A stretch of DNA of 63,327 bases from a virus (lineage: Duplodnaviria; Caudoviricetes). The translations under genes and the position numbers were made by a program. Under the pieces are notes generated by a model. It was not told the origin of the DNA. It saw only the letters and a program-made list of their open reading frames with translations, and ran no database searches. The DNA is taken from positions 1 to 63,327 of IMG/VR virus record IMGVR_UViG_3300025325_000020. The stretch is one strand, 5' to 3'. Positions within the stretch are counted from its first letter, which is position 1; each line of letters opens with the position of its first letter. Positions 1 through 63,327 of this stretch are shown here, one piece after another.

Positions 1-1128
1 GTGTTCGGCATCATGGGCATCGTGGCCGGCTTCTGGGGCATGCAGATCGCGGCCGTCTCCAACGGCATTGCCACGGCGATCGATTACATCCGCACGGCCA
101 TCGACGCGTTCGCCCCCCTTTGGGGCTGGCTGCACGACGCCTGGGGGGACGCAAGCTGGATCGAGAAAATCGGGCTGGCCATCGCCGGGGTCGCGATTAC
201 CATCGCCGAGGTCCTGACCATTGCGCTGTACGGCATCGCCGGCTATATCAAGGGCTGGGTGCTGGGCGTGGTGGGCTTCTTCACCGACCTGTACAACAAG
301 CTGGTGGGCCGCTCCGTGGTGCCCGAGATGATGGACGCCATCTACAATACGATCACCGGCATCCTGACCAGCACCGTGACCTGGGTAGGAACGAAATTAG
401 GGGAGATGGTCACGGCCTTCACGACCAAGTTCACCGAGATCACCACCGGAGTGACGACCGGCGCGCAAACGATTTACGATACGGTTACGGGCAAAATTAC
501 GGAGCTCTCCACAGCGTGGGGCACGGCCTGGGGCACCATAAGGGATACTTTAGGCGGGATCTGGACCGAGATCACCACCGCGGCCGCCACCAAGATTGGG
601 GAAGTACTCACCACGATTACCACCGGGCTGGACGATACGCTGACGGCCATTGGCTTGAAGGTGATCACTTTCTACAACGCCGGCGCGGACCTTATCGGCG
701 GCATGGTGCAGGGCGTGCTGGACGGAGTGCAATACCTGATCGATGCGGTGGTGCAGGCCATCAAGGACGCCATCGAGGCCGCGCGCAAGTTCCTGGGGGC
801 CGAGAGCCCGGCCAAGCTCACCATGGAGCTGGGCGTGGACGCCATGGCCGGCTTCGCCTTGGGGATGGAGACCGAGGGCCAGACTTTGGCGGATGCTTTG
901 ACTGCGGCCCTCGTCCCGCTCGAGCGGCGCTTCTCCAGCCTGCCGGCCTATGCGGGCGGGGGGTACGCGCCGGCGCCGATGATGAGCACGTCCACCACCA
1001 CCTACAACTACTACACCAGCGCGCCGAGCTTCGACTTCGGGCGCAACAATATCAACTCGCCTGCGCTGGCGGCGGCCTCCGAGGCCCGCGTGCGGCGCAT
1101 CGTGCGGGAGGAGCTGAGGCGCAGATGA
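1..1128 (+). CDS. Tape measure protein, C-terminal part (continues from 60949-63327)
   Basis: Amphipathic W/T/I/G repeats and the 'GAESPAKL...G' motif typical of TMP C-termini; in frame with the ORF at the window end. Confidence 0.9.
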   Translation: MFGIMGIVAGFWGMQIAAVSNGIATAIDYIRTAIDAFAPLWGWLHDAWGDASWIEKIGLAIAGVAITIAEVLTIALYGIAGYIKGWVLGVVGFFTDLYNKLVGRSVVPEMMDAIYNTITGILTSTVTWVGTKLGEMVTAFTTKFTEITTGVTTGAQTIYDTVTGKITELSTAWGTAWGTIRDTLGGIWTEITTAAATKIGEVLTTITTGLDDTLTAIGLKVITFYNAGADLIGGMVQGVLDGVQYLIDAVVQAIKDAIEAARKFLGAESPAKLTMELGVDAMAGFALGMETEGQTLADALTAALVPLERRFSSLPAYAGGGYAPAPMMSTSTTTYNYYTSAPSFDFGRNNINSPALAAASEARVRRIVREELRRR

Positions 1129-1150
1129 CGGCAACGCAACGGAGCTGCTT

Positions 1151-3235
1151 ATGCTAAAACGACTGCCGATCGAGTTATTCTTGGTCACCCACACCGACGC
1201 CGAGCCGGGGGCGCTCTCCTACGAGCAGCGCATCGATCTCTTGCCCTACCTGGACGAGTGGATCCCGGGCAGCCCGGCGCTCAAAGAAGGCGGCTTGTTC
1301 CTATCCGGCGCTTACACGGATGGGCGGGAGATCGCGCTCGCGCTTTACGAGAACGTGACCGAAGCATTGTCGCTCAAACCGCACGCCCGCTCTCCAGAGG
1401 CGCTGATCGCGCTCATTCGCCAGATCCGCTATTTCCTGCGCCGGGCGCGGGCGTACCATATCGCCTGGTGGCAGGATAAGCCGGTGTATCTCCAGGCGCT
1501 GTCCAGGCGCGAGGCCAACCGGCGCTACGCGGTGCTGGCCAACGGGAGGGCGCCGCAGGATTCCAATCCCTACGCCGATTCGCTCGACTCGGACGTGCTC
1601 TCCGCTATCGAAGGCTGGCCGCTCGAGTTGGAGCGCGGCCACTGGCTGTCGAACAAGCCGGGCGACGCGACCGCCACGGCTTGCATCGGTCGCTACAATA
1701 CGGCCACCTTGTTCGGCAACGTGACGCCGGGGGGGACGCTTCTGCCGGACACCACCGGCGCGGTGTACGCCTCCAATAAATCGTCGCTCTACAATCTTAG
1801 CCATATCTTTACCTACGACGCCGCCCCGCCCACCTTTAGCGCCAACCTGCTGGCCGGCGCCCTGCCTTACAACTTGCTGCCCGCCGGAGCCGCAGTGGGC
1901 GACATGGTGTATTTCATCCGCCAGCAGATCGGCGGGCGGAGCTATTCGTTCGACAATATCGTGTTCAACCTGGCCGTTGTGGGGGCCGGTTATACCGCCG
2001 GATGGCAATATTACAACGGGGCCTGGGTGTCCCTCACTACGCTGCGAGACAATACCAACACACTCAAGGTAGCGGGCGTGAGCTCCTTACACTTCAAAAT
2101 CCCCTCGGATTGGGTTGCTTTGGCAATCAACGGCGTAACCGGGCTGGCAGTGCGCATGGTCTTATCTGCGGCCGGAGCGGTCACCCGCCCCCAGCAGCAG
2201 ACCCAGCACGTGTACACCACTGGCTGGCCGCACACCTATATCCAGGCCTCCCAGGTCGGCGGGGACCTGCCCGCTACGCTGCGCATGCGGTTAGTTAACC
2301 AATCAGACAATATCAGCACCGACCCGTCTTTCAATTACCTGCATGCCCACCGGGTGATCGTGGGATTGAGATCGGAGGCGCGCGGGCCGAACTTCGTAAG
2401 CCATATGCCGCTGTCGTTCGGCGACGATCCCTGGTTTGGTACTTTCACCCTGGGCACCAACGCTGCCTACACCGCTGATGTGACCGTGCCCTGGGGCCGG
2501 CGGGTGACCTTTGCCCCGGTGGGGGTGGGCACAGAGACGGTCCTTTTAGGCGAGCTGCAAAATGGGGTCACGGTCCCTCATTACCGCGGCCGCTTCCGTG
2601 TCTTCCTGCGGGCGCGCCAGTCGGGAGGGGCGGCGGGCGACATCTTGCTGCGCCTGGAGCTGCGCAGCGGAAACCCAATCTCCAACCCGGACTGGACCAG
2701 CGAGTACGTGCCCTTCCTGAACACCGATCCCTGGCAGATCCTGGAGTTCGGCGAGATGCAGATCGGCGCCGCGGATTACGGCAGCGCGGAGCAAGCCTAC
2801 AATACCACCATCTTGATCAGCGCCCAGGTAGTCAGCGCGACGCCGGACGTGCATCTGTACGACCTGATCTTGATCCCGGTGGACGAGTGGTCGGGTGAGT
2901 TCGCCTCCCTGGACAGCGCGGTTGCCTCCAGCCTGGGGAAGGACGTGACCTACGGTGTGCGCCTGCTGGAGATCGACTCGGTGATCGATCTGAAGCGCCC
3001 GATCCGCGCCTTGCTGCGCGTGGCCTCCGGATACTTCGAACGATGGGCCTCCTGGGAGGCCATCGCCGCCGGGCCGGCCATCCTGCAAGTCAACGCCGAC
3101 CAGCGCCTGTTCTTCCTGGCGACCCGCTACGCCGACCCGGCCGACCTCACCGATCAGCGGTCCGAGTTCGAGGTGGGCTTCAGCGTCCAGCTCGTCCGCA
3201 CGCAGCGCTACGAGACTTTGCGGGGGGAGGGCTGA
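1151..3235 (+). CDS. Tail tip protein (distal-tail-like, with probable inserted carbohydrate-binding domains), 694 aa
   Basis: First large gene after TMP; GGAG RBS; beta-rich composition. Confidence 0.6.
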   Translation: MLKRLPIELFLVTHTDAEPGALSYEQRIDLLPYLDEWIPGSPALKEGGLFLSGAYTDGREIALALYENVTEALSLKPHARSPEALIALIRQIRYFLRRARAYHIAWWQDKPVYLQALSRREANRRYAVLANGRAPQDSNPYADSLDSDVLSAIEGWPLELERGHWLSNKPGDATATACIGRYNTATLFGNVTPGGTLLPDTTGAVYASNKSSLYNLSHIFTYDAAPPTFSANLLAGALPYNLLPAGAAVGDMVYFIRQQIGGRSYSFDNIVFNLAVVGAGYTAGWQYYNGAWVSLTTLRDNTNTLKVAGVSSLHFKIPSDWVALAINGVTGLAVRMVLSAAGAVTRPQQQTQHVYTTGWPHTYIQASQVGGDLPATLRMRLVNQSDNISTDPSFNYLHAHRVIVGLRSEARGPNFVSHMPLSFGDDPWFGTFTLGTNAAYTADVTVPWGRRVTFAPVGVGTETVLLGELQNGVTVPHYRGRFRVFLRARQSGGAAGDILLRLELRSGNPISNPDWTSEYVPFLNTDPWQILEFGEMQIGAADYGSAEQAYNTTILISAQVVSATPDVHLYDLILIPVDEWSGEFASLDSAVASSLGKDVTYGVRLLEIDSVIDLKRPIRALLRVASGYFERWASWEAIAAGPAILQVNADQRLFFLATRYADPADLTDQRSEFEVGFSVQLVRTQRYETLRGEG

Positions 3236-3242
3236 TGGGGCT

Positions 3243-4403
3243 ATGACCAGCCATCAGACTTTAGGCCTCTCCCAGTCGCTGTACGACCCGCCCTGGCTGG
3301 GGGGCAAGATGCTCGACGACCAGCTCCTGGCGCGCCTGCCGAGTTACACCCACGAAGACGCCGCCTGGTTAGGCTACGACCGAGCCTCCTCGAGCGGCAA
3401 CCTGTGGCGGGACGAGATCGACGACTGGATCTCCAACGGCCTGGGCAGGAAATTGGTCACCTACAACCACGCCCAGCGCATCGTGTGGGCCGGCTGTGCC
3501 AACGTGATCCGCGCCCAGGTGGGGCCGGTATCCTACTCGGCCGGGCCGCTCATGGGCATCACCAACCGCGCCAGCGTGTATTACTCGCGCAAATACACCG
3601 ATGTTTCCCCGCCGGTGGTGGGATCAGGAGGGCTGACCACCATCGCCGAGAGCGCCGAGAGCCAGCGCCGCTACGGCATCCTGGAAACCGTTTTTAGCGG
3701 CGGGACGATGACGAAGGAGGAAGCCGAGCAGGAGCGCGACGTGTTGCTCGAGGAACGCCAGTGGCCGGACAAGACCCAGGACTCGGGCAATCAGGCCGGG
3801 GAGGGGTCGCTGTCGGTGGAATGGCTGGGCCTGGTCCATTTCCTGGGCCGCTTCGTGTACAACGACGCCACGCCCCTTACCACTACCGTGCGAACCAAGA
3901 TTTTATCCGTGCTGGCCGCCGAGCCGAACGGGCTGCTCTCCGCCGAATACAGCCAGGTAGCGGCCAACGCTTTCCTGACGGCGGCTTTCGAGGACCAGAA
4001 CCGCTACGGCCTGGATGTGATCCAAGCCGCCACGGCCCTGGGAGATGTCAACTTCGATCGCTTTCTGTTCATGGTGCGGGCAAAGGAGAGAGTCTACTAT
4101 CGGCCCATCCAGGCCACGACCGACATCGCCTACGTTCAGTATTTGACCGATTACGGCCACGAATACCGGCTTGCGAAAAACAATTCCCGCGTGTATCCCT
4201 GGGATTTGGAGCCGGGCCGCTGGGTGCTGATCGCTGACTTCGCCCCGTTTTCGGCGCAGCCTTCCGGGCGGCGCAACATGCGCTTGCAGTTCACCGAGCG
4301 GGTCACGTTCACCGCGCCTTACAGCGTACAGATCTCGGGCGGCAAGGTGGAAGCCGGGCCTCAGCTCCTGGCGCAGCTGGGATTAGGAGGGGCAAGCGCG
4401 TGA
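3243..4403 (+). CDS. Minor tail / hub (Tal-like) protein
   Basis: Second gene after TMP; 'SQRRYGILE' motif common in tail hub proteins. Confidence 0.6.
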   Translation: MTSHQTLGLSQSLYDPPWLGGKMLDDQLLARLPSYTHEDAAWLGYDRASSSGNLWRDEIDDWISNGLGRKLVTYNHAQRIVWAGCANVIRAQVGPVSYSAGPLMGITNRASVYYSRKYTDVSPPVVGSGGLTTIAESAESQRRYGILETVFSGGTMTKEEAEQERDVLLEERQWPDKTQDSGNQAGEGSLSVEWLGLVHFLGRFVYNDATPLTTTVRTKILSVLAAEPNGLLSAEYSQVAANAFLTAAFEDQNRYGLDVIQAATALGDVNFDRFLFMVRAKERVYYRPIQATTDIAYVQYLTDYGHEYRLAKNNSRVYPWDLEPGRWVLIADFAPFSAQPSGRRNMRLQFTERVTFTAPYSVQISGGKVEAGPQLLAQLGLGGASA

Positions 4404-4474
4404 GCGATGGGCTTTATCTCCAGGCCGATATTGGCGGAAGATTACTTCCGGGCCGAAAGGCGGATATCCTATGA
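4400..4474 (+). CDS. Possible 24-aa coupling mini-ORF (VSDGLYLQADIGGRLLPGRKADIL)
   Basis: AGGAGG RBS, GTGA overlap upstream, ATGA overlap downstream. Confidence 0.3.
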   Translation: MSDGLYLQADIGGRLLPGRKADIL

Positions 4475-5277
4475 GCGTTCAAGAGCAGAATTTGCAAATG
4501 GCAGATTTGCTCAGTGCCTACTTCCCGAAGCGGCGCGAGCCGAGCTTTGCCTGGGGGAACGTCATCTCCATGTTCCAGATGCTGCCCGGCTTACGCGGGT
4601 TCTGGCCGATGTCGAGCGTGGACAGCACCCCGGCGGTATTCGATCTGAGTGGGCAAGGCAGGACTCTCTCCCGGACTAACGTTACCTTCCAATGGATTGG
4701 ATTGGCCCCTACGGGGAGATGGGACGTTGCCACCACGCGTTACCTGTACCGCGCATCTGAAGCGGGACTAAGCATTAGTGGGATAGAGGGACATGTCTCG
4801 GTGGGCTACCAGGGATTGACGATGGGCGGCTGGTTCAACTTTGACGCGTTAGGTAGCCTGGAAACAGTGATGAGTAAGTGGAACGGCACAGGGAATCAGC
4901 GGTCCTATTTCCTTCAAAAATTAGCAGCGGATACTATCCAGTTTGGAGTAAGTTTAGATGGAGGCGCGGTCAATGTTTCGTCCATCACAACGACCGTTGC
5001 CACGACTGCCAGCGCATGGATATTTCTGGCGGGCCGATTCAGGCCAGCCACTGACGTGGCTGTGTGGATTAATGGTAATCAAGCCACGAATGCTGCCGCC
5101 ATTGTTGCAAGCATCTTCGCATCAACTACCCAATTTGAGATCGGCAGACTGGGAAACGCGGCGAACTACTTTACTGGATACGGCAGCCTGTGCTTCCTGT
5201 GTGCGGCGGCGCTGCCGGACTATATGATTAATCTGCTCTTCGAGCTTTCCGCCCCTCTCTTCGGAGTAACGCCATGA
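4471..5277 (+). CDS. LamG/concanavalin A-like receptor-binding tail protein
   Basis: 'LTMGGWF', 'WIFLAGRF', 'VWING', 'FEIG...YFTG' LamG-type pattern; last gene of tail module. Confidence 0.75.
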   Translation: MSVQEQNLQMADLLSAYFPKRREPSFAWGNVISMFQMLPGLRGFWPMSSVDSTPAVFDLSGQGRTLSRTNVTFQWIGLAPTGRWDVATTRYLYRASEAGLSISGIEGHVSVGYQGLTMGGWFNFDALGSLETVMSKWNGTGNQRSYFLQKLAADTIQFGVSLDGGAVNVSSITTTVATTASAWIFLAGRFRPATDVAVWINGNQATNAAAIVASIFASTTQFEIGRLGNAANYFTGYGSLCFLCAAALPDYMINLLFELSAPLFGVTP

Positions 5278-6299
5278 CGATCCCTAACGGCAAAGGCTTC
5301 TTCGCCTGGCAAATCAAGGCCATCTCCGGCGGCGACATGCAGCAAATCGCGGCCGAGGCCTGGCTTCTGGGCCTGGCGCACGCGTCGGTCAAGGTCGCAA
5401 ACGGGGTCAATAGCTACAACCTGCGCCTGGGGCTGTTCGACGACTATATCCCCGCCTTGCAGGCCGCGCTCGCGCCCATCGGCGTGGAGTCGACCGGCTG
5501 GGTGTATGTGTACGGCGACAATCCGGCCGGCGAGGCGCGCAAGGCCATCGAGCGGGCGAAGAAGTTCAACCTGAAGAGCCTGATCGTGGACGCGGAGGCG
5601 GAGTACAAGCAGGCGGGCAAGGCAAGCGCGGCGTTGGCCTACATGAAGGCGCTGCGCGCCGGGCTGCCGGGAGTCTCGGTGGGGCTGTCGTCTTACCGCT
5701 ACCCCTCCCTCCATCCGGAGTTCCCCTGGCGGGAGTTCTTATTCCTGACCGATTACTACGTCCCCCAGGTGTACTGGGCCAAGGCCCATAACCCGGCCGC
5801 CCAGCTTGACCAGACGATCTGGGAATATCGCGCCCTCGAGCATCGCTTTGGCCTGCCGGAGAAGCCCATCCTGCCGGCGGGGGCCGCCTATCACGAGGGC
5901 GGCTGGCAGCCTACTCTGGCCGAGATAGACGAGTTCGACGCGCACGCCCGCGCCCTGGGCCTGCCGGGGGTGCTGTGGTGGGAGTGGGGCCACGCGCAGC
6001 GCTACGGGTTTATCAACACCATCGCCGCCCATCCCTGGCCAACCCCTGTGCCCAGGCCGCCCGCGGAGGACTCTCCGCTCGAAGCGCGCGTGACGGCGGA
6101 CGCGCTGAATGTGCGCAGCGGGCCGGGCACCAATTACGCCATCACGGGCAGCGCCAGGAAAGGGGAGATCCGGACGATAACCGCCATCCGCTACGACGCC
6201 GGGCGCAATGAGTGGCTGTGCGTAGGCAAATTGCCTGCCCGCTGGATTTGCAGCGTGTACGGGGCCAGCCGTCTGGCGGAGCTGGTCTACGGAGCCTGA
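5274..6299 (+). CDS. Endolysin: glycoside-hydrolase-like domain plus C-terminal SH3b
   Basis: 'IVDAEAEY', 'PQVYW' in the N-terminal domain; Pro linker; 'VTADALNVRSGPGTNY' SH3b signature. Confidence 0.8.
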   Translation: MTIPNGKGFFAWQIKAISGGDMQQIAAEAWLLGLAHASVKVANGVNSYNLRLGLFDDYIPALQAALAPIGVESTGWVYVYGDNPAGEARKAIERAKKFNLKSLIVDAEAEYKQAGKASAALAYMKALRAGLPGVSVGLSSYRYPSLHPEFPWREFLFLTDYYVPQVYWAKAHNPAAQLDQTIWEYRALEHRFGLPEKPILPAGAAYHEGGWQPTLAEIDEFDAHARALGLPGVLWWEWGHAQRYGFINTIAAHPWPTPVPRPPAEDSPLEARVTADALNVRSGPGTNYAITGSARKGEIRTITAIRYDAGRNEWLCVGKLPARWICSVYGASRLAELVYGA

Positions 6300-6323
6300 T
6301 TTGAAACGGAGTGACAAATCTAA

Positions 6324-6911
6324 ATGGATGACAGCCCCATCCCAAAGCCACGCAAACGAAGGAGCAAAGCAGAGACCATGACATCGCCGCAATCTACGAC
6401 GCCGATCTCGTATGAGCAGTTGAGGCAGTACCTTTCCGAGATTACCGAGACCATCAAGCGCATCAAAGTGCAAACCGGGGAGCTGGCCGATACCCGCGAC
6501 CAGATCCGCCAGATCGACCGCTCTTTGCGCGGCTTCAACGGGGAGATGGGCCTGCTGGCCCGTTTCGTCATCCTGGAGCAGTCCATGACCGGCATGATCA
6601 AGGAGCAGATCCCCGAGATGCTGGAGGATATCACCAGCGCGGTTAAAGAGATCGTCGCCTCGCGCAACGAACTAAACACCTGCAAGCTCCACCACGACGT
6701 GGACACGCAGACCGCCAAGGCCGAGCTCGACCGGCTGCGCAGGGAGTACCAGGCGCATATCGACAGCGAGGCGAAAGAAGAAGGCAAATTTGGCGGGCGG
6801 GATTGGTTCCGCGAGAACGCTTCCACTTTGTTTATGTCGGCGGTTACGCTGATTTTGAATGCCCTGGTGATGTATTTCATCGTCTCCAGGCTCATTCCCC
6901 CTATACCCTGA
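6324..6911 (+). CDS. Coiled-coil protein with C-terminal TM helix (lysis module)
   Basis: Heptad-rich body, hydrophobic C-terminus, between endolysin and holin. Confidence 0.55.
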   Translation: MDDSPIPKPRKRRSKAETMTSPQSTTPISYEQLRQYLSEITETIKRIKVQTGELADTRDQIRQIDRSLRGFNGEMGLLARFVILEQSMTGMIKEQIPEMLEDITSAVKEIVASRNELNTCKLHHDVDTQTAKAELDRLRREYQAHIDSEAKEEGKFGGRDWFRENASTLFMSAVTLILNALVMYFIVSRLIPPIP

Positions 6912-6924
6912 AAGGAGTATCCCT

Positions 6925-7362
6925 ATGTTTGCGTTGATGTTCGCAGCCCTGGTTTCCCCCCTGGCCGTGCTTTTCGCGCCGGCGCTCCACCTGCTCTCCG
7001 GAGTCCGCCTCCAGGTGGACTGGACCGATTTCCGCAGCGTGCTGATCTGGCTGGCCGGCGTCGGCGCTCCCTACCTGGTCGGGCAGCTCCTGGCCTACCT
7101 GGCCGAGAACTGGCCGAAATGGCACGAACTGCCGCCGGTAGTGAAATTCTTTGCCCCGCTCGCACTCTCCGTGGCCCTGGCGGTCGGCGCGACCGTATTG
7201 CTCCAATACGACGATATTATCGGCGCGATCTCCCCCTACTGGGCAGTGATCATCGCGGCCGTGCTGTTCTACCTGGGCAGCCAGGTCGCCTATATCAACG
7301 CAAAGCGCGTGGGCTATGGCTGCTGGGCAAAGGAGAAAGCCAAAGCGGAAAAGTGCGGGTAA
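6925..7362 (+). CDS. Holin
   Basis: AAGGAG RBS, 3-4 hydrophobic segments, basic C-terminus, lysis-module position. Confidence 0.65.
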   Translation: MFALMFAALVSPLAVLFAPALHLLSGVRLQVDWTDFRSVLIWLAGVGAPYLVGQLLAYLAENWPKWHELPPVVKFFAPLALSVALAVGATVLLQYDDIIGAISPYWAVIIAAVLFYLGSQVAYINAKRVGYGCWAKEKAKAEKCG

Positions 7363-7403
7363 AGGAAAAGGCCGGGGAGACCCGGCCATAGCTGCAAAGC
7401 GAG

Positions 7404-7587
7404 ATACAAAGAGCCGGCGCGCATCCGGCTCCTTGTGCGAACGAATTTACCGATAAGTCAGCTTCTCGCCCTTCCCCACCAGGCGGGCCATACTCCCATT
7501 TTGCCGGACATCCTCCCCGGGGCGCGGGGTTTCCGGGCAGCAGCCTGTTACGGTTGGCAGGGTAATGGAGCGGCTGAAGGTTCGCAT
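7404..7587 (-). ncRNA. Candidate ~185-nt structured non-coding RNA
   Basis: Upstream TGTACA-17-TAAAAT; 5'/3' closing stem TGCGAAC/GTTCGCA; nested stems; terminator-like hairpin GAGCCGG/CCGGCTC-TTTG. Confidence 0.45.
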
Positions 7588-7726
7588 AGCTTATTTTATC
7601 AAAGAAAAGGGGGTTTGTACAGGTTGCGCGCGGGAAAGCAATACGGCGCTTAAACAACACAGCCGGGCTATTCGCCCGGCTGTGCGCCGTAGTCCCAGGT
7701 GAGAACCCGGGTTGTATAGGGCAGGA

Positions 7727-7752
7727 GGGCGGCTCACCGGCGCCCTTTTTTT
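7727..7752 (+). terminator. Intrinsic terminator at the end of the late operon
   Basis: GGGCG...CGCCC followed by T7, between convergent operons. Confidence 0.65.
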
Positions 7753-7763
7753 ATGCGTATAGT

Positions 7764-7979
7764 TTAGCGGGGTGGGGTAGGGGGGATCATGAATAAATTA
7801 TCTTCGTGTTCCTGATTGACAGCCCAGGCAAGCAGCTCGGTGAGCGCCAGGATCAGATTGAAAAAATAGACATCGGGCGGAATAGCCGCGAGGATGGCTT
7901 GCTTGATTTGGGCCTGCTGCTGTTTGTTGTCGAAATAGGTTTTGGAGAGCTTTCGGGGCATTTTGGGACTCGCTTTCAT
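7764..7979 (-). CDS. Hypothetical protein, 71 aa
   Basis: ORF preceded by an AT-rich, promoter-like stretch. Confidence 0.45.
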   Translation of the reverse strand: MKASPKMPRKLSKTYFDNKQQQAQIKQAILAAIPPDVYFFNLILALTELLAWAVNQEHEDNLFMIPPTPPR

Positions 7980-8115
7980 GTTTTACTTAATAATAATTAA
8001 GAAAACCATAGGTATTTTATCTAATTCAGAGAAGATAAATCCTGGAGACGCCATCTCCCCTACCGGGAAACGGATGTAATACTATGCGCAATGGTTTGCC
8101 GGTCCGGAGCCATAA

Positions 8116-8850
8116 TCATTTCTCGATGTAGCCCTGCATTCTCCTCGCCAGGGATGCCAGGAATCTCCATGACGGCGCCTCCGCTTTTCTGTCCGGCGCT
8201 TCTTTGGCAATCTTGACAGTTCCATCCGGGCTTATCTCCATCAATCCGCATTCCTCCGGCATCTCGTATTTTGTCATCAAGCCGCGCGGCCCGACGAAAT
8301 AGAACCGGTTGGAAACATTCAGCGCCGGTTTACGCTTATACGGGTCGGCTAATTCTTTCAGGAAATCCGAACGGTAAACCTTGATCTCGAATGCAATCTT
8401 GAGATAGCCCTTCGAGGGCCAGGTATGCATGGCCCAGGCGTCGATGCGCTGCTCCGAATCCTTGCCAAACCCGGTGCCATAGCGCAGCTCGTCGAAGAAC
8501 ACCCACTCCGGAGCGGTGTGCCTCGAGCGCAGGATTTCGACGATCTCACCGGCGGTAAAGCTGGGCCTCTCTGGGTCGAAGTCAGAGCCGCCCAGCATTG
8601 CCAGCGCTTCCCGCCCTGCCTGGGAGAGAACGTACTTACGATCCACCTTCTCTATCCACCCGTGCTTGAGAAGCGCGCCGAAGGTGGCAGCGGTAATTTC
8701 CTTGAACTGCTGGCCAGGGGTAGACGCCAGATAGCAGCCCCAGGCATGACGGCATTTGTTGCGCCGATCGAAATCGGCGTGAGCGTACGCGTTGCCGGCG
8801 GACAGCTCGCGCAGCAGGATGGCCTGGGGAGGAGTGGGTTTAGCGCTCAT
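8116..8850 (-). CDS. MmcB-like PD-(D/E)XK nuclease with N-terminal winged-helix-like region
   Basis: 'RIDAWA...AFEIKVYRSDFLKEL...SNRFYFVGP'. Confidence 0.7.
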   Translation of the reverse strand: MSAKPTPPQAILLRELSAGNAYAHADFDRRNKCRHAWGCYLASTPGQQFKEITAATFGALLKHGWIEKVDRKYVLSQAGREALAMLGGSDFDPERPSFTAGEIVEILRSRHTAPEWVFFDELRYGTGFGKDSEQRIDAWAMHTWPSKGYLKIAFEIKVYRSDFLKELADPYKRKPALNVSNRFYFVGPRGLMTKYEMPEECGLMEISPDGTVKIAKEAPDRKAEAPSWRFLASLARRMQGYIEK

Positions 8851-8852
8851 GT

Positions 8853-9152
8853 CTAGCCATTCCCCCCACCCCACACATGCCGCCTATATTCGGCCAGGAG
8901 GCTGATAAAGGCATCCATCGCTTCCACGCTCTTTAACCGCATCACGAAGCGCGCCTCGTCCATGCCCTCGATGTGGAATATCACGTGCACCTGGGTAGGC
9001 TTGCCGCGGCCCGGCTCCGGATCGGGCGACCAGGCGATGGTATGGAATTCTTCTATGCGCAAGAACTGCTTGACGCCGGGGAACAGCCCTTCCAGGTTGC
9101 CCGGGCCGGTATCTGTGTAGGGCCATTTAGGGTGGCGCTTGCGGGGGGTCAC
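8853..9152 (-). CDS. Hypothetical protein
   Basis: GTGA-coupled ORF in the leftward operon. Confidence 0.55.
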   Translation of the reverse strand: MTPRKRHPKWPYTDTGPGNLEGLFPGVKQFLRIEEFHTIAWSPDPEPGRGKPTQVHVIFHIEGMDEARFVMRLKSVEAMDAFISLLAEYRRHVWGGGNG

Positions 9153-9511
9153 GATTGCACCGTCGCAAGCAAGGCCGCGCGGCAAATCGCCAGGGGCGCG
9201 GTATCGGCCCGCGCTAGAATGAGAGGAATTGGTTTATTGTCCAGATATTCGACTTTAACCTCTTCGTCAAAAACAAGCATTATTATTCGGCCTTGAGTAC
9301 GCATTTTCTCAACCACATACCAAGCCGCGGCAATATCGGTGCTGTGATTGTCAGGAAGGACCAGATCACCGGAGGGGATCTTTATGACGTGCTGGATGGT
9401 TCCAAGTTTCGTAGTATGCTGAATATATTCCCCTTGCTTTAAAACCACTGAGGAGATCAAAGCATTCATCTCCGGACCGGCTTCCATTTTCAGGATATCG
9501 TCTCTTGTCAC
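9149..9511 (-). CDS. Phage ABA-sandwich (BC1872-like) domain protein
   Basis: 'STDIAAAWYVVEKM...ADTAPLAICRAALLA'. Confidence 0.75.
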   Translation of the reverse strand: MTRDDILKMEAGPEMNALISSVVLKQGEYIQHTTKLGTIQHVIKIPSGDLVLPDNHSTDIAAAWYVVEKMRTQGRIIMLVFDEEVKVEYLDNKPIPLILARADTAPLAICRAALLATVQS

Positions 9512-9729
9512 GGCTTCCATCCTTCCAGCTTGATAAACTCGTGGAAATCGCAGCCCTCGTGCGGGCAAACCACGGACGGGCTGACGGTCCCATCAAGGCC
9601 GATCTCGTGATCGCTCAGCGTTCCGATATGGCCGCGCGGGCAGCAGAAGAGGGCGGTTCTGCCGGTAGGGGTTGTGCCGCCCTGCCAGGAGCAGGGGGTA
9701 AGGCGAGGGTCGTAGGGGACAACGATCAT
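9508..9729 (-). CDS. DUF6527-like small Cys/His protein
   Basis: 'CCPRGH...TVSPSVVC...CDFH'. Confidence 0.55.
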   Translation of the reverse strand: MIVVPYDPRLTPCSWQGGTTPTGRTALFCCPRGHIGTLSDHEIGLDGTVSPSVVCPHEGCDFHEFIKLEGWKP

Positions 9730-9974
9730 GGTGTAATATTCCCGCTCACGTCCACAGTTATACCTATCACCAGGCAGTTATCGACCGCGGCCAGGCAAAG
9801 CCTCTCTCCACAGTTGAAGAACAGCAGCATCTCGGACGGCTGCCCGTCCTCCTCGCAGCCTTCCAGAATATGCGCCTCGTCGCAGTGGGGGCAGGCGATG
9901 GCATCCCCGGCGTGGACGACGGGCCGGCCTTTTAGGGTGGAATTGGTATAGCCGATGTAAGGATTTTGAGTCAT
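9726..9974 (-). CDS. Small Zn-ribbon-like protein
   Basis: CPHC...H...C; ATGA coupling. Confidence 0.55.
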   Translation of the reverse strand: MTQNPYIGYTNSTLKGRPVVHAGDAIACPHCDEAHILEGCEEDGQPSEMLLFFNCGERLCLAAVDNCLVIGITVDVSGNITP

Positions 9975-10177
9975 GGGCCTATTCTGCCTCCGCCAGATTC
10001 TAATCTCTCTCTGAGCACCGGCCTGGACATGACGATCATTTGAGCTAAATGAATGGCATTCATAAATTCCTGGTTTTCCCATTCATGGAGCTCTGGAAGA
10101 GTAAGGAAACCATTCCAGGCTTCTGCCAGGATATGCAGCACGTTTTGCTCATCGATAGTGAGAATATTGTCATGCAT
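9971..10177 (-). CDS. Hypothetical protein
   Basis: Coupled ORF. Confidence 0.55.
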   Translation of the reverse strand: MHDNILTIDEQNVLHILAEAWNGFLTLPELHEWENQEFMNAIHLAQMIVMSRPVLRERLESGGGRIGP

Positions 10178-10513
10178 TTACAACTTCCCTTCTTCCCACG
10201 CTTTAAGCACAGCCTTGCCCATCTCGTCCAGTGCTACAAGCGTTTCGGGCTGGACATCGGGCGATACGTGGGCGATAAAGCCGCAGGGGAGCTGCGTTCC
10301 GACAAAGCCGGACGAGCATTCTTCTGCGCACAGCTCGGGATAGGTTTCGTCCCACTCCAGATCGTCGAGGCTGAAATCCGGCTCGCCGTCATTGTCGTCG
10401 TCAGGCTCGCACGCCTCGCAGACATACTCGATCTCGTCTGGGCTGGCGTCTCCGATCAGCTCGTCGGGGATCTCGATGGCTTCATGGCATTTCATGCAGT
10501 TGATGAGCGTCAT
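10178..10513 (-). CDS. Very acidic Zn-ribbon protein
   Basis: CMKC...CEAC followed by a D/E-rich tract; ATGA coupling. Confidence 0.55.
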   Translation of the reverse strand: MTLINCMKCHEAIEIPDELIGDASPDEIEYVCEACEPDDDNDGEPDFSLDDLEWDETYPELCAEECSSGFVGTQLPCGFIAHVSPDVQPETLVALDEMGKAVLKAWEEGKL

Positions 10514-10839
10514 TTCTTTTTCCTTTTTCGGTAAGGGTTGCACACGAAACAGGCCTCTCTCTTCCCGCTGTTCGGGATGAACCACCTCCCGCACTTGCAC
10601 AGTTTCGCGTACAACGCCTGCGCGCCGTAGGGGATGGCAGCCAGCACGGGAGTTACGGTGGCAACCAGGGGCAAGCCCAGGGTTTTGCGGATCTCGAAAC
10701 GTTTCGGTTCGTAGCGCTTTAAAGCGATCCTCCACGCCAGGGGCTTGGTGATACCGTGCCTGCCGGCGACTCTCTCCCAGCTTTTCAATTCTTGATATTC
10801 GGCGCGTAGCAGGGCAGCCAGCTCGGTGATTTCGGGCAT
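10510..10839 (-). CDS. HTH plus Zn-finger putative DNA-binding protein
   Basis: 'WERVAGRHGITKPLAWRI' HTH-like; CKC...CFVC. Confidence 0.55.
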   Translation of the reverse strand: MPEITELAALLRAEYQELKSWERVAGRHGITKPLAWRIALKRYEPKRFEIRKTLGLPLVATVTPVLAAIPYGAQALYAKLCKCGRWFIPNSGKREACFVCNPYRKRKKK

Positions 10840-10955
10840 GTTTTGGGCCTAAAGGTATCATGATAAAGGATTGATTTTTGGCTGTCGTTACGTTCGGTAA
10901 CGGCCTTGCCAGGGCCAAAAAAGGGGCTAGATTCGCATGTCCGAGAAACGCAGAA

Positions 10956-11441
10956 TCACTTTCTCACCACCGGGAAATTCAGGCTGTATGCCTCGCACGC
11001 TCCGCTGTCCTCCGGCAGCTCCCAGCGGTAGACGTAGACCGGCGCGGTCTCCAGGCTCCAGCCCTCCGTCCAGTTGGCGGCCAGGTGCAGCCAGCGCCCG
11101 CAGATGCGCACGATGGCGCGGTCGGGCGGGGCCTGAACGGGCATGATCGCGCGCCCAGTGAGGATGCCCTCCCCTTCCAGGCTGTAGGCGAAGCTGAAGG
11201 CGTGCACGCCGGCGGAAACCTGGTAAGTGACGCTGACGATCCCGCCGCCCGGCATGGGAAAGAAATCGACCAGCTCGCCCCAGTCCACTAAGGTGGAGGA
11301 GACGGAGGCGGTACTGGGCAAGGCTCGGGCCTGGGCAGGCGATATAGCGCGCCAGGCGGGCCAGCTCAAAAGGACGAACAGGGACAGGACAAGGAATGGC
11401 AAGGCAAGCCAGGCTATTGGATTTTGAGATAGTTTCTTCAT
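10956..11441 (-). CDS. Membrane-anchored/secreted protein
   Basis: AAGGAG RBS; N-terminal hydrophobic helix. Confidence 0.55.
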   Translation of the reverse strand: MKKLSQNPIAWLALPFLVLSLFVLLSWPAWRAISPAQARALPSTASVSSTLVDWGELVDFFPMPGGGIVSVTYQVSAGVHAFSFAYSLEGEGILTGRAIMPVQAPPDRAIVRICGRWLHLAANWTEGWSLETAPVYVYRWELPEDSGACEAYSLNFPVVRK

Positions 11442-11451
11442 GTCGATCTCC

Positions 11452-11781
11452 TTATAACTTATCATCCGACCCGGGCAGGTAATCGCCAAACCCGGACTTT
11501 CGCAATAACTCATCCCCGATGTCTTCTGTAGAACGATCGGTATCCATTGGCGGCCAGTAACCCTTCAAAGGCGAAGCTTTCTCCCAGCGCGCCGTGATTC
11601 CTCCCAATTTATTCCACAATTCCACCGCCTCATCCTGGCTCTTGTAGCTGATCGGCCCGGCCGCGCCGCAGTTCTGGCAATAGACGATGTGGCGCACCTT
11701 GTCGTCGAAGTGGTAAGTAGCCGGGGCCGGGCGCTCGGAGGAAGCGCAGAAAGGGCAGGGGAGGAGGACGGGTTTGTTCAT
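11452..11781 (-). CDS. Lar-family restriction alleviation protein
   Basis: 'LLPCPFC...VYCQNCGAAGP...EAVELWN'. Confidence 0.75.
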   Translation of the reverse strand: MNKPVLLPCPFCASSERPAPATYHFDDKVRHIVYCQNCGAAGPISYKSQDEAVELWNKLGGITARWEKASPLKGYWPPMDTDRSTEDIGDELLRKSGFGDYLPGSDDKL

Positions 11782-11794
11782 GCTTTATCTAATC

Positions 11795-12028
11795 CTACCG
11801 CGCAGCCTTCCATTCAGGGTTGTCGAATAGCCAATCCCCGACCGCGCTCATTTCGTTCAGCCACTTCTTGACCTGCTTCTCTTTCGCCCTGCCGGTCCAC
11901 TCGAGGTCTATGTGCTTACCCGTTGTGTCGTCCTCTGACAGACGAACGGTAAAAGTATTCCCCGGCAACATGGCTTCAAGGTTGCTCTTGATCAGGGTTT
12001 CTCTTTCGGCTATAGTTTGATTGCTCAT
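11795..12028 (-). CDS. Hypothetical protein
   Basis: ORF in the leftward operon. Confidence 0.5.
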   Translation of the reverse strand: MSNQTIAERETLIKSNLEAMLPGNTFTVRLSEDDTTGKHIDLEWTGRAKEKQVKKWLNEMSAVGDWLFDNPEWKAAR

Positions 12029-12104
12029 TGTCGTTTTCCGTTCCGGTGTATATGTCGCCTGTATCGATCTGTCATGAAACCGGAGTTGGCTTCCTGGGAA
12101 GGCT

Positions 12105-12281
12105 TTACGGTTCTCCGGCCACTGTCGCCAGGTATAGCTGAGCTATTACACAGCCAGCCCAAGCGAGAACCCCGTATCCCAGACAGATATCGGGCGGCAA
12201 ATCATATCCGGCAAGACCGCCGCCTACTACGACTGCCAGGGACAGATCAAGAAGGTTGGCCGCAAATAATTTAGTGATCAT
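12105..12281 (-). CDS. Small hydrophobic protein
   Basis: Two hydrophobic segments; start uncertain. Confidence 0.35.
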   Translation of the reverse strand: MITKLFAANLLDLSLAVVVGGGLAGYDLPPDICLGYGVLAWAGCVIAQLYLATVAGEP

Positions 12282-12422
12282 GTTTATCCGTGCGCCGTGC
12301 GCGCCCGTGACAGGTCTATGGTTTCCCGTTCGGGCGGGGCAGGGGAGGAGAGATGATTTATCCATGATTTGCGTGTAAGCTCCGTGTTTTTCCGTGTGCG
12401 TGCGTGTGGTTGCGTGACGGTC

Positions 12423-13460
12423 TCAGGCTTTCCGCCTCCCGTTGGAGTGGGGCAGGGGGGCCAGGCGGATCTTGCGGTCCTCCAGCGCCAGGCGCAGCTC
12501 GACCAGGCACTGGTAAGGCTGTTCCACGTAGGTCCCCACCCCTTCCACCGAGCGCACCGCGCGGGCTTGCTCGAGCAGCCCTTTGACCATCTGCCAGGCG
12601 GGCGAGTCCCAGCCGAGGTGCGCCAGCTCGCGCCAGCCGGGCAGGACGTTGGAGGAAGACCCGGCCACGCTCTCGCCGTCGCGCACGAGCCGCAGCGCCA
12701 GGCCGGTGGCGGTGGCCTTATCGCGGCTGTTCTGCTCGATGAAAGCCCAGTTTCCCCAGGGGCGGACGCCGGCCGGCTCGCCTGGCGCGCGAGGAACAGC
12801 CGATCGATGCGAGGATACGGCCACGGGATGGCTGTCGTCCAGGATCTCCCATCCTCGCGGGGTGTCTTCCAGGATCACATCGCGGATCTTGTGCAGCGCC
12901 AGGAGGCGGCCCCAGCGGCGGAAGATAATGGCCGATCCTTCGAATGCCACGATAACCAGGATGACCAGGAAAGCGATCACGGCCGAGACCGTGATGAAAC
13001 GCGAGGCGATCATGTCGAAGCCAAGCTTCTGGTATTCCCAATACGCTTCTCCGGCCGCGCGGGTGGCCTGGATGTTTAAAACAGCGACCGTGACCGTCTC
13101 CCGGTAAGCGTCCGCGGTGGCCGTGGCTCCCTGGGCAACCGCGGTGGAGGTAGCAACGGCGGCAGTGGCCGTAGCCTGGGCCTGCTGGTTTGCAATGCTT
13201 ATAGCGGTTTGGGATGCCTGGAGGGGGAGCATCAGGCGGGCCTGCTCCTGGCCGGTCTTGCCGGCATCCACCGCGGCGGCCAGGGTGGCGCCGGCGGCCT
13301 GCTGGACGCGCGCGGCCTCGGTGGCCTGGATGGCCCCATCGGCCGCGGCGCGCTGGACGTAGGGATCGGCGGGATCGGCGCTAAAGCCGTAGCCGTAGCC
13401 GGGGGCGCAGGCGGAAAGAAGCAAGAGCATTATGATGGTAAAAGCCAGCAAGTATTTCAT
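12423..13460 (-). CDS. Lipoprotein with Ala/Thr/Gln-rich stalk, second TM helix and C-terminal domain
   Basis: Lipobox 'LLLSAC'; GAGG RBS; TM 'FITVSAVIAFLVILVIVAF'. Confidence 0.7.
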   Translation of the reverse strand: MKYLLAFTIIMLLLLSACAPGYGYGFSADPADPYVQRAAADGAIQATEAARVQQAAGATLAAAVDAGKTGQEQARLMLPLQASQTAISIANQQAQATATAAVATSTAVAQGATATADAYRETVTVAVLNIQATRAAGEAYWEYQKLGFDMIASRFITVSAVIAFLVILVIVAFEGSAIIFRRWGRLLALHKIRDVILEDTPRGWEILDDSHPVAVSSHRSAVPRAPGEPAGVRPWGNWAFIEQNSRDKATATGLALRLVRDGESVAGSSSNVLPGWRELAHLGWDSPAWQMVKGLLEQARAVRSVEGVGTYVEQPYQCLVELRLALEDRKIRLAPLPHSNGRRKA

Positions 13461-13544
13461 TGCGTTCCTCTCCAAAATCCGCTAAAATATCGCCGCCGGG
13501 TGTGCGTTCCTCCCCGGCGCCGGGCCGCCCATGGCCCGGCTTTA

Positions 13545-14177
13545 TTACCAACGGTCGTCCGCCCGCTCCGTCATCGCCACGAGCACCTGGCGGGTTGCCT
13601 CTGCGTCGGCCAGCGCACCGTGTTCTTTCCAGGATGGTATCCCCAGGAATTCGGCCGCGAAGGCCAGTTTCTTGAATTTGTAATTGCCGTGATAGTCATT
13701 CCATTCGCCGTAGTAGGCGGCGAACAACTCCATCACGCAGCCGAATGTCAGGGGCGGGATATCGTCTGGCTTGCGCTCGGGCATGATAACATCCGGGAAG
13801 AGAAGCCCATCGATGTCGCCCGGCAAGATGTGATGCGCCAGCAGCGACTGGCGCAGCATGCGCCTGTCGTAATCGGCGTTGTAGCAGCACACAGTCCGGC
13901 CGGCCAGGATCTTCTTCAAGGCAGGCCAGGCATCCGAGATAGTGGGGCACATGGCTACATCCGCGCCGGTGATGCCGTGGTAGGCGCTGGCCTCCTGGGG
14001 GATGGGGATGGCCGGCTTCAGCCGCTCGTGGAAAAGCTTCTCCCCGGCCGTGTCCAGGATGGCGATCTCGACGATCTCATCCTCGTAGCCGAAGCCGGTG
14101 GTCTCGGTGTCCAGGAACAGCGGCTTCCCACCCAGGATACGGCGTGCGGCTTTAAGCGCTTCGGTTCGGTCGCTCAT
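13545..14177 (-). CDS. DEDDh 3'-5' exonuclease (DnaQ-like)
   Basis: 'FLDTETTG', 'YNADYD', 'HGALADA'. Confidence 0.9.
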   Translation of the reverse strand: MSDRTEALKAARRILGGKPLFLDTETTGFGYEDEIVEIAILDTAGEKLFHERLKPAIPIPQEASAYHGITGADVAMCPTISDAWPALKKILAGRTVCCYNADYDRRMLRQSLLAHHILPGDIDGLLFPDVIMPERKPDDIPPLTFGCVMELFAAYYGEWNDYHGNYKFKKLAFAAEFLGIPSWKEHGALADAEATRQVLVAMTERADDRW

Positions 14178-14241
14178 GGGTTCACCTTTGGAAGTAATCT
14201 TCCACGCTATACCACAGTTCTTTCAATCCGGATCATATTTG

Positions 14242-14505
14242 CTACAACAGCCCGTTGGCCCACAGGATGGTCAGCACCACCGCGGCCAGGCCGATGGCCT
14301 TGAAGGCCATGACGATCAGGTTGCGGCTTGGCTTGGCTAAAGCGCGGTCCGAATGGGGGATATAGGCGCGGCCTTTCTTGGTGCGCACCTCCCAGTAGCT
14401 GCCATTGGGAACGATCTCTACGCCCTGGTCCTCTTGGCTCTGGGCAAACTGATAAAAATCACTGCCGCTTCTGCAATCTTCCGGTTTCTCAATTTTCGGC
14501 GCCAT
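14242..14505 (-). CDS. HicA-like fold protein with C-terminal TM helix
   Basis: 'NGSYWEV...AYIPH...L.K...NLI...AIGL' resembles HicA; hydrophobic tail. Confidence 0.45.
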   Translation of the reverse strand: MAPKIEKPEDCRSGSDFYQFAQSQEDQGVEIVPNGSYWEVRTKKGRAYIPHSDRALAKPSRNLIVMAFKAIGLAAVVLTILWANGLL

Positions 14506-14694
14506 CTTCTTTCTCCTGTTTTTCTGAATCTTCCAATGGGATTACCACGCACACCGCCGGGCTGCCGTGGTTGGCAAGCGCCTGGTGGATGAGCACGTTG
14601 CAAATATCAGCTACCGAATGGACGAACCAGGCGGGCACGTCCGGGAGATCGATGATAATTCTTCGTGATAGCATTGCTGTGATGTCCTTTCCGT

Positions 14695-14940
14695 TCAAAT
14701 CTTTTGGTTTTGTTCCACTTTGGCAGCGTATACCTGCCTGGCAGCTTTCTCTTCCACCTGGCGTTCCCAATCGGCCCCGCGCTTTCGCTTGCATTGCGGG
14801 CAGTGGGTGGGCAGCGCGCCACTGGCTTCCAGCACTGCCTTGCAGCAGGGGCAGCTCTCGGCTTCGGCGGCCACCGCCTGCTCGAGCGCCCGCTCGAACT
14901 CGCCGTCGATGCGGGCCATGACGCGGGTAATTACCCACAT
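14695..14940 (-). CDS. Zn-ribbon protein
   Basis: CPCC...CPQC. Confidence 0.5.
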   Translation of the reverse strand: MWVITRVMARIDGEFERALEQAVAAEAESCPCCKAVLEASGALPTHCPQCKRKRGADWERQVEEKAARQVYAAKVEQNQKI

Positions 14941-14944
14941 AGAT

Positions 14945-15199
14945 TCACCGTCCGGCCCACAGGTCGCTACGCGAGCGGCTTTCCAGCACAGCGACCTGCT
15001 CTTCCAGGCCGCTTACCTGTTCTGTAAGCTCGGTGTTCTGAATGGCCAGGCGATTGATTTCGCCGCCCTTTGCTGCAATCAGGTCGGCGAACTCGGCGCT
15101 CTTGATCGCCAGGCGTCCCGCTTCGCCCCTCCAGGCTTCCATACAGGCCAGATAGCTCTTGTGATTGGCAGTTCCGGGATATTGGCAGCATTGGCACAT
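14945..15199 (-). CDS. Small coiled-coil protein
   Basis: GGAGG RBS; heptad pattern. Confidence 0.5.
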   Translation of the reverse strand: MCQCCQYPGTANHKSYLACMEAWRGEAGRLAIKSAEFADLIAAKGGEINRLAIQNTELTEQVSGLEEQVAVLESRSRSDLWAGR

Positions 15200-15200
15200 A

Positions 15201-15440
15201 TCAAGCCTCCTTTTCCACGATCACCACCCAGTCCGCGCCCACATCGAACGGCTTGCTCACCTGGCGCAGGCCGTAGGCGGCCAGGTACTCGGCGTAGAGG
15301 CCGAATGGCACCGATACGGCGTCTTTCACCGCCACCGGCTCATCTGTCATCTCGCCGGTGATGGGATCTTGCCCGTAGACGAAGCAGCCCTGGCCAGGCG
15401 GGGGCGGCAGGGGAGAGGCCTTGCGATGGTCAGGTTTCAT
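15201..15440 (-). CDS. Hypothetical protein
   Basis: Overlaps the upstream stop. Confidence 0.45.
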   Translation of the reverse strand: MKPDHRKASPLPPPPGQGCFVYGQDPITGEMTDEPVAVKDAVSVPFGLYAEYLAAYGLRQVSKPFDVGADWVVIVEKEA

Positions 15441-16122
15441 CGTCGCTTTCCGCCATGCGGTCTCCCAGGCAGCCCAGGCACAACCCATTCTGGACAGCGC
15501 CCGGCTCGCCGCATTCGGTGCACGCGGCGTCCATATTCACGACCAAAGCGGCCTCCCGGTGTTTCCCGGTCTGGATTATCTCGTCCAGGCCTTGCGACAA
15601 TACCGCTTCTTCCAGTTCGGCGTCGGGCTCGGTGTTGTCGCTTTCGCCATCGCCCTCGCTCTCCGGAAGGCTGGAAGGATCCACGGCCAGCACACCGCCT
15701 TCCCCCACCGGCAGCCGTAGCTGGCAGGCCCGCTCGAAGGTGTCCTGCAGCCGGAAGAGGTCCGGCGTCCACAGCCCGTAACGGCGGATGATCTCACCGA
15801 ACTCTTCCACGTCGTGGCCGCGTAGCCTACCGTTCGTGTCGATGTGGCACAGCTCATGATCGACGAGCGCCTTGCGCTGCATGGCGGTCAGGTTCTCCCA
15901 GGTGTCCAGCGCAAGCCAGATCAGGTAATCCAGGGCCAGGTGCGGGGTGTATTTCGGGGAGACCTTGGAGGTGTTGCCGATAGTAATCCTGCCGTTTTTC
16001 TTCATCCCATCGCTGCGGAAGACGAAGCCGATGCGCCAGGCTGCCAGCCAGGGGTGATGCTCGTAGATCAGCTCGTTGGCCAGGGTCAATACGGATGGGT
16101 TGACTTTGGACCAGGTGATCAT
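15430..16122 (-). CDS. Putative phage metallopeptidase
   Basis: 'ALVDHELCH...HDVEEFGEIIRRYG' (HExxH). Confidence 0.8.
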   Translation of the reverse strand: MITWSKVNPSVLTLANELIYEHHPWLAAWRIGFVFRSDGMKKNGRITIGNTSKVSPKYTPHLALDYLIWLALDTWENLTAMQRKALVDHELCHIDTNGRLRGHDVEEFGEIIRRYGLWTPDLFRLQDTFERACQLRLPVGEGGVLAVDPSSLPESEGDGESDNTEPDAELEEAVLSQGLDEIIQTGKHREAALVVNMDAACTECGEPGAVQNGLCLGCLGDRMAESDDET

Positions 16123-16622
16123 ATCGCCTCCACGCTCTCGCGGATTAAGACCGGCGCGCCCTCTACTTCCAGGATTTCGCTGTAGATCCGAATCCTCTCC
16201 CGGCAGTGAGCAGCAGAAGCATCCCATTGGATAGCATCGAAAGCCGCGGCCAGGGCTTCCCAATCCCCGGCGTCTAGCCGCCGGTCGAAGTGGAACCGGT
16301 CCTCCAACTCTTTCCGGCGCTCCCGCAGGGGGTTGACCTTGCCCCAATACTCTTCCCAGTAAGCTGCGGCGGCTTCGTCCTGCTCACCCTTGCCCACCAG
16401 CCGCCCGGCTTCCTCGATCAGCTCGAGCAGCTCGGCCCGCGAGGGGAACCACTTCGAGTGGTCCATGTGCAATTCGGCTGCTTGGCGTAGGACGGCGGCC
16501 TCGACGGCGGCGAAGCGCTGCGTCCAGCTATCCAGCAGGGCCGCCGGATCCTCCACGTCGAAGCGCGGGTAATTGGCTTTCAAGAGCTTGAAAATCTCGA
16601 GAACGTCTTTTTCAGTTGCCAT
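16119..16622 (-). CDS. Helicase loader/inhibitor (SPP1 G39P-like)
   Basis: 'LLKANYP...W...SKWFPSRAEL'; directly downstream of the initiator. Confidence 0.7.
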   Translation of the reverse strand: MATEKDVLEIFKLLKANYPRFDVEDPAALLDSWTQRFAAVEAAVLRQAAELHMDHSKWFPSRAELLELIEEAGRLVGKGEQDEAAAAYWEEYWGKVNPLRERRKELEDRFHFDRRLDAGDWEALAAAFDAIQWDASAAHCRERIRIYSEILEVEGAPVLIRESVEAI

Positions 16623-17571
16623 GGGTTAATCGCTCCTCTCGCCGGCGGATCTCGGCTTCCAGGTTGTTGGATGGGCGGCTGCTGCTCTTAGTGGGGATTC
16701 CGTTTACATACCAGTCCACCACCCAACCAAAATTCATCGGGCTATAAGGATGTTTGTCCGGACCTGCCCGTCTCCATTCCATCCAGCACTCGCGGAGCCT
16801 TTCTTCGTCAGGTATTTCCCCAAGAGCCGCAATCAAGCTGTCATATTCTTGCATCCGGGGCCAACGGCCCAGGATAGAAAAAATCGCTTTTATAGCAGGG
16901 TGGTTTGTCCGCGGGTCTGCGTTTGATTTCCGCAAGCGAGCAGGCTTGCCTTCACTGCCATTCTTCCCGGAAAGAGAGCCATTAGAAGACGCAGGCGGAT
17001 GTTGGGCGCTAGCGCCCAACTCTGTAGTAGTTTCTGTTGTAATCTCTGTTGTAGTCTCTGTATTTGTATCGACTTTAAAGTCGAGAGGGTGTCGAGTTAT
17101 TTCTTCATACCCTGTAGGCTTTAAAGTCGAGAGGGTGTCGGTAATCAGGATGAGACGGTCTACGTTCAACCCGATATAGAGCAAGTTGCCGATTTTCTTC
17201 CCATTTATGGTTGGGTGGCGGAAGTCCAAATCGATGAGCTCCATATCCCGCAGGCAATAGAGAGCGTCCCGGACCTGGATCTTGGTATATCCGTACATCT
17301 CCGCGAATGCCTTGTAATCCCTTTGGAGCTTATCCGCGGCAAATTTCTTGCGTAGACCGATTACCCGCCCTGTTTTCTCATCCCGCTCTTCGATGGGCCT
17401 ATACCAGTACACGATATCGGCCAGCAGCATAATTGCCGCCGTGTCTGGTTTCCCATTTTGCCGCCTGATATAGTTGAACCAATCAGGCGGAATCACATTG
17501 CCCGTGATGTTGAGCGAGGCCATGCGTAGAACGGCGTTGCTGGTGCCTATCTGATACCCTTTTGGTTTCAT
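16612..17571 (-). CDS. Replication initiator protein
   Basis: 'ITGNVIP..W...IMLLADIVYWYRP' N-terminus; TETTTE linker; internal iteron-like repeats. Confidence 0.8.
   Translation of the reverse strand: MKPKGYQIGTSNAVLRMASLNITGNVIPPDWFNYIRRQNGKPDTAAIMLLADIVYWYRPIEERDEKTGRVIGLRKKFAADKLQRDYKAFAEMYGYTKIQVRDALYCLRDMELIDLDFRHPTINGKKIGNLLYIGLNVDRLILITDTLSTLKPTGYEEITRHPLDFKVDTNTETTTEITTETTTELGASAQHPPASSNGSLSGKNGSEGKPARLRKSNADPRTNHPAIKAIFSILGRWPRMQEYDSLIAALGEIPDEERLRECWMEWRRAGPDKHPYSPMNFGWVVDWYVNGIPTKSSSRPSNNLEAEIRRREERLTHGN
17069..17140. repeat. Probable replication origin iterons
   Basis: CTTTAAAGTCGAGAGGGTGTCG at 17073-17094 and 17119-17140; perfect palindrome TCGACTTTAAAGTCGA at 17069-17084. Confidence 0.7.
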
Positions 17572-17870
17572 TTTTCGTCGCTCTTATCCAGCACCTCGGC
17601 AATATCCACTCGTTCGAACTCCACCCTGATTGCCTCCTTCTCCTGCCCCGGCTCGATGATCGCGGTCGGGTTCTTCCCCACCGGGTAGGTAACGACCACC
17701 CGCCCATAGGCAAGCCCCAGGGTGATGATGAGCTGGCTGCCGGGGTAGAGGGTGGTGTGCAGCGCATCCACGGGCGGCCCATCGCAGGGGCGCTGGACGG
17801 GCTTGAATTTATCGCGCAACTTCCGGGCCTTTGTGTTTACGGTCCTGGAGCTCAAGGGTCTTGATTTCAT
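17568..17870 (-). CDS. Hypothetical protein
   Basis: GAGGA RBS; ATGA-coupled to the initiator. Confidence 0.55.
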   Translation of the reverse strand: MKSRPLSSRTVNTKARKLRDKFKPVQRPCDGPPVDALHTTLYPGSQLIITLGLAYGRVVVTYPVGKNPTAIIEPGQEKEAIRVEFERVDIAEVLDKSDEK

Positions 17871-17877
17871 GTTGTCC

Positions 17878-17964
17878 TCAATGCTTTCCGGCCGCTTTGC
17901 ACATGCCAAAAATGAGCACGTAAGCAGCGACGGTGACGAAAATAGTGATGATGATCCAGTGCAT
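17878..17964 (-). CDS. 28-aa single-TM peptide (MHWIIITIFVTVAAYVLIFGMCKAAGKH)
   Basis: AAGGAG RBS; absent from the ORF track. Confidence 0.5.
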   Translation of the reverse strand: MHWIIITIFVTVAAYVLIFGMCKAAGKH

Positions 17965-18046
17965 GGCGGTCTCCTTCATGGTCAACGCTCGGCTTTTACG
18001 CCGTTTTTACGGGCAGTTTAAGCGCCCGGGCTTATAATTTCCCGGC

Positions 18047-18304
18047 TTATTTCGTCCAGCGCCGTTTGTTCCCCTCCTCCCAATTCTCCCTCAATACCTC
18101 CAGCGCTTCGGCGATGCGCCGATCCCAGCCGTCCAGGTAGGCAGAGGCCGGGGCCAAGAGCCAGCCGGTGGCCGGGAAGCGCGCCCGGGCTTGCTCAATG
18201 CGCAGGCGGACCAGCCTCATCTCGATTCGCATGGCGGCCAGGCTCGCCAGGGCGTTCTCTACCGCCATGCGCCTGCGCTCCTGGTCGTCAGTCATGCGGG
18301 ACAT
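18047..18304 (-). CDS. Hypothetical helical protein
   Basis: Overlaps the upstream stop. Confidence 0.5.
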   Translation of the reverse strand: MSRMTDDQERRRMAVENALASLAAMRIEMRLVRLRIEQARARFPATGWLLAPASAYLDGWDRRIAEALEVLRENWEEGNKRRWTK

Positions 18305-18668
18305 GGCAGTCCCCGCATTGTTTCTCGGCCTCGGCCAGCAGCTTCTCGCCATCCTCGGCCCGGCCGCGGGTCTCCTCGTCCTGGTCGCGGTGATTGGCCC
18401 ACCAGGTGGCCGCCCCGGCCGCGCCCAGGAGGGCCAGCGTGGCCGGGATGTAGCCATAGTCGCCCAGCGCGGCGAAGACGAACAGGAGCGGAATGACCCA
18501 GGCCAGCGAGCCGTAGACGTAGCAGGCCAGGCGGCCCAGCTCGCGGCGCAGGCCCGGGTGGAAGTAGTAGTGCAGGGCAAGCTCGGACGCGGCGGCCAGC
18601 AGGGCGCAGATGGCGATGGTAACGAGCGGGAAAAGGGGCAGGACAATTTGGGCTTGAAAAAATGACAT
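18288..18668 (-). CDS. Three-TM membrane protein
   Basis: GAGGA RBS; three hydrophobic segments. Confidence 0.6.
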   Translation of the reverse strand: MSFFQAQIVLPLFPLVTIAICALLAAASELALHYYFHPGLRRELGRLACYVYGSLAWVIPLLFVFAALGDYGYIPATLALLGAAGAATWWANHRDQDEETRGRAEDGEKLLAEAEKQCGDCHVPHD

Positions 18669-18717
18669 CCTTCCTCCTCGCTATGGCAAATATGACGCGC
18701 ACTCGGAGGGCTGTGGT

Positions 18718-19638
18718 ATGCTTTTTGCAATGCTCCAAGGGATAAATGATTTTTTGGATCGATCGGGGTATGCGCAAACGACTCAAGAGCTATATCGATA
18801 TTATTTGCTCCACTTTGCCGCCTGGATGGGGGATTGCGGTCTGGAAACGGGCCGCCTCGAAAGGGACGGTCTGGCGGCCTGGCTGGACGCCTTCGGCTGG
18901 CAGGGGGATACGCGCTACGCGGCGGCCTGCGCGGTGAAGGCGTTCCTGCGCTATGCTTGCGGGAGCGCCCACCCGGCTTTAGCCTGCAAGGTCAGGCGGC
19001 GCAAGCCCCGCCCGCAGAGAACGCTGACCTGCGCTCAGGTCCAGGCTTTACTCGAGAGCATCAACACGGCCCGCGCCTCGGGGGTGCGCAACCTGGCGCT
19101 CGTTACGCTCATGCTGGATACCGGCTTCCGCGCGGCGGAGGTGTGCCGTTTGCAGGCCCGCGACATGGACATGCAGCGCCGCGCCGCCTGGGTGATCGTC
19201 AAAGGGGGGGAGTGGGGGTTGGGGGTGTATTGCGCGTACACGGCGGCCTGCCTGGCCGCCTGGCTGCCGGTGCTGGAGCGCCTGGCCAGGCCGGGGGTGG
19301 GCGCCTTGTTCATCGGGGTGGAGACCCACGCCGGCTGGCCGCTTACCCCCGATGGCCTGCGCTCCACGTTCCGCGCCCTGGGGAAGCGGGCCGGCCTCGG
19401 CCTGATCAGCCCGCACGACCTGCGGCGCACGTTTTGCACGATGATGCTGGCCGCCGGCGCCCCGACTCGCCTGGTGCAACTGGCCGGGCGCTGGAGCAGC
19501 CTGGCGATGGTGGAGCGGTACAGCCGGATGCTCGATACGTTCGCCGCCGTGCGCTATTCGCCGGTCATGGCGGCGATGGGACTGCCGGGCGCGATGGGAC
19601 TGCCGGGCGGAGACGGGCAGGAACGAAAAAACCCCTAA
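18718..19638 (+). CDS. int: Tyrosine recombinase/integrase (compact, Xer-like size)
   Basis: R (TGFR), K (VKGG), HxxR (HDLRR), W (GRW), Y (ERY); GGAGG RBS. Confidence 0.92.
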   Translation: MLFAMLQGINDFLDRSGYAQTTQELYRYYLLHFAAWMGDCGLETGRLERDGLAAWLDAFGWQGDTRYAAACAVKAFLRYACGSAHPALACKVRRRKPRPQRTLTCAQVQALLESINTARASGVRNLALVTLMLDTGFRAAEVCRLQARDMDMQRRAAWVIVKGGEWGLGVYCAYTAACLAAWLPVLERLARPGVGALFIGVETHAGWPLTPDGLRSTFRALGKRAGLGLISPHDLRRTFCTMMLAAGAPTRLVQLAGRWSSLAMVERYSRMLDTFAAVRYSPVMAAMGLPGAMGLPGGDGQERKNP

Positions 19639-19705
19639 CCTTGCTTACCGTTCATCGTGCGAACGGCAAGCGATCGGCTTACGTGCCAATTCATTTTACC
19701 ATCTT

Positions 19706-19778
19706 GCCGCCCTAGCTCATCCGGTAGAGCAGGCGTTTCGTAAACGCCAGGTGATCGGTTCGACCCCGATGGGCGGCT
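19706..19778 (+). tRNA. tRNA-Thr(CGT), CCA not encoded
   Basis: Acceptor GCCGCCC/GGGCGGC, D arm GCTC/GAGC, anticodon stem GGCGT/ACGCC with loop TTCGTAA, T arm ATCGG-TTCGACC-CCGAT. Confidence 0.9.
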
Positions 19779-19820
19779 CTGGTTTTATTTGAACCTTATT
19801 ATGTTGTTAAGGTGCCACTT

Positions 19821-19924
19821 TCCGAGGTCGGCGCCCACGGCGGAGAGCCGTAGCGATTTTTGCGGAAGGTTACTTCCGTGTATGCAGTGACCCAACCGGC
19901 GACGCCGTGGGCGCCGATCTCGGA
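19821..19924. repeat. 22-bp inverted repeat enclosing an inner palindrome (candidate structured RNA)
   Basis: TCCGAGGTCGGCGCCCACGGCG / CGCCGTGGGCGCCGATCTCGGA, one G-U on the + strand. Confidence 0.7.
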
Positions 19925-19951
19925 GCCAATGCTGTTTTTGCATTGGCGTTT
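19925..19951 (+). terminator. Terminator-like hairpin
   Basis: GCCAATGC/GCATTGGC then GTTT. Confidence 0.45.
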
Positions 19952-19955
19952 CCAG

Positions 19956-20174
19956 TTATCTGGGCTTCTTGATCGGGCTGTTCGTGGGCTTTACGCCTGC
20001 AAACAAGGCCACCAGCAGGAAGAAGAGCCAGAAGGCAATCGAGAGCGCGTCAAGCGGCAGGATTCTACCCACCAGAAGCCAGCTCAGCACAAATACGCTG
20101 AGCCAGGCGATAGCCAGCAACGGGATTCGGCCAAGCTGGGAGAGGTCATTTACAAAATCGTCATCATGGTTCAT
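19956..20174 (-). CDS. Small two-TM membrane protein
   Basis: Two hydrophobic helices; GAGG RBS. Confidence 0.5.
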   Translation of the reverse strand: MNHDDDFVNDLSQLGRIPLLAIAWLSVFVLSWLLVGRILPLDALSIAFWLFFLLVALFAGVKPTNSPIKKPR

Positions 20175-20206
20175 GGGGCAACCTCACATGAGAAAGACTG
20201 TGCGGC

Positions 20207-20752
20207 ATGAGGGCTAAAACAACCCTGGTCGTGATGGGCATAGCCGTGTTTCTGTGCGCCTTGACCGTCGTGGCCGTGCAGATCATGAGCACTGTCGGGC
20301 AGGCGGACCGCAAGACCGGAGCAGCTTTGCAATCCCCTGCGCCCAGCCGGACGCCGGGCCCCACCCTCGCCCCCACCCCGACTCTGCCTCCGGCCGAGCA
20401 GCTCCTGGCGGACCTGAGCGTCCTGGGCGGGGAGGCCGGGCTCGAAGACGGCGCGGTCGCGGTCCGCTGGAACATCGGCGACGCGTTTACGGACGAAGGC
20501 GCACGCCGTCGGGCGAAGGTGGAGGCGGCCGGCTTTTTGCGCAAGATCGCCGAAAGCGGGATAGACTACACCGGCGTCTGGCTCTCCGGCTGGCTGCCGC
20601 TGGTGGACGTGTATGGAGTCGAGACGAACACCGAGGTGGTGCGCCTGTACTATTCCAGGGAGACCCTGGGGAAGATCGACTGGCGCAATTTCGACAAGGA
20701 CAATACCTGGCTCATCGCCGATGAAGGTGAAGTACACCGGCTGATGCGCTGA
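20207..20752 (+). CDS. Membrane-anchored extracellular protein with Pro/Thr linker (superinfection-exclusion candidate)
   Basis: N-terminal TM; 'PSRTPGPTLAPTPTLPP'; lysogeny-region position. Confidence 0.6.
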   Translation: MRAKTTLVVMGIAVFLCALTVVAVQIMSTVGQADRKTGAALQSPAPSRTPGPTLAPTPTLPPAEQLLADLSVLGGEAGLEDGAVAVRWNIGDAFTDEGARRRAKVEAAGFLRKIAESGIDYTGVWLSGWLPLVDVYGVETNTEVVRLYYSRETLGKIDWRNFDKDNTWLIADEGEVHRLMR

Positions 20753-20879
20753 AATGCTTTGAAAGAGGGAAAGACAATTTATCATGGCGTTACCCGCCTA
20801 ATCGGCGGTTAATGGCTCCTGCTCCTGGGTGACTGGCGAGTCGCTGCGTTACGGGAAACCGTAACGGCGGATCAGGGAA

Positions 20880-20914
20880 GAGCACCCTGGCTTATAGCTG
20901 GGGTGCTCGATTTT
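20880..20914 (+). terminator. Terminator hairpin between convergent genes
   Basis: GAGCACCCTGGC/GCTGGGGTGCTC then GATTTT. Confidence 0.6.
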
Positions 20915-21164
20915 AACCTACCAAATCTCCGATTTCTACTTCCAGCATCGTGGCGAGGATCTTCAATGTCTTGGTCGTGGTGTTCGGTTCCCCGTCGTAC
21001 AGGCGCTTGGCCGTATCGATGCCAATGCCCCATTCGATACAACGACCGAGGAACTTTGCCCGATCCCACCCTTTGGCTTCGAGTAGAGCCGGAATCTTAC
21101 TGATCGGTCTCGGCTCTCCCATGACTGCCTTCCTTTCCTGAATTTGCGAAATCGCGATATCCAT
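20913..21164 (-). CDS. Cro/C1-type HTH regulator
   Basis: 'GIGIDTAKRLY...TLKILATMLEVEIGDL'; alternative start at 21122. Confidence 0.8.
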   Translation of the reverse strand: MDIAISQIQERKAVMGEPRPISKIPALLEAKGWDRAKFLGRCIEWGIGIDTAKRLYDGEPNTTTKTLKILATMLEVEIGDLVG

Positions 21165-21194
21165 ATTCACCTCACAAGTAAAGCTATTTCCAGG

Positions 21195-21223
21195 ATTGTA
21201 GCAAAATAGTGGGGATTTGTCAA
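21195..21223 (-). promoter_or_regulatory. Leftward sigma70-type promoter (PL)
   Basis: TTGACA-17-TACAAT with extended TG. Confidence 0.85.
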
Positions 21224-21257
21224 TATGAAACACTTGTATTTTTGCAAGGAAAAATAC

Positions 21258-21286
21258 TTGACAAAGGAATTAGATTATGCTATATT
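21258..21286 (+). promoter_or_regulatory. Rightward sigma70-type promoter (PR)
   Basis: TTGACA-17-TATATT with extended TG. Confidence 0.85.
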
Positions 21287-21480
21287 TAAGACGACTCGCC
21301 AGTCAACGACCCATCGAAAGAGTGATGGTCATCCAGGAGCGTAGCATTTCCCCCTCGTAAGATTTTCAATCGAGACGGCTGCGCTCAGCAAGTCGGACGA
21401 ATTCATCGATATTATTTTAGCACCAGCCCGGTGCATGGTCTTATTTCCGACCGTACAGATTCGCAAGGAGCATCGCAGCC

Positions 21481-21831
21481 ATGTCCCAAACCACTTTCTA
21501 CAGCCGTAACTTTGTAGGCTGGCCCCCCGTCCACCTCTCCCAGTTCAACAATCCCAACTCCGCCTACTGGCGCGAGCGGGCCAACGCCGCTGCCAACCGC
21601 TTCGACGGGGCGGCGCATGAATTCATGACCAAGGCCGAATGGGAATGGCTCAATGACCAGGTGTACGCCTGCCTGGGCCAGACGGCTACCTGGAAGGCGT
21701 TCTACGAGACCTACCAGAAGATCCTGGATGGGCTGAAAACGGGCGTGACCATGCAAGCCATAGCCTTTGCGGCGGGAGTATTGGCGGAGCAGCCAGAATC
21801 GGAAGAGAAAGTTTTGGAGGGAGCGAAATGA
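21481..21831 (+). CDS. Early hypothetical protein
   Basis: AAGGAG RBS; first ORF after PR. Confidence 0.7.
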   Translation: MSQTTFYSRNFVGWPPVHLSQFNNPNSAYWRERANAAANRFDGAAHEFMTKAEWEWLNDQVYACLGQTATWKAFYETYQKILDGLKTGVTMQAIAFAAGVLAEQPESEEKVLEGAK

Positions 21832-22229
21832 AGACATTACAAGAAGCAGTCGATCAGCGTATGGCCGAGCGCGCTGAAGCGCAAAGGCTGGCCGATGAAA
21901 AGGCCGCAATGGAGCAGCGGGCTGAAGAAGAGCGTGAAATGTGGGTCGCTCAGGAAATCCGCAAGGCGCTGGAAGAGCAGTACGACATGAGCCTGGGGGA
22001 TCTATCTGTGAAGGCCAGCGAAAGGCTTGATGGCCTTTTCACCATTACCATCCAGGGTTTTGAACGTCACGATGATCTCGTCGAGCTTTTACAGCCAGGC
22101 TATTTCAGAAATGGGGCAGCGGGCTTACAGGCTGAGACAGTCCAAGGAAAATATAAGGCCACTAATTACGGCAACTACTATTTTTGCGAAGACTTGCTCG
22201 ATGCTTTGATCGTGGCTATGGGACGGTGA
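21828..22229 (+). CDS. Hypothetical protein
   Basis: GGAGG RBS, ATGA coupling. Confidence 0.65.
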   Translation: MKTLQEAVDQRMAERAEAQRLADEKAAMEQRAEEEREMWVAQEIRKALEEQYDMSLGDLSVKASERLDGLFTITIQGFERHDDLVELLQPGYFRNGAAGLQAETVQGKYKATNYGNYYFCEDLLDALIVAMGR

Positions 22230-22243
22230 AAGGAACGATTAAC

Positions 22244-22870
22244 ATGATTACCGAAATCACCGTAAACGGCCATATTTACACCGTCGCCCACTCCGACCAC
22301 GGCGATATCTCCGTGACCGGCCAGGTCAGGACCGCGGCCGGCTCGCTCTGGCCCAACCTGGTGGACGGCTTGTACGCCGCCTTTCGCGAGCTGGATATCC
22401 CGGCCGGGAAACTGGAGCACGAGAGAAATGGGGCGCTGGTATTCCACTTCGGCTCCGGTTTGGCCTTAGATATTGCCCGCAAGGCGTTCAAGGCATTTAT
22501 TGCGGAGGATGCGATTCTTACCGGCCTGCGCGCGGGCGCCGAAACCTTGTTCCGCCGCCACCGCCTGGCGGAGTTGGCCGGTCTTGCCCTGGGGCGGGGG
22601 CTCTTTTACCGCGATCCATCCAGGGAGATCCAGCGCAGAATGAGCGAGCGCCTGGATGTACTGGCCGGTGAGTTCAAGCATGTCTATAAGAACTATATGC
22701 TTGCCGAGCGTGACTGGACGTACTGGCTCGTCCAGCTCCACGACTCGTTCCAGGCAGCGCGCCGCATCCCTCTGCAGGACGGCGACCGCGAGTGGCTGCG
22801 GGAGCGCGTCGCCGATGTCTACGAGCGCATTCATGGGGACGTTGTCGAGCGCGTCTCGGAGGACTGGTAG
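22244..22870 (+). CDS. Hypothetical protein
   Basis: AAGGA RBS. Confidence 0.6.
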   Translation: MITEITVNGHIYTVAHSDHGDISVTGQVRTAAGSLWPNLVDGLYAAFRELDIPAGKLEHERNGALVFHFGSGLALDIARKAFKAFIAEDAILTGLRAGAETLFRRHRLAELAGLALGRGLFYRDPSREIQRRMSERLDVLAGEFKHVYKNYMLAERDWTYWLVQLHDSFQAARRIPLQDGDREWLRERVADVYERIHGDVVERVSEDW

Positions 22871-23119
22871 ATGTTCGGCTTGTTCTGGTGCGACTTCGAC
22901 CCCAAGACCGGCCTGGAAGAAAAGCTCCGCCTGGCCGCCGCCTACTTCCAGAAGAAGCACGGCCAAGAGCCTGTCACGTGCTACGTGAATCTCTCCGCCA
23001 TGGCAGGCGAGAGTACCCAGGCTGCCGGTATGCAGCTCGTAGCCCACAGGAGCGTTTTACCCAACCATTTTATTCTCAGCATTGAATCCGAGCACTCTCG
23101 AAATGAGGCGCCGTCATGA
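22871..23119 (+). CDS. Hypothetical protein
   Basis: GGAGG RBS. Confidence 0.6.
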   Translation: MFGLFWCDFDPKTGLEEKLRLAAAYFQKKHGQEPVTCYVNLSAMAGESTQAAGMQLVAHRSVLPNHFILSIESEHSRNEAPS

Positions 23120-23403
23120 ACGCACCCCCCACCCCAACCCAAGTCTATAAGAGTCTCATGGAGCAAGCCCCCATGATCCGCGATCCCAACTCCACCTATT
23201 GGCAGGCCCGCTTCTCTGCCGCCGCCCGCCGGCTGGCCGCCCTGCTGGGCGCCGAGCGCTACAACGCCTGGTACGAGCGGCGCTTCCCCGGGGAAGGGCT
23301 GCTCAGCCAGTACACCTGGCAGGAGAAGCACGACCGTACCGAGGCGGTCCTGGAGAGGGCGGCTAAATTGCACGCGTTCGAGGCGCCGGAGCGGGCGCGA
23401 TGA
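23116..23403 (+). CDS. Hypothetical protein, probable paralog of 21481-21831
   Basis: Shared 'PNSxYWxxR..AAAxR' motif. Confidence 0.6.
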   Translation: MNAPPTPTQVYKSLMEQAPMIRDPNSTYWQARFSAAARRLAALLGAERYNAWYERRFPGEGLLSQYTWQEKHDRTEAVLERAAKLHAFEAPERAR

Positions 23404-23648
23404 GCGGCGGCGCGGTCCTCGATCGGACCTTTGCCAGCGCGGCCGATGCGCTTGCCAAAGCTCTGCCTGCCGAAGTGCGCGCGGAGTGCGACCGCATCCT
23501 GGGCGAGAATGCCGGCCCGCGCGAGCGCTGGTCTTACTACGACATGACCCTCACCGGCATGGTGGGCCGCGGCGAAGCCGAGAAACCGGCCTGGTGGCCG
23601 GTAGTGGAGGATCCCCAGGATGATAACGGTCGGAATCTCGTCCCATAG
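23400..23648 (+). CDS. Hypothetical protein
   Basis: ATGA coupling. Confidence 0.55.
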   Translation: MSGGAVLDRTFASAADALAKALPAEVRAECDRILGENAGPRERWSYYDMTLTGMVGRGEAEKPAWWPVVEDPQDDNGRNLVP

Positions 23649-24024
23649 AACGCCCAACGAGATCGACGGGCCGGACCTGGGGTCATCCCATAGAGCGCCC
23701 AACGAGATCGTGCGCCTGGACTTTTTCCAGGTCCCCGCCGGCTGGGTGCTGACCCGCTACCGCTTCCAGGGCTGCTACCTACCCGTAGCGCGCGAGAACA
23801 AGGACTCCTTAGACCTGGAAGAAGCCCTGGCCTGGTGCCTGGCCGAGCACTGGCTGGTGCGGCGATGGCCGGGCGGGGCGCGGGTCTGGAAATACGATCT
23901 GCTGCCCGTGCGCAGCGGCAGGCAGGCGGAAAGGATGGTGAGAGAAGGCTTGCTCAAAATTGGCCCGGACTGGGCCGAACAGGGAATAGAGATAGATAAG
24001 ATCGATTTTAGATACGATCTATAA
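23620..24024 (+). CDS. Hypothetical protein
   Basis: GGAGG RBS; N-terminal duplicated peptide. Confidence 0.55.
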   Translation: MITVGISSHRTPNEIDGPDLGSSHRAPNEIVRLDFFQVPAGWVLTRYRFQGCYLPVARENKDSLDLEEALAWCLAEHWLVRRWPGGARVWKYDLLPVRSGRQAERMVREGLLKIGPDWAEQGIEIDKIDFRYDL

Positions 24025-24061
24025 ACAATAACTCACCATAAACCACAAAAAGGAAATCAAA

Positions 24062-24919
24062 ATGGATCCCATTACAATCGATTCGGAATTAGCCAAGAAA
24101 CTGGAAGGCGGCATGCGCTCCGGCGAGGCCATCGAGCTGCCTTTCCCGGTCGTCTATGTCTGGGCCTTGAATGGGCAGGCAGGTTATAAGTCCCAGGGCG
24201 GCGCATTGTATTACGGCGGCTGGGCGGCGAAAGCCGAGGATGCCAACGCCCTGGCGCAGACCACCGGCGTCAATATCCCGGCCGGCTGGAATCCGGTGGT
24301 CATTGCCTCGCGGGACGGGAGCGAGTTTGAAGCCTATACGACCCGCTACCTGTTCGTGGCCCCTATCGGCAAGCGCGAGAGCTGGCTGCTAGACGGCAAG
24401 CGTTATCCCGCCTACATCGAAGGCGGGCGGCGCCATCTGCAGGCGCTGTGCTATTTAGCCGAGCAGCTCGGCGAGAAAGGCAGCTTCACCTACGAGCCGT
24501 GGGGGCCGGTGGTCTTGACCGCTAAGGGATACCAGGCCCGCAACATGCTGGACGCTTTTGCCCGCTGGAACAAGGCCACTGCCTCCATTCGCTACAAGAT
24601 CGCCCCCGGCGTTCCGGCCTGGTGCTTCTACTTGCTGGTGGGCACTTATGGGCGCGAGCGGCTTGCGATCAACGTGGGCAAGCCGGGCGCGCAAAGCCCG
24701 ATCACGCCCATCTCGGTTTATGTGGCCGATAAGCTGAAAGAAGACGATATCTCCGGGCTGTTCGTGGGGAGCAAGGTGGCCGTGGAGATGTCGAATTACC
24801 AAGACCAGGCCGCCGAATGGCTGGGAGCCTGGAAGCAGCCGATCGTCGATGGGGCGCAGGAAGCGGAGCAGTTCGCGCCCGAGAACGCCGCCCCGGCGGA
24901 AGACGATATCCCGTTCTAG
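24062..24919 (+). CDS. ssDNA-binding/annealing-like protein
   Basis: Acidic tail ending 'EDDIPF' like SSB C-termini; near the Cas4-like nuclease. Confidence 0.6.
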   Translation: MDPITIDSELAKKLEGGMRSGEAIELPFPVVYVWALNGQAGYKSQGGALYYGGWAAKAEDANALAQTTGVNIPAGWNPVVIASRDGSEFEAYTTRYLFVAPIGKRESWLLDGKRYPAYIEGGRRHLQALCYLAEQLGEKGSFTYEPWGPVVLTAKGYQARNMLDAFARWNKATASIRYKIAPGVPAWCFYLLVGTYGRERLAINVGKPGAQSPITPISVYVADKLKEDDISGLFVGSKVAVEMSNYQDQAAEWLGAWKQPIVDGAQEAEQFAPENAAPAEDDIPF

Positions 24920-25001
24920 AAAAACCAGGCCGGATTTCCCCCGGCCCCTGGAAGCCTGCCCCGCAGCGCGACCCTGCGGGGCAGGGGAAAGGCTGAAGAA
25001 T

Positions 25002-25523
25002 ATGCTTTGTTTAACGATTACTCAACCTTGGGCAACACTGACCGCAATCGGGGCGAAGAATATCGAGACCCGCTCCTGGGGAACCAAATATCGCGGCCCG
25101 TTGGCTCTCCACGCGGCCAAGGGTTTCCCGGGGGACGCGCGTACGCTTTGTTTTCGGCAGCCATTCCATGACGTCCTGGTCACCCACGGGTATATCGATA
25201 TCGAAAGCGAGCGGGTAGAAAGCCTGTGCTGGGATCGGTTTCCGTTGGGCGCGGTAGTCGCCGTGTGCACGCTGGTGGGTTGCGTGCGGTTCGGTTATAT
25301 GCCGGTATGGTTTGATCCACCGACGGGGACGATTGCCAAATCCTATGAGCCTCACGGCGGTTTTATCCAGATCCCTCCAGATAAGGACGATCCCGAATAC
25401 TCCTTCGGTGATTATTCTACCGGGCGCTATGCCTGGATTCTTTCCGATATCCGCCCTTTGCCCGAGCCTGTCCCGGCCCGCGGCGCCCTCGGCCTGTGGG
25501 AATGGCAGGGAAAAACGCCATGA
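25002..25523 (+). CDS. ASCH domain protein
   Basis: 'LTITQPWA...GAKNIETRSW..YRGPLALHA...ARGALGLW'. Confidence 0.88.
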   Translation: MLCLTITQPWATLTAIGAKNIETRSWGTKYRGPLALHAAKGFPGDARTLCFRQPFHDVLVTHGYIDIESERVESLCWDRFPLGAVVAVCTLVGCVRFGYMPVWFDPPTGTIAKSYEPHGGFIQIPPDKDDPEYSFGDYSTGRYAWILSDIRPLPEPVPARGALGLWEWQGKTP

Positions 25524-25720
25524 AAATCAAGATCGTTTTTATCGCCTTGCTCCTCTCAATCCTGCTCCTGGGCGCGCTGGCGGCCATGGATATCCAGGCT
25601 TATCTGCAATCTGCGCCGGGGATTGCCACCCTGACCGGCGCGGCCGGGGAGTTCCATGTTCAGCTCACGCAGATGTCTGTCATCGAAACCGCGCTTGCCA
25701 CGCCGGGAGCGACGCCGTGA
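25520..25720 (+). CDS. Small protein with N-terminal TM/signal
   Basis: Hydrophobic N-terminus; coupled at both ends. Confidence 0.5.
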   Translation: MKIKIVFIALLLSILLLGALAAMDIQAYLQSAPGIATLTGAAGEFHVQLTQMSVIETALATPGATP

Positions 25721-26355
25721 ACACCCGCGAGCTCGAAAAATCCCTGGTCAATTACATCGTGGCCCATTCCGGCCACGACGGGAAGCGCTCCTACATCGGG
25801 CTGTCCGGCATCGGCGACTGCCCGCGGGCCATCTACCTGCGCCACGTGCACGGCGAGGAGCCGCCTTCGGTCGCCCAGCACCTGAAGTTCAAGCGCGGCT
25901 ACGAGGCGGAGGAAGCTATAATCCGCTACCTGCGCGGCCTGGGCCTGTACCGCGCCGGCGAGACCATCCGCCTGTACGACGGGCTGGTGCAGGGCCATAC
26001 GGACGGGCGCATCCGAGCGAGCTCGGACCGGATCGGGGACAGCCTGCTCGAGATAAAATCGGTGGCCGTTCCGGAGCATTTCCCCGAAGGGGAGCGCGTG
26101 CCGCTGCGCGTCTACTGGCAAACCACTGCCTACATGCACTACCTCGGGCGACGCTACTGCCACGTCATCTACCTGGCCTGCTCGAGCGGCGAGCCGCGCC
26201 TGTACGGGGTGAGCTACCGCCCTGGCCTGGGCCGCCAGATCGAAGACAAGGTGAACGGCCTGGTAGAGGCCGTGCGCGCCTGCCAGATCCCGGCTTGCTC
26301 GTGCGGGCGCTGCGGGGCCGGCGGGCTGGTAGGGAAGGATGGATATTATGAGTAA
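25717..26355 (+). CDS. Cas4-like PD-(D/E)XK exonuclease
   Basis: 'IGDCPR', 'GHTDG', 'LLEIKS', 'QTTAY', C-terminal CSCGRC. Confidence 0.8.
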   Translation: MNTRELEKSLVNYIVAHSGHDGKRSYIGLSGIGDCPRAIYLRHVHGEEPPSVAQHLKFKRGYEAEEAIIRYLRGLGLYRAGETIRLYDGLVQGHTDGRIRASSDRIGDSLLEIKSVAVPEHFPEGERVPLRVYWQTTAYMHYLGRRYCHVIYLACSSGEPRLYGVSYRPGLGRQIEDKVNGLVEAVRACQIPACSCGRCGAGGLVGKDGYYE

Positions 26356-26521
26356 TCGGCGGAAGATTACTTCCGGACCGAACCCGCAACCGGATGGCTG
26401 CCTGGACGAGATCGCCGCCATCTTGACCGGGTTGTTGATCATCGCCTTTGCCGGCCTGGCCGCGCTGTTGATCCAGGCGCTGCTGACGCCGGTGCTAAGA
26501 ATCTTAGGAGTGCTCCCATGA
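26348..26521 (+). CDS. Small membrane protein
   Basis: Long hydrophobic stretch; ATGA-coupled to parB. Confidence 0.5.
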   Translation: MSNRRKITSGPNPQPDGCLDEIAAILTGLLIIAFAGLAALLIQALLTPVLRILGVLP

Positions 26522-27396
26522 AAATAAAAATCTCCCGCATCGTACCCAACCCCCAGCAGCCGCGCAAACGTTTCGACGAAAGCGGGCTTGCCGAACTGGC
26601 CGCCTCCATGAAGGAGCACGGCCTGCTGCACAATATCGTCGTGGAGGAAGGCGCGGGTGCCTTTATCCTGATCGACGGCGAGCGGCGCTGGAGGGCGGCC
26701 AAACTGTTGGGATGGGCCGAGATCGAGTCCGTTGTGCGCCCGCCTTCCAACGGGTCCGGCCAGCTCGAGCGCACGGTCCTGGCGCTGGTCGCCAACCTCC
26801 AGCGCAAAGATCTGGACCCGGTAGAGGAGGCGCGTGCATACCAGGCCCTCACGGAGCTGGGACTATCCAACGCCGCCATCGCCCACCAGGTGGGAGTGAG
26901 CCTGCCGCGGGTCGCCAGCCGGCGCGCGCTCCTCGAGCTTCCGGAGGAGATCCAGGACCTGTGCGCGGCCGGCCTCTTGCCCATCGACCCGCGTGCCACG
27001 CGTGCGCTGATGAGCGTGCCTGCCGAGCACCGCGTCGCGCTTGCCCGCAAGCTGGCCCGCCCGGGCCTCAAGATCGTCTCGATCCAGAAAGCGGCCGAGA
27101 AGCTCGACGCGGCCCTCTCCGCCGGGCGGGTGAAGGACGAGCCGGCCCTGCATTTCGCCCACCGCCAGGCCGGGCGGCCCGACAAACCCAACTGGGACGC
27201 GCTGCACGAGCTGGGCAAGCTCCCGCCCTGGGCCGAAGTAACTACCGCCGCCCACGAGACCTGCGCAAGTTGCGCGCTCAGGGGTGAGGCAAGCCACGCC
27301 ATCTGCGGCCAGTGCCCGGCCGTGGCGCTCTTGGCCGGGCTGATCGAGGCCTCGCACGAGCCTGTAAAGGTAGGCCAAGGGAACGGCCATCGATGA
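26518..27396 (+). CDS. parB: ParB/Spo0J-family protein
   Basis: 'NPQQPRKRF', 'IDGERRWRA', 'NLQRKDL', HTH; C-terminal CxxC...CxxC. Confidence 0.9.
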   Translation: MKIKISRIVPNPQQPRKRFDESGLAELAASMKEHGLLHNIVVEEGAGAFILIDGERRWRAAKLLGWAEIESVVRPPSNGSGQLERTVLALVANLQRKDLDPVEEARAYQALTELGLSNAAIAHQVGVSLPRVASRRALLELPEEIQDLCAAGLLPIDPRATRALMSVPAEHRVALARKLARPGLKIVSIQKAAEKLDAALSAGRVKDEPALHFAHRQAGRPDKPNWDALHELGKLPPWAEVTTAAHETCASCALRGEASHAICGQCPAVALLAGLIEASHEPVKVGQGNGHR

Positions 27397-28184
27397 GTAT
27401 CGATGCCCTGCTCTCCCACATCGCCGAGACGGCCTGCGCCGCCCAGCGCCTGCGCTCCTGGACAGAATCGGAGTTGGACGCCGTGCGTGCCGGCCTGCCC
27501 ACCCTCGGCTACGCCGGGGTGGGGCAGCAGCTTGGCCGCACCACGGCCGCGGTCAAAATAATCCAGGTGCGCCGCCGCATCGCAGCCCCTTCGAAGCGGC
27601 CCGGCTTCTACACCGCTTGCCAGGCTGCCCGCATCCTGGGCGTGGATATCCACTGCCTGACGGAGCTCGAGCGGCGCGGGCTGATCCGCTTCGGCGTCCT
27701 GCCCGGACGCCGCGCCATCCGCCAGATCACCCGGTTGAGCCTGTGGGTGTGGGCGATCAACCCCCATCACTGGATCTACTTCAAGTCCGAGCGCGTGCGC
27801 GACCCGCGCCTCGCACGCCTGCTCGAGCTGAGGAAAGCGCGCTGGGGCGACGAATGGTGGACTACCGCCCAGGCAGCCGCCCATGTCGGCATTGCCACGA
27901 GCAACACCATCACGATGGCGATCCTGCGCGGCCGGCTGAGGGCTGTCCGGTGGGGCAACTGGCGCGTGCTGCGCTCGGACGCGCTGGCTTACCATTTCAC
28001 CCCCGGGCGGGGCAGCACGGGGCTGCGCTGGACGGCGCGGGCGGACGCCTTCCTGATCAAGGCGCGGGGCGAGGGCTTGCCCTGGGCGGTCATTGGGCGG
28101 ATGATGAAAATGCCCCCCGAGCGGCTGCGACTGCGCTACATGAAGCTTTGCAAAGACGCTTCCAGGAAGGGCAAAAATAGCTGA
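27393..28184 (+). CDS. Multi-HTH DNA-binding protein
   Basis: 'WTESE', 'YTACQAARILG', 'WTTAQAA..VG', 'WT...D' Myb/excisionase-like HTH units. Confidence 0.65.
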   Translation: MSIDALLSHIAETACAAQRLRSWTESELDAVRAGLPTLGYAGVGQQLGRTTAAVKIIQVRRRIAAPSKRPGFYTACQAARILGVDIHCLTELERRGLIRFGVLPGRRAIRQITRLSLWVWAINPHHWIYFKSERVRDPRLARLLELRKARWGDEWWTTAQAAAHVGIATSNTITMAILRGRLRAVRWGNWRVLRSDALAYHFTPGRGSTGLRWTARADAFLIKARGEGLPWAVIGRMMKMPPERLRLRYMKLCKDASRKGKNS

Positions 28185-28225
28185 TACGACATATTAGCGG
28201 AACTGCTTTCGAAAGGGTAAATGTA

Positions 28226-28672
28226 ATGGACACTGAAACGGTAACAAAATCAACTTATGCGGGAGCCGATTGGCTCGAAGCCCATTTGCAATACCTGAGA
28301 CCGGGCACTACCATTTCCGAATTCGGAAAGCGAGTTGCGGATCTCCTGGGGGAGTTATTTTACGGGATTTATCATCTGGATAATAGCACTCTCAAGCGCG
28401 CTGACTGGTCAAGCGAGACCTATATTGAGATATCGTTCCGTCCCAATGGCCTGAGTACCTACGATTACGATACTCTGTCTCGGTTGGTTTTCTTGGCTCA
28501 TCATTTGGCTATCCGGGTACAAGCCAACCCTTGTAATATGCAATATCTGGAATTGATGTTTCATCCGAGGAGCCGGGAGGGTGGGTATAGCCAACGCCAT
28601 CCTTTCCTGGATGAAGCGGTTGCAAATTTCCATAAGCAGGTAAAGCTGCCAGAGTTTGACGAGAGCATTTAA
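28226..28672 (+). CDS. Hypothetical phage protein
   Basis: 148-aa ORF with 'STYDYDTLSRLVFLAH...IRV'. Confidence 0.6.
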   Translation: MDTETVTKSTYAGADWLEAHLQYLRPGTTISEFGKRVADLLGELFYGIYHLDNSTLKRADWSSETYIEISFRPNGLSTYDYDTLSRLVFLAHHLAIRVQANPCNMQYLELMFHPRSREGGYSQRHPFLDEAVANFHKQVKLPEFDESI

Positions 28673-28689
28673 GTTTCAGAGGAATCACC

Positions 28690-28965
28690 ATGAAAGAAGC
28701 ATTCATCGAAAAAGGTTTTTCTCCTGCCAGTCTGGCTACTATCCAGATCGCCAATGGCATTCTGGACGAATACCGCGCTCAAAACTTCCGGCTATCCCTG
28801 CGTCAGCTCTATTACCAGCTCGTCGCGCGGGATCATATCCCCAATAACCAGCGGTCTTACAAGGATTTATGGGGCGACATGGCCGAGAGCGAGCGGCAGA
28901 TGCGCGCGGACCTCCTGGATTACGCTTATAAATATCGCTCGAACGGAAACGGGAAAGAAGAATGA
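28690..28965 (+). pseudogene. Probable internally deleted TOPRIM/topoisomerase-VI-like phage gene
   Basis: 'LSLRQLYYQLV..D.IPN..RSYK' N-terminus without the TOPRIM part I recall following it. Confidence 0.45.
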
Positions 28966-29834
28966 GAATCGGAAAAGTCACTACCGAAGTAGGCAGGCCC
29001 GTGCTGAGATACCACGGCGGAAAGTGGCGTCTTGCACCATGGATATTATCCTACTTCCCATCCCACCGGGTTTATGTCGAGCCTTACGCCGGTGCGGCTT
29101 CTGTGTTATTGCGAAAGCCGCGCTCATATGCCGAGGTATACAACGATCTGGACGGTGAGATCGTCAACTTATTCCGGATATTGCGCGATCCGGCCCAGGC
29201 GAGGGAACTGATCCGGCTGGTGCATCTCACGCCTTACGCCCGGGCGGAGTATGAATTGAGCTACATCACGGCGGGAGATCCCATCGAGCAAGCCCGTCGC
29301 ACGCTCTTGCGCTCCTTTGCCGGCTTCTCCAGTGTTGGAGCCACCGGCAAGTGGCGGACCGGTTTCCGGGCAAACGTTAACCATACATGGACCACGCCTG
29401 CCGGAGACTGGATTTCAGTGCCCGGGACGTTGGAGCAGGCAGTGGAGAGGCTGCGAGGAGTGGTTATCGAAAATGAGCCTGCAATCGATATCATCCACCG
29501 ATACGACGAAGAAAAGGCGTTGTTCTATGTCGATCCGCCCTATGTCCAAACGACCCGCTATATCCGTTGGGCAGGAGAGGCATACAAGTTTGAAATGACG
29601 GATGAGCAACATCGTGAGCTGGCCGATGTTTTGCAGTCTCTATCCGGATACGTGGTTTTGAGCGGGTATGCTTGCGATCTGTATCAAGAGTTGTACCCGG
29701 GCTGGCATAGAGTTGAAAAAGACGCCCATGCGGACGGAGCCAAGGATCGGGTTGAAGTTTTGTGGTTGTCCCCCCGGACCTGGAAAGCTCTCCAGGACGG
29801 AAATGGGCTGCCTCTCTTTGATGGCAGCCGATAA
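28962..29834 (+). CDS. Dam-like (D12 class) N6-adenine DNA methyltransferase
   Basis: 'RYHGGKW', 'YVEPYAGAA', 'YNDLD', 'YVDPPY'. Confidence 0.92.
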   Translation: MRIGKVTTEVGRPVLRYHGGKWRLAPWILSYFPSHRVYVEPYAGAASVLLRKPRSYAEVYNDLDGEIVNLFRILRDPAQARELIRLVHLTPYARAEYELSYITAGDPIEQARRTLLRSFAGFSSVGATGKWRTGFRANVNHTWTTPAGDWISVPGTLEQAVERLRGVVIENEPAIDIIHRYDEEKALFYVDPPYVQTTRYIRWAGEAYKFEMTDEQHRELADVLQSLSGYVVLSGYACDLYQELYPGWHRVEKDAHADGAKDRVEVLWLSPRTWKALQDGNGLPLFDGSR

Positions 29835-29855
29835 CGGCACTTATCGAAACTAAAC

Positions 29856-30266
29856 ATGAACCCATTCACCACCGATGCCCTGCGGGAAGCTCTCAAGCAC
29901 GATAAGAAATTGTTCTCCCGAAAATATGCCGAGATTCGCAATGCAGCCCTGTCTTATTATCATGAAGCATTGTGGGTCATCGGTCACCAGTTCTGGCTGC
30001 GGGCGGTGCTCCTTTTCTACCAGTTCCGCCCGGCCTGCGTTGGCTTGGACGGCCTGGAGGACGGCTACGTGGAATGCGACGAATGCAGCCAGCACCTGAC
30101 CGATTCCGTCCAGCACTTTCTCTACACGTGGTGGGTGGAAGAGCATCCGGAATATCGCTGGGATGATTTCGACGAAGGCGAGGCACGGGCGGTATTGGAG
30201 GCCACGCAGGCGGAGAAAGAAGCCGCGCGGCTGGCAAAGACGGATTATCAGATCGCGATGTTTTAG
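29856..30266 (+). CDS. Hypothetical protein
   Basis: ORF in operon. Confidence 0.5.
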   Translation: MNPFTTDALREALKHDKKLFSRKYAEIRNAALSYYHEALWVIGHQFWLRAVLLFYQFRPACVGLDGLEDGYVECDECSQHLTDSVQHFLYTWWVEEHPEYRWDDFDEGEARAVLEATQAEKEAARLAKTDYQIAMF

Positions 30267-30274
30267 GCCAAAAT

Positions 30275-30502
30275 ATGAAACCCGAATTGACCTATTTTCT
30301 CTACAACGAAATCCCCGGCGCGCACCATAGCTGGACCCTGGCAGTCCTGGCCGCGGGCCGGAGGGATGCCGACAAGTACATGAAGGCTGTAAATAAAGGC
30401 GGGCATTTCGTGTCGGAAATATCGACCCCCGGCGCAAAGGTCGAGGCATCTTGCGGCGCGGTTACCGCGCGGGCCGGGGAGATCCTGGCGAGAAAGCAAT
30501 GA
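30275..30502 (+). CDS. Hypothetical protein
   Basis: Coupled to the next gene. Confidence 0.5.
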   Translation: MKPELTYFLYNEIPGAHHSWTLAVLAAGRRDADKYMKAVNKGGHFVSEISTPGAKVEASCGAVTARAGEILARKQ

Positions 30503-31200
30503 TCGCTCTTACCCCTCTCGCCCGCGATGCCTTATCCATCGCCCAGGCGGTGGTCACCGAGCACCATTACCTTCGACGCCCGGTGGATCCCCGTTGCAGC
30601 GTGGAGGGCTACGAAATAGGTCTTACCAATTACGGCTTTGCGGGATACCTGATTTTTGGCCGTCCGGAGGCGACCCGCTGCCAGGACTGGTACGGCAGCG
30701 TGGAAGACGTCCAGGTGGGGCGCTGCTTAGTGACCCGTTGGCAGGTCCTTAACCTGGCGCGGGTCTGGATCGCTCCCGAGTTCCAGCCGGGCGGCGCGCA
30801 TTGGGAACATTGGGGCAAACACCGCGGTTATTACATTCCCGGCTTTACCGACCGCAAGGGCGTGTTTCGCTCCACCATAGCCAGCGACACGCTCAGGCTG
30901 GCTATCGGTCGCATCGGCTACGACTACCTCTTACATCGCCCCCCGGTATTCCTGGATCAGCCTTACGAAATCCGCTGGCTGCTCTCCTACTGCGATACCC
31001 GTTTGCATAAAGGCGTGATCTACCAGGCTGCCGGGTTCGAGCTGTACCGCACGAACGAAGCTGGGATCCAGACCTGGCGGATACCCTTGCCGGGCCTGAC
31101 TTTGGAGCAAGACGCGGCGGTGAGGGAGGCGTCGAGGATCGACCCGCGCGCCCAGGGCTACCGGGCGAAGCGGGCGCAATTGGGATTGCCGATTAGGTGA
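30499..31200 (+). CDS. Mom-like (GNAT-fold) DNA modification protein, copy 1
   Basis: 'HHYL', 'FGRP', 'LARVW', 'LSYCD..HKGVIYQAAGF'. Confidence 0.75.
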   Translation: MIALTPLARDALSIAQAVVTEHHYLRRPVDPRCSVEGYEIGLTNYGFAGYLIFGRPEATRCQDWYGSVEDVQVGRCLVTRWQVLNLARVWIAPEFQPGGAHWEHWGKHRGYYIPGFTDRKGVFRSTIASDTLRLAIGRIGYDYLLHRPPVFLDQPYEIRWLLSYCDTRLHKGVIYQAAGFELYRTNEAGIQTWRIPLPGLTLEQDAAVREASRIDPRAQGYRAKRAQLGLPIR

Positions 31201-31378
31201 ATATGTGCTACATATGCCTTGCCACATGACCAATCGAATAACGGGGCGTTTTGCTTTTTGTCCTGAGCCGTCGCTTTCCACGAATTGCATATTCGCGGGC
31301 GAAACGCCCTCCATTAGCGGACTCACGTCCCCTGGCTGGTCATGTGGCAATGACGGCGCTAATGGAGGGCGTTTTGAT

Positions 31379-31954
31379 ATGGCTAGAAAACAATCGGCAA
31401 GAGGGAAGACCGTGACAAGTCATGGTTATGTGCTTGTGTGGAAACCAGAACATCCAGGAGCAGATGTAAGAGGATATATCTACGAGCACCGCTTGGTTGG
31501 TGGTCGAATATTGGGGAGGCCACTTTTTTCAAGCGAGCAGGTTCACCACATTGATGGGGATAAGCAAAACAATAGCCCTGAAAACTTGATGGTGGTTTCG
31601 GGTGCAAAAGAACACCGGGTATTGCACCGGAAGAAACCCACCGGGCGGAGGATGCCCGGAGAAGACAACTCTGTGGTCTATTGTGCCTGTGGTTGTGGTC
31701 AAATGTTTAATAAATATGATTCGGGCGGTAGGCCAAGGAAGTTTATCAGTGGGCACAATCCACCGTCTTCTCCGACTAAGGATTTGATTGTAAGTATCCT
31801 TTCCAGTGGCCCAAAGCTAACATCTCAGCTAATAAAACTTCCGCAGGGAAAGCCCGCTATAGCTTCGGCTATCAGCAAGTTACACAGAAAGGGATTGATA
31901 AGGCAGGTTCGCCACGGGATATGGGAATTAGCTAAGGAGGAAAGAAATGGGTAA
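31379..31954 (+). CDS. HNH endonuclease with CxCGCG motif and winged helix
   Basis: 'YEHRLV...VHHIDGDKQNN..ENL', 'CACGCG'. Confidence 0.85.
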   Translation: MARKQSARGKTVTSHGYVLVWKPEHPGADVRGYIYEHRLVGGRILGRPLFSSEQVHHIDGDKQNNSPENLMVVSGAKEHRVLHRKKPTGRRMPGEDNSVVYCACGCGQMFNKYDSGGRPRKFISGHNPPSSPTKDLIVSILSSGPKLTSQLIKLPQGKPAIASAISKLHRKGLIRQVRHGIWELAKEERNG

Positions 31955-32921
31955 AACAACCGGAATCGAATGGACGGACGCCACATGGAACCCCTGGTAT
32001 GGTTGCCACAAGGTGAGTCAAGGATGTAAAAATTGTTTCATGTTTCGCGAGCAAAAGCAATATGGGCGAGATCCGAACATTGTCCAGCGATCCAAGACAA
32101 GGTTCGACGATCCCCTGAAATGGGAAAAGGAAATGACGGCAACGGGTGCACCTCCGGAAGGCGAGACGCGCCGGATATTTACCTGCTCGTGGTCCGATTT
32201 TTTCATCGAGGAGGCCGACCCCTGGCGCGCAGAAGCCTGGGAGATTATCCGGAAGACGCCTCATCTGACTTATCAGATCCTGACCAAACGCCCCGAGAAT
32301 ATCGGCACGCGCCTGCCGGATGGAATTCTACCCCGAAACGTCTGGCTGGGCGTCTCCGCCGAAGACCAGGCGAATGTCGATGCACGCATCCCGCTCTTGC
32401 TGCGCACGTCGGCCGCGGTGCACTTCGTGAGCGCCGAGCCGCTCCTGGGAGCGCTCGACATGCGGGAATACCTGACATGCGAGTGGTTTCTTGGCCCCGA
32501 GATCGAGCGGAGACGGGGCACGTTTTTACCCGATCCGAACATGCCGAAGCCCAGGGCGGCGCGCTTGCGCCCTGGATTGGACTGGGTTATCGTAGGCGGC
32601 GAATCCGGCCCCCATGCCCGCCCGATGCACCCGCTCTGGGCGCGCTCGCTGCGCGACCAATGTACGCAGGCCGGAGTAAAATTCTTTTTCAAGCAGTGGG
32701 GAGAATGGGCGCTGAAAGGCAGTGTCGATGGATCGTCATCCGACTTTGGCGTCCTTGCTCCAACCGGGGAATGGTATCACCAGCATACTGGCTGGAATGG
32801 CAGGCCGGTTGCCCCCGATACTGGCGAGGCCTATATGGTTAAGGTTGGCAAGAAGCGCGCCGGTAATTTGCTCGACGGTCTGGAATGGAAAGAGTTCCCG
32901 GAAACGGAGAAAATCCCATGA
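31947..32921 (+). CDS. DUF5131 (Gp37/Gp68-like) protein
   Basis: 'IEWTDATWNP..GCHKVSQGCKNC', 'LTKRP', 'DWVIVGGESG', 'FFFKQWG'. Confidence 0.9.
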   Translation: MGKTTGIEWTDATWNPWYGCHKVSQGCKNCFMFREQKQYGRDPNIVQRSKTRFDDPLKWEKEMTATGAPPEGETRRIFTCSWSDFFIEEADPWRAEAWEIIRKTPHLTYQILTKRPENIGTRLPDGILPRNVWLGVSAEDQANVDARIPLLLRTSAAVHFVSAEPLLGALDMREYLTCEWFLGPEIERRRGTFLPDPNMPKPRAARLRPGLDWVIVGGESGPHARPMHPLWARSLRDQCTQAGVKFFFKQWGEWALKGSVDGSSSDFGVLAPTGEWYHQHTGWNGRPVAPDTGEAYMVKVGKKRAGNLLDGLEWKEFPETEKIP

Positions 32922-33397
32922 AACAACTCTACGCCGAAGACCTGAATTACTGGCAGTCCAGCAAGTCCGACCCGGATAGTTGGATGGACCGCACGGCGAA
33001 ACTGATCGCCGGTTTTGGCGGCAAAGTGCTGGCCACCGCCTATGGCTCCGAGCCCTCCACCGGCCGCGCCGCCTACATGCTGGAATTCGTCACAGGCCCC
33101 GACCGCTTTAAAGTGATCTGGCCGGTGCTCAAATCCCGCTCCGGAAACGAGCGCGCTGCGCGTATCCAGGCGGCCACCATGCTTTACCACGACATCAAGG
33201 GCAGCCTGCTAAAACTTTCCGTGTTCGGGGCGAGGGCCGCCTTCGCGGCTTACCTGCTGCTCCCCGATGGGCGCACGGTTTCCCAGGCGACCAATGCCGA
33301 GCTGGTCCAGGCGCTTCCGGCGCTGTTTGCGCCGAAAAGCCAGAGATTGATCGGATCGGGAGAAGATGTTGTAGAAGGGGAGTGGGAGGAGCGATAA
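32918..33397 (+). CDS. Hypothetical phage protein
   Basis: ATGA coupling. Confidence 0.6.
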   Translation: MKQLYAEDLNYWQSSKSDPDSWMDRTAKLIAGFGGKVLATAYGSEPSTGRAAYMLEFVTGPDRFKVIWPVLKSRSGNERAARIQAATMLYHDIKGSLLKLSVFGARAAFAAYLLLPDGRTVSQATNAELVQALPALFAPKSQRLIGSGEDVVEGEWEER

Positions 33398-33882
33398 TGC
33401 GCGATACCGAAACTTTGCTCGAAGAATATTATTTCTACCGTGACGCCGACCTGGCAGCCGGATCGAGCGCGGCTACCTCCGGCTGGCTGGAGGGATTGAC
33501 CGGGGAAGAACGCGAGCTTGTTCGTGATTACACCTTGAGGGAGGTTGCCCTGGCCGTCCAGAAATACGGCGAGTCCGTTGCCCCCGTGCTCGGCCAGGCA
33601 TGGCAGGGCATCCAGGGAGCGCTGGCCTCCTTCGGCGAGCAAATTGTCACTGCCTTTTCCCAGGGCCTCGCCCCAACGGCGGAACGGTATCGCCATCTCC
33701 TGGCGGTGATAGAGTTCGTCTACGGCTTCCACCTGCGCGCCTACGCCAACCACCTCAATCACCACCGCCCGCGCGGTCGCAAGCTCTCCTGGCGGCGCTT
33801 GAGCCGCGCCCAGCGTGATGAGGCCTACGATTGGTGGGAGCGGCAGAAAGAGATCGGGAACGCAGTGTGGCCGGGGTGGTAG
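33397..33882 (+). CDS. Hypothetical protein
   Basis: GGAGG RBS; TAATG coupling. Confidence 0.6.
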   Translation: MRDTETLLEEYYFYRDADLAAGSSAATSGWLEGLTGEERELVRDYTLREVALAVQKYGESVAPVLGQAWQGIQGALASFGEQIVTAFSQGLAPTAERYRHLLAVIEFVYGFHLRAYANHLNHHRPRGRKLSWRRLSRAQRDEAYDWWERQKEIGNAVWPGW

Positions 33883-33883
33883 C

Positions 33884-34255
33884 ATGTACTCCTTCGTGAT
33901 TACAGGTCGGTTGAAGCCATATGTGAGAATGACGCGCCTGGGCCAGTACGTAGACGCCCAGGCTAAGGAATACAAGGCCTCCCAATCCGCCATTGCCTGG
34001 CAGTACAAGAAGCGCATGCTCGAATGTAGCTGGGCGATGCTGCCCGAGCGCACGCCTCTCTCCGCCCATATCCTGGTGGAAGCGCCGAAAAGGCTGCACG
34101 CTTCCGATCTGGACAACACCGTTAAAGCCGTCCTGGACGCGGCCCAGGGCGTGGTCTTCAAAAACGACCTGTGGGTAGATGAGATTCACGCCGGGAGGCG
34201 CCTGGGGATGGAATATAGAGCCTTGATTAGGATTGGAATCGCTCAGAACCAATAA
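33884..34255 (+). CDS. rusA: RusA-family Holliday junction resolvase
   Basis: 'SDLDNTVKAVLDA...V..ND'. Confidence 0.85.
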   Translation: MYSFVITGRLKPYVRMTRLGQYVDAQAKEYKASQSAIAWQYKKRMLECSWAMLPERTPLSAHILVEAPKRLHASDLDNTVKAVLDAAQGVVFKNDLWVDEIHAGRRLGMEYRALIRIGIAQNQ

Positions 34256-34282
34256 TCGCTGTTAGCAGCACTGGAGAATACA

Positions 34283-34666
34283 ATGCGATTCGTATTGATT
34301 GAAAACAATGAAGACTTCCCGAACGATGGCGAAACCTGCTGGTATTGGGACACAGATCGTCCAGTGGTCGGGAAACGTGAGAGAAAAGATGGATCTTGGA
34401 TTGCTGTACAATGCTATTGCAAAAAAGACCCTAACCAATTCAGGAAAATAGATAATTTGCGACTTCTTTTCACCGATCAAACCGAATATTATTGTGTTTG
34501 CCCAAATTGTTATGATGTTTATCGGCGTATGCAATGGTCGGGCAGCACACATGGTGGATCCGGTTGGCGGAGTAGAGCCGAGAATTATTTAGGCTTTCAC
34601 CAGAGAAAAAAGAATTGGTGTGAGTTTTGTGACCCCGTTTTTGGCAATGGTGGTTGGGCCGTTTAG
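34283..34666 (+). CDS. Cys-rich hypothetical protein (lower GC)
   Basis: GGAG RBS; several CxC/CxxC motifs. Confidence 0.5.
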   Translation: MRFVLIENNEDFPNDGETCWYWDTDRPVVGKRERKDGSWIAVQCYCKKDPNQFRKIDNLRLLFTDQTEYYCVCPNCYDVYRRMQWSGSTHGGSGWRSRAENYLGFHQRKKNWCEFCDPVFGNGGWAV

Positions 34667-34683
34667 AGCCGCTAAGGAATCTT

Positions 34684-35370
34684 ATGGGTACTATCTTGCT
34701 TGATCCACTCGACAAAACCGGTATTGCCTGGGCGCAAAAGACAGTGACAGAGTATCACTACCGTCACAGCCCGATGGATGTTCGCTGCTCCGTGGAGGGC
34801 TATGCTGTGCTCCTGGAGAATTACCGGGTAGGCCTGCTCTTATTCGGTAGGCCGGAGGCGACCCGCTGTTATCCCTGGTATGGGTCGGTGGAAGAAGCGG
34901 GTTCGGGATTGGTGGAGGTCACCCGCTGGCAAGTGCTCAATCTTGCGCGTGTCTGGCTGTCATCCGCCGTCCAGGTCGGGGGCAGCCTATGCACGCCTGA
35001 CCTGGTGCCAGGCTATTATGACCGCAAGGGCATCTGGCGCTCGACCCTGGCCAGCACCGTGATCGGGACGGCGGCTCAGCGGATCGGCTTCGATTACCTG
35101 GTGCGCCGCCCGCCGGTCTTCCTGGATGAGCCATATCAGATAGAGTGGCTGCTTAGCTATTGCGATCCCGCCTACCACAAAGGCACGATCTACCGGGAGT
35201 CTGGCTTTCAACTTTACAGGACCAACGCCGCCGGACTGATGACCTGGAGGATCCGGCTGCCAGAGCTCACCCAGGAGCAATTGGGGGAGATCAATTATCG
35301 GGCAAAGAAGAGCAAGCGGTCGCAGAGTTGCAGAGCGAAGCGGGCGCAAATTGGTTTACCCCTGGGGTGA
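34684..35370 (+). CDS. Mom-like DNA modification protein, copy 2
   Basis: Colinear paralog of 30499-31200. Confidence 0.75.
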   Translation: MGTILLDPLDKTGIAWAQKTVTEYHYRHSPMDVRCSVEGYAVLLENYRVGLLLFGRPEATRCYPWYGSVEEAGSGLVEVTRWQVLNLARVWLSSAVQVGGSLCTPDLVPGYYDRKGIWRSTLASTVIGTAAQRIGFDYLVRRPPVFLDEPYQIEWLLSYCDPAYHKGTIYRESGFQLYRTNAAGLMTWRIRLPELTQEQLGEINYRAKKSKRSQSCRAKRAQIGLPLG

Positions 35371-35375
35371 ATGAG

Positions 35376-35759
35376 ATGGATCGTGAAGAGGCATGGACCT
35401 ATGCAGTTGATTATGCAGTTCCGCCTGGCAGCTTACAGGAGAAAGCGATCCAACGGTTGCTGTCCCGAACGAACGGCAATATCACCGAAGCCCTAAAACT
35501 GATGACCAAGGTCAGCCTATGGAATGATGAGAAATCAGAATGGGAAGATTCGTTGGCCGTCGATCTGGGGAACGGTGGATGTACCGGCCCGAATTCCCCA
35601 CGCGTAAATAAAGGTTGGAATGCGGCAACCCACAATATTGAAGTCTGGTATCAGGGTGAGCATTTCTTTCGACCACCTGATTTTGAAATTGCATGGCGAG
35701 AAGTTTTCGAATATATCAAGTCCGGCCGGAAACGTGCCGTGCAAATAAGCATGTTTTAG
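35376..35759 (+). CDS. Hypothetical protein
   Basis: ORF in operon. Confidence 0.5.
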   Translation: MDREEAWTYAVDYAVPPGSLQEKAIQRLLSRTNGNITEALKLMTKVSLWNDEKSEWEDSLAVDLGNGGCTGPNSPRVNKGWNAATHNIEVWYQGEHFFRPPDFEIAWREVFEYIKSGRKRAVQISMF

Positions 35760-35809
35760 TTCCGATAACCTGGATTATATAACCAGCCCCAACCCCACAG
35801 GAGTCCCCA

Positions 35810-36196
35810 ATGCCCGGTCACGGGAGCCAATCCTGGAAACAGCCTCGCACGGTCCAATGCTGCGACTGCCCGGCCGTCTTCGAAACCCACGGCCTTAACA
35901 CCATCCGCTGCCCGGCCTGCCAGAAAGCGCACAAGCGCCTGATCTGGCGCAACTACAACAACGCCAAGCGCGACCGGGCCAAGGGGATGGACAAGGACAA
36001 AAATGTTTGCATGTCCTGCCCTCACCTGGCCCGCTGCCGGGCGTTGGTCAATACGCAGGCTCCCGTGATGTGCCAGAGAGGGGATCGCGAGCTGCTCAAA
36101 GCCAGCGAGATCATCGTCCTGGAGAGGCAGCCGGCGTATTTGCGGGAGAGGCTGTCCGATTTCCTGTTCGAGACCTTGCAAGAGAGTCGTTTGTAA
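35810..36196 (+). CDS. Zn-finger protein, possible late regulator
   Basis: AGGAG RBS; three Cys clusters; directly upstream of a late promoter. Confidence 0.55.
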   Translation: MPGHGSQSWKQPRTVQCCDCPAVFETHGLNTIRCPACQKAHKRLIWRNYNNAKRDRAKGMDKDKNVCMSCPHLARCRALVNTQAPVMCQRGDRELLKASEIIVLERQPAYLRERLSDFLFETLQESRL

Positions 36197-36270
36197 TTTA
36201 ACCGATTTTATGCTATGATATTTTCGACCCAATCGGAGCCGTTCAGCGAGCCCGCAACCGGCTCTTTTTT
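36191..36270 (+). promoter_or_regulatory. Late promoter followed by a leader terminator
   Basis: TTGTAA-17-TATGAT (extended TG); GAGCCG/CGGCTC-T6. Confidence 0.6.
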
Positions 36271-36291
36271 CGTTAACTACCTGGGTCTCCC

Positions 36292-36525
36292 ATGGCAATT
36301 TCCACCGGCAAACAAATCATCATCCGCCCCGATCTGGAGGCGGCGTTAGCGCGCGTCGAGCGCGGCGAGGGCGGGGCAGCCGAGGCCGAGACGCTGCGCG
36401 CGGCCCTGGCGCTGGCTGAGATGAAGATCATCAAGGCGGAGAGCCGTGTGAAGGAATTGGGGGGAAAATTGAGAATCTACCAGCTTGAAGCAGACGAACC
36501 CCTGGAGGGGCTGCCCGATGGCTAA
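36292..36525 (+). CDS. Hypothetical protein
   Basis: Helical ORF before the small terminase. Confidence 0.55.
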   Translation: MAISTGKQIIIRPDLEAALARVERGEGGAAEAETLRAALALAEMKIIKAESRVKELGGKLRIYQLEADEPLEGLPDG

Positions 36526-36880
36526 TAAATACCCCAACGAAACAAAAGCCGCTGCGATGGCAGCCCTTCTAGCCGGGCAGTCAATCAGCCAGGTCGCCAA
36601 GGAATACAAAATACCTAAAGGCACGATATCGTCCTGGAAAAACCGAGGCGCGGGTTTGCAGAACGCGACCCAAAAAAGGGAAATAGGGGATCTAATTACC
36701 GAGTATTTGCGGGAAAATCTGATTACACTTAAAACCCAGGCCGAATTCTTCCGCAACATTAAGTGGCTGAGCAAGCAAAGCGCGGAAAGCGCTGCGGTTC
36801 TGCATGGGGTGATGACCGATAAGGCGATACGCATCATCGAGGCCTCCAACCGGGGAGAACCGCTGAAAGAGGGTGGATGA
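36518..36880 (+). CDS. Terminase small subunit (HTH)
   Basis: 'SISQVAKEYKIPKGTISSWK'; coupled to the large subunit. Confidence 0.75.
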   Translation: MANKYPNETKAAAMAALLAGQSISQVAKEYKIPKGTISSWKNRGAGLQNATQKREIGDLITEYLRENLITLKTQAEFFRNIKWLSKQSAESAAVLHGVMTDKAIRIIEASNRGEPLKEGG

Positions 36881-38568
36881 TCGATTACCGGATCGATATT
36901 CCGCGGATAAATACTGGGCCGTATGACTTCGCGAGAGAGAAGGCCGGGCCAATCAGATCGGGTCCCCCGCTCACCCTCCCGGACTGGATGGGTATGGCCC
37001 GCCCTTGCCTGGCCCCCGGCCGCGCCTTCGACCTGGCGAGGCACCGCTACCTGGATCCGATCTACGCCGACGACTGCCGCGAGGTTGTATTCATGAAAGC
37101 GGGCCAGGTGGGGATATCGGAATACCTCATCTCCTGGGTCCTGTGGAGCGCGGACGCGCGCGCTGCCACCGGGTTGTACGTGTTTCCCACCGACAGCGCG
37201 GTCTCGGACTTCGCCGCGGCCAGGCTGGGCCCGGCCATCGAGCCGGGGGTATCGGATTACCTGGCCGGGCTGGTGGTGGGCGGCTCGGCGGATGGCAAGC
37301 GCGGGGCGGACATGGTCAAGCTCAAGCGCATCCGCGACCGTTTTATCTATTTCCGTGGGGCGCAGGTCAGCCCGGACGGAAGGGCGCCTCAGCTCCGTTC
37401 GATCGATGCCGACGTTCTAGTCTTGGATGAGTTCGATGAGATGGACCCCCGCGCCGTGGCCCTGGCCGGGGAGAGATTGGGCCATTCGGGGATTGCCGAG
37501 AAACGCACCGCGTCTACCCCCACCTATACCGGGGCGGGCATCCACGCCGCTTACCTGGCGAGCGACATGCGCCAGTGGCACGTGCGCTGCGAGTGCGGGA
37601 ATAGGCAGCCGCTGGAAATCGACGATCTGGTGACAGAGTGGGACGCGCTCAATCGACCCGTAAGCTGGCATGGGGTGGACTCCGGAGAGCCTTATCTCGC
37701 CTGCCGCAAGTGCGGGAAGGGCCTGGATCGGGCCGGGGAGGGCGAGTGGATAGCTGCTTATCCGGATAGGCCCGTGCACGGCTACCACATTTCCAGGCTG
37801 TTCGCCGCCCACCGGCCGCTCTCGGACTTAATCGCCTCGCTGTCCGAGCTGGACGAGAGCAAGCGTCAGCAAGCCTATAACCAGGGCCTGGGCCTGCCCT
37901 ACCGCTCCCCCACCGCCCTGGCCTTGACCGACGAAGTCCTGGACAAGTGCCGCCGGGAGTATGCGCTGAACAAGGTCCCGGTAGGGGAGACCTGCATGGG
38001 CGTAGATGTGGGCAGTGTGCTGCACGTGATCATCCGGGAGCCGGCAGCCGCCGACTTCGAGCTGCGCTTCGCCGGGATGGTCGCCGACTTCGACGCACTG
38101 GCCGAGCTGATGCGCCGCTTTAAAGTGGGGCGCTCTGTGATCGACGCTTTGCCAGAGACCCGCTCCGCCCGCAAATTGCAATCCGGCTGGAAGCGGGGCG
38201 CGGTCTGGCTGGCCTATTACACCACCCAGCCAGCCGGCAGCAAGAAAGAAGACCCGCGCGAGTGGAACGTCAAAGAATTGGCCGTCAACATGGACCGCAC
38301 GCGCACGCTCGACGAGACGCTGGGCGCGTTCCTGAGCGCCTCCACGGGTGACCCTGGCAGCACGCTTCCGGCCAACGCGCGGGCGCTTAGGGATTACTAC
38401 GCCCACCTGAAAGCGCCCGAGCGGGTGCTGAAAACCACCGCCGACGGCAGCCAGGTCCCGGCCTACGTGGAGACCGGGCCGGATCATTTTTGTCACGCGG
38501 AGAATTACTGCCGTGCGGCGCTGGCCTGCCCCTATGGGGCGGGCTGGTCGCGCGGTCCGGCGGGGTGA
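36877..38568 (+). CDS. Terminase large subunit, GpA-like
   Basis: 'MKAGQVGISE' Walker A, 'VLDEFDE' Walker B, 'STPT', Zn-finger, 'GVDVG', 'DHFCHA'. Confidence 0.9.
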   Translation: MIDYRIDIPRINTGPYDFAREKAGPIRSGPPLTLPDWMGMARPCLAPGRAFDLARHRYLDPIYADDCREVVFMKAGQVGISEYLISWVLWSADARAATGLYVFPTDSAVSDFAAARLGPAIEPGVSDYLAGLVVGGSADGKRGADMVKLKRIRDRFIYFRGAQVSPDGRAPQLRSIDADVLVLDEFDEMDPRAVALAGERLGHSGIAEKRTASTPTYTGAGIHAAYLASDMRQWHVRCECGNRQPLEIDDLVTEWDALNRPVSWHGVDSGEPYLACRKCGKGLDRAGEGEWIAAYPDRPVHGYHISRLFAAHRPLSDLIASLSELDESKRQQAYNQGLGLPYRSPTALALTDEVLDKCRREYALNKVPVGETCMGVDVGSVLHVIIREPAAADFELRFAGMVADFDALAELMRRFKVGRSVIDALPETRSARKLQSGWKRGAVWLAYYTTQPAGSKKEDPREWNVKELAVNMDRTRTLDETLGAFLSASTGDPGSTLPANARALRDYYAHLKAPERVLKTTADGSQVPAYVETGPDHFCHAENYCRAALACPYGAGWSRGPAG

Positions 38569-38605
38569 ACACGAAATGGAGCGAAAATTACGAAAAGGAA
38601 ATGGT

Positions 38606-38880
38606 ATGCCCGATAAATTGACAGTCGAGATTCCCGAACCTTTTCTCCTAATCCTTGCTGTATACGGAAATATGGTGAAGGAGACGTACCTAAAATCTTG
38701 CAGATATGGGCGCAAAACGAATGCGCGCGCCTGGGCCTTGGAGAGCAACTTGCGGCGCTTCAAAAAGAGCGCTTGCGAGAGCTGGAAAAGCGTATCCGCA
38801 ACGTGATGGGGGATGAAGCTATTGACAGCTTGAAGCTCAATATTGCCAAGGTTGCCAAAGAGATTAAGAAAGTTTTGTAG
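38606..38880 (+). other. Two overlapping ORFs, possibly one frameshifted gene
   Basis: MPDKL... frame and the -1 frame ...ILQIWAQ... overlap extensively. Confidence 0.35.
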
Positions 38881-38910
38881 GAGAAAAATGATCGGTGAAA
38901 GGGAATCGAA

Positions 38911-39162
38911 ATGGAACCAATGGCTTTCCCGGAAGCAAACAAAAATCTATTGAAACCCAAAGGCATGACAGACGAGCAGTGCGGCCCGCTGCCGGTCCTG
39001 TCGGACGGGAAGATTTGCCTGTCCTTATGGCGGGCGTCCTGGCGAGAGCGATTATCAATCTTGTTCTTTGGCCGGGTGTGGCTATATATACACTCTGGAC
39101 ATACCCAACCGCCGGTCTCGTTAAGCGGGATTAGATCGGTATTCGATGTAGGCAAGAAATAA
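38911..39162 (+). CDS. Hypothetical phage protein
   Basis: 'FPEAN..L..P.GM...CGPLPV...W..SWRERL.ILF.G'. Confidence 0.6.
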   Translation: MEPMAFPEANKNLLKPKGMTDEQCGPLPVLSDGKICLSLWRASWRERLSILFFGRVWLYIHSGHTQPPVSLSGIRSVFDVGKK

Positions 39163-39163
39163 T

Positions 39164-39721
39164 ATGTCCGACATCACCATCGACTGGCTGGCCTCCTACG
39201 GCGTAGATATTGTCGTGGCGCGCGCCTACGCCGAATCGCTGTGGTCTCACATCGCCCACGTGCGGGAGGCCGGCATCAAGCTGGGCGTGCCCATGCGTTT
39301 GCTGGACGTGCACGACCATTCGAAGTGGGACGCGGACGAGTTCCCCGCCTACGCACGGCATTTCAAGGGCGGGGGCGATCCGGCCGGCTTTGCCCGCGCC
39401 TGGCTGAGACATATGCACCTGAACCCTCACCATTGGGAACACTGGATATTCCCGCCCAATGGCTTCATTCCGCCCGGCGCGGACGTAATCGGCGGGGCGT
39501 TGCCCATGCCGCACGATTATGCCCTGGAGATGATCGCCGATTGGCAGGGAGCCTCGCTGGCTTACACCGGCTCGGACGATATGGCCGAGTGGCTGACGAG
39601 GAACTTGCCCCGCTTGCGGCTGCATCCGGAAACGGCGGAATTCCTGCGCGTCACCCTGGATGGGCTGGGTTATGGCGAGATTGTGTACACGGCGCGCTTT
39701 GCGCACGAAGTGGAGTATTGA
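39164..39721 (+). CDS. DUF5662-like HD-type protein
   Basis: 'HDHSK', 'H..LNPHHWEHW', 'EMIADW'. Confidence 0.75.
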   Translation: MSDITIDWLASYGVDIVVARAYAESLWSHIAHVREAGIKLGVPMRLLDVHDHSKWDADEFPAYARHFKGGGDPAGFARAWLRHMHLNPHHWEHWIFPPNGFIPPGADVIGGALPMPHDYALEMIADWQGASLAYTGSDDMAEWLTRNLPRLRLHPETAEFLRVTLDGLGYGEIVYTARFAHEVEY

Positions 39722-39896
39722 GAATGATTCACCCCGTCTCTTTACGGGCTCATATATTTTGCCATTGGCTGAAACTACACAAACCATCAAAAGGAATTTG
39801 GGAATACAACGGCACGCACTCTATATGTTTGCGCTGCGGTTTTGTGATTACCAAATTAGATAACGGACGTTGGGCATTGTGAGGAGTTCTAACACC

Positions 39897-41561
39897 ATGG
39901 ACGGAAACGAGCAATTGATCGAGCGCGCGGAAGAAAACGTAGAGCGCGTGAAAGAAGCTTCGAAACAGCCCCGCTTTGCAAGGCCGAAGCCGGGCCAGTT
40001 CTACTCCTCGGTCTACGGCTGGGTGCAGGCCGCCGGGCAGGACGAGCCTTCTTACAAGCCCGATTCCCGCCTGCGGGATAAGTGGCTGCGCAGTTTCATC
40101 AAGCGCGAGCCGTATTTCCTGGGAGTGTTCAACAGCGTGGTCGATATCGACAGTAACCGCGGCTGGGAGCTGGCCGGTGGGCGTAACCAGGTGAGGCGCT
40201 TCACCGGCGTGCTGCATAACTGGCTGGTGGCGCCGGGCGTGCGCGGCTGGCGGCCGGGAGTTAAAGCGGCCGCGTCCAGCTTCTACGGTGCCGACATCGC
40301 CACGGTTATCGAGAATGGCCGGGATGGGAAGAACGGTCCGCTCAGGGGCTTCTACCACGTCGATCCGGCCCGCTGCCGCCTGACCGGGAAACAGGACGCC
40401 CCGCTCAAATACAACCCGCCGGCGGGCAAGGTCCAGGACTGGGCCGAGAGCGACTTCATCCGCGTCACGTCCCTGGTCGAGACCGCCGAAGAGATGAACG
40501 GGCTGTGCTATTCCGCCGGCAGCCGGGCGCTGGAACTGGCAAAGCTGATGGTGGCCGTCTACCAGCACGACAGCGAGCAGTTGGGGGCGCGCGCTCCCAA
40601 GGGCATCTTGCTCCTCCACGGCATCTCCGAAGAGCAGTGGGAAGACACCCTGAAAGTGCGCGGCGAGAAGCTCGACAGCCTGGAGCGGGAATACTACGGC
40701 GGCGTGCAGGTGCTGGCAAGCGAGGGTCTGGAGCAGATCGACGCTAAACTAGTCGCCCTCTCGCAGCTCCCGGCCGGTTTCGACATCGAAAAGTTCACCA
40801 ATTTGCTCATGTATGGCTATGCCCTGATCGTGGGCTACGACGCCCGCGAGTTCTGGCCGGTCTCCTCCGGGGCGCTGGGCACAGCCTCCGAGACCGAGAC
40901 CCAGCACCGCAAGGCCTCGGGCAAAGGCGGAACCGATTTCGCCCTGGGCCTCCAGGAGCAGATCCAGCGCCCGGACGTGCTGCCGCCCACCCTCCATTTC
41001 GGCTTCGAGCAGAGGGACGAGGAGTCCGATATCCTGGAAGCGGAGGTGGCGCTGGCCCAGATCCACAACGTGCGCGAGATGTTCGAAGCCGGGCTGCAAG
41101 CCACGGGGACCGGCATCATCGACCGCGAGGAGGCCCGCTCGCTCCTGGCCGAATCTGGCGTCATCCCCCACGAATGGACCGAGATCGAAGAGGATACCAA
41201 GGCCACCGATACCCAGGAAGCCCGGCTGAAGAGCAGACTGGAAAGGCTGATGGAGAATGAGCGCATCCAGCGGGCGGTGGAGCGATTCCCGGACGAGCCT
41301 TTAGTCGCCTACCGCTGGCCGGCCAACCGCACAGTAACCCTGGCAAAGCGCGCCGCCGACGCCCTGCCGCGGGGTTGGGTCATGCCCCGGCTGAAGAACC
41401 GGGCGGAAGGGGAAACCCTTTACGAAGACCCGGACGGCGATTTTACCATCACCGAAGGAGACGTGGACCGCGCCGTGGAGAAGGCCGGGCGGGTGGAGGC
41501 GGAGATTGCAGAGGTACTGGAGGCGTCTCCATTGCCTGCGGAGCAGGAAGGCGAGGCATGA
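39897..41561 (+). CDS. Portal protein
   Basis: ~555 aa after terminase; GAGGAG RBS; 'PKGILLL' portal-like. Confidence 0.8.
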   Translation: MDGNEQLIERAEENVERVKEASKQPRFARPKPGQFYSSVYGWVQAAGQDEPSYKPDSRLRDKWLRSFIKREPYFLGVFNSVVDIDSNRGWELAGGRNQVRRFTGVLHNWLVAPGVRGWRPGVKAAASSFYGADIATVIENGRDGKNGPLRGFYHVDPARCRLTGKQDAPLKYNPPAGKVQDWAESDFIRVTSLVETAEEMNGLCYSAGSRALELAKLMVAVYQHDSEQLGARAPKGILLLHGISEEQWEDTLKVRGEKLDSLEREYYGGVQVLASEGLEQIDAKLVALSQLPAGFDIEKFTNLLMYGYALIVGYDAREFWPVSSGALGTASETETQHRKASGKGGTDFALGLQEQIQRPDVLPPTLHFGFEQRDEESDILEAEVALAQIHNVREMFEAGLQATGTGIIDREEARSLLAESGVIPHEWTEIEEDTKATDTQEARLKSRLERLMENERIQRAVERFPDEPLVAYRWPANRTVTLAKRAADALPRGWVMPRLKNRAEGETLYEDPDGDFTITEGDVDRAVEKAGRVEAEIAEVLEASPLPAEQEGEA

Positions 41562-41884
41562 GCCCGGCTATTCCGCCCACCCTGCCCGCCGCCCCGGCCG
41601 TCCGCTGCGAGAAGTGCGGCCATGCCATCCCCCTGGCCAGGCTCTCGCCCACTATGCGCGCCGTAGAGGGCCGGACCGGCTGCTACGACGTGGGCTTCAT
41701 CTGCCCCGCCTGCCGCAACTTTTACCACGCGGCTTACACCAACGACACGCTGATGAGCATGCAGCGGCGCATCGAGAAGATCCGCAAGCGTGAGGGCCGT
41801 GTCAGGCTTCTGCAGAAGTATAAAACCAAGTTCGAGCGGTTTCAGATCGAGATGGATATAGCGCTCAAGCCAGAGTTGACATGA
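41558..41884 (+). CDS. Zn-ribbon protein
   Basis: CEKC...CPAC. Confidence 0.55.
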   Translation: MSPAIPPTLPAAPAVRCEKCGHAIPLARLSPTMRAVEGRTGCYDVGFICPACRNFYHAAYTNDTLMSMQRRIEKIRKREGRVRLLQKYKTKFERFQIEMDIALKPELT

Positions 41885-42525
41885 GCTGGTACTGGAACCC
41901 CCGCTCCCACCGCTATACCTGGCAGAACGGCTCCGCCCGCTTCCTGGCCCGCGACCAGGTGCTGGCCTGGGTCGAGCAGCTCATCGACGCCGGCGGCGGC
42001 GCGGCCGACACCCTGGCAAACCTGGTCGCCAATGGCAGGCTCGCCGCCCCGGATTGGCTGGACAGCATGCGCCGCGAGATCAAGGACGCCTGTATCCAGC
42101 AATATCTTCTAGGCATCGGCGGGCGCAGCCAGATGGCGGCGGAGGATTGGGGTTCCATCGGCGGGATGCTCAAAGAGCAGTACGGCTGGCTGAAAGGCTT
42201 CTACCAGGAGGTGCTCGCCGGAGACCTGTCCGAGGCCGCCATCGCCATGCGCGCCCGCATGTACATCAACAGCGCACGCGAGGCCTACGAGCGCGCCCTG
42301 GGCAGGGTAGCCGCCCGAGCTGGCATGGACGAGGAGTCCTGGGCGACCGGCTTCGTCAGGACCGAGCATTGCGAAGACTGCCTGGGCTACGAGACCGAAG
42401 GCTGGCAGGAGATCGGCCATTTCCCCACCCCGGGCGATGGGTCTACCATCTGCCTGACGAGCTGCCATTGCAGCAAACATTATCGTAAAGCATCCAGCGG
42501 AGAGGAATTGTGGGAAACAACATAG
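41881..42525 (+). CDS. Minor capsid / MuF-like head morphogenesis protein
   Basis: C-terminal 'EHCEDC...PG...C...CHC'. Confidence 0.65.
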   Translation: MSWYWNPRSHRYTWQNGSARFLARDQVLAWVEQLIDAGGGAADTLANLVANGRLAAPDWLDSMRREIKDACIQQYLLGIGGRSQMAAEDWGSIGGMLKEQYGWLKGFYQEVLAGDLSEAAIAMRARMYINSAREAYERALGRVAARAGMDEESWATGFVRTEHCEDCLGYETEGWQEIGHFPTPGDGSTICLTSCHCSKHYRKASSGEELWETT

Positions 42526-42562
42526 CCCAACATTATCGCAAAGCATCCACGGGAGAAGAGCT

Positions 42563-42823
42563 GTGGGAAACAACATCGTAGCAGACAACGGCCACGGGGC
42601 AAGGGCAAAAGTGGATCCCCGCGGAGAATCGGTCAAGGTCGAGGCCACCGGATTGGTGAGGATCGACGGCATTGCCTGTTTCAAGCGCGTCGAGCGGGCC
42701 GGCAAAATCTACCTGCAATTCTGCGACAACGACCGGCTGCGCGCTTCCTGCCGCGGCACGCGCCTGGTGGAGGTGCCCCTGGAGTCGTTGTTCCAGATTT
42801 TAGAGATGGAGAAAAGGCAATGA
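42563..42823 (+). CDS. Hypothetical protein
   Basis: Coupled to the epimerase. Confidence 0.45.
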   Translation: MGNNIVADNGHGARAKVDPRGESVKVEATGLVRIDGIACFKRVERAGKIYLQFCDNDRLRASCRGTRLVEVPLESLFQILEMEKRQ

Positions 42824-43743
42824 AAATCATGATCACCGGATCGCGGGGTTTCGTGGGCGCGGCAACCAAGGATTATCTGGACCATATTGTCCAGAAAGGG
42901 AATTCCCACCCTTGCCAGGCGCTCGACTATGACCTGATGGACGGCCTGGACATTCGCGACGCAAACCAGCTCAAGGAATTCGCTAAATGCCATCGCCCTG
43001 ACCGCATCCTCCACTTAGCCGCCATCGCCCGCTTTGCCGACGCCGACAAAGACCCGCTTTTAGCCTGGCAGACCAATGTATTGGGCACGCAGAACGTGGT
43101 GGACGTGGCCGCGCGCTACCACATTCCCCTGGTATACGCATCGACTGGCTCCGCCATCATGCCGCTGGACGAGTTCGAGCCACCGTACAAGGAATTTCTC
43201 CCCGCGCGCGGCAACTCGGTGTACGGCTGCTCGAAAGCGTTGGGGGAGTGCATCGTGCGGCAGCATACCCCCCATATCATCCTGCGCTATGCCCACCTGT
43301 ACGGGGCGGAGAAACGCCATCACGGTCTTATAGGCGGGTTCCTGGATCGGATCGGGAGGGGACTTCAGCCAAGGCTGTTTGGGGGCAGGCAAAGCAACGA
43401 TTTTGTTTACATAAAAGATGTTGCACGAATAAATTATCTGGCGCTGGCTTCGAGCTGGGACCGCTGGAACCAAACCTTCAATGTCGGCTCCGGACAGGAG
43501 CTTTCGACGGAGCAGGCCGGGGAAATTATATGCCGGGTCGCCGGCTACACCGGAGCTATCGAGCGCTTGCCCGCACGCACGGTCGATCCGGGCCGGTTCA
43601 TTTTCGATACCGGCAAGGCCGCTGAATGGCTGGGTTTTGAAGCGGAGTTCGATTTCGAGAGCGGCCTGGCGGATATGATGGGGAAGGCGGAGAAAGCCGG
43701 GCAGGGAATGACAGTGAACGTGGAAGCGTTCATGAGAGGATGA
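42820..43743 (+). CDS. NAD-dependent nucleotide-sugar epimerase/dehydratase
   Basis: 'ITGSRGFVG', 'HLAA', 'YGCSK', 'DFVYIKD'. Confidence 0.92.
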   Translation: MKIMITGSRGFVGAATKDYLDHIVQKGNSHPCQALDYDLMDGLDIRDANQLKEFAKCHRPDRILHLAAIARFADADKDPLLAWQTNVLGTQNVVDVAARYHIPLVYASTGSAIMPLDEFEPPYKEFLPARGNSVYGCSKALGECIVRQHTPHIILRYAHLYGAEKRHHGLIGGFLDRIGRGLQPRLFGGRQSNDFVYIKDVARINYLALASSWDRWNQTFNVGSGQELSTEQAGEIICRVAGYTGAIERLPARTVDPGRFIFDTGKAAEWLGFEAEFDFESGLADMMGKAEKAGQGMTVNVEAFMRG

Positions 43744-44033
43744 AAGGAATGCCCATGAGTGTCTTCACCTTCCCGCTTGACGAAGGCCAGGATAGAGAAA
43801 AGCTAACCGCGCTTATCCAGGAATTGGCAAATCTGACCGGATCGGCGGTGACCATCCGCGACCAGATCAGTGTGTGCACCAACTCCACCCGCCTGGCGAT
43901 CATTCTCAAGCACCTGGCCTGCGACGATCCGCGTGACGGCGTGACCGGAGACGGCGCGCCGGTCAAAAGAAGAAGAGCCAGACGAAATAACGGCATGGGA
44001 AAGGAGAGCGAGCCGGCCTTACAAAGCGGATAG
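43740..44033 (+). CDS. Hypothetical protein
   Basis: Coupled ORF. Confidence 0.45.
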   Translation: MKGMPMSVFTFPLDEGQDREKLTALIQELANLTGSAVTIRDQISVCTNSTRLAIILKHLACDDPRDGVTGDGAPVKRRRARRNNGMGKESEPALQSG

Positions 44034-44142
44034 TTGCATTTATAATTTATTTATGCTATACTTTTACAGAACTTGCAAGCTTTCAAGGCCGTAACCCGTT
44101 ATTGAGGTGGTGAGCCGTTCGGAGCAATCCGGGCGGCTTTTT
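44034..44142 (+). promoter_or_regulatory. Second late promoter followed by a leader terminator
   Basis: TTGCAT-17-TATACT (extended TG); AGCCGTTCGGA-GCAA-TCCGGGCGGCT-TTTT. Confidence 0.7.
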
Positions 44143-44154
44143 GCGTATAGGTGT

Positions 44155-44310
44155 ATGGACTTCTTCAACTCCCGTGAATTCTGGATCGGTGTGCGGCAGG
44201 CGCTGCTTATGCTGGTGGACTTGTTAGAGCGGGGCCTGGCCGTCTCGCCGCGTACTTCCGAGCTGCGCAAGGCCGTGCGGGAGAAGAACCGGGAGACCGA
44301 AGCGGCCTGA
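44155..44310 (+). CDS. Small protein, 51 aa
   Basis: AGGTG RBS; 'FW..VRQALLMLVD..ER....PRTSELRK'. Confidence 0.5.
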   Translation: MDFFNSREFWIGVRQALLMLVDLLERGLAVSPRTSELRKAVREKNRETEAA

Positions 44311-44361
44311 GCAGGGGCGGGCTTTATGCCTGTCCTAATTGAATATTGGCAGCCCTAATCG

Positions 44362-44413
44362 AGCGCCGCGTTTCCGTGGAGCCTCACCTCCCACGGAGAT
44401 GCGGCGCTTTTTT
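44362..44413 (+). terminator. Long terminator/attenuator hairpin upstream of the protease-capsid genes
   Basis: 18-bp stem followed by a T run. Confidence 0.7.
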
Positions 44414-44435
44414 ACTTTCGGCTCAAGGAGGACGT

Positions 44436-46199
44436 ATGAATTTCTTCCAGGCACTCGAACAGCGCGTGCGAGCGATCGTGGTGGATACACTCAAAAAGCG
44501 CGCGGTCAAGGACGTGGATGAGTGGGACGGCAGCGCCGCCAATTACGATGATACCGCCGCCTATTGCTCCGCCTGCCTGATCGATGTCAACCCGGCAGGG
44601 GAAGACAAGAAGCAGTCCCTTTGTATGCTGCCCGTGCGCGGCCCCGGCGACGAAGCGGACACCTACGTGCGCCAGGCTGTGCACGCCGCGGCCGGCGGGC
44701 ACGGCATCAGCGCGGTCGAAAAGCCGGAGGGGGTAGAACAGGAGGCCTGGGACGCGGCCAAGAAATCCGCTGCCAAGAAGTTGGTCGCCGCCTACAAGGA
44801 AATGGACGAAGACGCGCCCGAGGCCGTCATGGACATGGCGGATATGTCCGCCGACGAAGAGCGCTCGGCTGCGCAGCTCCGCGCTATCGGCTCCTGGGAC
44901 CTGCGCGACCAGGTGCAGGTGCAGGCCAACGAGAAGTTCGGCATGGACGCCTGGGCCTGGGTTTCGGACATCTACCACGACAACGGCGGGGAAGTCTTCG
45001 CCGTGATCGCCTACGAAGGCAAGCTCTACCGGGCGCCGGTCACCATCGAAAACGACGCCGTGACGGTTGGGGATACCAGCGAAGTCGTGGTGGAATTCAG
45101 GCCATCCGGCGCGGCCGGGGAAGAGGAAGAAGGCGAGGCAGCGCGTGCCCGCACCCGTTACACCGTCCAGCGCCAGGCCGATGGGAAAATGCGCTGGTTT
45201 GCTACTTCGTGCAGCGCGGTGCTCAACCGGGTGGGGGAGATAGACAGCCGGGATCTCTTCGACAGCTTCATCGCCAAGATCGAGGAAACGGGCGAATACC
45301 CCTACCGCTGTTTCTACCATTTGAAGGAGCAGTTCCGCACCGGCCAGTGCGATTTCGTAGCGCGGGACGGCAACTTGCTCATCACTTCGGGCGTGTACGA
45401 TGACTCAGATCTTGCCCGCGCCGAGATCGCCGCCCGCATGGCCAGCCCCGAAACCTGGGGAGATTCCATCAGCTATTGGGCCACCGAGCCGGAACTGGTC
45501 GAGGTGGCCGGCGGCATCCGCATCCCGGTCTACCGGTCCGGCATCCTGGAAGAGATTTCCACCGCCCCGGAGAGCGACGTTGCCGCCCTGTACACCGGGG
45601 GCACCCTCAAGAAGGAGGAAAGACGCATGTTGACAGGAAAATCACTCGAAGCGTTCGTGGCGCTGTGGGGCGGCGACGAAGACAAGGCCAAGGGCTGGCT
45701 GGAAAGCAACGTGGACGCCTCCAACCGCGCCATCGAAAGCGAAGGCCAGATCGCCCGCACGGCCCCGGCAGAGACCTTAGCTGCCCCGCCGGCCGAGTCG
45801 CCCGCCGCTCCCGCTGCCCCTGCGCAGCCAGGAACTGTGGAGATCGACGAAGCGGCCACGTCGGCCATCGCCCGCGCGATTGCGAGCGACACGGCGTTCC
45901 AGGAAACGCTCTCGGCCTTGGTCGCCCGCCAGCTCGAGCCCATCGTTACCCGCATCGACGGCACGACCCGCTCCATCCAGGAGATGAGCGGGCGCCATAC
46001 CAAGGCGGTCAAGGGGCTGGAAGATCGCCTGGGGGCGCTCGAGCTCGACGAGGACGAGAAGAAGCGCGCCTGGCAGAGCGATCTGCCGGCCGCGTCCCGC
46101 TTGCAAGTCACCTACCGCCCGCGGGAGAAGCCCGCGGGTGAAGCTGAGCCAACCTATGCCGACCGGGCCTCCGAGACCCTGGCGGCGATGGGGTCATAA
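44436..46199 (+). CDS. Capsid maturation protease-scaffold fusion
   Basis: AAGGAGG RBS; before MCP; candidate catalytic His (YHL) and Ser (GDSISY); internal RBS and ATG at 45627. Confidence 0.7.
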   Translation: MNFFQALEQRVRAIVVDTLKKRAVKDVDEWDGSAANYDDTAAYCSACLIDVNPAGEDKKQSLCMLPVRGPGDEADTYVRQAVHAAAGGHGISAVEKPEGVEQEAWDAAKKSAAKKLVAAYKEMDEDAPEAVMDMADMSADEERSAAQLRAIGSWDLRDQVQVQANEKFGMDAWAWVSDIYHDNGGEVFAVIAYEGKLYRAPVTIENDAVTVGDTSEVVVEFRPSGAAGEEEEGEAARARTRYTVQRQADGKMRWFATSCSAVLNRVGEIDSRDLFDSFIAKIEETGEYPYRCFYHLKEQFRTGQCDFVARDGNLLITSGVYDDSDLARAEIAARMASPETWGDSISYWATEPELVEVAGGIRIPVYRSGILEEISTAPESDVAALYTGGTLKKEERRMLTGKSLEAFVALWGGDEDKAKGWLESNVDASNRAIESEGQIARTAPAETLAAPPAESPAAPAAPAQPGTVEIDEAATSAIARAIASDTAFQETLSALVARQLEPIVTRIDGTTRSIQEMSGRHTKAVKGLEDRLGALELDEDEKKRAWQSDLPAASRLQVTYRPREKPAGEAEPTYADRASETLAAMGS

Positions 46200-46224
46200 C
46201 CATCCTTTACGGAGGAAGAACGAA

Positions 46225-47604
46225 ATGAAAACAAATCTCGTGCAAAGGACCCGCACGGCCCCACCGCCAGTCGGGAGAGCTGCTTCGATCGGCGGGCGAC
46301 CCGTCCGGCGCGACCGGGGCGATCTGACGGTGAGCGCCTTAGCCACCATCTACGGCTGCTGCGGCTTGTTCGACATGTGCTCGGACGCCGACCTCATGTC
46401 GCTGACTTTCGAAGGCGCCTCGCCTTTCCTGGACTGGATCGGCTGGGAGCGCACCGACGTGTGCGTGATCAAGAAAAACTTCATCACCTTCGTGCGCGCC
46501 GAAGGCAGCCAGGGGGCCGAGACCGCCGGCTGGCTGGCCGACCCGTGCGCCGACCCGCACGGGGTCGAGTGGGGCGAGTGCGATTTCACCTTGACCGACT
46601 TCGCCCGCCTGCGCCGCTCGGGTCCGACCCGCGACATCACCAAGACCGGCCTGCGCTACTGCGACATCCAGCCGCGGTACAGGCTCGACGGGACGCGCAT
46701 CGACGACGACCGCGAGTACGACATGGTGCTGGCGTTGGAAGTCCTCATGCAGGACTTGAAGGACATGGCCGTCTCCGGCAACGCGGCCACCCCCGGCCAG
46801 TTCGACGGCCTCGAAAGGCTCATCAAGACCGGCTACGTCAACAGCCACGGCCGGCGCTGCACGGCCATGGATTCGGTCGTGATTGACTGGAACAACAACG
46901 GCATGGACGGCGGGGCCGGTATCACCTGGAACGGCCTGCCGGTGGCCGCGACTTATTCCTTCGTCGAAGTGCTGCGCGCGGCCTATAAGCGCATCCGCCA
47001 TCGCATCCGCATGGCACCCTCCCTGGCCGCGCAGAGGCTCAACGTGGGCGATATCGTGCTGGTGCTGCCCGAGGACTTCGTGGACTGCGTGCTGGACGCC
47101 TACACGTGCTGGAGCGTGTGCGACGGCACTTCCACCAACCTGGTGGCGCTCAACTCGCTCGAAGGCCGCCGCTTCCGCGACAGCCTGCTGGGCGGCATGT
47201 TCGGGGGCGGGCGCATCTTCTTGGACAGTTTCGAGATCCCCGTCCTGCCCTACGACTGGGGCCTGATCAAGGGGCCGAACCATTTTGACGCTTACCTCCT
47301 GACGGGCCAGGTGGGCAATATCAAGGTTTTGCAGGGCCAGTACAACGACATGGCCCCGGTATCGGCCAAGCGCGCCGACCGCTACAACACGGACGGCGGG
47401 CGTATTTTGACCTGGCGCGAGGACGATCACACCTGCGAGCAGCAGATCGTCGAGATGCAGCCGCGCATCCTGGCCTGGGCGCCCTGGGCGGAAGTCCGCT
47501 TCCAGGATGTCAACTGCGCCGTGCCGGGCGGCGTGATCGGGCCGGATCCCTGGGAGACGAGCTTCTTCCCTGAGGGCTCCTTCTCCGTGGCGGCCTGCCC
47601 GTAA
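46225..47604 (+). CDS. Major capsid protein
   Basis: GGAGG RBS; 'GN.....QFDGL' HK97-fold motif; followed by a strong hairpin. Confidence 0.85.
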   Translation: MKTNLVQRTRTAPPPVGRAASIGGRPVRRDRGDLTVSALATIYGCCGLFDMCSDADLMSLTFEGASPFLDWIGWERTDVCVIKKNFITFVRAEGSQGAETAGWLADPCADPHGVEWGECDFTLTDFARLRRSGPTRDITKTGLRYCDIQPRYRLDGTRIDDDREYDMVLALEVLMQDLKDMAVSGNAATPGQFDGLERLIKTGYVNSHGRRCTAMDSVVIDWNNNGMDGGAGITWNGLPVAATYSFVEVLRAAYKRIRHRIRMAPSLAAQRLNVGDIVLVLPEDFVDCVLDAYTCWSVCDGTSTNLVALNSLEGRRFRDSLLGGMFGGGRIFLDSFEIPVLPYDWGLIKGPNHFDAYLLTGQVGNIKVLQGQYNDMAPVSAKRADRYNTDGGRILTWREDDHTCEQQIVEMQPRILAWAPWAEVRFQDVNCAVPGGVIGPDPWETSFFPEGSFSVAACP

Positions 47605-47631
47605 GCCTGGTGGTTTTCATCTGGAAATAGT

Positions 47632-47665
47632 CACCCTGGTCCTGGTGTTTGCCAGGACCAGGGTG
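47632..47665 (+). terminator. Perfect 14-bp hairpin after the capsid gene
   Basis: CACCCTGGTCCTGG/CCAGGACCAGGGTG; no T tract. Confidence 0.5.
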
Positions 47666-47675
47666 GGGAGCAGCT

Positions 47676-49154
47676 ATGCCGGTGAAATCAAACGGCTACA
47701 AGCGTTCGCCAGAGGAATGGGCGCAGGTTTGCCTGTCGGTGGACAGCGGCTATGTCCCCGGCGGGAAGCGCCAGGCAGCCGGTCTGTACGAGAACGGCTG
47801 TAAGTACGTCCGCGAGCGCATCCGCCCCCTGGGCTTGTGGAAAGCCGGCGACGTAGTGCTCGATATCGGCTGCGCCAACGGGCGGGTTGCGATGGGCCTG
47901 CTCGAGGAAGGCGTCTTCTATCACGGCCTCGAGATCGTGGCCGGCTGTGTGAAGTTCTGCGAGAGCGCCTTCGCCCCCTGGAGAAACTTCCACTTCCACT
48001 ACCTGGACGCAGCCAATCCCCGCTACAACCCGGGTGGGCAGATCCAACCCGAGCGCGCCGTCTTTCCCTTGCCGGACGCCTCGATAGACGTGGCGATTGC
48101 GTCCAGCCTGTTTACCCACCTGGAGACGCCCGAAGTCGCGGCGCGCTACCTCGGCGAGACATGGCGTGTGCTCAAGCCGGGCGGCAGGCTGTTCGCTACC
48201 TGGCTGCGCAGCCCGCCGAACGAAGTCGCGCAATCCGCGGCGCGCACGGTCTACCGCGAGGCCGATATCCTGAATCTCTTAGGCGGGCGCTGGACGATCC
48301 TGGACACTTCCCGCGGCTTGACCGATGCCCCGCACGACCAGTGGACGTTGGCGCTTTCTAAGTCCGATCCGAGAGTATCCATGCACTACATCCTTGCCAA
48401 AGACGTACAGAACGTGGTGGTCTCCGCCCAGCGCAGCGGCACGACCTGGCTGCAAGCCCTCCTGGGCGCTTACTTGTGCACCGCCTACGGGCTGCCGGAC
48501 GGGAACCTCATGAAGGCGTTGGACCTGACCCGCTCGGCCGGGCTGCCCGTGACGGCTTTTACGCATGACCCCCAGCGGGATCTGCCCGCTTGCCCGCCGG
48601 TCGAGACTGAATACGCCGGCAAGCGCATTGCCCTGCTCGTGCGCGATCCGCTCGACACGCTCCTGTCGCAGTTCATGCTGGCCCGCCACCGCCGCCGCAC
48701 GGTAAGCGCCGAGACATCGGCGCGGGATTACATCCTGGAGAAGCTGCCTGCCCTGTTGGCCTTCTACGAGGCCTGGCTGGGCGCGGATAAATCCGCTTTC
48801 GGCGGCTTCGAGGTCTACACCTACGAAGCCTTCCACCAGGACGCATCCGGCGAGCTGGAGCGGCTGGCGCAGTTTTTCGGGTACGCCTCGAACCGCGAAG
48901 CGCGCTGGGCGGCGGTGGAGTTCGCCGATTTCGAGCACATGCAAGCCATGGAGAAGAGCGGGCGTTTCCACGAGCACTACGCGGTCAACGACTTCCTGCC
49001 GGTGGAGGACGCTCGCGCCATGCGCACGCGGCGCGGCCGCATGGGCCGCGGCCGGCGGGCGCTTGCGGAGGCGGACATTGAGCGGGCCGAGAAATCGATC
49101 GCCGCCTCTCCCCTTGTAGGCGCATTGTACGCCAGGGAAGCCGCCGGTGGATAA
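47676..49154 (+). CDS. Class I SAM methyltransferase fused to a PAPS-dependent sulfotransferase
   Basis: 'VLDIGCANG', 'SLFTHL', 'RVLKPGG'; then 'SAQRSGTTWL' (5'PSB), 'VRDPLDTLLS' (3'PB), 'RRG'. Confidence 0.88.
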   Translation: MPVKSNGYKRSPEEWAQVCLSVDSGYVPGGKRQAAGLYENGCKYVRERIRPLGLWKAGDVVLDIGCANGRVAMGLLEEGVFYHGLEIVAGCVKFCESAFAPWRNFHFHYLDAANPRYNPGGQIQPERAVFPLPDASIDVAIASSLFTHLETPEVAARYLGETWRVLKPGGRLFATWLRSPPNEVAQSAARTVYREADILNLLGGRWTILDTSRGLTDAPHDQWTLALSKSDPRVSMHYILAKDVQNVVVSAQRSGTTWLQALLGAYLCTAYGLPDGNLMKALDLTRSAGLPVTAFTHDPQRDLPACPPVETEYAGKRIALLVRDPLDTLLSQFMLARHRRRTVSAETSARDYILEKLPALLAFYEAWLGADKSAFGGFEVYTYEAFHQDASGELERLAQFFGYASNREARWAAVEFADFEHMQAMEKSGRFHEHYAVNDFLPVEDARAMRTRRGRMGRGRRALAEADIERAEKSIAASPLVGALYAREAAGG

Positions 49155-50931
49155 CGGGATGGAATCCTTGACGGTTGTCGTCCCCTTCTGGAACGGCCAC
49201 GCCACCATCGAACGCCTGCTGGAGTCGCTGCCTGACGCTCTGCCCGTCGTGGTGGTGGACGACCAGTCCGATTCGCCTTACCGGTCGAAGCGGGAGAACG
49301 TGACCGTCATCCGCCCCGCGGCGAAAGGCTATTTCGCCGGGGCGGTCAACGCCGGCCTGTCGGCCTGCGGCGGGGATGCGCTGGTCGTCAATCAGGATGC
49401 CTGGCTCGAAGGCTCCGCCTGGCTTGACCTGCTAGCCGAGGAGCATGAGAAGCACGCTCTTATTGGGCACGGCGTGATGGCGCACCCGGCCTGGCCGAAA
49501 GGCTACGTGCAGGGCACGTTCATGTTCCTGCGCCGTGACGCGATCTCGAAAGTAGGCGGCCTGAATGCCCGCGATTACCCCTTGTGGGGCTGCACCGCCG
49601 AATGGCAGGTTCGCGCCGCCCGTGCCGGTTTCCGCGCCCTGCCTTTGCCCGAGATCCCCGGCTTCCACCACCAGGAGCGCAAGCCGGGCGCTTTCGGCGA
49701 TTCCATCACCGAGGCGCTGCGCAGGGAGCCGGGCGAGAAAGGCCGCTTTATCCGCACCCCGCCCATGATCAGCATTATCGTGCCCTGCTTCAACTATGGC
49801 AAATATTTGCCGGATCTCGTGGCTTCCCTGGCGGGCGGGCCGTCCAGCCTGGGGAATATGCTTGGCCAAACCTTCGCCGCCTGGGAGCTGGTCATTGTAG
49901 ACGACGCCTCCACCGACAAATCGGCGGAGATGGCCGCGGCGCTGGCCGATCCCTGGAAGGGCATCCGCCTGGTGAGAAGGGCGAAGAACGGCGGCACGGC
50001 GGCGGCCAACAACGACGGCGTACGCGCGTCCTTCGGACGCTATATCACCGTCCTGGGCGCAGACGACATGATGGAGCCATACCGGCTTGAAGCCCTCTAC
50101 CAGGCGGCGGAGGCCCACCCGCACTCCGTCGTCTACGACGACGTGGCCCTCTTCAAGGCCGGCGAGCGCATGCAGACCTGGGCCATGGCGGAGTACGACT
50201 TCGAGAAGCTGCTGCAGAAGAACCATATGCACGCCGGCATCTTGTTTCCCAAGAAAGCCTGGGAAGAGACCGGCGGCTACCCGGAGAGTATGCGCGAGGG
50301 CCGCGAGGACTGGGCCTTCAACGTGGCCCTGGGAGTCTGGGGCTACTGCGGGGTGAGGGTGCCGAAAGCGGGCTACCTCTACCGCCGCGAGAAGCACAAC
50401 CGCACGCTCAGGAATTCGGGCCCGGGCTGGAGGGAGCGATTTACAGGCCAGATGAAAGCCTTGTTCCCAGGGCTGTACAAAGGAGAGAGACCGATGGCAT
50501 GCTGTGGAGGCGGGCGGGCGCCCGCCAGGAAAATGAACGGCAAGGGGGCGGCCAGCCTGCCCGGCGCGGCCGGCATGCTGCGCATCGAGTACGCGGGCTT
50601 GAACGATGGCGACATGCCCTGGTACGGGCCGGTGACCGGCACGCGCTACGTGTTCGGCGGGGTGCACAAGACAGGCTACATCGACCCGCGCGACGCGCGC
50701 ACCGGCAATTCCAAGAAGCCGGGCTTGCTCGATATCTGGGAGCACGGGCGGGCGCAGTTCCGAGAGGCCCCGCTGCCGGTCCAGGCGGTGGCAATGCCGG
50801 CGGCAGCCCCGGCGATTGCGCCGGAGGCTGAGCTGGAAGCGCCAGAAGCCCCGGTAGAAGTGGTTGTCGAGACAGAACTGACCCCGCTCCCCAGAAGCAC
50901 CCCACGGCGGAGGAAGAAAAGTGGCGATTAG
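49147..50931 (+). CDS. Tandem GT2-GT2 glycosyltransferase with a separately startable C-terminal domain
   Basis: 'VVVPFWN...VVDDQS', 'IIVPCFN...IVDDAS...ADD...EDW'; internal AAGGAG RBS and ATG at 50494. Confidence 0.9.
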   Translation: MDNGMESLTVVVPFWNGHATIERLLESLPDALPVVVVDDQSDSPYRSKRENVTVIRPAAKGYFAGAVNAGLSACGGDALVVNQDAWLEGSAWLDLLAEEHEKHALIGHGVMAHPAWPKGYVQGTFMFLRRDAISKVGGLNARDYPLWGCTAEWQVRAARAGFRALPLPEIPGFHHQERKPGAFGDSITEALRREPGEKGRFIRTPPMISIIVPCFNYGKYLPDLVASLAGGPSSLGNMLGQTFAAWELVIVDDASTDKSAEMAAALADPWKGIRLVRRAKNGGTAAANNDGVRASFGRYITVLGADDMMEPYRLEALYQAAEAHPHSVVYDDVALFKAGERMQTWAMAEYDFEKLLQKNHMHAGILFPKKAWEETGGYPESMREGREDWAFNVALGVWGYCGVRVPKAGYLYRREKHNRTLRNSGPGWRERFTGQMKALFPGLYKGERPMACCGGGRAPARKMNGKGAASLPGAAGMLRIEYAGLNDGDMPWYGPVTGTRYVFGGVHKTGYIDPRDARTGNSKKPGLLDIWEHGRAQFREAPLPVQAVAMPAAAPAIAPEAELEAPEAPVEVVVETELTPLPRSTPRRRKKSGD

Positions 50932-51244
50932 GCTGATCCTGGCTGCTTTCGCCGTCTACCGCCTGGCCGGGATGGTCGCCCTCGACGTGGGCCCGTTCGG
51001 CGTCTTCGAACGGCTGCTGGCCTGGGCCGGAAGGTTGGCGGCAGGCAAGCCCAAATACAGCGCGGCCTGGAGCCTGGCCGAGGCCCTCAACTGCCCTTAC
51101 TGCCTGGGCGTCTGGCTGGCAGCGCCGGTCTGGCTGCTGGTCAGGTCGAAGGGCAAGTGGAGCGATTTTATCCTGGGCGTCTTCGGTGTCGCCGGGATGC
51201 AAGCGTTTTTGGAAGATTTGGAGGGATCGCATGGCCCCAAGTAA
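50921..51244 (+). CDS. DUF1360-like membrane protein
   Basis: 'AVYRL...D.GPF...CPYCLGVW'. Confidence 0.75.
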   Translation: MAIRLILAAFAVYRLAGMVALDVGPFGVFERLLAWAGRLAAGKPKYSAAWSLAEALNCPYCLGVWLAAPVWLLVRSKGKWSDFILGVFGVAGMQAFLEDLEGSHGPK

Positions 51245-51614
51245 TCCGGTCGAATTCGTGCGCCGCTTGGCGAACGATCAGACATTACTCGTAGGCAACT
51301 CGGTCTTGGACGGCGGCCCGGACTGGGTCACGCGCCGCAAGACCACCATCAGCGCGGACATGGTGGAGCGCAGCGTAACGGTTGCGCTTTGGAACGCGGG
51401 CAATGAGATCGTGGCGGCGGTGCACTTCCCGGACTGGACGGACATGAACCGGTACTGCCGCCAGCGCCGTTTGCACTACGACCAGGGCAACGTGAAGGTG
51501 TACGGCTATCACGGGTTGGGGGTGAACGCGGGCAGTGTAGGCAACGTGATGGAATACGAGATGCGGGTCGGGGTGTGGGCCGGGTGTGGGAATCATTTCT
51601 TGAAGACGACGTAG
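51231..51614 (+). CDS. Hypothetical protein
   Basis: GGAGG RBS. Confidence 0.55.
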   Translation: MAPSNPVEFVRRLANDQTLLVGNSVLDGGPDWVTRRKTTISADMVERSVTVALWNAGNEIVAAVHFPDWTDMNRYCRQRRLHYDQGNVKVYGYHGLGVNAGSVGNVMEYEMRVGVWAGCGNHFLKTT

Positions 51615-51647
51615 CGGAAGAGTACTTCCGCGCTCGAGGAGGAACCT

Positions 51648-52292
51648 ATGAAAGCAACTGGAGCGTTCGGAGCCCAAGGCTCTTTATCCATGAAAGTCAT
51701 CCGCGCCAAAGGGCCAGGCCTGCGCTGGCACCTGGCGAACCGGCTGCGCTGGGTTTTCCTGTGGGGCTGTCTGACCGCCAGCCTGGCAAAGCTGTTCAGC
51801 AAATTCACCGGCGTTCCGACCATCACCAGCCAGCTTGCGGTGCGGGTGATCAAGGCGGATGGGCGCGTGATCGATTACGGCGTCGTCGGGCGGCGGGTCG
51901 TGACCGACGCGGGCGTGGCCTTCCTGGTGGACGCCTGGCAGGGCATAGTAGAGCCGGAGATCATGCGCTATCACGCCCTGGGCACGGACGATACCCCCGG
52001 CGAGGCGGTGGGCGATACCGGGCTGCAATTGGAGCTGACCAACCACTACACGCCGGACAACACCCGCGCCACGGGCACCCTGGCCGAAGGGGCGACCGCC
52101 AATATCTTCCGCAGTGTGGGTACAAACACCATTTCGGACGCCATCGCGGCGGTGGTCGAGCATGGCCTGATAAGCCAGGCGGCGACCGGCGGCGGCACGC
52201 TGTGGGACCGCACCACGTTTGCGGTGATCAACCTGGCGATTGGCGATTCGCTGCAATCGACCTACGAAGCGACGCTGAATTCGGGCGGTTAG
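51648..52292 (+). CDS. Virion fibre-base/collar-like protein
   Basis: 'VVTDAG...YHALGT...DT.L..E...EHGL' resembles fibre N-terminal domains. Confidence 0.6.
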   Translation: MKATGAFGAQGSLSMKVIRAKGPGLRWHLANRLRWVFLWGCLTASLAKLFSKFTGVPTITSQLAVRVIKADGRVIDYGVVGRRVVTDAGVAFLVDAWQGIVEPEIMRYHALGTDDTPGEAVGDTGLQLELTNHYTPDNTRATGTLAEGATANIFRSVGTNTISDAIAAVVEHGLISQAATGGGTLWDRTTFAVINLAIGDSLQSTYEATLNSGG

Positions 52293-52298
52293 GCTGGA

Positions 52299-52416
52299 AT
52301 TGCGCTTGCACAGGCTGCTTTATCCTTCACCTGCGGGTTCGCCTCTGGATGCGACATAGTCTCATCCTGGACGTTTGTGTGTGGGACAATCCCGGCCCAA
52401 AGGCCGCAAGCGCAAT
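52299..52416 (-). ncRNA. Candidate ~118-nt structured RNA
   Basis: Perfect 11-bp closing stem; minus-strand TATAAT 6 nt upstream. Confidence 0.35.
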
Positions 52417-52451
52417 AAGGTAATTATAAGCTGGATTCTGCTAAATGAAAC

Positions 52452-52850
52452 ATGAACCTGATCCTTCGCAACGAACTCGTAGATGATCCGCTGTCGCGCG
52501 GCTACTCCGGCATGTCCGACGATCAAGCCGCTGCCGATCTCAATGCAGTGTACCGCACGCGTACACGCACCTACATGGATTCGGCTGAAATTTATGAGAA
52601 GACGGATAGCACCGAGTTCCAGGCAAAGACCGATCCGCAAAAGGTCTACATCCGCGACATCTGGAACCTGGGCGCAAATGTGGACGTGCGGTCCGGATCG
52701 AAAGCTCGGAATGTCTACATCACGATCTTCGGGGCCGGATCGGCTACTGTCCAGGCGCTGGCCGCGGCATTGAATGTGCCCATCAGCCGGGCCGAAGAAT
52801 TGGGACTGAGCGTTGTCCTGGCCGGAGAAGTTGGAGAGGCGCGCAAGTGA
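52452..52850 (+). CDS. Hypothetical virion-module protein
   Basis: ORF coupled to the next gene. Confidence 0.6.
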   Translation: MNLILRNELVDDPLSRGYSGMSDDQAAADLNAVYRTRTRTYMDSAEIYEKTDSTEFQAKTDPQKVYIRDIWNLGANVDVRSGSKARNVYITIFGAGSATVQALAAALNVPISRAEELGLSVVLAGEVGEARK

Positions 52851-53773
52851 GAACGGTTGCGCTGGTGGGTTTCGCAGACAATACCAGGTCGTTTGCCTAC
52901 CATCTCCCGGCAAACGTGGAGTTGTGGACGCTCAACCGCGGCTGGAGCTTCGCGGAGCATTTCACCCGCATCGACCGCCTGTTCGAACTTCACGACTTGC
53001 CTTATCTAAGCGACCCAAACAATGCCGACACACGCCAGTCCTTATCTGATGCCAAGCAGTCGCACTGGGATTGGCTGCAAGGGCCGCACGATTACCCGCT
53101 TTATTGCCTGGACGCTTACCGCGAAATTCCCGGCTCCGTTTCCTACCCGCTCCAGGCCGTGATGGAAGATGCGTTCAGACATATCTGGCGCGGGAATGAA
53201 AATGTTAGGCTGGCGGCTTCCACGTTCGATTTCATGCTGGCCCTGGCGATCCACGAGCGGGTAGACCGGGTGGAGATTTACGGTTTCGAGATGGGGACCG
53301 GCACGGAATTCCAGTACCAGCACGCCACTGCCATGTTGTTGATTGGGCTGGCAGGCGGGCGCGGGATCGACGTGTGGACGCCCGAAACGAGCGGGCTGAT
53401 CCCGCGCATGAAACTGTACGGGTACGAGGGAGCGCAAATGATCACGAGGCAAACGCTGGAAGCGTATAAACGCCAGGCTGATACGGAGCGAGACCGCTAC
53501 AAGGCATTGACGAACGCCCGCCTGGGTATCTTGCAGCATTTGATGCACGTGAACACAAATGAAAGCCTGGCGCAAAAAGAGCAGATGGAAGATGTGCAGA
53601 ACGACTATCTGGAAGCTCTTCAGGCTGCGGCGCGTTGGGATGGTGTGCAGCAGGTGCTCAATTTGCTTGTTGCCGAATGCGACATGCTGGAGGTAAACCC
53701 GGAGATGATCAAGGCCGGGATGACGATCCAGCCAGCATTCGAAAGGATGGGTGACGATGGCCGTCACACATAA
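52847..53773 (+). CDS. MptE/Maf-like or sialyltransferase-like fold protein
   Basis: 'VALVG', 'WTLN', 'STFDFMLALAI...VEIYGFEM'. Confidence 0.55.
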   Translation: MRTVALVGFADNTRSFAYHLPANVELWTLNRGWSFAEHFTRIDRLFELHDLPYLSDPNNADTRQSLSDAKQSHWDWLQGPHDYPLYCLDAYREIPGSVSYPLQAVMEDAFRHIWRGNENVRLAASTFDFMLALAIHERVDRVEIYGFEMGTGTEFQYQHATAMLLIGLAGGRGIDVWTPETSGLIPRMKLYGYEGAQMITRQTLEAYKRQADTERDRYKALTNARLGILQHLMHVNTNESLAQKEQMEDVQNDYLEALQAAARWDGVQQVLNLLVAECDMLEVNPEMIKAGMTIQPAFERMGDDGRHT

Positions 53774-54203
53774 ATGGGGCGCGCTGGGATCAAAGATCAC
53801 GGCTCTCTCTTCGAGCCAGTTGAACAACGTGGCAAACGCAGCGCAAAAGATCAGCAGCGCGATCTCCAACGATACAAACCTGTACCTGTTTATGGACGTG
53901 ATGCTGAAGCTATCGACGGCTACCGGGAACCGGGCGGCCGGGGCGCACGCCAGGTTGTACTTGCTGGCCGACCTGGGCGATAGCAATTATTCGTTCGGCT
54001 CCTCTTCGCTCGATCCAGGGGCGAACAACTGGTTGTGCAATTTCAACTTCGACAGCGGGGCAACTGCTGCGCGTGTCAACGTTCAAACCATGTTGCCCAT
54101 CCCGCCTGAGAATTTCAAGCTGCTCCTCGAAAACCGGACCGGGCAGCCGTTCACCAGTTGCACGGTGCTTTCCTACCGCCGTTACTATATGCAATCCACA
54201 TAA
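53757..54203 (+). CDS. Beta-sandwich virion accessory protein
   Basis: Beta-rich; precedes the LamG fibre gene. Confidence 0.55.
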   Translation: MAVTHKWGALGSKITALSSSQLNNVANAAQKISSAISNDTNLYLFMDVMLKLSTATGNRAAGAHARLYLLADLGDSNYSFGSSSLDPGANNWLCNFNFDSGATAARVNVQTMLPIPPENFKLLLENRTGQPFTSCTVLSYRRYYMQST

Positions 54204-54208
54204 TAGCC

Positions 54209-55873
54209 ATGCTGATCCGCCCGCCTCGCCTGCTTTCTCCGCCATCTGGCCCATTCACCATCCAGCGTGCTTCTCCGCAAGCCGCGGGGTTAGTGGCGTG
54301 GTTCCCGTTCTGGGGGAAGCGATGGGATATGGATGGGTTCGGACGACCCTACACGAAACCCGAGGCGGGGCCTTATAACTTTAGCATAGGACCGGAGGGG
54401 CCGGCGCATGTGGTGGATAGCGACACGCAGCGGCTGGACATCGTGGTTCCGGGGACGCCGAATGCCTACGCGGGAACGGTATCGTTCTTCACTCGGCTTA
54501 CTGCCCTGCCAGGAGCGGGCAATCAGGATACATTCCTGGATTTCCGCAACAGCGGAAATGGCATTACGCTGCTCAATGATGGCAGTACGAACAATCGTTT
54601 CCGTCTAGCCTATTTCACTTCGTTCTCATCTACTTCGGCGTACTTATCGGTCAACCCGGCAGCAGAGACTTTTTATCACGTAGCCTTCACCTGGTTCAAC
54701 GACGCGGGCAGCAACCTGGCCGTGCGCGCTTTCATCAACGGTTGGTTCAACAGTCAAACGACGGGCGCACGCGCGCCCTGGGCGGCCACGCCGGTAACGG
54801 CGCAGATAAACCAGGATGGTTTCCGCTATCTCTACGAGTTGCGCATCTACAACCGCATTCTCTCGGATGCCGAGATCTGGCAGTTGTTCTCTCCGGAGAC
54901 ACGCTTTGATTTGTACCTGGCCCTCGCACCGCGGGTCTGGTTCGTTCCCGCTGCTGGCGGCGGCCCCACCACGTACTACATCACCCCATCCGGCGCATTT
55001 ACCCCGGCGGGAGCCATGGTAAAACAAGCGGCCAAATTTCCCTCGAGCAGCCTGGCCTTATCCGGCGCAATCCTCAAGCAGGCCGCCAAATACCCGGCCG
55101 GATCGCTGCCCTTGGCCGGAGCAGTCACGAAGCAAAGCGGGAAAGCGGTGGCCGGATCGCTGCCTGCCTCGGGCGGTATTTTCCAACAAATTGCTACCGC
55201 CCTGGCCGGTATGGTGATTTTGAACGGCGCGCTGACCCGCCAGGCCGGCAAGTCGCCTTCGGGCGTAATTACCCCGTCCGGCTCCTTGGCCAAGCAGGTG
55301 GGCAAGCTCTTCTCCGGCGCGCTGGCCCCTTCCGGCGCGCTGGCGCTGACCAGGGTCGTGCTCCTGGCGCTGGCCGGCGTGGTCGCGCCCGCCGGGGCCC
55401 TGGTCAAGCAAACCGGGAAAGCGGTGGCCGGGACTCTGGTTGGCTCGGGCGGGATCGTCCAGACCATCTCTACCGCTTTGGCCGGGGCAGTCGCCCCCAT
55501 GGGCGGGATCGTCAAAGCGATTGGCAAGTCCTTCCCCGGCGCGCTTACTCCGACCGGCTCCCTGTCCCTCTCCAGGGTGATCCTGCTGGCCGTCTCCGGC
55601 GCGCTGGCCCCGGCCGGGGCGCTCTTCAAGCAGGCCTCGAAAGCGGTCGCCGGGCTCCTGCCGTCCTCGGGCGGGATATCGAAAGAGATCAACACCGCCC
55701 TGTCTGGCTCGGTGAGCCTGTCCGGCGGGGTGCGGAAGTCTGTCTCCAAGGCATTCGGCGGGGCGCTGGCCCCCATTGGCGCTCTGGCAAACGTGCTGAT
55801 CCCGGCCGTGGCCGGGCTGGTGGAGGCGCTCTTCAAGGGCATGTTCAAGGGATTGTTCCGGAGGATGAAGTAA
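54209..55873 (+). CDS. LamG-domain fibre with ~15 G/A/S-rich 18-aa repeats
   Basis: 'FYHVAFTW...FING...ELRIYNRILS..EI'; repeat 'AG.L.PSGAL.KQ.GK'. Confidence 0.75.
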   Translation: MLIRPPRLLSPPSGPFTIQRASPQAAGLVAWFPFWGKRWDMDGFGRPYTKPEAGPYNFSIGPEGPAHVVDSDTQRLDIVVPGTPNAYAGTVSFFTRLTALPGAGNQDTFLDFRNSGNGITLLNDGSTNNRFRLAYFTSFSSTSAYLSVNPAAETFYHVAFTWFNDAGSNLAVRAFINGWFNSQTTGARAPWAATPVTAQINQDGFRYLYELRIYNRILSDAEIWQLFSPETRFDLYLALAPRVWFVPAAGGGPTTYYITPSGAFTPAGAMVKQAAKFPSSSLALSGAILKQAAKYPAGSLPLAGAVTKQSGKAVAGSLPASGGIFQQIATALAGMVILNGALTRQAGKSPSGVITPSGSLAKQVGKLFSGALAPSGALALTRVVLLALAGVVAPAGALVKQTGKAVAGTLVGSGGIVQTISTALAGAVAPMGGIVKAIGKSFPGALTPTGSLSLSRVILLAVSGALAPAGALFKQASKAVAGLLPSSGGISKEINTALSGSVSLSGGVRKSVSKAFGGALAPIGALANVLIPAVAGLVEALFKGMFKGLFRRMK

Positions 55874-56403
55874 TGTACCGCCTCGAGCTAAGCCAGTCCC
55901 AGGAGATTACCTTCGTCATGATCGACGCGGCCGGAAATGAAGTGGCCGGGCTGGGCAACACCTTCATCCTGGAATTGCGCAAGCCCGGGGGCGCGTTCGT
56001 GGGCTCGGCCGGGGTCAAGGCCGAAATCGGCAATGGCTGGTATTCCTACGTCACCACCGCCGCCGAAACGGACACCGTCGGGCCGCTCTCGGTGCGCGTG
56101 ACCGGGGCCGGCTGCGTGCAGCAGAACCTGGAATACGTGGTCGAGACGCGCGCCATTAGCGCCATCGAGTTCACTTACACCGTGACCGACTCGGTGACTC
56201 TCTTGCCCATCGAAGGCGTGCAGGTGTGGATCGCCACCGACCTGGCCGGGGCGAATATCGTATGGTCCGGAGACACCGACGCCTTGGGCATAGCCCGTGA
56301 CGACCTGGGCGCCCTGCCGCGGCTCGATCCGGGCGCGTATTTTTTCTTCCGCCAGAAATCGGGCTACACCTTTGTCGATCCTGACACGGAGATCGTGAGC
56401 TGA
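55873..56403 (+). CDS. Two-domain beta-sandwich structural protein
   Basis: 'EIGNGWY.Y...ETDT.G'; carboxypeptidase-regulatory-like second half. Confidence 0.55.
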   Translation: MYRLELSQSQEITFVMIDAAGNEVAGLGNTFILELRKPGGAFVGSAGVKAEIGNGWYSYVTTAAETDTVGPLSVRVTGAGCVQQNLEYVVETRAISAIEFTYTVTDSVTLLPIEGVQVWIATDLAGANIVWSGDTDALGIARDDLGALPRLDPGAYFFFRQKSGYTFVDPDTEIVS

Positions 56404-56404
56404 T

Positions 56405-57559
56405 ATGCCATCTTCAGGAACTGGAACCGGCACTCCCATCTCTCCCCCCGGCCCCGTCCCTCCGGGAGGTACGACGGTCTGCCTCTACCCCGGGCCGGGC
56501 AGCCTGGCGCTGGAAGAGAGCGCGGTCAAGCTGCCGCGCTACGCCGCCATCCTGGGCTACCGCGAGTGCGCCTTCTTCGGCGTGGAGCACCCCGACAACC
56601 GGCTCTACGACTGCCGCACGCTGTGGACCAAGCCGCAGCGCGATATGGCCGCCAAATACCTGGCAGAAGCGCAGGAGGAGATCGAGCAGGTGGTGGGCTA
56701 CCCCCTGTCCGTGAAGTGGTTTACGGACGAGGTCTACCCCTACCGCTTCCCGCTTATCACCGGGCGCAGCCACGCGATCGCGGCCGGGGTGCGGGCCGAG
56801 AGCGATATCGCCCTGGGGGCGGCAGTGGCGCATGCCGCCGATCCGGCCGTGGTCACGGTGGCGACCACTTTGACTGCGGCGCAGCTCTCCGAGGCGCACG
56901 TCTACCACCCTGGGACGGCCATTGAGATCTGGCCGTCTTGCCTGACCCTTTCGGGCGGCTTCCTGACCATCTCCATCCCGCGCTGCCGCATGGTCAAAGA
57001 GTCTTTCGCCGATAACGACGAAAACGGCGTGGACTACGCCGATACCACTCCGGCCGGGCCGTTCGAGCAAACGGTGGACGTGAAGCGGGTCTACACCGAC
57101 CCGTCTACCCAGGCGTCGCTCGTCTGGCCGCACGCCTCGGGCTGCACCGGCGGGGCCTGCTGCCCGACCTGCGCCGAGTACACGAAAGCGGGCTGCATGT
57201 ATTTCAAAGACTTGGATCTGGGCATCGTGGACGTGCTGCCCGGCAGTTATTCGGGCGGGGCCTGGACGGCGGATCGCTCGTGCTGCTCGAAGCCGGCTTA
57301 CGCCAGGCTCAATTACGCCGCCGGGCTTTCTACTTTGCCCCGCCAGGCGGAGGACGCCATCGTGCGCCTGGCGCATGCCAAGATGCCGGAGGAGCCCTGC
57401 GGGTGCACGGCGGCGCTGCGACTGTGGAAGCGCGACACGCACACGCCGGAAGTATTGACGCGCGAGCGCATCAACTGCGACTTCGGGCTGAGCGATGGAG
57501 CCTGGATCGCCTACCGTTTCGCCAAGGCGATGAAGCTCATGCGAGGCAGTGTGCTATGA
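56405..57559 (+). CDS. Head-tail connector protein, Cys-rich
   Basis: 'AQEEIEQVVG', 'Y.AG...P...AIVRLA'. Confidence 0.65.
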   Translation: MPSSGTGTGTPISPPGPVPPGGTTVCLYPGPGSLALEESAVKLPRYAAILGYRECAFFGVEHPDNRLYDCRTLWTKPQRDMAAKYLAEAQEEIEQVVGYPLSVKWFTDEVYPYRFPLITGRSHAIAAGVRAESDIALGAAVAHAADPAVVTVATTLTAAQLSEAHVYHPGTAIEIWPSCLTLSGGFLTISIPRCRMVKESFADNDENGVDYADTTPAGPFEQTVDVKRVYTDPSTQASLVWPHASGCTGGACCPTCAEYTKAGCMYFKDLDLGIVDVLPGSYSGGAWTADRSCCSKPAYARLNYAAGLSTLPRQAEDAIVRLAHAKMPEEPCGCTAALRLWKRDTHTPEVLTRERINCDFGLSDGAWIAYRFAKAMKLMRGSVL

Positions 57560-58053
57560 GCATCACGGCGACCGCCATCCTGCCCAAGCCCATCGACGGC
57601 GCGGCCATGCTGGAGGAGATGAAGCGGCAGCTCGAGCTCTACAAGCCGTTCATCAAGCGCGACTTCGAGCAGACCACCCGCACCTGGAAAGGCGAGAAGC
57701 CGGTCTTCGTGGTGGTGAAGTCCGTAAAGGGCAGCGAGCTGAGGCTTTCCTTGCGCGTGACCGGCCCGGAGAAAGGCAGGAAGAAATGGTGGTGGCTGGA
57801 GAGGGGCACCCCCGTGCGCTACGCGGTCATGTCCAAGGACTTCGAAGCCAAGACCGTGCCCGGCAAGGTCGTGAGTTACCTCGGCAAGGGCGCTGCCGTG
57901 CACGTCTCGAAGCTGCACCCGCGGCCGGGCATAAAGGCGCGCATGTGGCGGAAGGCCATCCGCGACGAGCACGTCAAGCCGTTCCAGTCCTGGATGGCGA
58001 CTGCCATGCTGCGCGCGGCGGCTGCCTCCGGGCACCAGATGAAAGGCAGGTGA
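57556..58053 (+). CDS. Neck/tail-completion protein (HK97 gp10-like)
   Basis: 'WLERGT...PGIKAR'. Confidence 0.65.
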   Translation: MSITATAILPKPIDGAAMLEEMKRQLELYKPFIKRDFEQTTRTWKGEKPVFVVVKSVKGSELRLSLRVTGPEKGRKKWWWLERGTPVRYAVMSKDFEAKTVPGKVVSYLGKGAAVHVSKLHPRPGIKARMWRKAIRDEHVKPFQSWMATAMLRAAAASGHQMKGR

Positions 58054-58102
58054 TATGGGCAACGCAACAGAGCCGCTTATGGGCAACGCAAAGGAGCCGC
58101 TT

Positions 58103-58450
58103 ATGCACGCAATCAACCTTATCAAGACCGACGGCCAGGCGGCCTTAGTCGAATGGGCGGAGGGGGGCATTCCTCACCGGCGCATCGTGCCGGCTGCGGC
58201 CATCTTTGACAACGCCTGCCCGCCGGAAGTGCTGGACGAAGGCATCCCCTATGGACTGGCCTGGTCCGACCTGGTGGAATTATCCGCTTCGGCTACGGCG
58301 CTGGAAGAGAATTTACACAAGGCCGGCATCTGGACCGGCGCAGACTTACTGGCAAACGTCAAGGCAGCCTACGGAGCGCTGCAAGCAACTTACGGAGTCG
58401 ATCTGGCTCATCTAATCAAGCTGGCTAATGACCAGCGCGGAGGAAAGTAA
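58103..58450 (+). CDS. Hypothetical tail-module protein
   Basis: AAGGAG RBS; alternative starts at 58055 and 58079 in the tandem repeat. Confidence 0.55.
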   Translation: MHAINLIKTDGQAALVEWAEGGIPHRRIVPAAAIFDNACPPEVLDEGIPYGLAWSDLVELSASATALEENLHKAGIWTGADLLANVKAAYGALQATYGVDLAHLIKLANDQRGGK

Positions 58451-58451
58451 C

Positions 58452-59930
58452 ATGGCAACCGAACCTTATGCGTTAACGCAAGAGATGGGCGCGGTCTGGA
58501 TCCAGCCGGAAGGGCCCAACACCAAGCCGTATTACCTGGGCTGCGTGGACGGCGGCGATGTCGCCGAGACGTTCAAGACCATCGAGTACGGCTACTGCCG
58601 CCAGCCGGACGGCTCCTGGAAGACGATCAGCCGCTCGTCGGGCGCGCCGGAGAAGATCACCACGTCGATCGACAAGATCCTGTTCCCTGACAAGGACCGC
58701 CTGGACGACCTGGCCAACTGCCCGGTGGTGCTGCACTTCCTGGGTCGCGCCGCGGGCCGGGCCGACCTGTTCGGCAACTTCGACCGGGCTGTCTCGATCT
58801 ACCCGGCCGATATCGTCAAGCGCACGGACAAGAACTTAGTCCACCACCTGGACGCCAACACGTCCATGGCGACCCTGGACGTGGAAGCGGCCCCGCCCGC
58901 CACGCGCACCGGCAAGATGGTCGCGCGGAGGCAGACCACGGCCGAGCTGCTGGCGCTGAACGATGTATCGTTCTGCAATGCGGGGCGCTGCGCGGGACCC
59001 AACGGCGCGCAGCAAAGGCCGGGTAAGGACGGCTTCGTCGCCTGCGATTCCGCAGTGGGACCGGCTACGGCCAACTTACTCGCCACCGACGACGGCGGCG
59101 ACAACTGGGCCGCGGCCGCCGCCGATCCCTTCACCGATGCCGGGCTGAATGTCCAGTCTTCAACCTGCTTCTACATCGACCGCAATACCATCCGCTGGCT
59201 GGTCGCCCTCCAGGCCCCGGCCGGCGGGCAGGGCAGGATCGCCTACTCCGACGATCTGGGCGCAACCTGGACGCGGGTCAGCATCGGCGGCGCGGCTGCC
59301 GGGCACGGGGCGGTCGATAGCGGCGCGCTCTTCAGCCTGGATATGTACCATATCTGGCTGGCCAGCGCCGGAGGCTATATCTACTTCTCCGAAGACGGCG
59401 GCGTGACCTGGACCGCGCAGGAGTCGGGATCCTTGACCGTCAATGACTACTACGCGGTGTGGTTCGCCGACGAGAAGTACGGCATGGCCGTCGGGGAAAC
59501 GGATGTGGTCGCGTTCACATCCGACGGCGGCGAGAACTGGGAAGCCGGCACGGCAACCGGAAGCGGCGCCAATTTGCAATGCGTGACCTGGAGCCAGGGC
59601 TTCTGGTGGACGGGGGACGCAAGCGGCAACCTGTACTACTCCAGCGACGACGGCGCGTCCTGGACCGAGAATACCCGCTTCACCGGCACCGGCACGGGCG
59701 ACGTCGCCGATATCCAGTTCTGGAACGCCCTGCTTGGCTACATGGTGCACAACGTGGGCGGGGCGGGCGAGATCTTCCAGACCATCGACGGCGGATACAC
59801 CTGGAAGGAGCTGGATCTGCCTGCCAACAGCGGCTTGAACGCGGTCGAGATCGCCGACATGAACACCATCTACGCCGTGGGCGAAGCCAACGGCGGCACG
59901 GGCGTCATCCTCAAGGTGACCTGGGGATAA
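58452..59930 (+). CDS. Probable major tail (tube) protein fused to an Asp-box beta-propeller
   Basis: Position before the chaperone and TMP; GGAGG RBS; six S/TxDxGxxW repeats. Confidence 0.7.
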   Translation: MATEPYALTQEMGAVWIQPEGPNTKPYYLGCVDGGDVAETFKTIEYGYCRQPDGSWKTISRSSGAPEKITTSIDKILFPDKDRLDDLANCPVVLHFLGRAAGRADLFGNFDRAVSIYPADIVKRTDKNLVHHLDANTSMATLDVEAAPPATRTGKMVARRQTTAELLALNDVSFCNAGRCAGPNGAQQRPGKDGFVACDSAVGPATANLLATDDGGDNWAAAAADPFTDAGLNVQSSTCFYIDRNTIRWLVALQAPAGGQGRIAYSDDLGATWTRVSIGGAAAGHGAVDSGALFSLDMYHIWLASAGGYIYFSEDGGVTWTAQESGSLTVNDYYAVWFADEKYGMAVGETDVVAFTSDGGENWEAGTATGSGANLQCVTWSQGFWWTGDASGNLYYSSDDGASWTENTRFTGTGTGDVADIQFWNALLGYMVHNVGGAGEIFQTIDGGYTWKELDLPANSGLNAVEIADMNTIYAVGEANGGTGVILKVTWG

Positions 59931-59953
59931 GCCTGACTGACGGGGAGCGTCCC

Positions 59954-60075
59954 TTCTGAAATACCGTACACCGGCTGCCAGCCTTCCGTGCTCCCCCGGA
60001 ACGGGGTTGGCGGCCGGTGTACGGCCGAAGGGGTACACAGAAACTGGATGTACCGGTCTGTACTACCCCTTCGGC
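59954..60075 (+). terminator. Two long tandem hairpins after the tail tube gene
   Basis: CCGTACACCGGCTGCCAGCC/GGTTGGCGGCCGGTGTACGG and GCCGAAGGGGTA/TACCCCTTCGGC. Confidence 0.5.
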
Positions 60076-60090
60076 ATGGGGAGCAATGCA

Positions 60091-60735
60091 ATGGCGAAAG
60101 GCCACGGTAAGACACTGAATATCCCACCCGGGCCGGGCAATGGCCGCGGGCCGCGCGACGCGTTCACCACGTCGAAAGGCATCACGATCAAGTTCAAGCA
60201 GCCGGACCATTACCTGTTCCAGGAGCTGCTGGCGACGCGTGAAGAAATAAATCCGCCGACGTATGAAGTCGAGACTTACGGCGGCGGCAAAGAAGTCAAG
60301 ACCTACGACGAGAAAGCGGTGGAAGAGACCAACACCGAAGAAGCCCGTTCAGCCTGGGCGTCGTACAAGGCGAACGCTGCGCGGGCCGGGGCGGCCTTCG
60401 CCGCGCGCCTCTTGACTTTCATGGTCCTGGAAGGGGCCGATATCGAAGCGCCTGAACCTGATTCGGATCATGAGTGGGTGCGGCGCTGCAAGCGCTACGG
60501 CATCCCCATCCATGCAGACGCCGACGACCGCAAGATCCAGTACGTGACCACGTACTGCTTCGGAGTAGAGGAGGACGCCACCGACTTCATGAGCGCCATG
60601 TTCGGCTTCATTGCCCAGGAGGACACCGCAGCCGCCGCGCTGAAGGCCACCTTTCGGGCTGCGGTACAAGAAGCGCGCGCTCGCCGAATGTCCGAAGCTC
60701 GCAAGCGACTGGTCGATATCGTCGGACCTGCCTAA
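60091..60735 (+). CDS. Tail assembly chaperone (gpG-like)
   Basis: Between tail tube and TMP. Confidence 0.7.
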   Translation: MAKGHGKTLNIPPGPGNGRGPRDAFTTSKGITIKFKQPDHYLFQELLATREEINPPTYEVETYGGGKEVKTYDEKAVEETNTEEARSAWASYKANAARAGAAFAARLLTFMVLEGADIEAPEPDSDHEWVRRCKRYGIPIHADADDRKIQYVTTYCFGVEEDATDFMSAMFGFIAQEDTAAAALKATFRAAVQEARARRMSEARKRLVDIVGPA

Positions 60736-60952
60736 CATCTTCCCCGATCTCGACGTGGCGCACTTCTGGCGCATCGAGAATCCCCTGGATTTTTGGGGGC
60801 TGCCGGTTGGAGCCAGGACGCTCATGAAAGCCTACGCCTGGGCGGTGGCCGACATGCGCGCGGTGGAGGCCTACGAGCGGGAGCAGGAAGCCGAGAAACG
60901 GAAGGCGGAGGCCCAGGCGCACGCGCCCAGGGGCCGGAAACGAAGCAGATGA
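60653..60952 (+). CDS. gpT-like extension, probably reached by +1 frameshift
   Basis: +1 frame open from 60644; ACC-TTT-CGG site; ends in ATGA overlap with TMP. Confidence 0.6.
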   Translation, partial: FGLRYKKRALAECPKLASDWSISSDLPNIFPDLDVAHFWRIENPLDFWGLPVGARTLMKAYAWAVADMRAVEAYEREQEAEKRKAEAQAHAPRGRKRSR

Positions 60953-63327
60953 CCACACCCAACGAAGTCGGACTCGATGCAGTCTTCAAGACCGAGAAGT
61001 TCCAGGCCGGCTTGGCGCGATATATCGCCGGGCAGGCCCAGGCGCGCGCCTCCACCCAGGCTACCGCCGGCCACATCTCCAGCGTCGGCGGAGGCATGGC
61101 GTCCGGCTTCGGCGCGGCCATCTCGGCCCTATCCGGTCCGCTGGGGTTTATAAGCAACCTGATCGGGTCCACGCTCGGGGCGGCCATCGGCACCCTGACG
61201 GGCACGCTGATCCCAGGTTTGCTTTCGGGCTTATCCGATATCGCCTCAGGGGCAGTATCCGCCGTCTCCGAGCTGCAACTGCTTACTATCACGCTAGAGT
61301 CTTTGTCCGCGCGCGAAATTTACGTGTCGGGCGGAGCAGCTTCGATGACAGACGCCCTGGCCCAAGCCGGTCCGATGGCGGATGCTCTTTTGGGATCACT
61401 GCGCGAGCTTTCGATTATTTCTCCATTCGAATACAAAGATGTAGTCAATGTGTTTCGGTTAAACATGGCATTTGGGCAATCATCTGAGACGGCCCTTGAA
61501 CTGACAGATGCCATTTTGAACATGGCCGCAGGAATGGGCTTAACCGGACCATTCCTGGAGCGCATTGCTTATAACTTCTCACAAATGAATCTGGTTGGCA
61601 AAATCACTGCAATGGATATGCGCCAGCTAGGCCAGGCCGGGATAGACCTTGGCCGAATTTTGAGAGAAGAATTGGGCGTGTCTATGGAGGAAGCCAACGC
61701 AAAGCTCCAATCCGGGTCTATTACTTTCAAGGAAATTTCCCAGGCTTTTGTAGATTATGCAGAAAAGAACGTAGGGAATGCGGCCCAGCGCGCTTCTCGT
61801 TCCCTCTCCGGTCTGGCGTCGTCTTTCCGTGATCTGCTCTTTTTTGCCTCCGCCGACTTATTTGGTTCGGCCTTCGGCACGATTGGGGATGCGCTCGGCA
61901 CTGTCTTTGATAAGGCCAACGAGTTCGCAAGCTCGGGCGTGCTGCAAATGGTGGGGGCAGGCCTCGATGTGGTCGCGCAGCAAGCCGTATCCGCAGGCGG
62001 GTCGATCCTGACCTGGGCCGGCTCGCTCTTCGATGGGCTTAACGTAACCTTCGAGGACATTGCCGGGGCGGCTTTCGACTGGGGCGCGAATATCGTGCTG
62101 ATGCTGGCGCAAGGCATCATTGCCGGAGCCGCCGCCGTGCTCGACGCCTTACTTTTTATCGGCAACATCATCGCCGCCTGGCTGGGGCCCGGCTCGCCTC
62201 CTAAGATCGCCCCCGATCTGCCCGAGTGGGGGCGCGCCGCCATGCAGGAGTTCTTAGGCGGCTTTGCATTAGCCACCGGCGAATCGCTCCAGAAAGCGGC
62301 CGGCCCGCTCGAAGCCTGGGGCGATACCGCCCTCAACGCGCTCTTCAAAGGTTTTTCCAGCGCCGACTTCGACATCTTCGACTCTCTTCTCGGCCCGCTC
62401 GAGCAAGCCCTGGGTGTGATGCAGAAGCTCGGTGACGTGACCGAGGCCCAGGTGCGGGAGACCCTGGGCAGCATCTCGGAAGTTATGGCGCAGGCCCTGG
62501 CCGAGTTCGAGAAGACCGGGCAGGTGGGCCCGGAAGTATTCGACGCCATCCGCGCGGCGGGCGGCGAATTAGGGGACGAATTAGCCGACCTCCTGCAGAA
62601 GCAGCTTGATTTAGCGGCCGGAGTGAAGAAAGTCGAAGCCGCCGAGAAAGCCCTGGACGAGGCCCGCCAGCGCCAGGAACAGGCGACCCAGGATGTCTCA
62701 GACCTGACTTCCGAGTATAACCGCATGCTGCGCGCCGGAGCCAGCGACGAAGCCCTGCGCCTGAAGCTGGAGGAGATCAACGCGGCCGAGAAAGCGCGCG
62801 GCGAGGCCGCCGGCCAGGCCGACGAAGCCGAGCGGGCCCTGGAAGCGGAGAAAGAGCGCCAGAAAGCCCTCCAGGAGTCTGTCAAGCTCCAGGAAGAGCT
62901 TCTTCGGCAGCTCATCGAGCTGGCCCGCCAGCAGATCCCGCCCAAGGAAGGCGAGGAGACCGGCGGCGGTGGTGGGGGAGGCGGGGGCATCGAGCCGCCC
63001 GAGTTCGCCCCGCCCGAGATCCCCGGCGTCGGCCAGGGATTGGGCGAGATCGAGAAGAAAGCCGCCGCGTTCAAGGAGCGCATCGAGAAGCTCTTCGAAG
63101 ACCTGTGGTCCAATATCGCCCAATCCATCGAAGACTCGGAGATCGCCAAGAAATGGGAGGAGCTGACCAAGGAGGCCGAGAGCATCTGGAACGAAGTCTG
63201 GCCGGTGCTGGAAACCAAGTGGGCCGGGTTCTGGAGCCTGCTGGATATCATCTCCGGCATCGTCCAACCCAAGGTTTCCCAGAACATCCAGGACATCGGC
63301 ATCGACCTGCAGGACATCGCGTCGAAG
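60949..63327 (+). CDS. Tape measure protein, N-terminal part (1168 aa if joined to 1-1128)
   Basis: Tape-measure domain ('SPFE...MAFG...IAYNFSQM...GK....DMRQL'), coiled coils; not in the ORF track because it has no stop in the window. Confidence 0.92.
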   Translation, partial: MTTPNEVGLDAVFKTEKFQAGLARYIAGQAQARASTQATAGHISSVGGGMASGFGAAISALSGPLGFISNLIGSTLGAAIGTLTGTLIPGLLSGLSDIASGAVSAVSELQLLTITLESLSAREIYVSGGAASMTDALAQAGPMADALLGSLRELSIISPFEYKDVVNVFRLNMAFGQSSETALELTDAILNMAAGMGLTGPFLERIAYNFSQMNLVGKITAMDMRQLGQAGIDLGRILREELGVSMEEANAKLQSGSITFKEISQAFVDYAEKNVGNAAQRASRSLSGLASSFRDLLFFASADLFGSAFGTIGDALGTVFDKANEFASSGVLQMVGAGLDVVAQQAVSAGGSILTWAGSLFDGLNVTFEDIAGAAFDWGANIVLMLAQGIIAGAAAVLDALLFIGNIIAAWLGPGSPPKIAPDLPEWGRAAMQEFLGGFALATGESLQKAAGPLEAWGDTALNALFKGFSSADFDIFDSLLGPLEQALGVMQKLGDVTEAQVRETLGSISEVMAQALAEFEKTGQVGPEVFDAIRAAGGELGDELADLLQKQLDLAAGVKKVEAAEKALDEARQRQEQATQDVSDLTSEYNRMLRAGASDEALRLKLEEINAAEKARGEAAGQADEAERALEAEKERQKALQESVKLQEELLRQLIELARQQIPPKEGEETGGGGGGGGGIEPPEFAPPEIPGVGQGLGEIEKKAAAFKERIEKLFEDLWSNIAQSIEDSEIAKKWEELTKEAESIWNEVWPVLETKWAGFWSLLDIISGIVQPKVSQNIQDIGIDLQDIASK

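What the first reader, a model, noticed from the sequence alone, without database searches (positions are those of the whole stretch)
20759..21405. Candidate small RNA complementary to the structured leader of PR: possible RNA-based immunity
Seen: + strand 20821-20843 GCTCCTGGG-TGACTGGCGAGTCG is complementary to two separated segments just after PR: CGACTCGCCAGTCA (21292-21305) and TCCAGGAGC (21332-21340). That is 14+9 bp, with a hairpin (GACCCATC...GATGGTC) looped out between them. The 20.8-kb segment lies between hairpins, after a weak TTGAAA-15-TATCAT and before a terminator. The leader folds on itself (CGACT/AGTCG, GAGCGTAGC/GCTGCGCTC), and pairing would disrupt both stems. Only a short Cro-like HTH, and no CI with a peptidase domain, is recognisable. 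Established: P4 CI RNA and P1 C4 RNA confer immunity through split complementarity. Inference: an analogous RNA switch operates here.
Basis: partly seen in the sequence, partly recalled or inferred. Interest (0 to 1): 0.78.

Follow-up and report, generated by a model that had tools for sequence, protein, structure and literature searches.

The report
Possible phage antisense RNA against early leader
An uncultured soil phage carries a short structured non-coding stretch that is complementary to the very start of its main early transcript, which may be an RNA layer of lysogeny control but has no expression or comparative support yet.

Summary
20830-20843 is a perfect 14-nt inverted copy of 21292-21305, and 20821-20833 matches 21328-21340 at 12 of 13. 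The leader copy is therefore the same 23-nt unit interrupted by a 22-nt hairpin plus a repeated GTCA.

A 14-nt inverted repeat alone is unremarkable: 226 of 678 shuffled windows had one. The split 14+8 composite occurred in 0 of 678.

The left arm sits in a non-coding, strongly folding stretch on the + strand (-69.8 kcal/mol) that ends in a hairpin plus GATTTT. The right arm begins within 1-2 nt of the predicted start of a near-consensus PR.

Cofolding gains 25.4 kcal/mol, more than any of 818 random windows. Two of 8 preselected windows came close.

Several things are unproven or negative:
- No RNA run holds the region.
- No relative with reachable DNA carries it.
- There is no Rfam match.
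- The candidate promoter has a 15-nt spacer.
- The predicted effect on the ribosome site is small.

My best reading, at about 0.4, is a trans-acting antisense RNA that damps the early operon. It works like P1 C4 or P4 CI but is not a member of that family. Rivals are paired protein-binding sites, a neutral duplication remnant, a nut-like motif and an inversion switch.

The parts
20207..20752 (+). 181-aa ORF with an N-terminal hydrophobic segment, a probable lysogeny-expressed accessory gene. The structured RNA region may be its 3' UTR.
   Evidence: GC by codon position is 0.65/0.49/0.82, so the + frame is the real one. The opposite 204-aa ORF shows the mirrored pattern. No Pfam or PHROG family. 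Atlas neighbours are Chloroflexota hypotheticals at 0.86, a lead only.
20759..20785 (+). Candidate promoter TTGAAA-15 nt-TATCAT for an independent small RNA.
   Evidence: Read: each hexamer matches 5 of 6, but the spacer is 15 nt. Not listed by the promoter scan.
20786..20816 (+). Hairpin 1 of the structured RNA.
   Evidence: Minimum-free-energy and centroid folds.
20817..20877 (+). Three-way junction. It holds the anti-leader hairpin (stem 20828-20834/20839-20845, loop GGCG 20835-20838) and a second hairpin (20847-20866).
   Evidence: Two G:U pairs in the anti-leader stem exist only on the + strand.
20820..20843 (+). Anti-leader core: 24 nt predicted to pair with the PR leader.
   Evidence: Inverted repeats I1 and I2; intermolecular pairs listed.
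20880..20916 (+). 13-bp hairpin followed by GATTTTAA, a likely intrinsic terminator of the + strand RNA. It abuts the stop codon of the convergent HTH gene.
   Evidence: Inverted repeat I3; fold. The 4-T tail is below the scan threshold.
20913..21164 (-). 83-aa Cro/C1-type HTH protein, the presumed repressor.
   Evidence: P0002 is 100% identical and 83 aa. HTH_26 at E 0.0023 for this protein; 20 of 32 family members match HTH_26, best E 3.4e-10.
21195..21223 (-). PRM-like promoter TTGACA-17-TACAAT with TG, driving the HTH gene.
   Evidence: 11 of 12 hexamer matches.
21236..21257 (.). 22-bp palindrome (8-nt A/T-rich arms, 6-nt spacer) abutting the -35 of PR. This is the only palindrome between the two promoters and is a candidate operator.
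   Evidence: (inverted 10-mers 21236/21248, 1 mismatch) and reading. The operator function is inferred.
21258..21286 (+). PR-like promoter TTGACA-17-TATATT. The predicted start is about 21292-21294.
   Evidence: 11 of 12 hexamer matches. The start site is inferred from spacing.
21292..21305 (+). Target block 1 at the 5' end of the leader. On its own it forms a 4-bp hairpin with loop CGCC (21297-21300), complementary to the loop GGCG of the anti-leader hairpin.
21308..21330 (+). Hairpin looped out between the two target blocks.
21331..21341 (+). Target block 2 (11 predicted pairs, including one G:U at 21332).
21337..21386 (+). Leader helix P2 (21337-21345 with 21378-21386). Its 3' strand can alternatively pair with 21467-21480 next to the start codon.
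   Evidence: P2 probability 0.59 and alternative 0.40 in the free leader; 0 and 0.85-0.92 with the target blocks blocked.
21465..21831 (+). Shine-Dalgarno AAGGAG (21465-21470) and the first early ORF (116 aa, 21481-21831), an orphan.
   Evidence: The only relative among 5.8 billion proteins is a 99% identical copy. No Pfam or PHROG family.

Best explanation
The window is an uncultured temperate phage from soil and groundwater metagenomes. A structured RNA of about 120-130 nt lies on the + strand between the stop of a 181-aa accessory gene and the stop of the convergent HTH repressor gene. It is either a small RNA with its own weak promoter or the 3' UTR of the accessory gene. It carries a 24-nt anti-leader core.

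This core can pair in trans with the first 50 nt or so of the transcript from PR, the near-consensus early promoter 380 nt further right. The pairing forms two helices (13 and 11 bp) around a looped-out hairpin.

Initiation would be by the complementary 4-nt hairpin loops (GGCG and CGCC). Pairing would remove the leader's own 5' closing stem and helix P2.

The consequence is inferred to be lower expression of the early operon. It could come through cleavage or destabilisation of the duplexed 5' end, premature termination, or a shift of the leader towards the form that covers the ribosome site.

That would make the RNA a second layer of immunity beside the protein repressor.

Shown: the sequence complementarity, its non-randomness, its position, and the predicted folds and energies. 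Inferred: that the RNA is made, that the two RNAs meet, and what pairing does.
For: (1) Split inverted repeat: 14 nt perfect plus 13 nt at 92%. The composite occurred in 0 of 678 shuffled windows.

(2) Both arms are non-coding. No similarity extends beyond the 23-nt unit: the local alignment of the flanks scores 28.5 for the unit only, against a null mean of 16.3 and maximum of 26. The core is therefore kept while the flanks are unrelated.

(3) The left arm lies in a stretch that folds at -69.8 kcal/mol with z -6.3 and 0 of 200 shuffles as good. The complementary strand over the same coordinates gives -53.3. The difference comes from G:U pairs that exist only on the + strand.

(4) A 13-bp hairpin plus T-run closes the stretch on the + strand.

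(5) Complementarity stops at 21292, within 1-2 nt of the predicted start of PR (TTGACA-17-TATATT, 11 of 12). It therefore coincides with the RNA's 5' boundary.

(6) The one mismatch (21332) is G:U compatible for + strand with + strand pairing.

(7) Cofold gives -143.8 against -63.5 plus -54.9, a net -25.4 kcal/mol with 27 intermolecular pairs. The 818 random 206-nt windows averaged -7.4 (sd 3.7), the best being -22.3.

(8) A variable spacer (0 against 26 nt) between the two blocks is tolerated by RNA pairing but not by a composite DNA site.

(9) The leader is predicted to have two nearly isoenergetic forms (-54.1 and -53.9). Blocking the target blocks abolishes one of them.
Against: - The candidate promoter has a 15-nt spacer and the T-run has only 4 T. 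Neither passes the scan.
- The anti-leader core is mostly buried in stems, and only 4-nt loops are exposed.
- Thermodynamic specificity is modest. Of 8 windows preselected by duplex energy, 2 gave comparable cofold gains: 35160-35365(+) at -25.2 and 25490-25695(-) at -23.2.
- z-scores of the two strands are alike (-5.39 and -5.43).
- The equilibrium cost of opening the ribosome site rises only from 6.35 to 7.62 kcal/mol when the target is blocked. 35 of 150 shuffled controls do as well.
- The target lies about 125 nt upstream of the Shine-Dalgarno, and no convincing terminator is seen in the leader.
- There is no Rfam match.
- The one relative whose DNA could be read (L003, HTH 42% identical over 55 residues) has a leader of about 45 nt and no such RNA module.
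- L003 shows an inverted repeat with one arm on its PR -35 and spacer. That fits a DNA-level site better.
- A protein repressor candidate is present.
Confidence: 0.4

Rival explanations
1. The two arms are DNA sites for a protein (the 83-aa HTH protein or another factor) that flank the repressor gene. One sits at +1 to +15 of PR as a roadblock, and the other lies beyond the gene's 3' end as an auxiliary site, with or without looping.
For: - Each arm contains a small palindrome (GACT-4 nt-AGTC).
- The geometry, with arms either side of the repressor gene about 450 bp apart, recalls flanking operators (recalled from lambda, 186 and TP901-1, not from a call).
- The distant relative L003 has a 13-of-14 inverted repeat 573 nt apart, with one arm on its PR -35 and spacer, which is not transcribed from PR.
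- A 13-of-15 direct repeat links 21332-21346 to 21189-21203, which overlaps the PRM -10.
Against: - The half-sites are only 8 bp centre to centre. Cro/C1-type dimers usually need about 10 (recalled).
- The second block is displaced by 26 bp in one copy, which would break a composite protein site.
- An 83-aa protein has little room for an oligomerisation domain that could loop DNA.
- A separate 22-bp palindrome abutting the PR -35 is a better operator candidate.
- The L003 repeat is near chance level by my estimate (about 0.1 expected in 1151 nt).
- The 13-of-15 direct repeat is also near chance level (about 0.3 expected).
Confidence: 0.2
2. The repeat is a by-product without function. It would be a short inverted duplication or template-switch event, possibly made when the 72-aa/181-aa accessory module was inserted between the tRNA and the repressor gene, or it is a rare coincidence.
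For: - L003 has the integrase fragment and a tRNA 3' fragment directly beside its HTH gene. The module that holds the left arm therefore looks like an insertion.
- A 14-nt inverted repeat alone is common (226 of 678 shuffles).
- CCAGGAGC-like words are over-represented in this genome: 13 matches against 3.95 expected.
- Near-copies of the core occur at 25561-25574 and 35267-35279, inside genes.
- No variation was seen in 4 runs, so selection cannot be shown.
Against: - The composite occurred in 0 of 678 shuffles.
- Both arms fall in the small non-coding part of the genome.
- One arm sits exactly at a predicted transcript start, and the other in a strongly folding, terminator-closed stretch.
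- There is no decayed similarity in the flanks.
Confidence: 0.2
3. Both copies are the same RNA motif read in the same sense on divergent transcripts. The leftward transcript from PRM would run past the HTH gene, and the rightward one is from PR. A protein would recognise the motif, as with lambda nut sites or HK022 put sites.
For: - The arrangement is inverted in DNA and lies downstream of two divergent promoters.
- It consists of a small hairpin plus a linear block with variable spacing, as in boxB/boxA (recalled).
- The hairpin after the HTH stop has a poor U-tract on the - strand, so read-through is possible.
Against: - There are no leftward genes to serve. To the left lie the 181-aa gene, tRNA-Thr and the integrase, all on the + strand.
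- The left hairpin has 7 pairs on the + strand but only 4 on the - strand.
- No sequence resembling boxA as I recall it is present.
- No antiterminator was recognised.
Confidence: 0.07
4. The arms are crossover sites of an invertible 448-bp segment that carries the HTH gene, PRM and PR. Flipping it would disconnect PR from the early genes.
For: - Inverted repeats exactly bracket both promoters and the repressor gene.
- A tyrosine recombinase gene lies 1.2 kb to the left.
Against: - There is no serine invertase and only one tyrosine recombinase, which sits beside a tRNA as an integrase would.
- The right arm is interrupted by 22+4 nt.
- In contigs of 4 runs, every piece crossing either arm is collinear with the window and no inversion joint is listed. 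Contigs drop minority forms, so this is weak.
Confidence: 0.04

Closest known systems
P1/P7 C4 RNA and P4 CI RNA (immunity by small processed antisense RNAs)
   Same: - A phage-encoded small structured RNA acts in trans on a phage early or antirepressor transcript.
- It acts through more than one short block of complementarity.
- It would act in the lysogen to keep lytic functions off.

c4's pairing to ant mRNA and its role in heteroimmunity are described in PMC12197685 (passages seen). The P4 CI details are recalled.
   Different: - No match to any Rfam model.
- The RNA here lies in a separate unit on the far side of the repressor gene. It is not upstream in the target's own transcript.
- There is no sign of RNase P-type processing.
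- The blocks are contiguous in the RNA and split in the target.
- The target is the extreme 5' end, about 125 nt before the ribosome site, and not the ribosome site itself.
P22 sar, lambda OOP and anti-Q, BTP1 STnc6030 (antisense RNAs of temperate phages)
   Same: Short phage RNAs that pair with phage mRNAs to tune the lysis-lysogeny choice or exclusion (PMC12197685 passages; PMC7067206 abstract and passages).
   Different: Those are encoded opposite their targets and are fully complementary. Here the two loci are 450 nt apart on the same strand, with 24 nt of split complementarity.
N15 CA RNA controlling antC (recalled, no call)
   Same: A small RNA that shuts an anti-immunity operon of a temperate phage which also has a protein repressor.
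   Different: It is processed from the same operon and acts by termination.
Lambda nutL/nutR and HK022 putL/putR (recalled)
   Same: Related short elements inverted in the DNA, placed after divergent promoters on either side of the repressor gene.
   Different: They need leftward and rightward early operons. Here the genes to the left are on the + strand.

Membership tests
C4/CI antisense RNA family (P1, P7, P4) | Sequence and structure match to the curated covariance model | tested here: not met
   The Rfam gathering scan of the whole window found only the tRNA. The E<=10 scan of 20650-21550 found only a chance-level fluoride hit at E 3.5.
C4/CI antisense RNA family (P1, P7, P4) | The RNA is cut out of the same transcript that carries its targets | tested here: not met
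   The candidate RNA ends at 20912. PR starts near 21292, and the HTH gene lies on the opposite strand between them. Processing itself cannot be tested.
C4/CI antisense RNA family (P1, P7, P4) | Two separate blocks of complementarity to the target | tested here: met
   13 and 11 predicted pairs around a looped-out hairpin. The split is in the target only.
C4/CI antisense RNA family (P1, P7, P4) | The target covers a ribosome site or lies before a terminator, so that pairing stops translation or transcription | tested here: not met
   The target is at 21292-21341 and the Shine-Dalgarno at 21465-21470. Ribosome-site opening cost changes by +1.27 kcal/mol, matched by 35 of 150 controls. No terminator is listed in the leader.
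Cis-encoded antisense RNA (sar, OOP type) | Transcribed from the strand opposite its target at the same locus | tested here: not met
   The two loci are 448 nt apart and both are read on the + strand.
Trans-acting base-pairing small RNA (general kind) | Own promoter or 3' UTR origin, an intrinsic terminator, and a transcript detected | tested here: inconclusive
   The hexamers match 5 of 6 each but with a 15-nt spacer. A 13-bp hairpin is followed by 4 T. Neither passes the scan. No RNA run was listed.
Trans-acting base-pairing small RNA (general kind) | Complementarity kept by compensatory change in relatives | not testable with these tools
   HTH relatives P0003 (87%) and P0004 (80%) exist, but their DNA was not found in any collection. 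Four runs are identical across the region.
nut/put-type antitermination sites | Same-sense copies downstream of two divergent early promoters, each followed by genes | tested here: not met
   The genes left of the left arm are on the + strand.
Invertible DNA switch | Both orientations present in sequence data | tested here: inconclusive
   No inversion joint in the contigs of 4 runs, but contigs cannot show minority forms.
Invertible DNA switch | A dedicated invertase next to the segment | tested here: not met
   No Resolvase-family match. The single tyrosine recombinase sits beside tRNA-Thr.
Operator pair of a Cro/C1-type repressor | Palindromic sites overlapping the promoter, repeated, with half-site spacing near one helical turn | tested here: inconclusive
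   The arms hold a GACT-4-AGTC palindrome, 8 bp centre to centre, at +1 to +15 and not over the hexamers. Binding cannot be tested.

The most novel reading that the evidence does not exclude
In a phage of an uncultured soil bacterium (possibly Chloroflexota, a lead only), the 3' end of a lysogeny-expressed accessory transcript doubles as an immunity RNA. It clamps the first 50 nt of the early lytic transcript through kissing 4-nt loops and two helices, and flips a two-state leader. Immunity specificity would then be set jointly by a minimal Cro-sized repressor and an RNA. This would be an independent invention of the P1/P4 principle outside the enterobacterial phages and with a different layout. 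A 13-nt perfect match to the same core at 35267-35279 would be a second target in a later gene.
Probability: 0.2. Interest if true: 0.7.

Novelty: new variant of a known kind. Interest (0 to 1): 0.45.

Why it matters
RNA-based control of the lytic switch is known from a handful of enterobacterial phages. If it also operates in an unrelated soil phage with a different layout (a trans-encoded RNA beside the repressor gene, targeting the 5' end of the early transcript), then RNA layers of immunity are probably common and missed by protein-centred annotation.

The case is directly testable. Both promoters are near the sigma-70 consensus, so a two-plasmid reporter in a laboratory strain with compensatory mutations would decide it.

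If it is not an RNA device, the repeat still marks an unusual control site at the transcript start of PR.

Tried and rejected
Relatives:
- Single-protein scans of viral contigs found no relative with the 116-aa ORF, the HTH protein or the 285-aa early protein.
- The integrase gave only a 38% relative with a different layout and no tRNA.
- The split DNA motif gave 0 matches in viral contigs.
- HTH alignments A1 and A3 found nothing in genome, viral or metagenome contigs.
- A5 found nothing in genome contigs and one distant locus, L003, in viral contigs.
- blastn of 19600-22300 and tblastn of the HTH protein against cultured phages gave no match.
- The 116-aa ORF has only a 99% copy among 5.8 billion proteins.
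- The listing of cluster members gave no accessions for P0003 or P0004.

Expression and variation:
- No RNA holder was listed among 21 runs, which says nothing either way.
- Contigs of 4 DNA runs were identical across 20306-21827 where covered. They gave no covariation data and no inversion joint.
- Parts without cover are not interpreted.

Thermodynamics:
- RNAduplex of the 36-nt core against 6,326 windows did not single out the leader. The leader scored -47.9, while several GC-rich windows scored -48 to -54.
- I therefore dropped duplex energy as evidence and used cofold differences instead.

Switch model:
- The idea that pairing frees an anti-Shine-Dalgarno strand is structurally possible.
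- It is not supported at equilibrium. I keep it only as one possible kinetic route.

Other leads:
- Unpaired-probability measures changed little.
- The Protein Atlas gave only weak leads for the 181-aa and 116-aa proteins.
- A profile search of solved structures gave only weak XRE-type hits.
- Supplementary files were not opened. Supplementary Table S1 of PMC12197685, said in the text to list 38 phage sRNAs without a described function, may bear on novelty and was not seen.
- I found no description of this arrangement in the listings of two literature searches. These searched only the held library.
Full report
**What the window is.** The window is a complete IMG/VR virus record of 63,327 nt. 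It is linear, and CheckV puts it at 78% complete. It is held by DNA runs labelled soil, groundwater and sediment metagenomes.

The neighbourhood of the finding is a lysogeny and immunity region, laid out as follows:
- A tyrosine integrase at 18718-19638(+).
- tRNA-Thr(CGT) at 19706-19779(+).
- A 72-aa membrane-like ORF at 19956-20174(-).
- A 181-aa ORF at 20207-20752(+). Its codon-position GC of 0.65/0.49/0.82 shows it is the real frame.
- A 160-nt non-coding stretch.
- An 83-aa Cro/C1-type HTH gene at 20913-21164(-).
- Back-to-back near-consensus promoters: PRM TTGACA-17-TACAAT on the - strand and PR TTGACA-17-TATATT on the + strand, each 11 of 12.
- A leader of about 190 nt.
- A rightward operon starting at 21481. 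It includes a Cas4/RecE-like exonuclease, a ParB-like nuclease, methyltransferases and later the structural genes.

A leftward operon with a replication initiator and a DnaQ-like exonuclease starts near 18.7 kb. No Peptidase_S24, HTH_3 or Resolvase match exists anywhere in the record.

**The observation.** It holds. The repeat finder reports 20830-20843 and 21292-21305 as 14 nt, 100% complementary. It reports 20821-20833 and 21328-21340 as 13 nt, 92% complementary.

Read together, the leader carries the same 23-nt unit as the left site. The leader copy is interrupted by 22 nt (21306-21327) that form a hairpin, and GTCA is present on both sides of the interruption.

On chance:
- The 14-mer has only these two exact copies in the window.
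- It is the only perfect inverted repeat of 14 nt or more with arms more than 150 nt apart.
- A 14-nt inverted repeat 100-1000 nt apart is still not rare: 226 of 678 Markov shuffles of the window had one.
- The composite is rare. 12 or more plus a collinear second block of 8 or more occurred in 46 of 678 shuffles, 13+8 in 12, and 14+8 in 0.
- Similarity does not extend beyond the unit.
- Both arms lie in non-coding DNA.

I take the repeat as real and probably maintained, with the caveat that CCAGGAGC-like words are over-represented in this genome (13 found, 3.95 expected).

**Anatomy of the left site.** On the + strand, 20786-20916 folds into four parts:
- a hairpin (20786-20816);
- a three-way junction (20817-20877) holding the anti-leader hairpin, with stem 20828-20834/20839-20845 and loop GGCG;
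- a second hairpin within that junction;
- a 13-bp hairpin (20880-20908) followed by GATTTTAA.

The fold is -69.8 kcal/mol, z -6.3, and 0 of 200 shuffles fold as well. The complementary strand over identical coordinates reaches only -53.3, because several pairs are G:U on the + strand. The z-scores of the two strands are alike.

The stop codon of the convergent HTH gene overlaps the T-run. The upstream hexamers TTGAAA and TATCAT are each 5 of 6 but 15 nt apart. Neither this promoter nor the 4-T terminator passes the simple scans. The stretch has no ORF of note and matches no Rfam family, even at E<=10.

The RNA could equally be the 3' UTR of the 181-aa gene.

**Anatomy of the right site.** Complementarity begins at 21292, which is 6 nt after the -10 of PR. 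That is within 1-2 nt of the expected start, so the first block is the 5' end of the early transcript.

On its own the block forms a 4-bp hairpin with loop CGCC, the complement of the GGCG loop at the left site.

The 3' strand of that second helix can instead pair with 21467-21480, between the Shine-Dalgarno and the AUG. The two forms are nearly isoenergetic (-54.1 and -53.9), with probabilities of 0.59 and 0.40. Blocking the two target blocks gives 0 and 0.85-0.92.

**Would the RNAs pair, and to what end.** Cofolding of 20792-20914 with 21290-21495 gives -143.8 kcal/mol against -63.5 and -54.9 alone. There are 27 intermolecular pairs:
- 20831-20843 with 21292-21304;
- 20820-20830 with 21331-21341;
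- 3 more pairs.

The net -25.4 kcal/mol exceeds all 818 random 206-nt windows (mean -7.4, sd 3.7, best -22.3). However, 2 of 8 windows chosen for strong duplex energy came close: 35160-35365(+) at -25.2 and 25490-25695(-) at -23.2. Plain duplex energy did not single out the leader at all.

The attractive switch model, in which pairing frees an anti-Shine-Dalgarno strand, is not supported at equilibrium. The cost of opening the ribosome site rises only from 6.35 to 7.62 kcal/mol, and 35 of 150 controls with a shuffled middle segment do as well.

The step from pairing to an effect is therefore open. Candidates are cleavage or decay of the duplexed 5' end, termination, or a kinetic version of the switch.

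**Comparative and expression evidence.** None could be obtained for or against.
- The phage lineage is thinly sampled. The first early ORF is an orphan.
- The HTH protein has 87% and 80% relatives, but their DNA is in none of the searchable collections.
- A full HMMER search found 33 representatives of a family of small HTH proteins. 20 of 32 aligned members match HTH_26.
- Only one distant member could be reached, L003, at 42% identity over 55 residues.
- L003 has an integrase fragment and a tRNA 3' fragment directly beside the HTH gene, a leader of about 45 nt and no comparable RNA module. The module holding the left arm thus looks like an insertion in this phage.
- L003 does have a 13-of-14 inverted repeat 573 nt apart, with one arm over its PR -35 and spacer. 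This is a weak hint that flanking DNA sites may be a habit of this family.
- Four DNA runs were identical over the region, with no inversion joint.
- No RNA run was listed.

**Weighing the readings.** The split block with a variable spacer argues for an RNA-level device. So do the G:U-dependent + strand structure, the + strand terminator, and the end of complementarity at the transcript start. With the genes to the left on the + strand, the antisense version fits better than a same-sense nut-like motif. I put it at 0.4.

The other readings I rate as follows:
- A protein-binding pair of sites: 0.2. It is helped by the palindromic core of each arm, the L003 hint, and a 13-of-15 direct repeat linking 21332-21346 to the PRM -10. 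It is hurt by the 8-bp half-site spacing, the 26-bp displacement, and a better operator candidate at 21236-21257.
- A functionless duplication remnant or coincidence: 0.2.
- A nut- or put-like motif: 0.07.
- An inversion switch: 0.04.

**Comparison with what is known.** In function the closest are P1/P7 C4 and P4 CI. These are small phage RNAs that hold lytic or anti-immunity operons down through short split complementarity. c4 is described in PMC12197685 (passages seen); P4 CI and N15 CA are recalled.

This candidate is not a member of that family. It has no model match, is not in the target's own transcript, and its target is not at a ribosome site.

It is also not a cis-antisense RNA like sar, OOP or STnc6030 (PMC12197685 passages; PMC7067206 abstract and passages).

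If real, it is a new variant of a known kind. Two literature searches (listings only) showed nothing like this layout.

**Verdict.** This is a well-founded computational hypothesis with a real and non-random sequence basis, but no expression, covariation or mechanistic support yet. Interest is 0.45.

Noticed in passing
window 21828-22243: Contigs of two runs (X3, a 54.7-kb contig, and X5) join 21827 to 22244. A natural variant of the phage therefore lacks 416 bp, essentially the whole 133-aa second early ORF.
   Followed up: no
window 19706-19779; L003 about 2735-2790: A complete tRNA-Thr(CGT) sits 68 nt after the integrase gene. Contigs of other organisms match only 19706-19752 or 19706-19763 and then diverge. 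In the distant relative L003, a tRNA 3' fragment and an integrase N-terminal fragment lie directly beside the HTH gene. The attachment site probably overlaps this tRNA.
   Followed up: partly
window 31219-31374: Two long perfect inverted repeats are interleaved: 14 nt at 31219-31232 with 31337-31350, and 18 nt at 31302-31319 with 31357-31374. They lie in the intergenic stretch just upstream of an ATG at 31381. If transcribed, this would be a pseudoknot-like arrangement.
   Followed up: no
window 35254-35279 and 25561-25582: 35267-35279 is a perfect 13-nt complement of the anti-leader core (20820-20832), with two further 5-bp blocks beside it. It lies inside the 238-aa ORF 34654-35370. 25561-25574 on the + strand is a 14-nt same-sense near-copy of the core, inside the Cas4-like exonuclease gene. 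These may be a second target or a composition effect.
   Followed up: partly
window 21236-21257: A 22-bp A/T-rich palindrome (8-nt arms, 6-nt spacer) abuts the -35 of PR. It is the only palindrome between PRM and PR and a candidate operator for the HTH protein.
   Followed up: no
window 21189-21203 and 21332-21346: A 15-nt direct repeat (13 of 15) links the PRM -10 region to the second target block of the leader. It is near chance level by my estimate.
   Followed up: no
window 19828-19842 and 19903-19917: A perfect 15-nt inverted repeat 75 nt apart lies just after the tRNA. It encloses a smaller terminator-like hairpin at 19837-19851 with a T-run.
   Followed up: no
window 15430-16347 (-): A 305-aa ORF in the leftward operon matches a PHROG annotated as transposase (phrog_513, E 7.8e-18).
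   Followed up: no
window 21277-21306 (-): A third promoter-like site on the - strand (TTGACT-18-TAGCAT, 9 of 12) faces PR. Its -35 is formed by the end of the right arm of the repeat.
   Followed up: no
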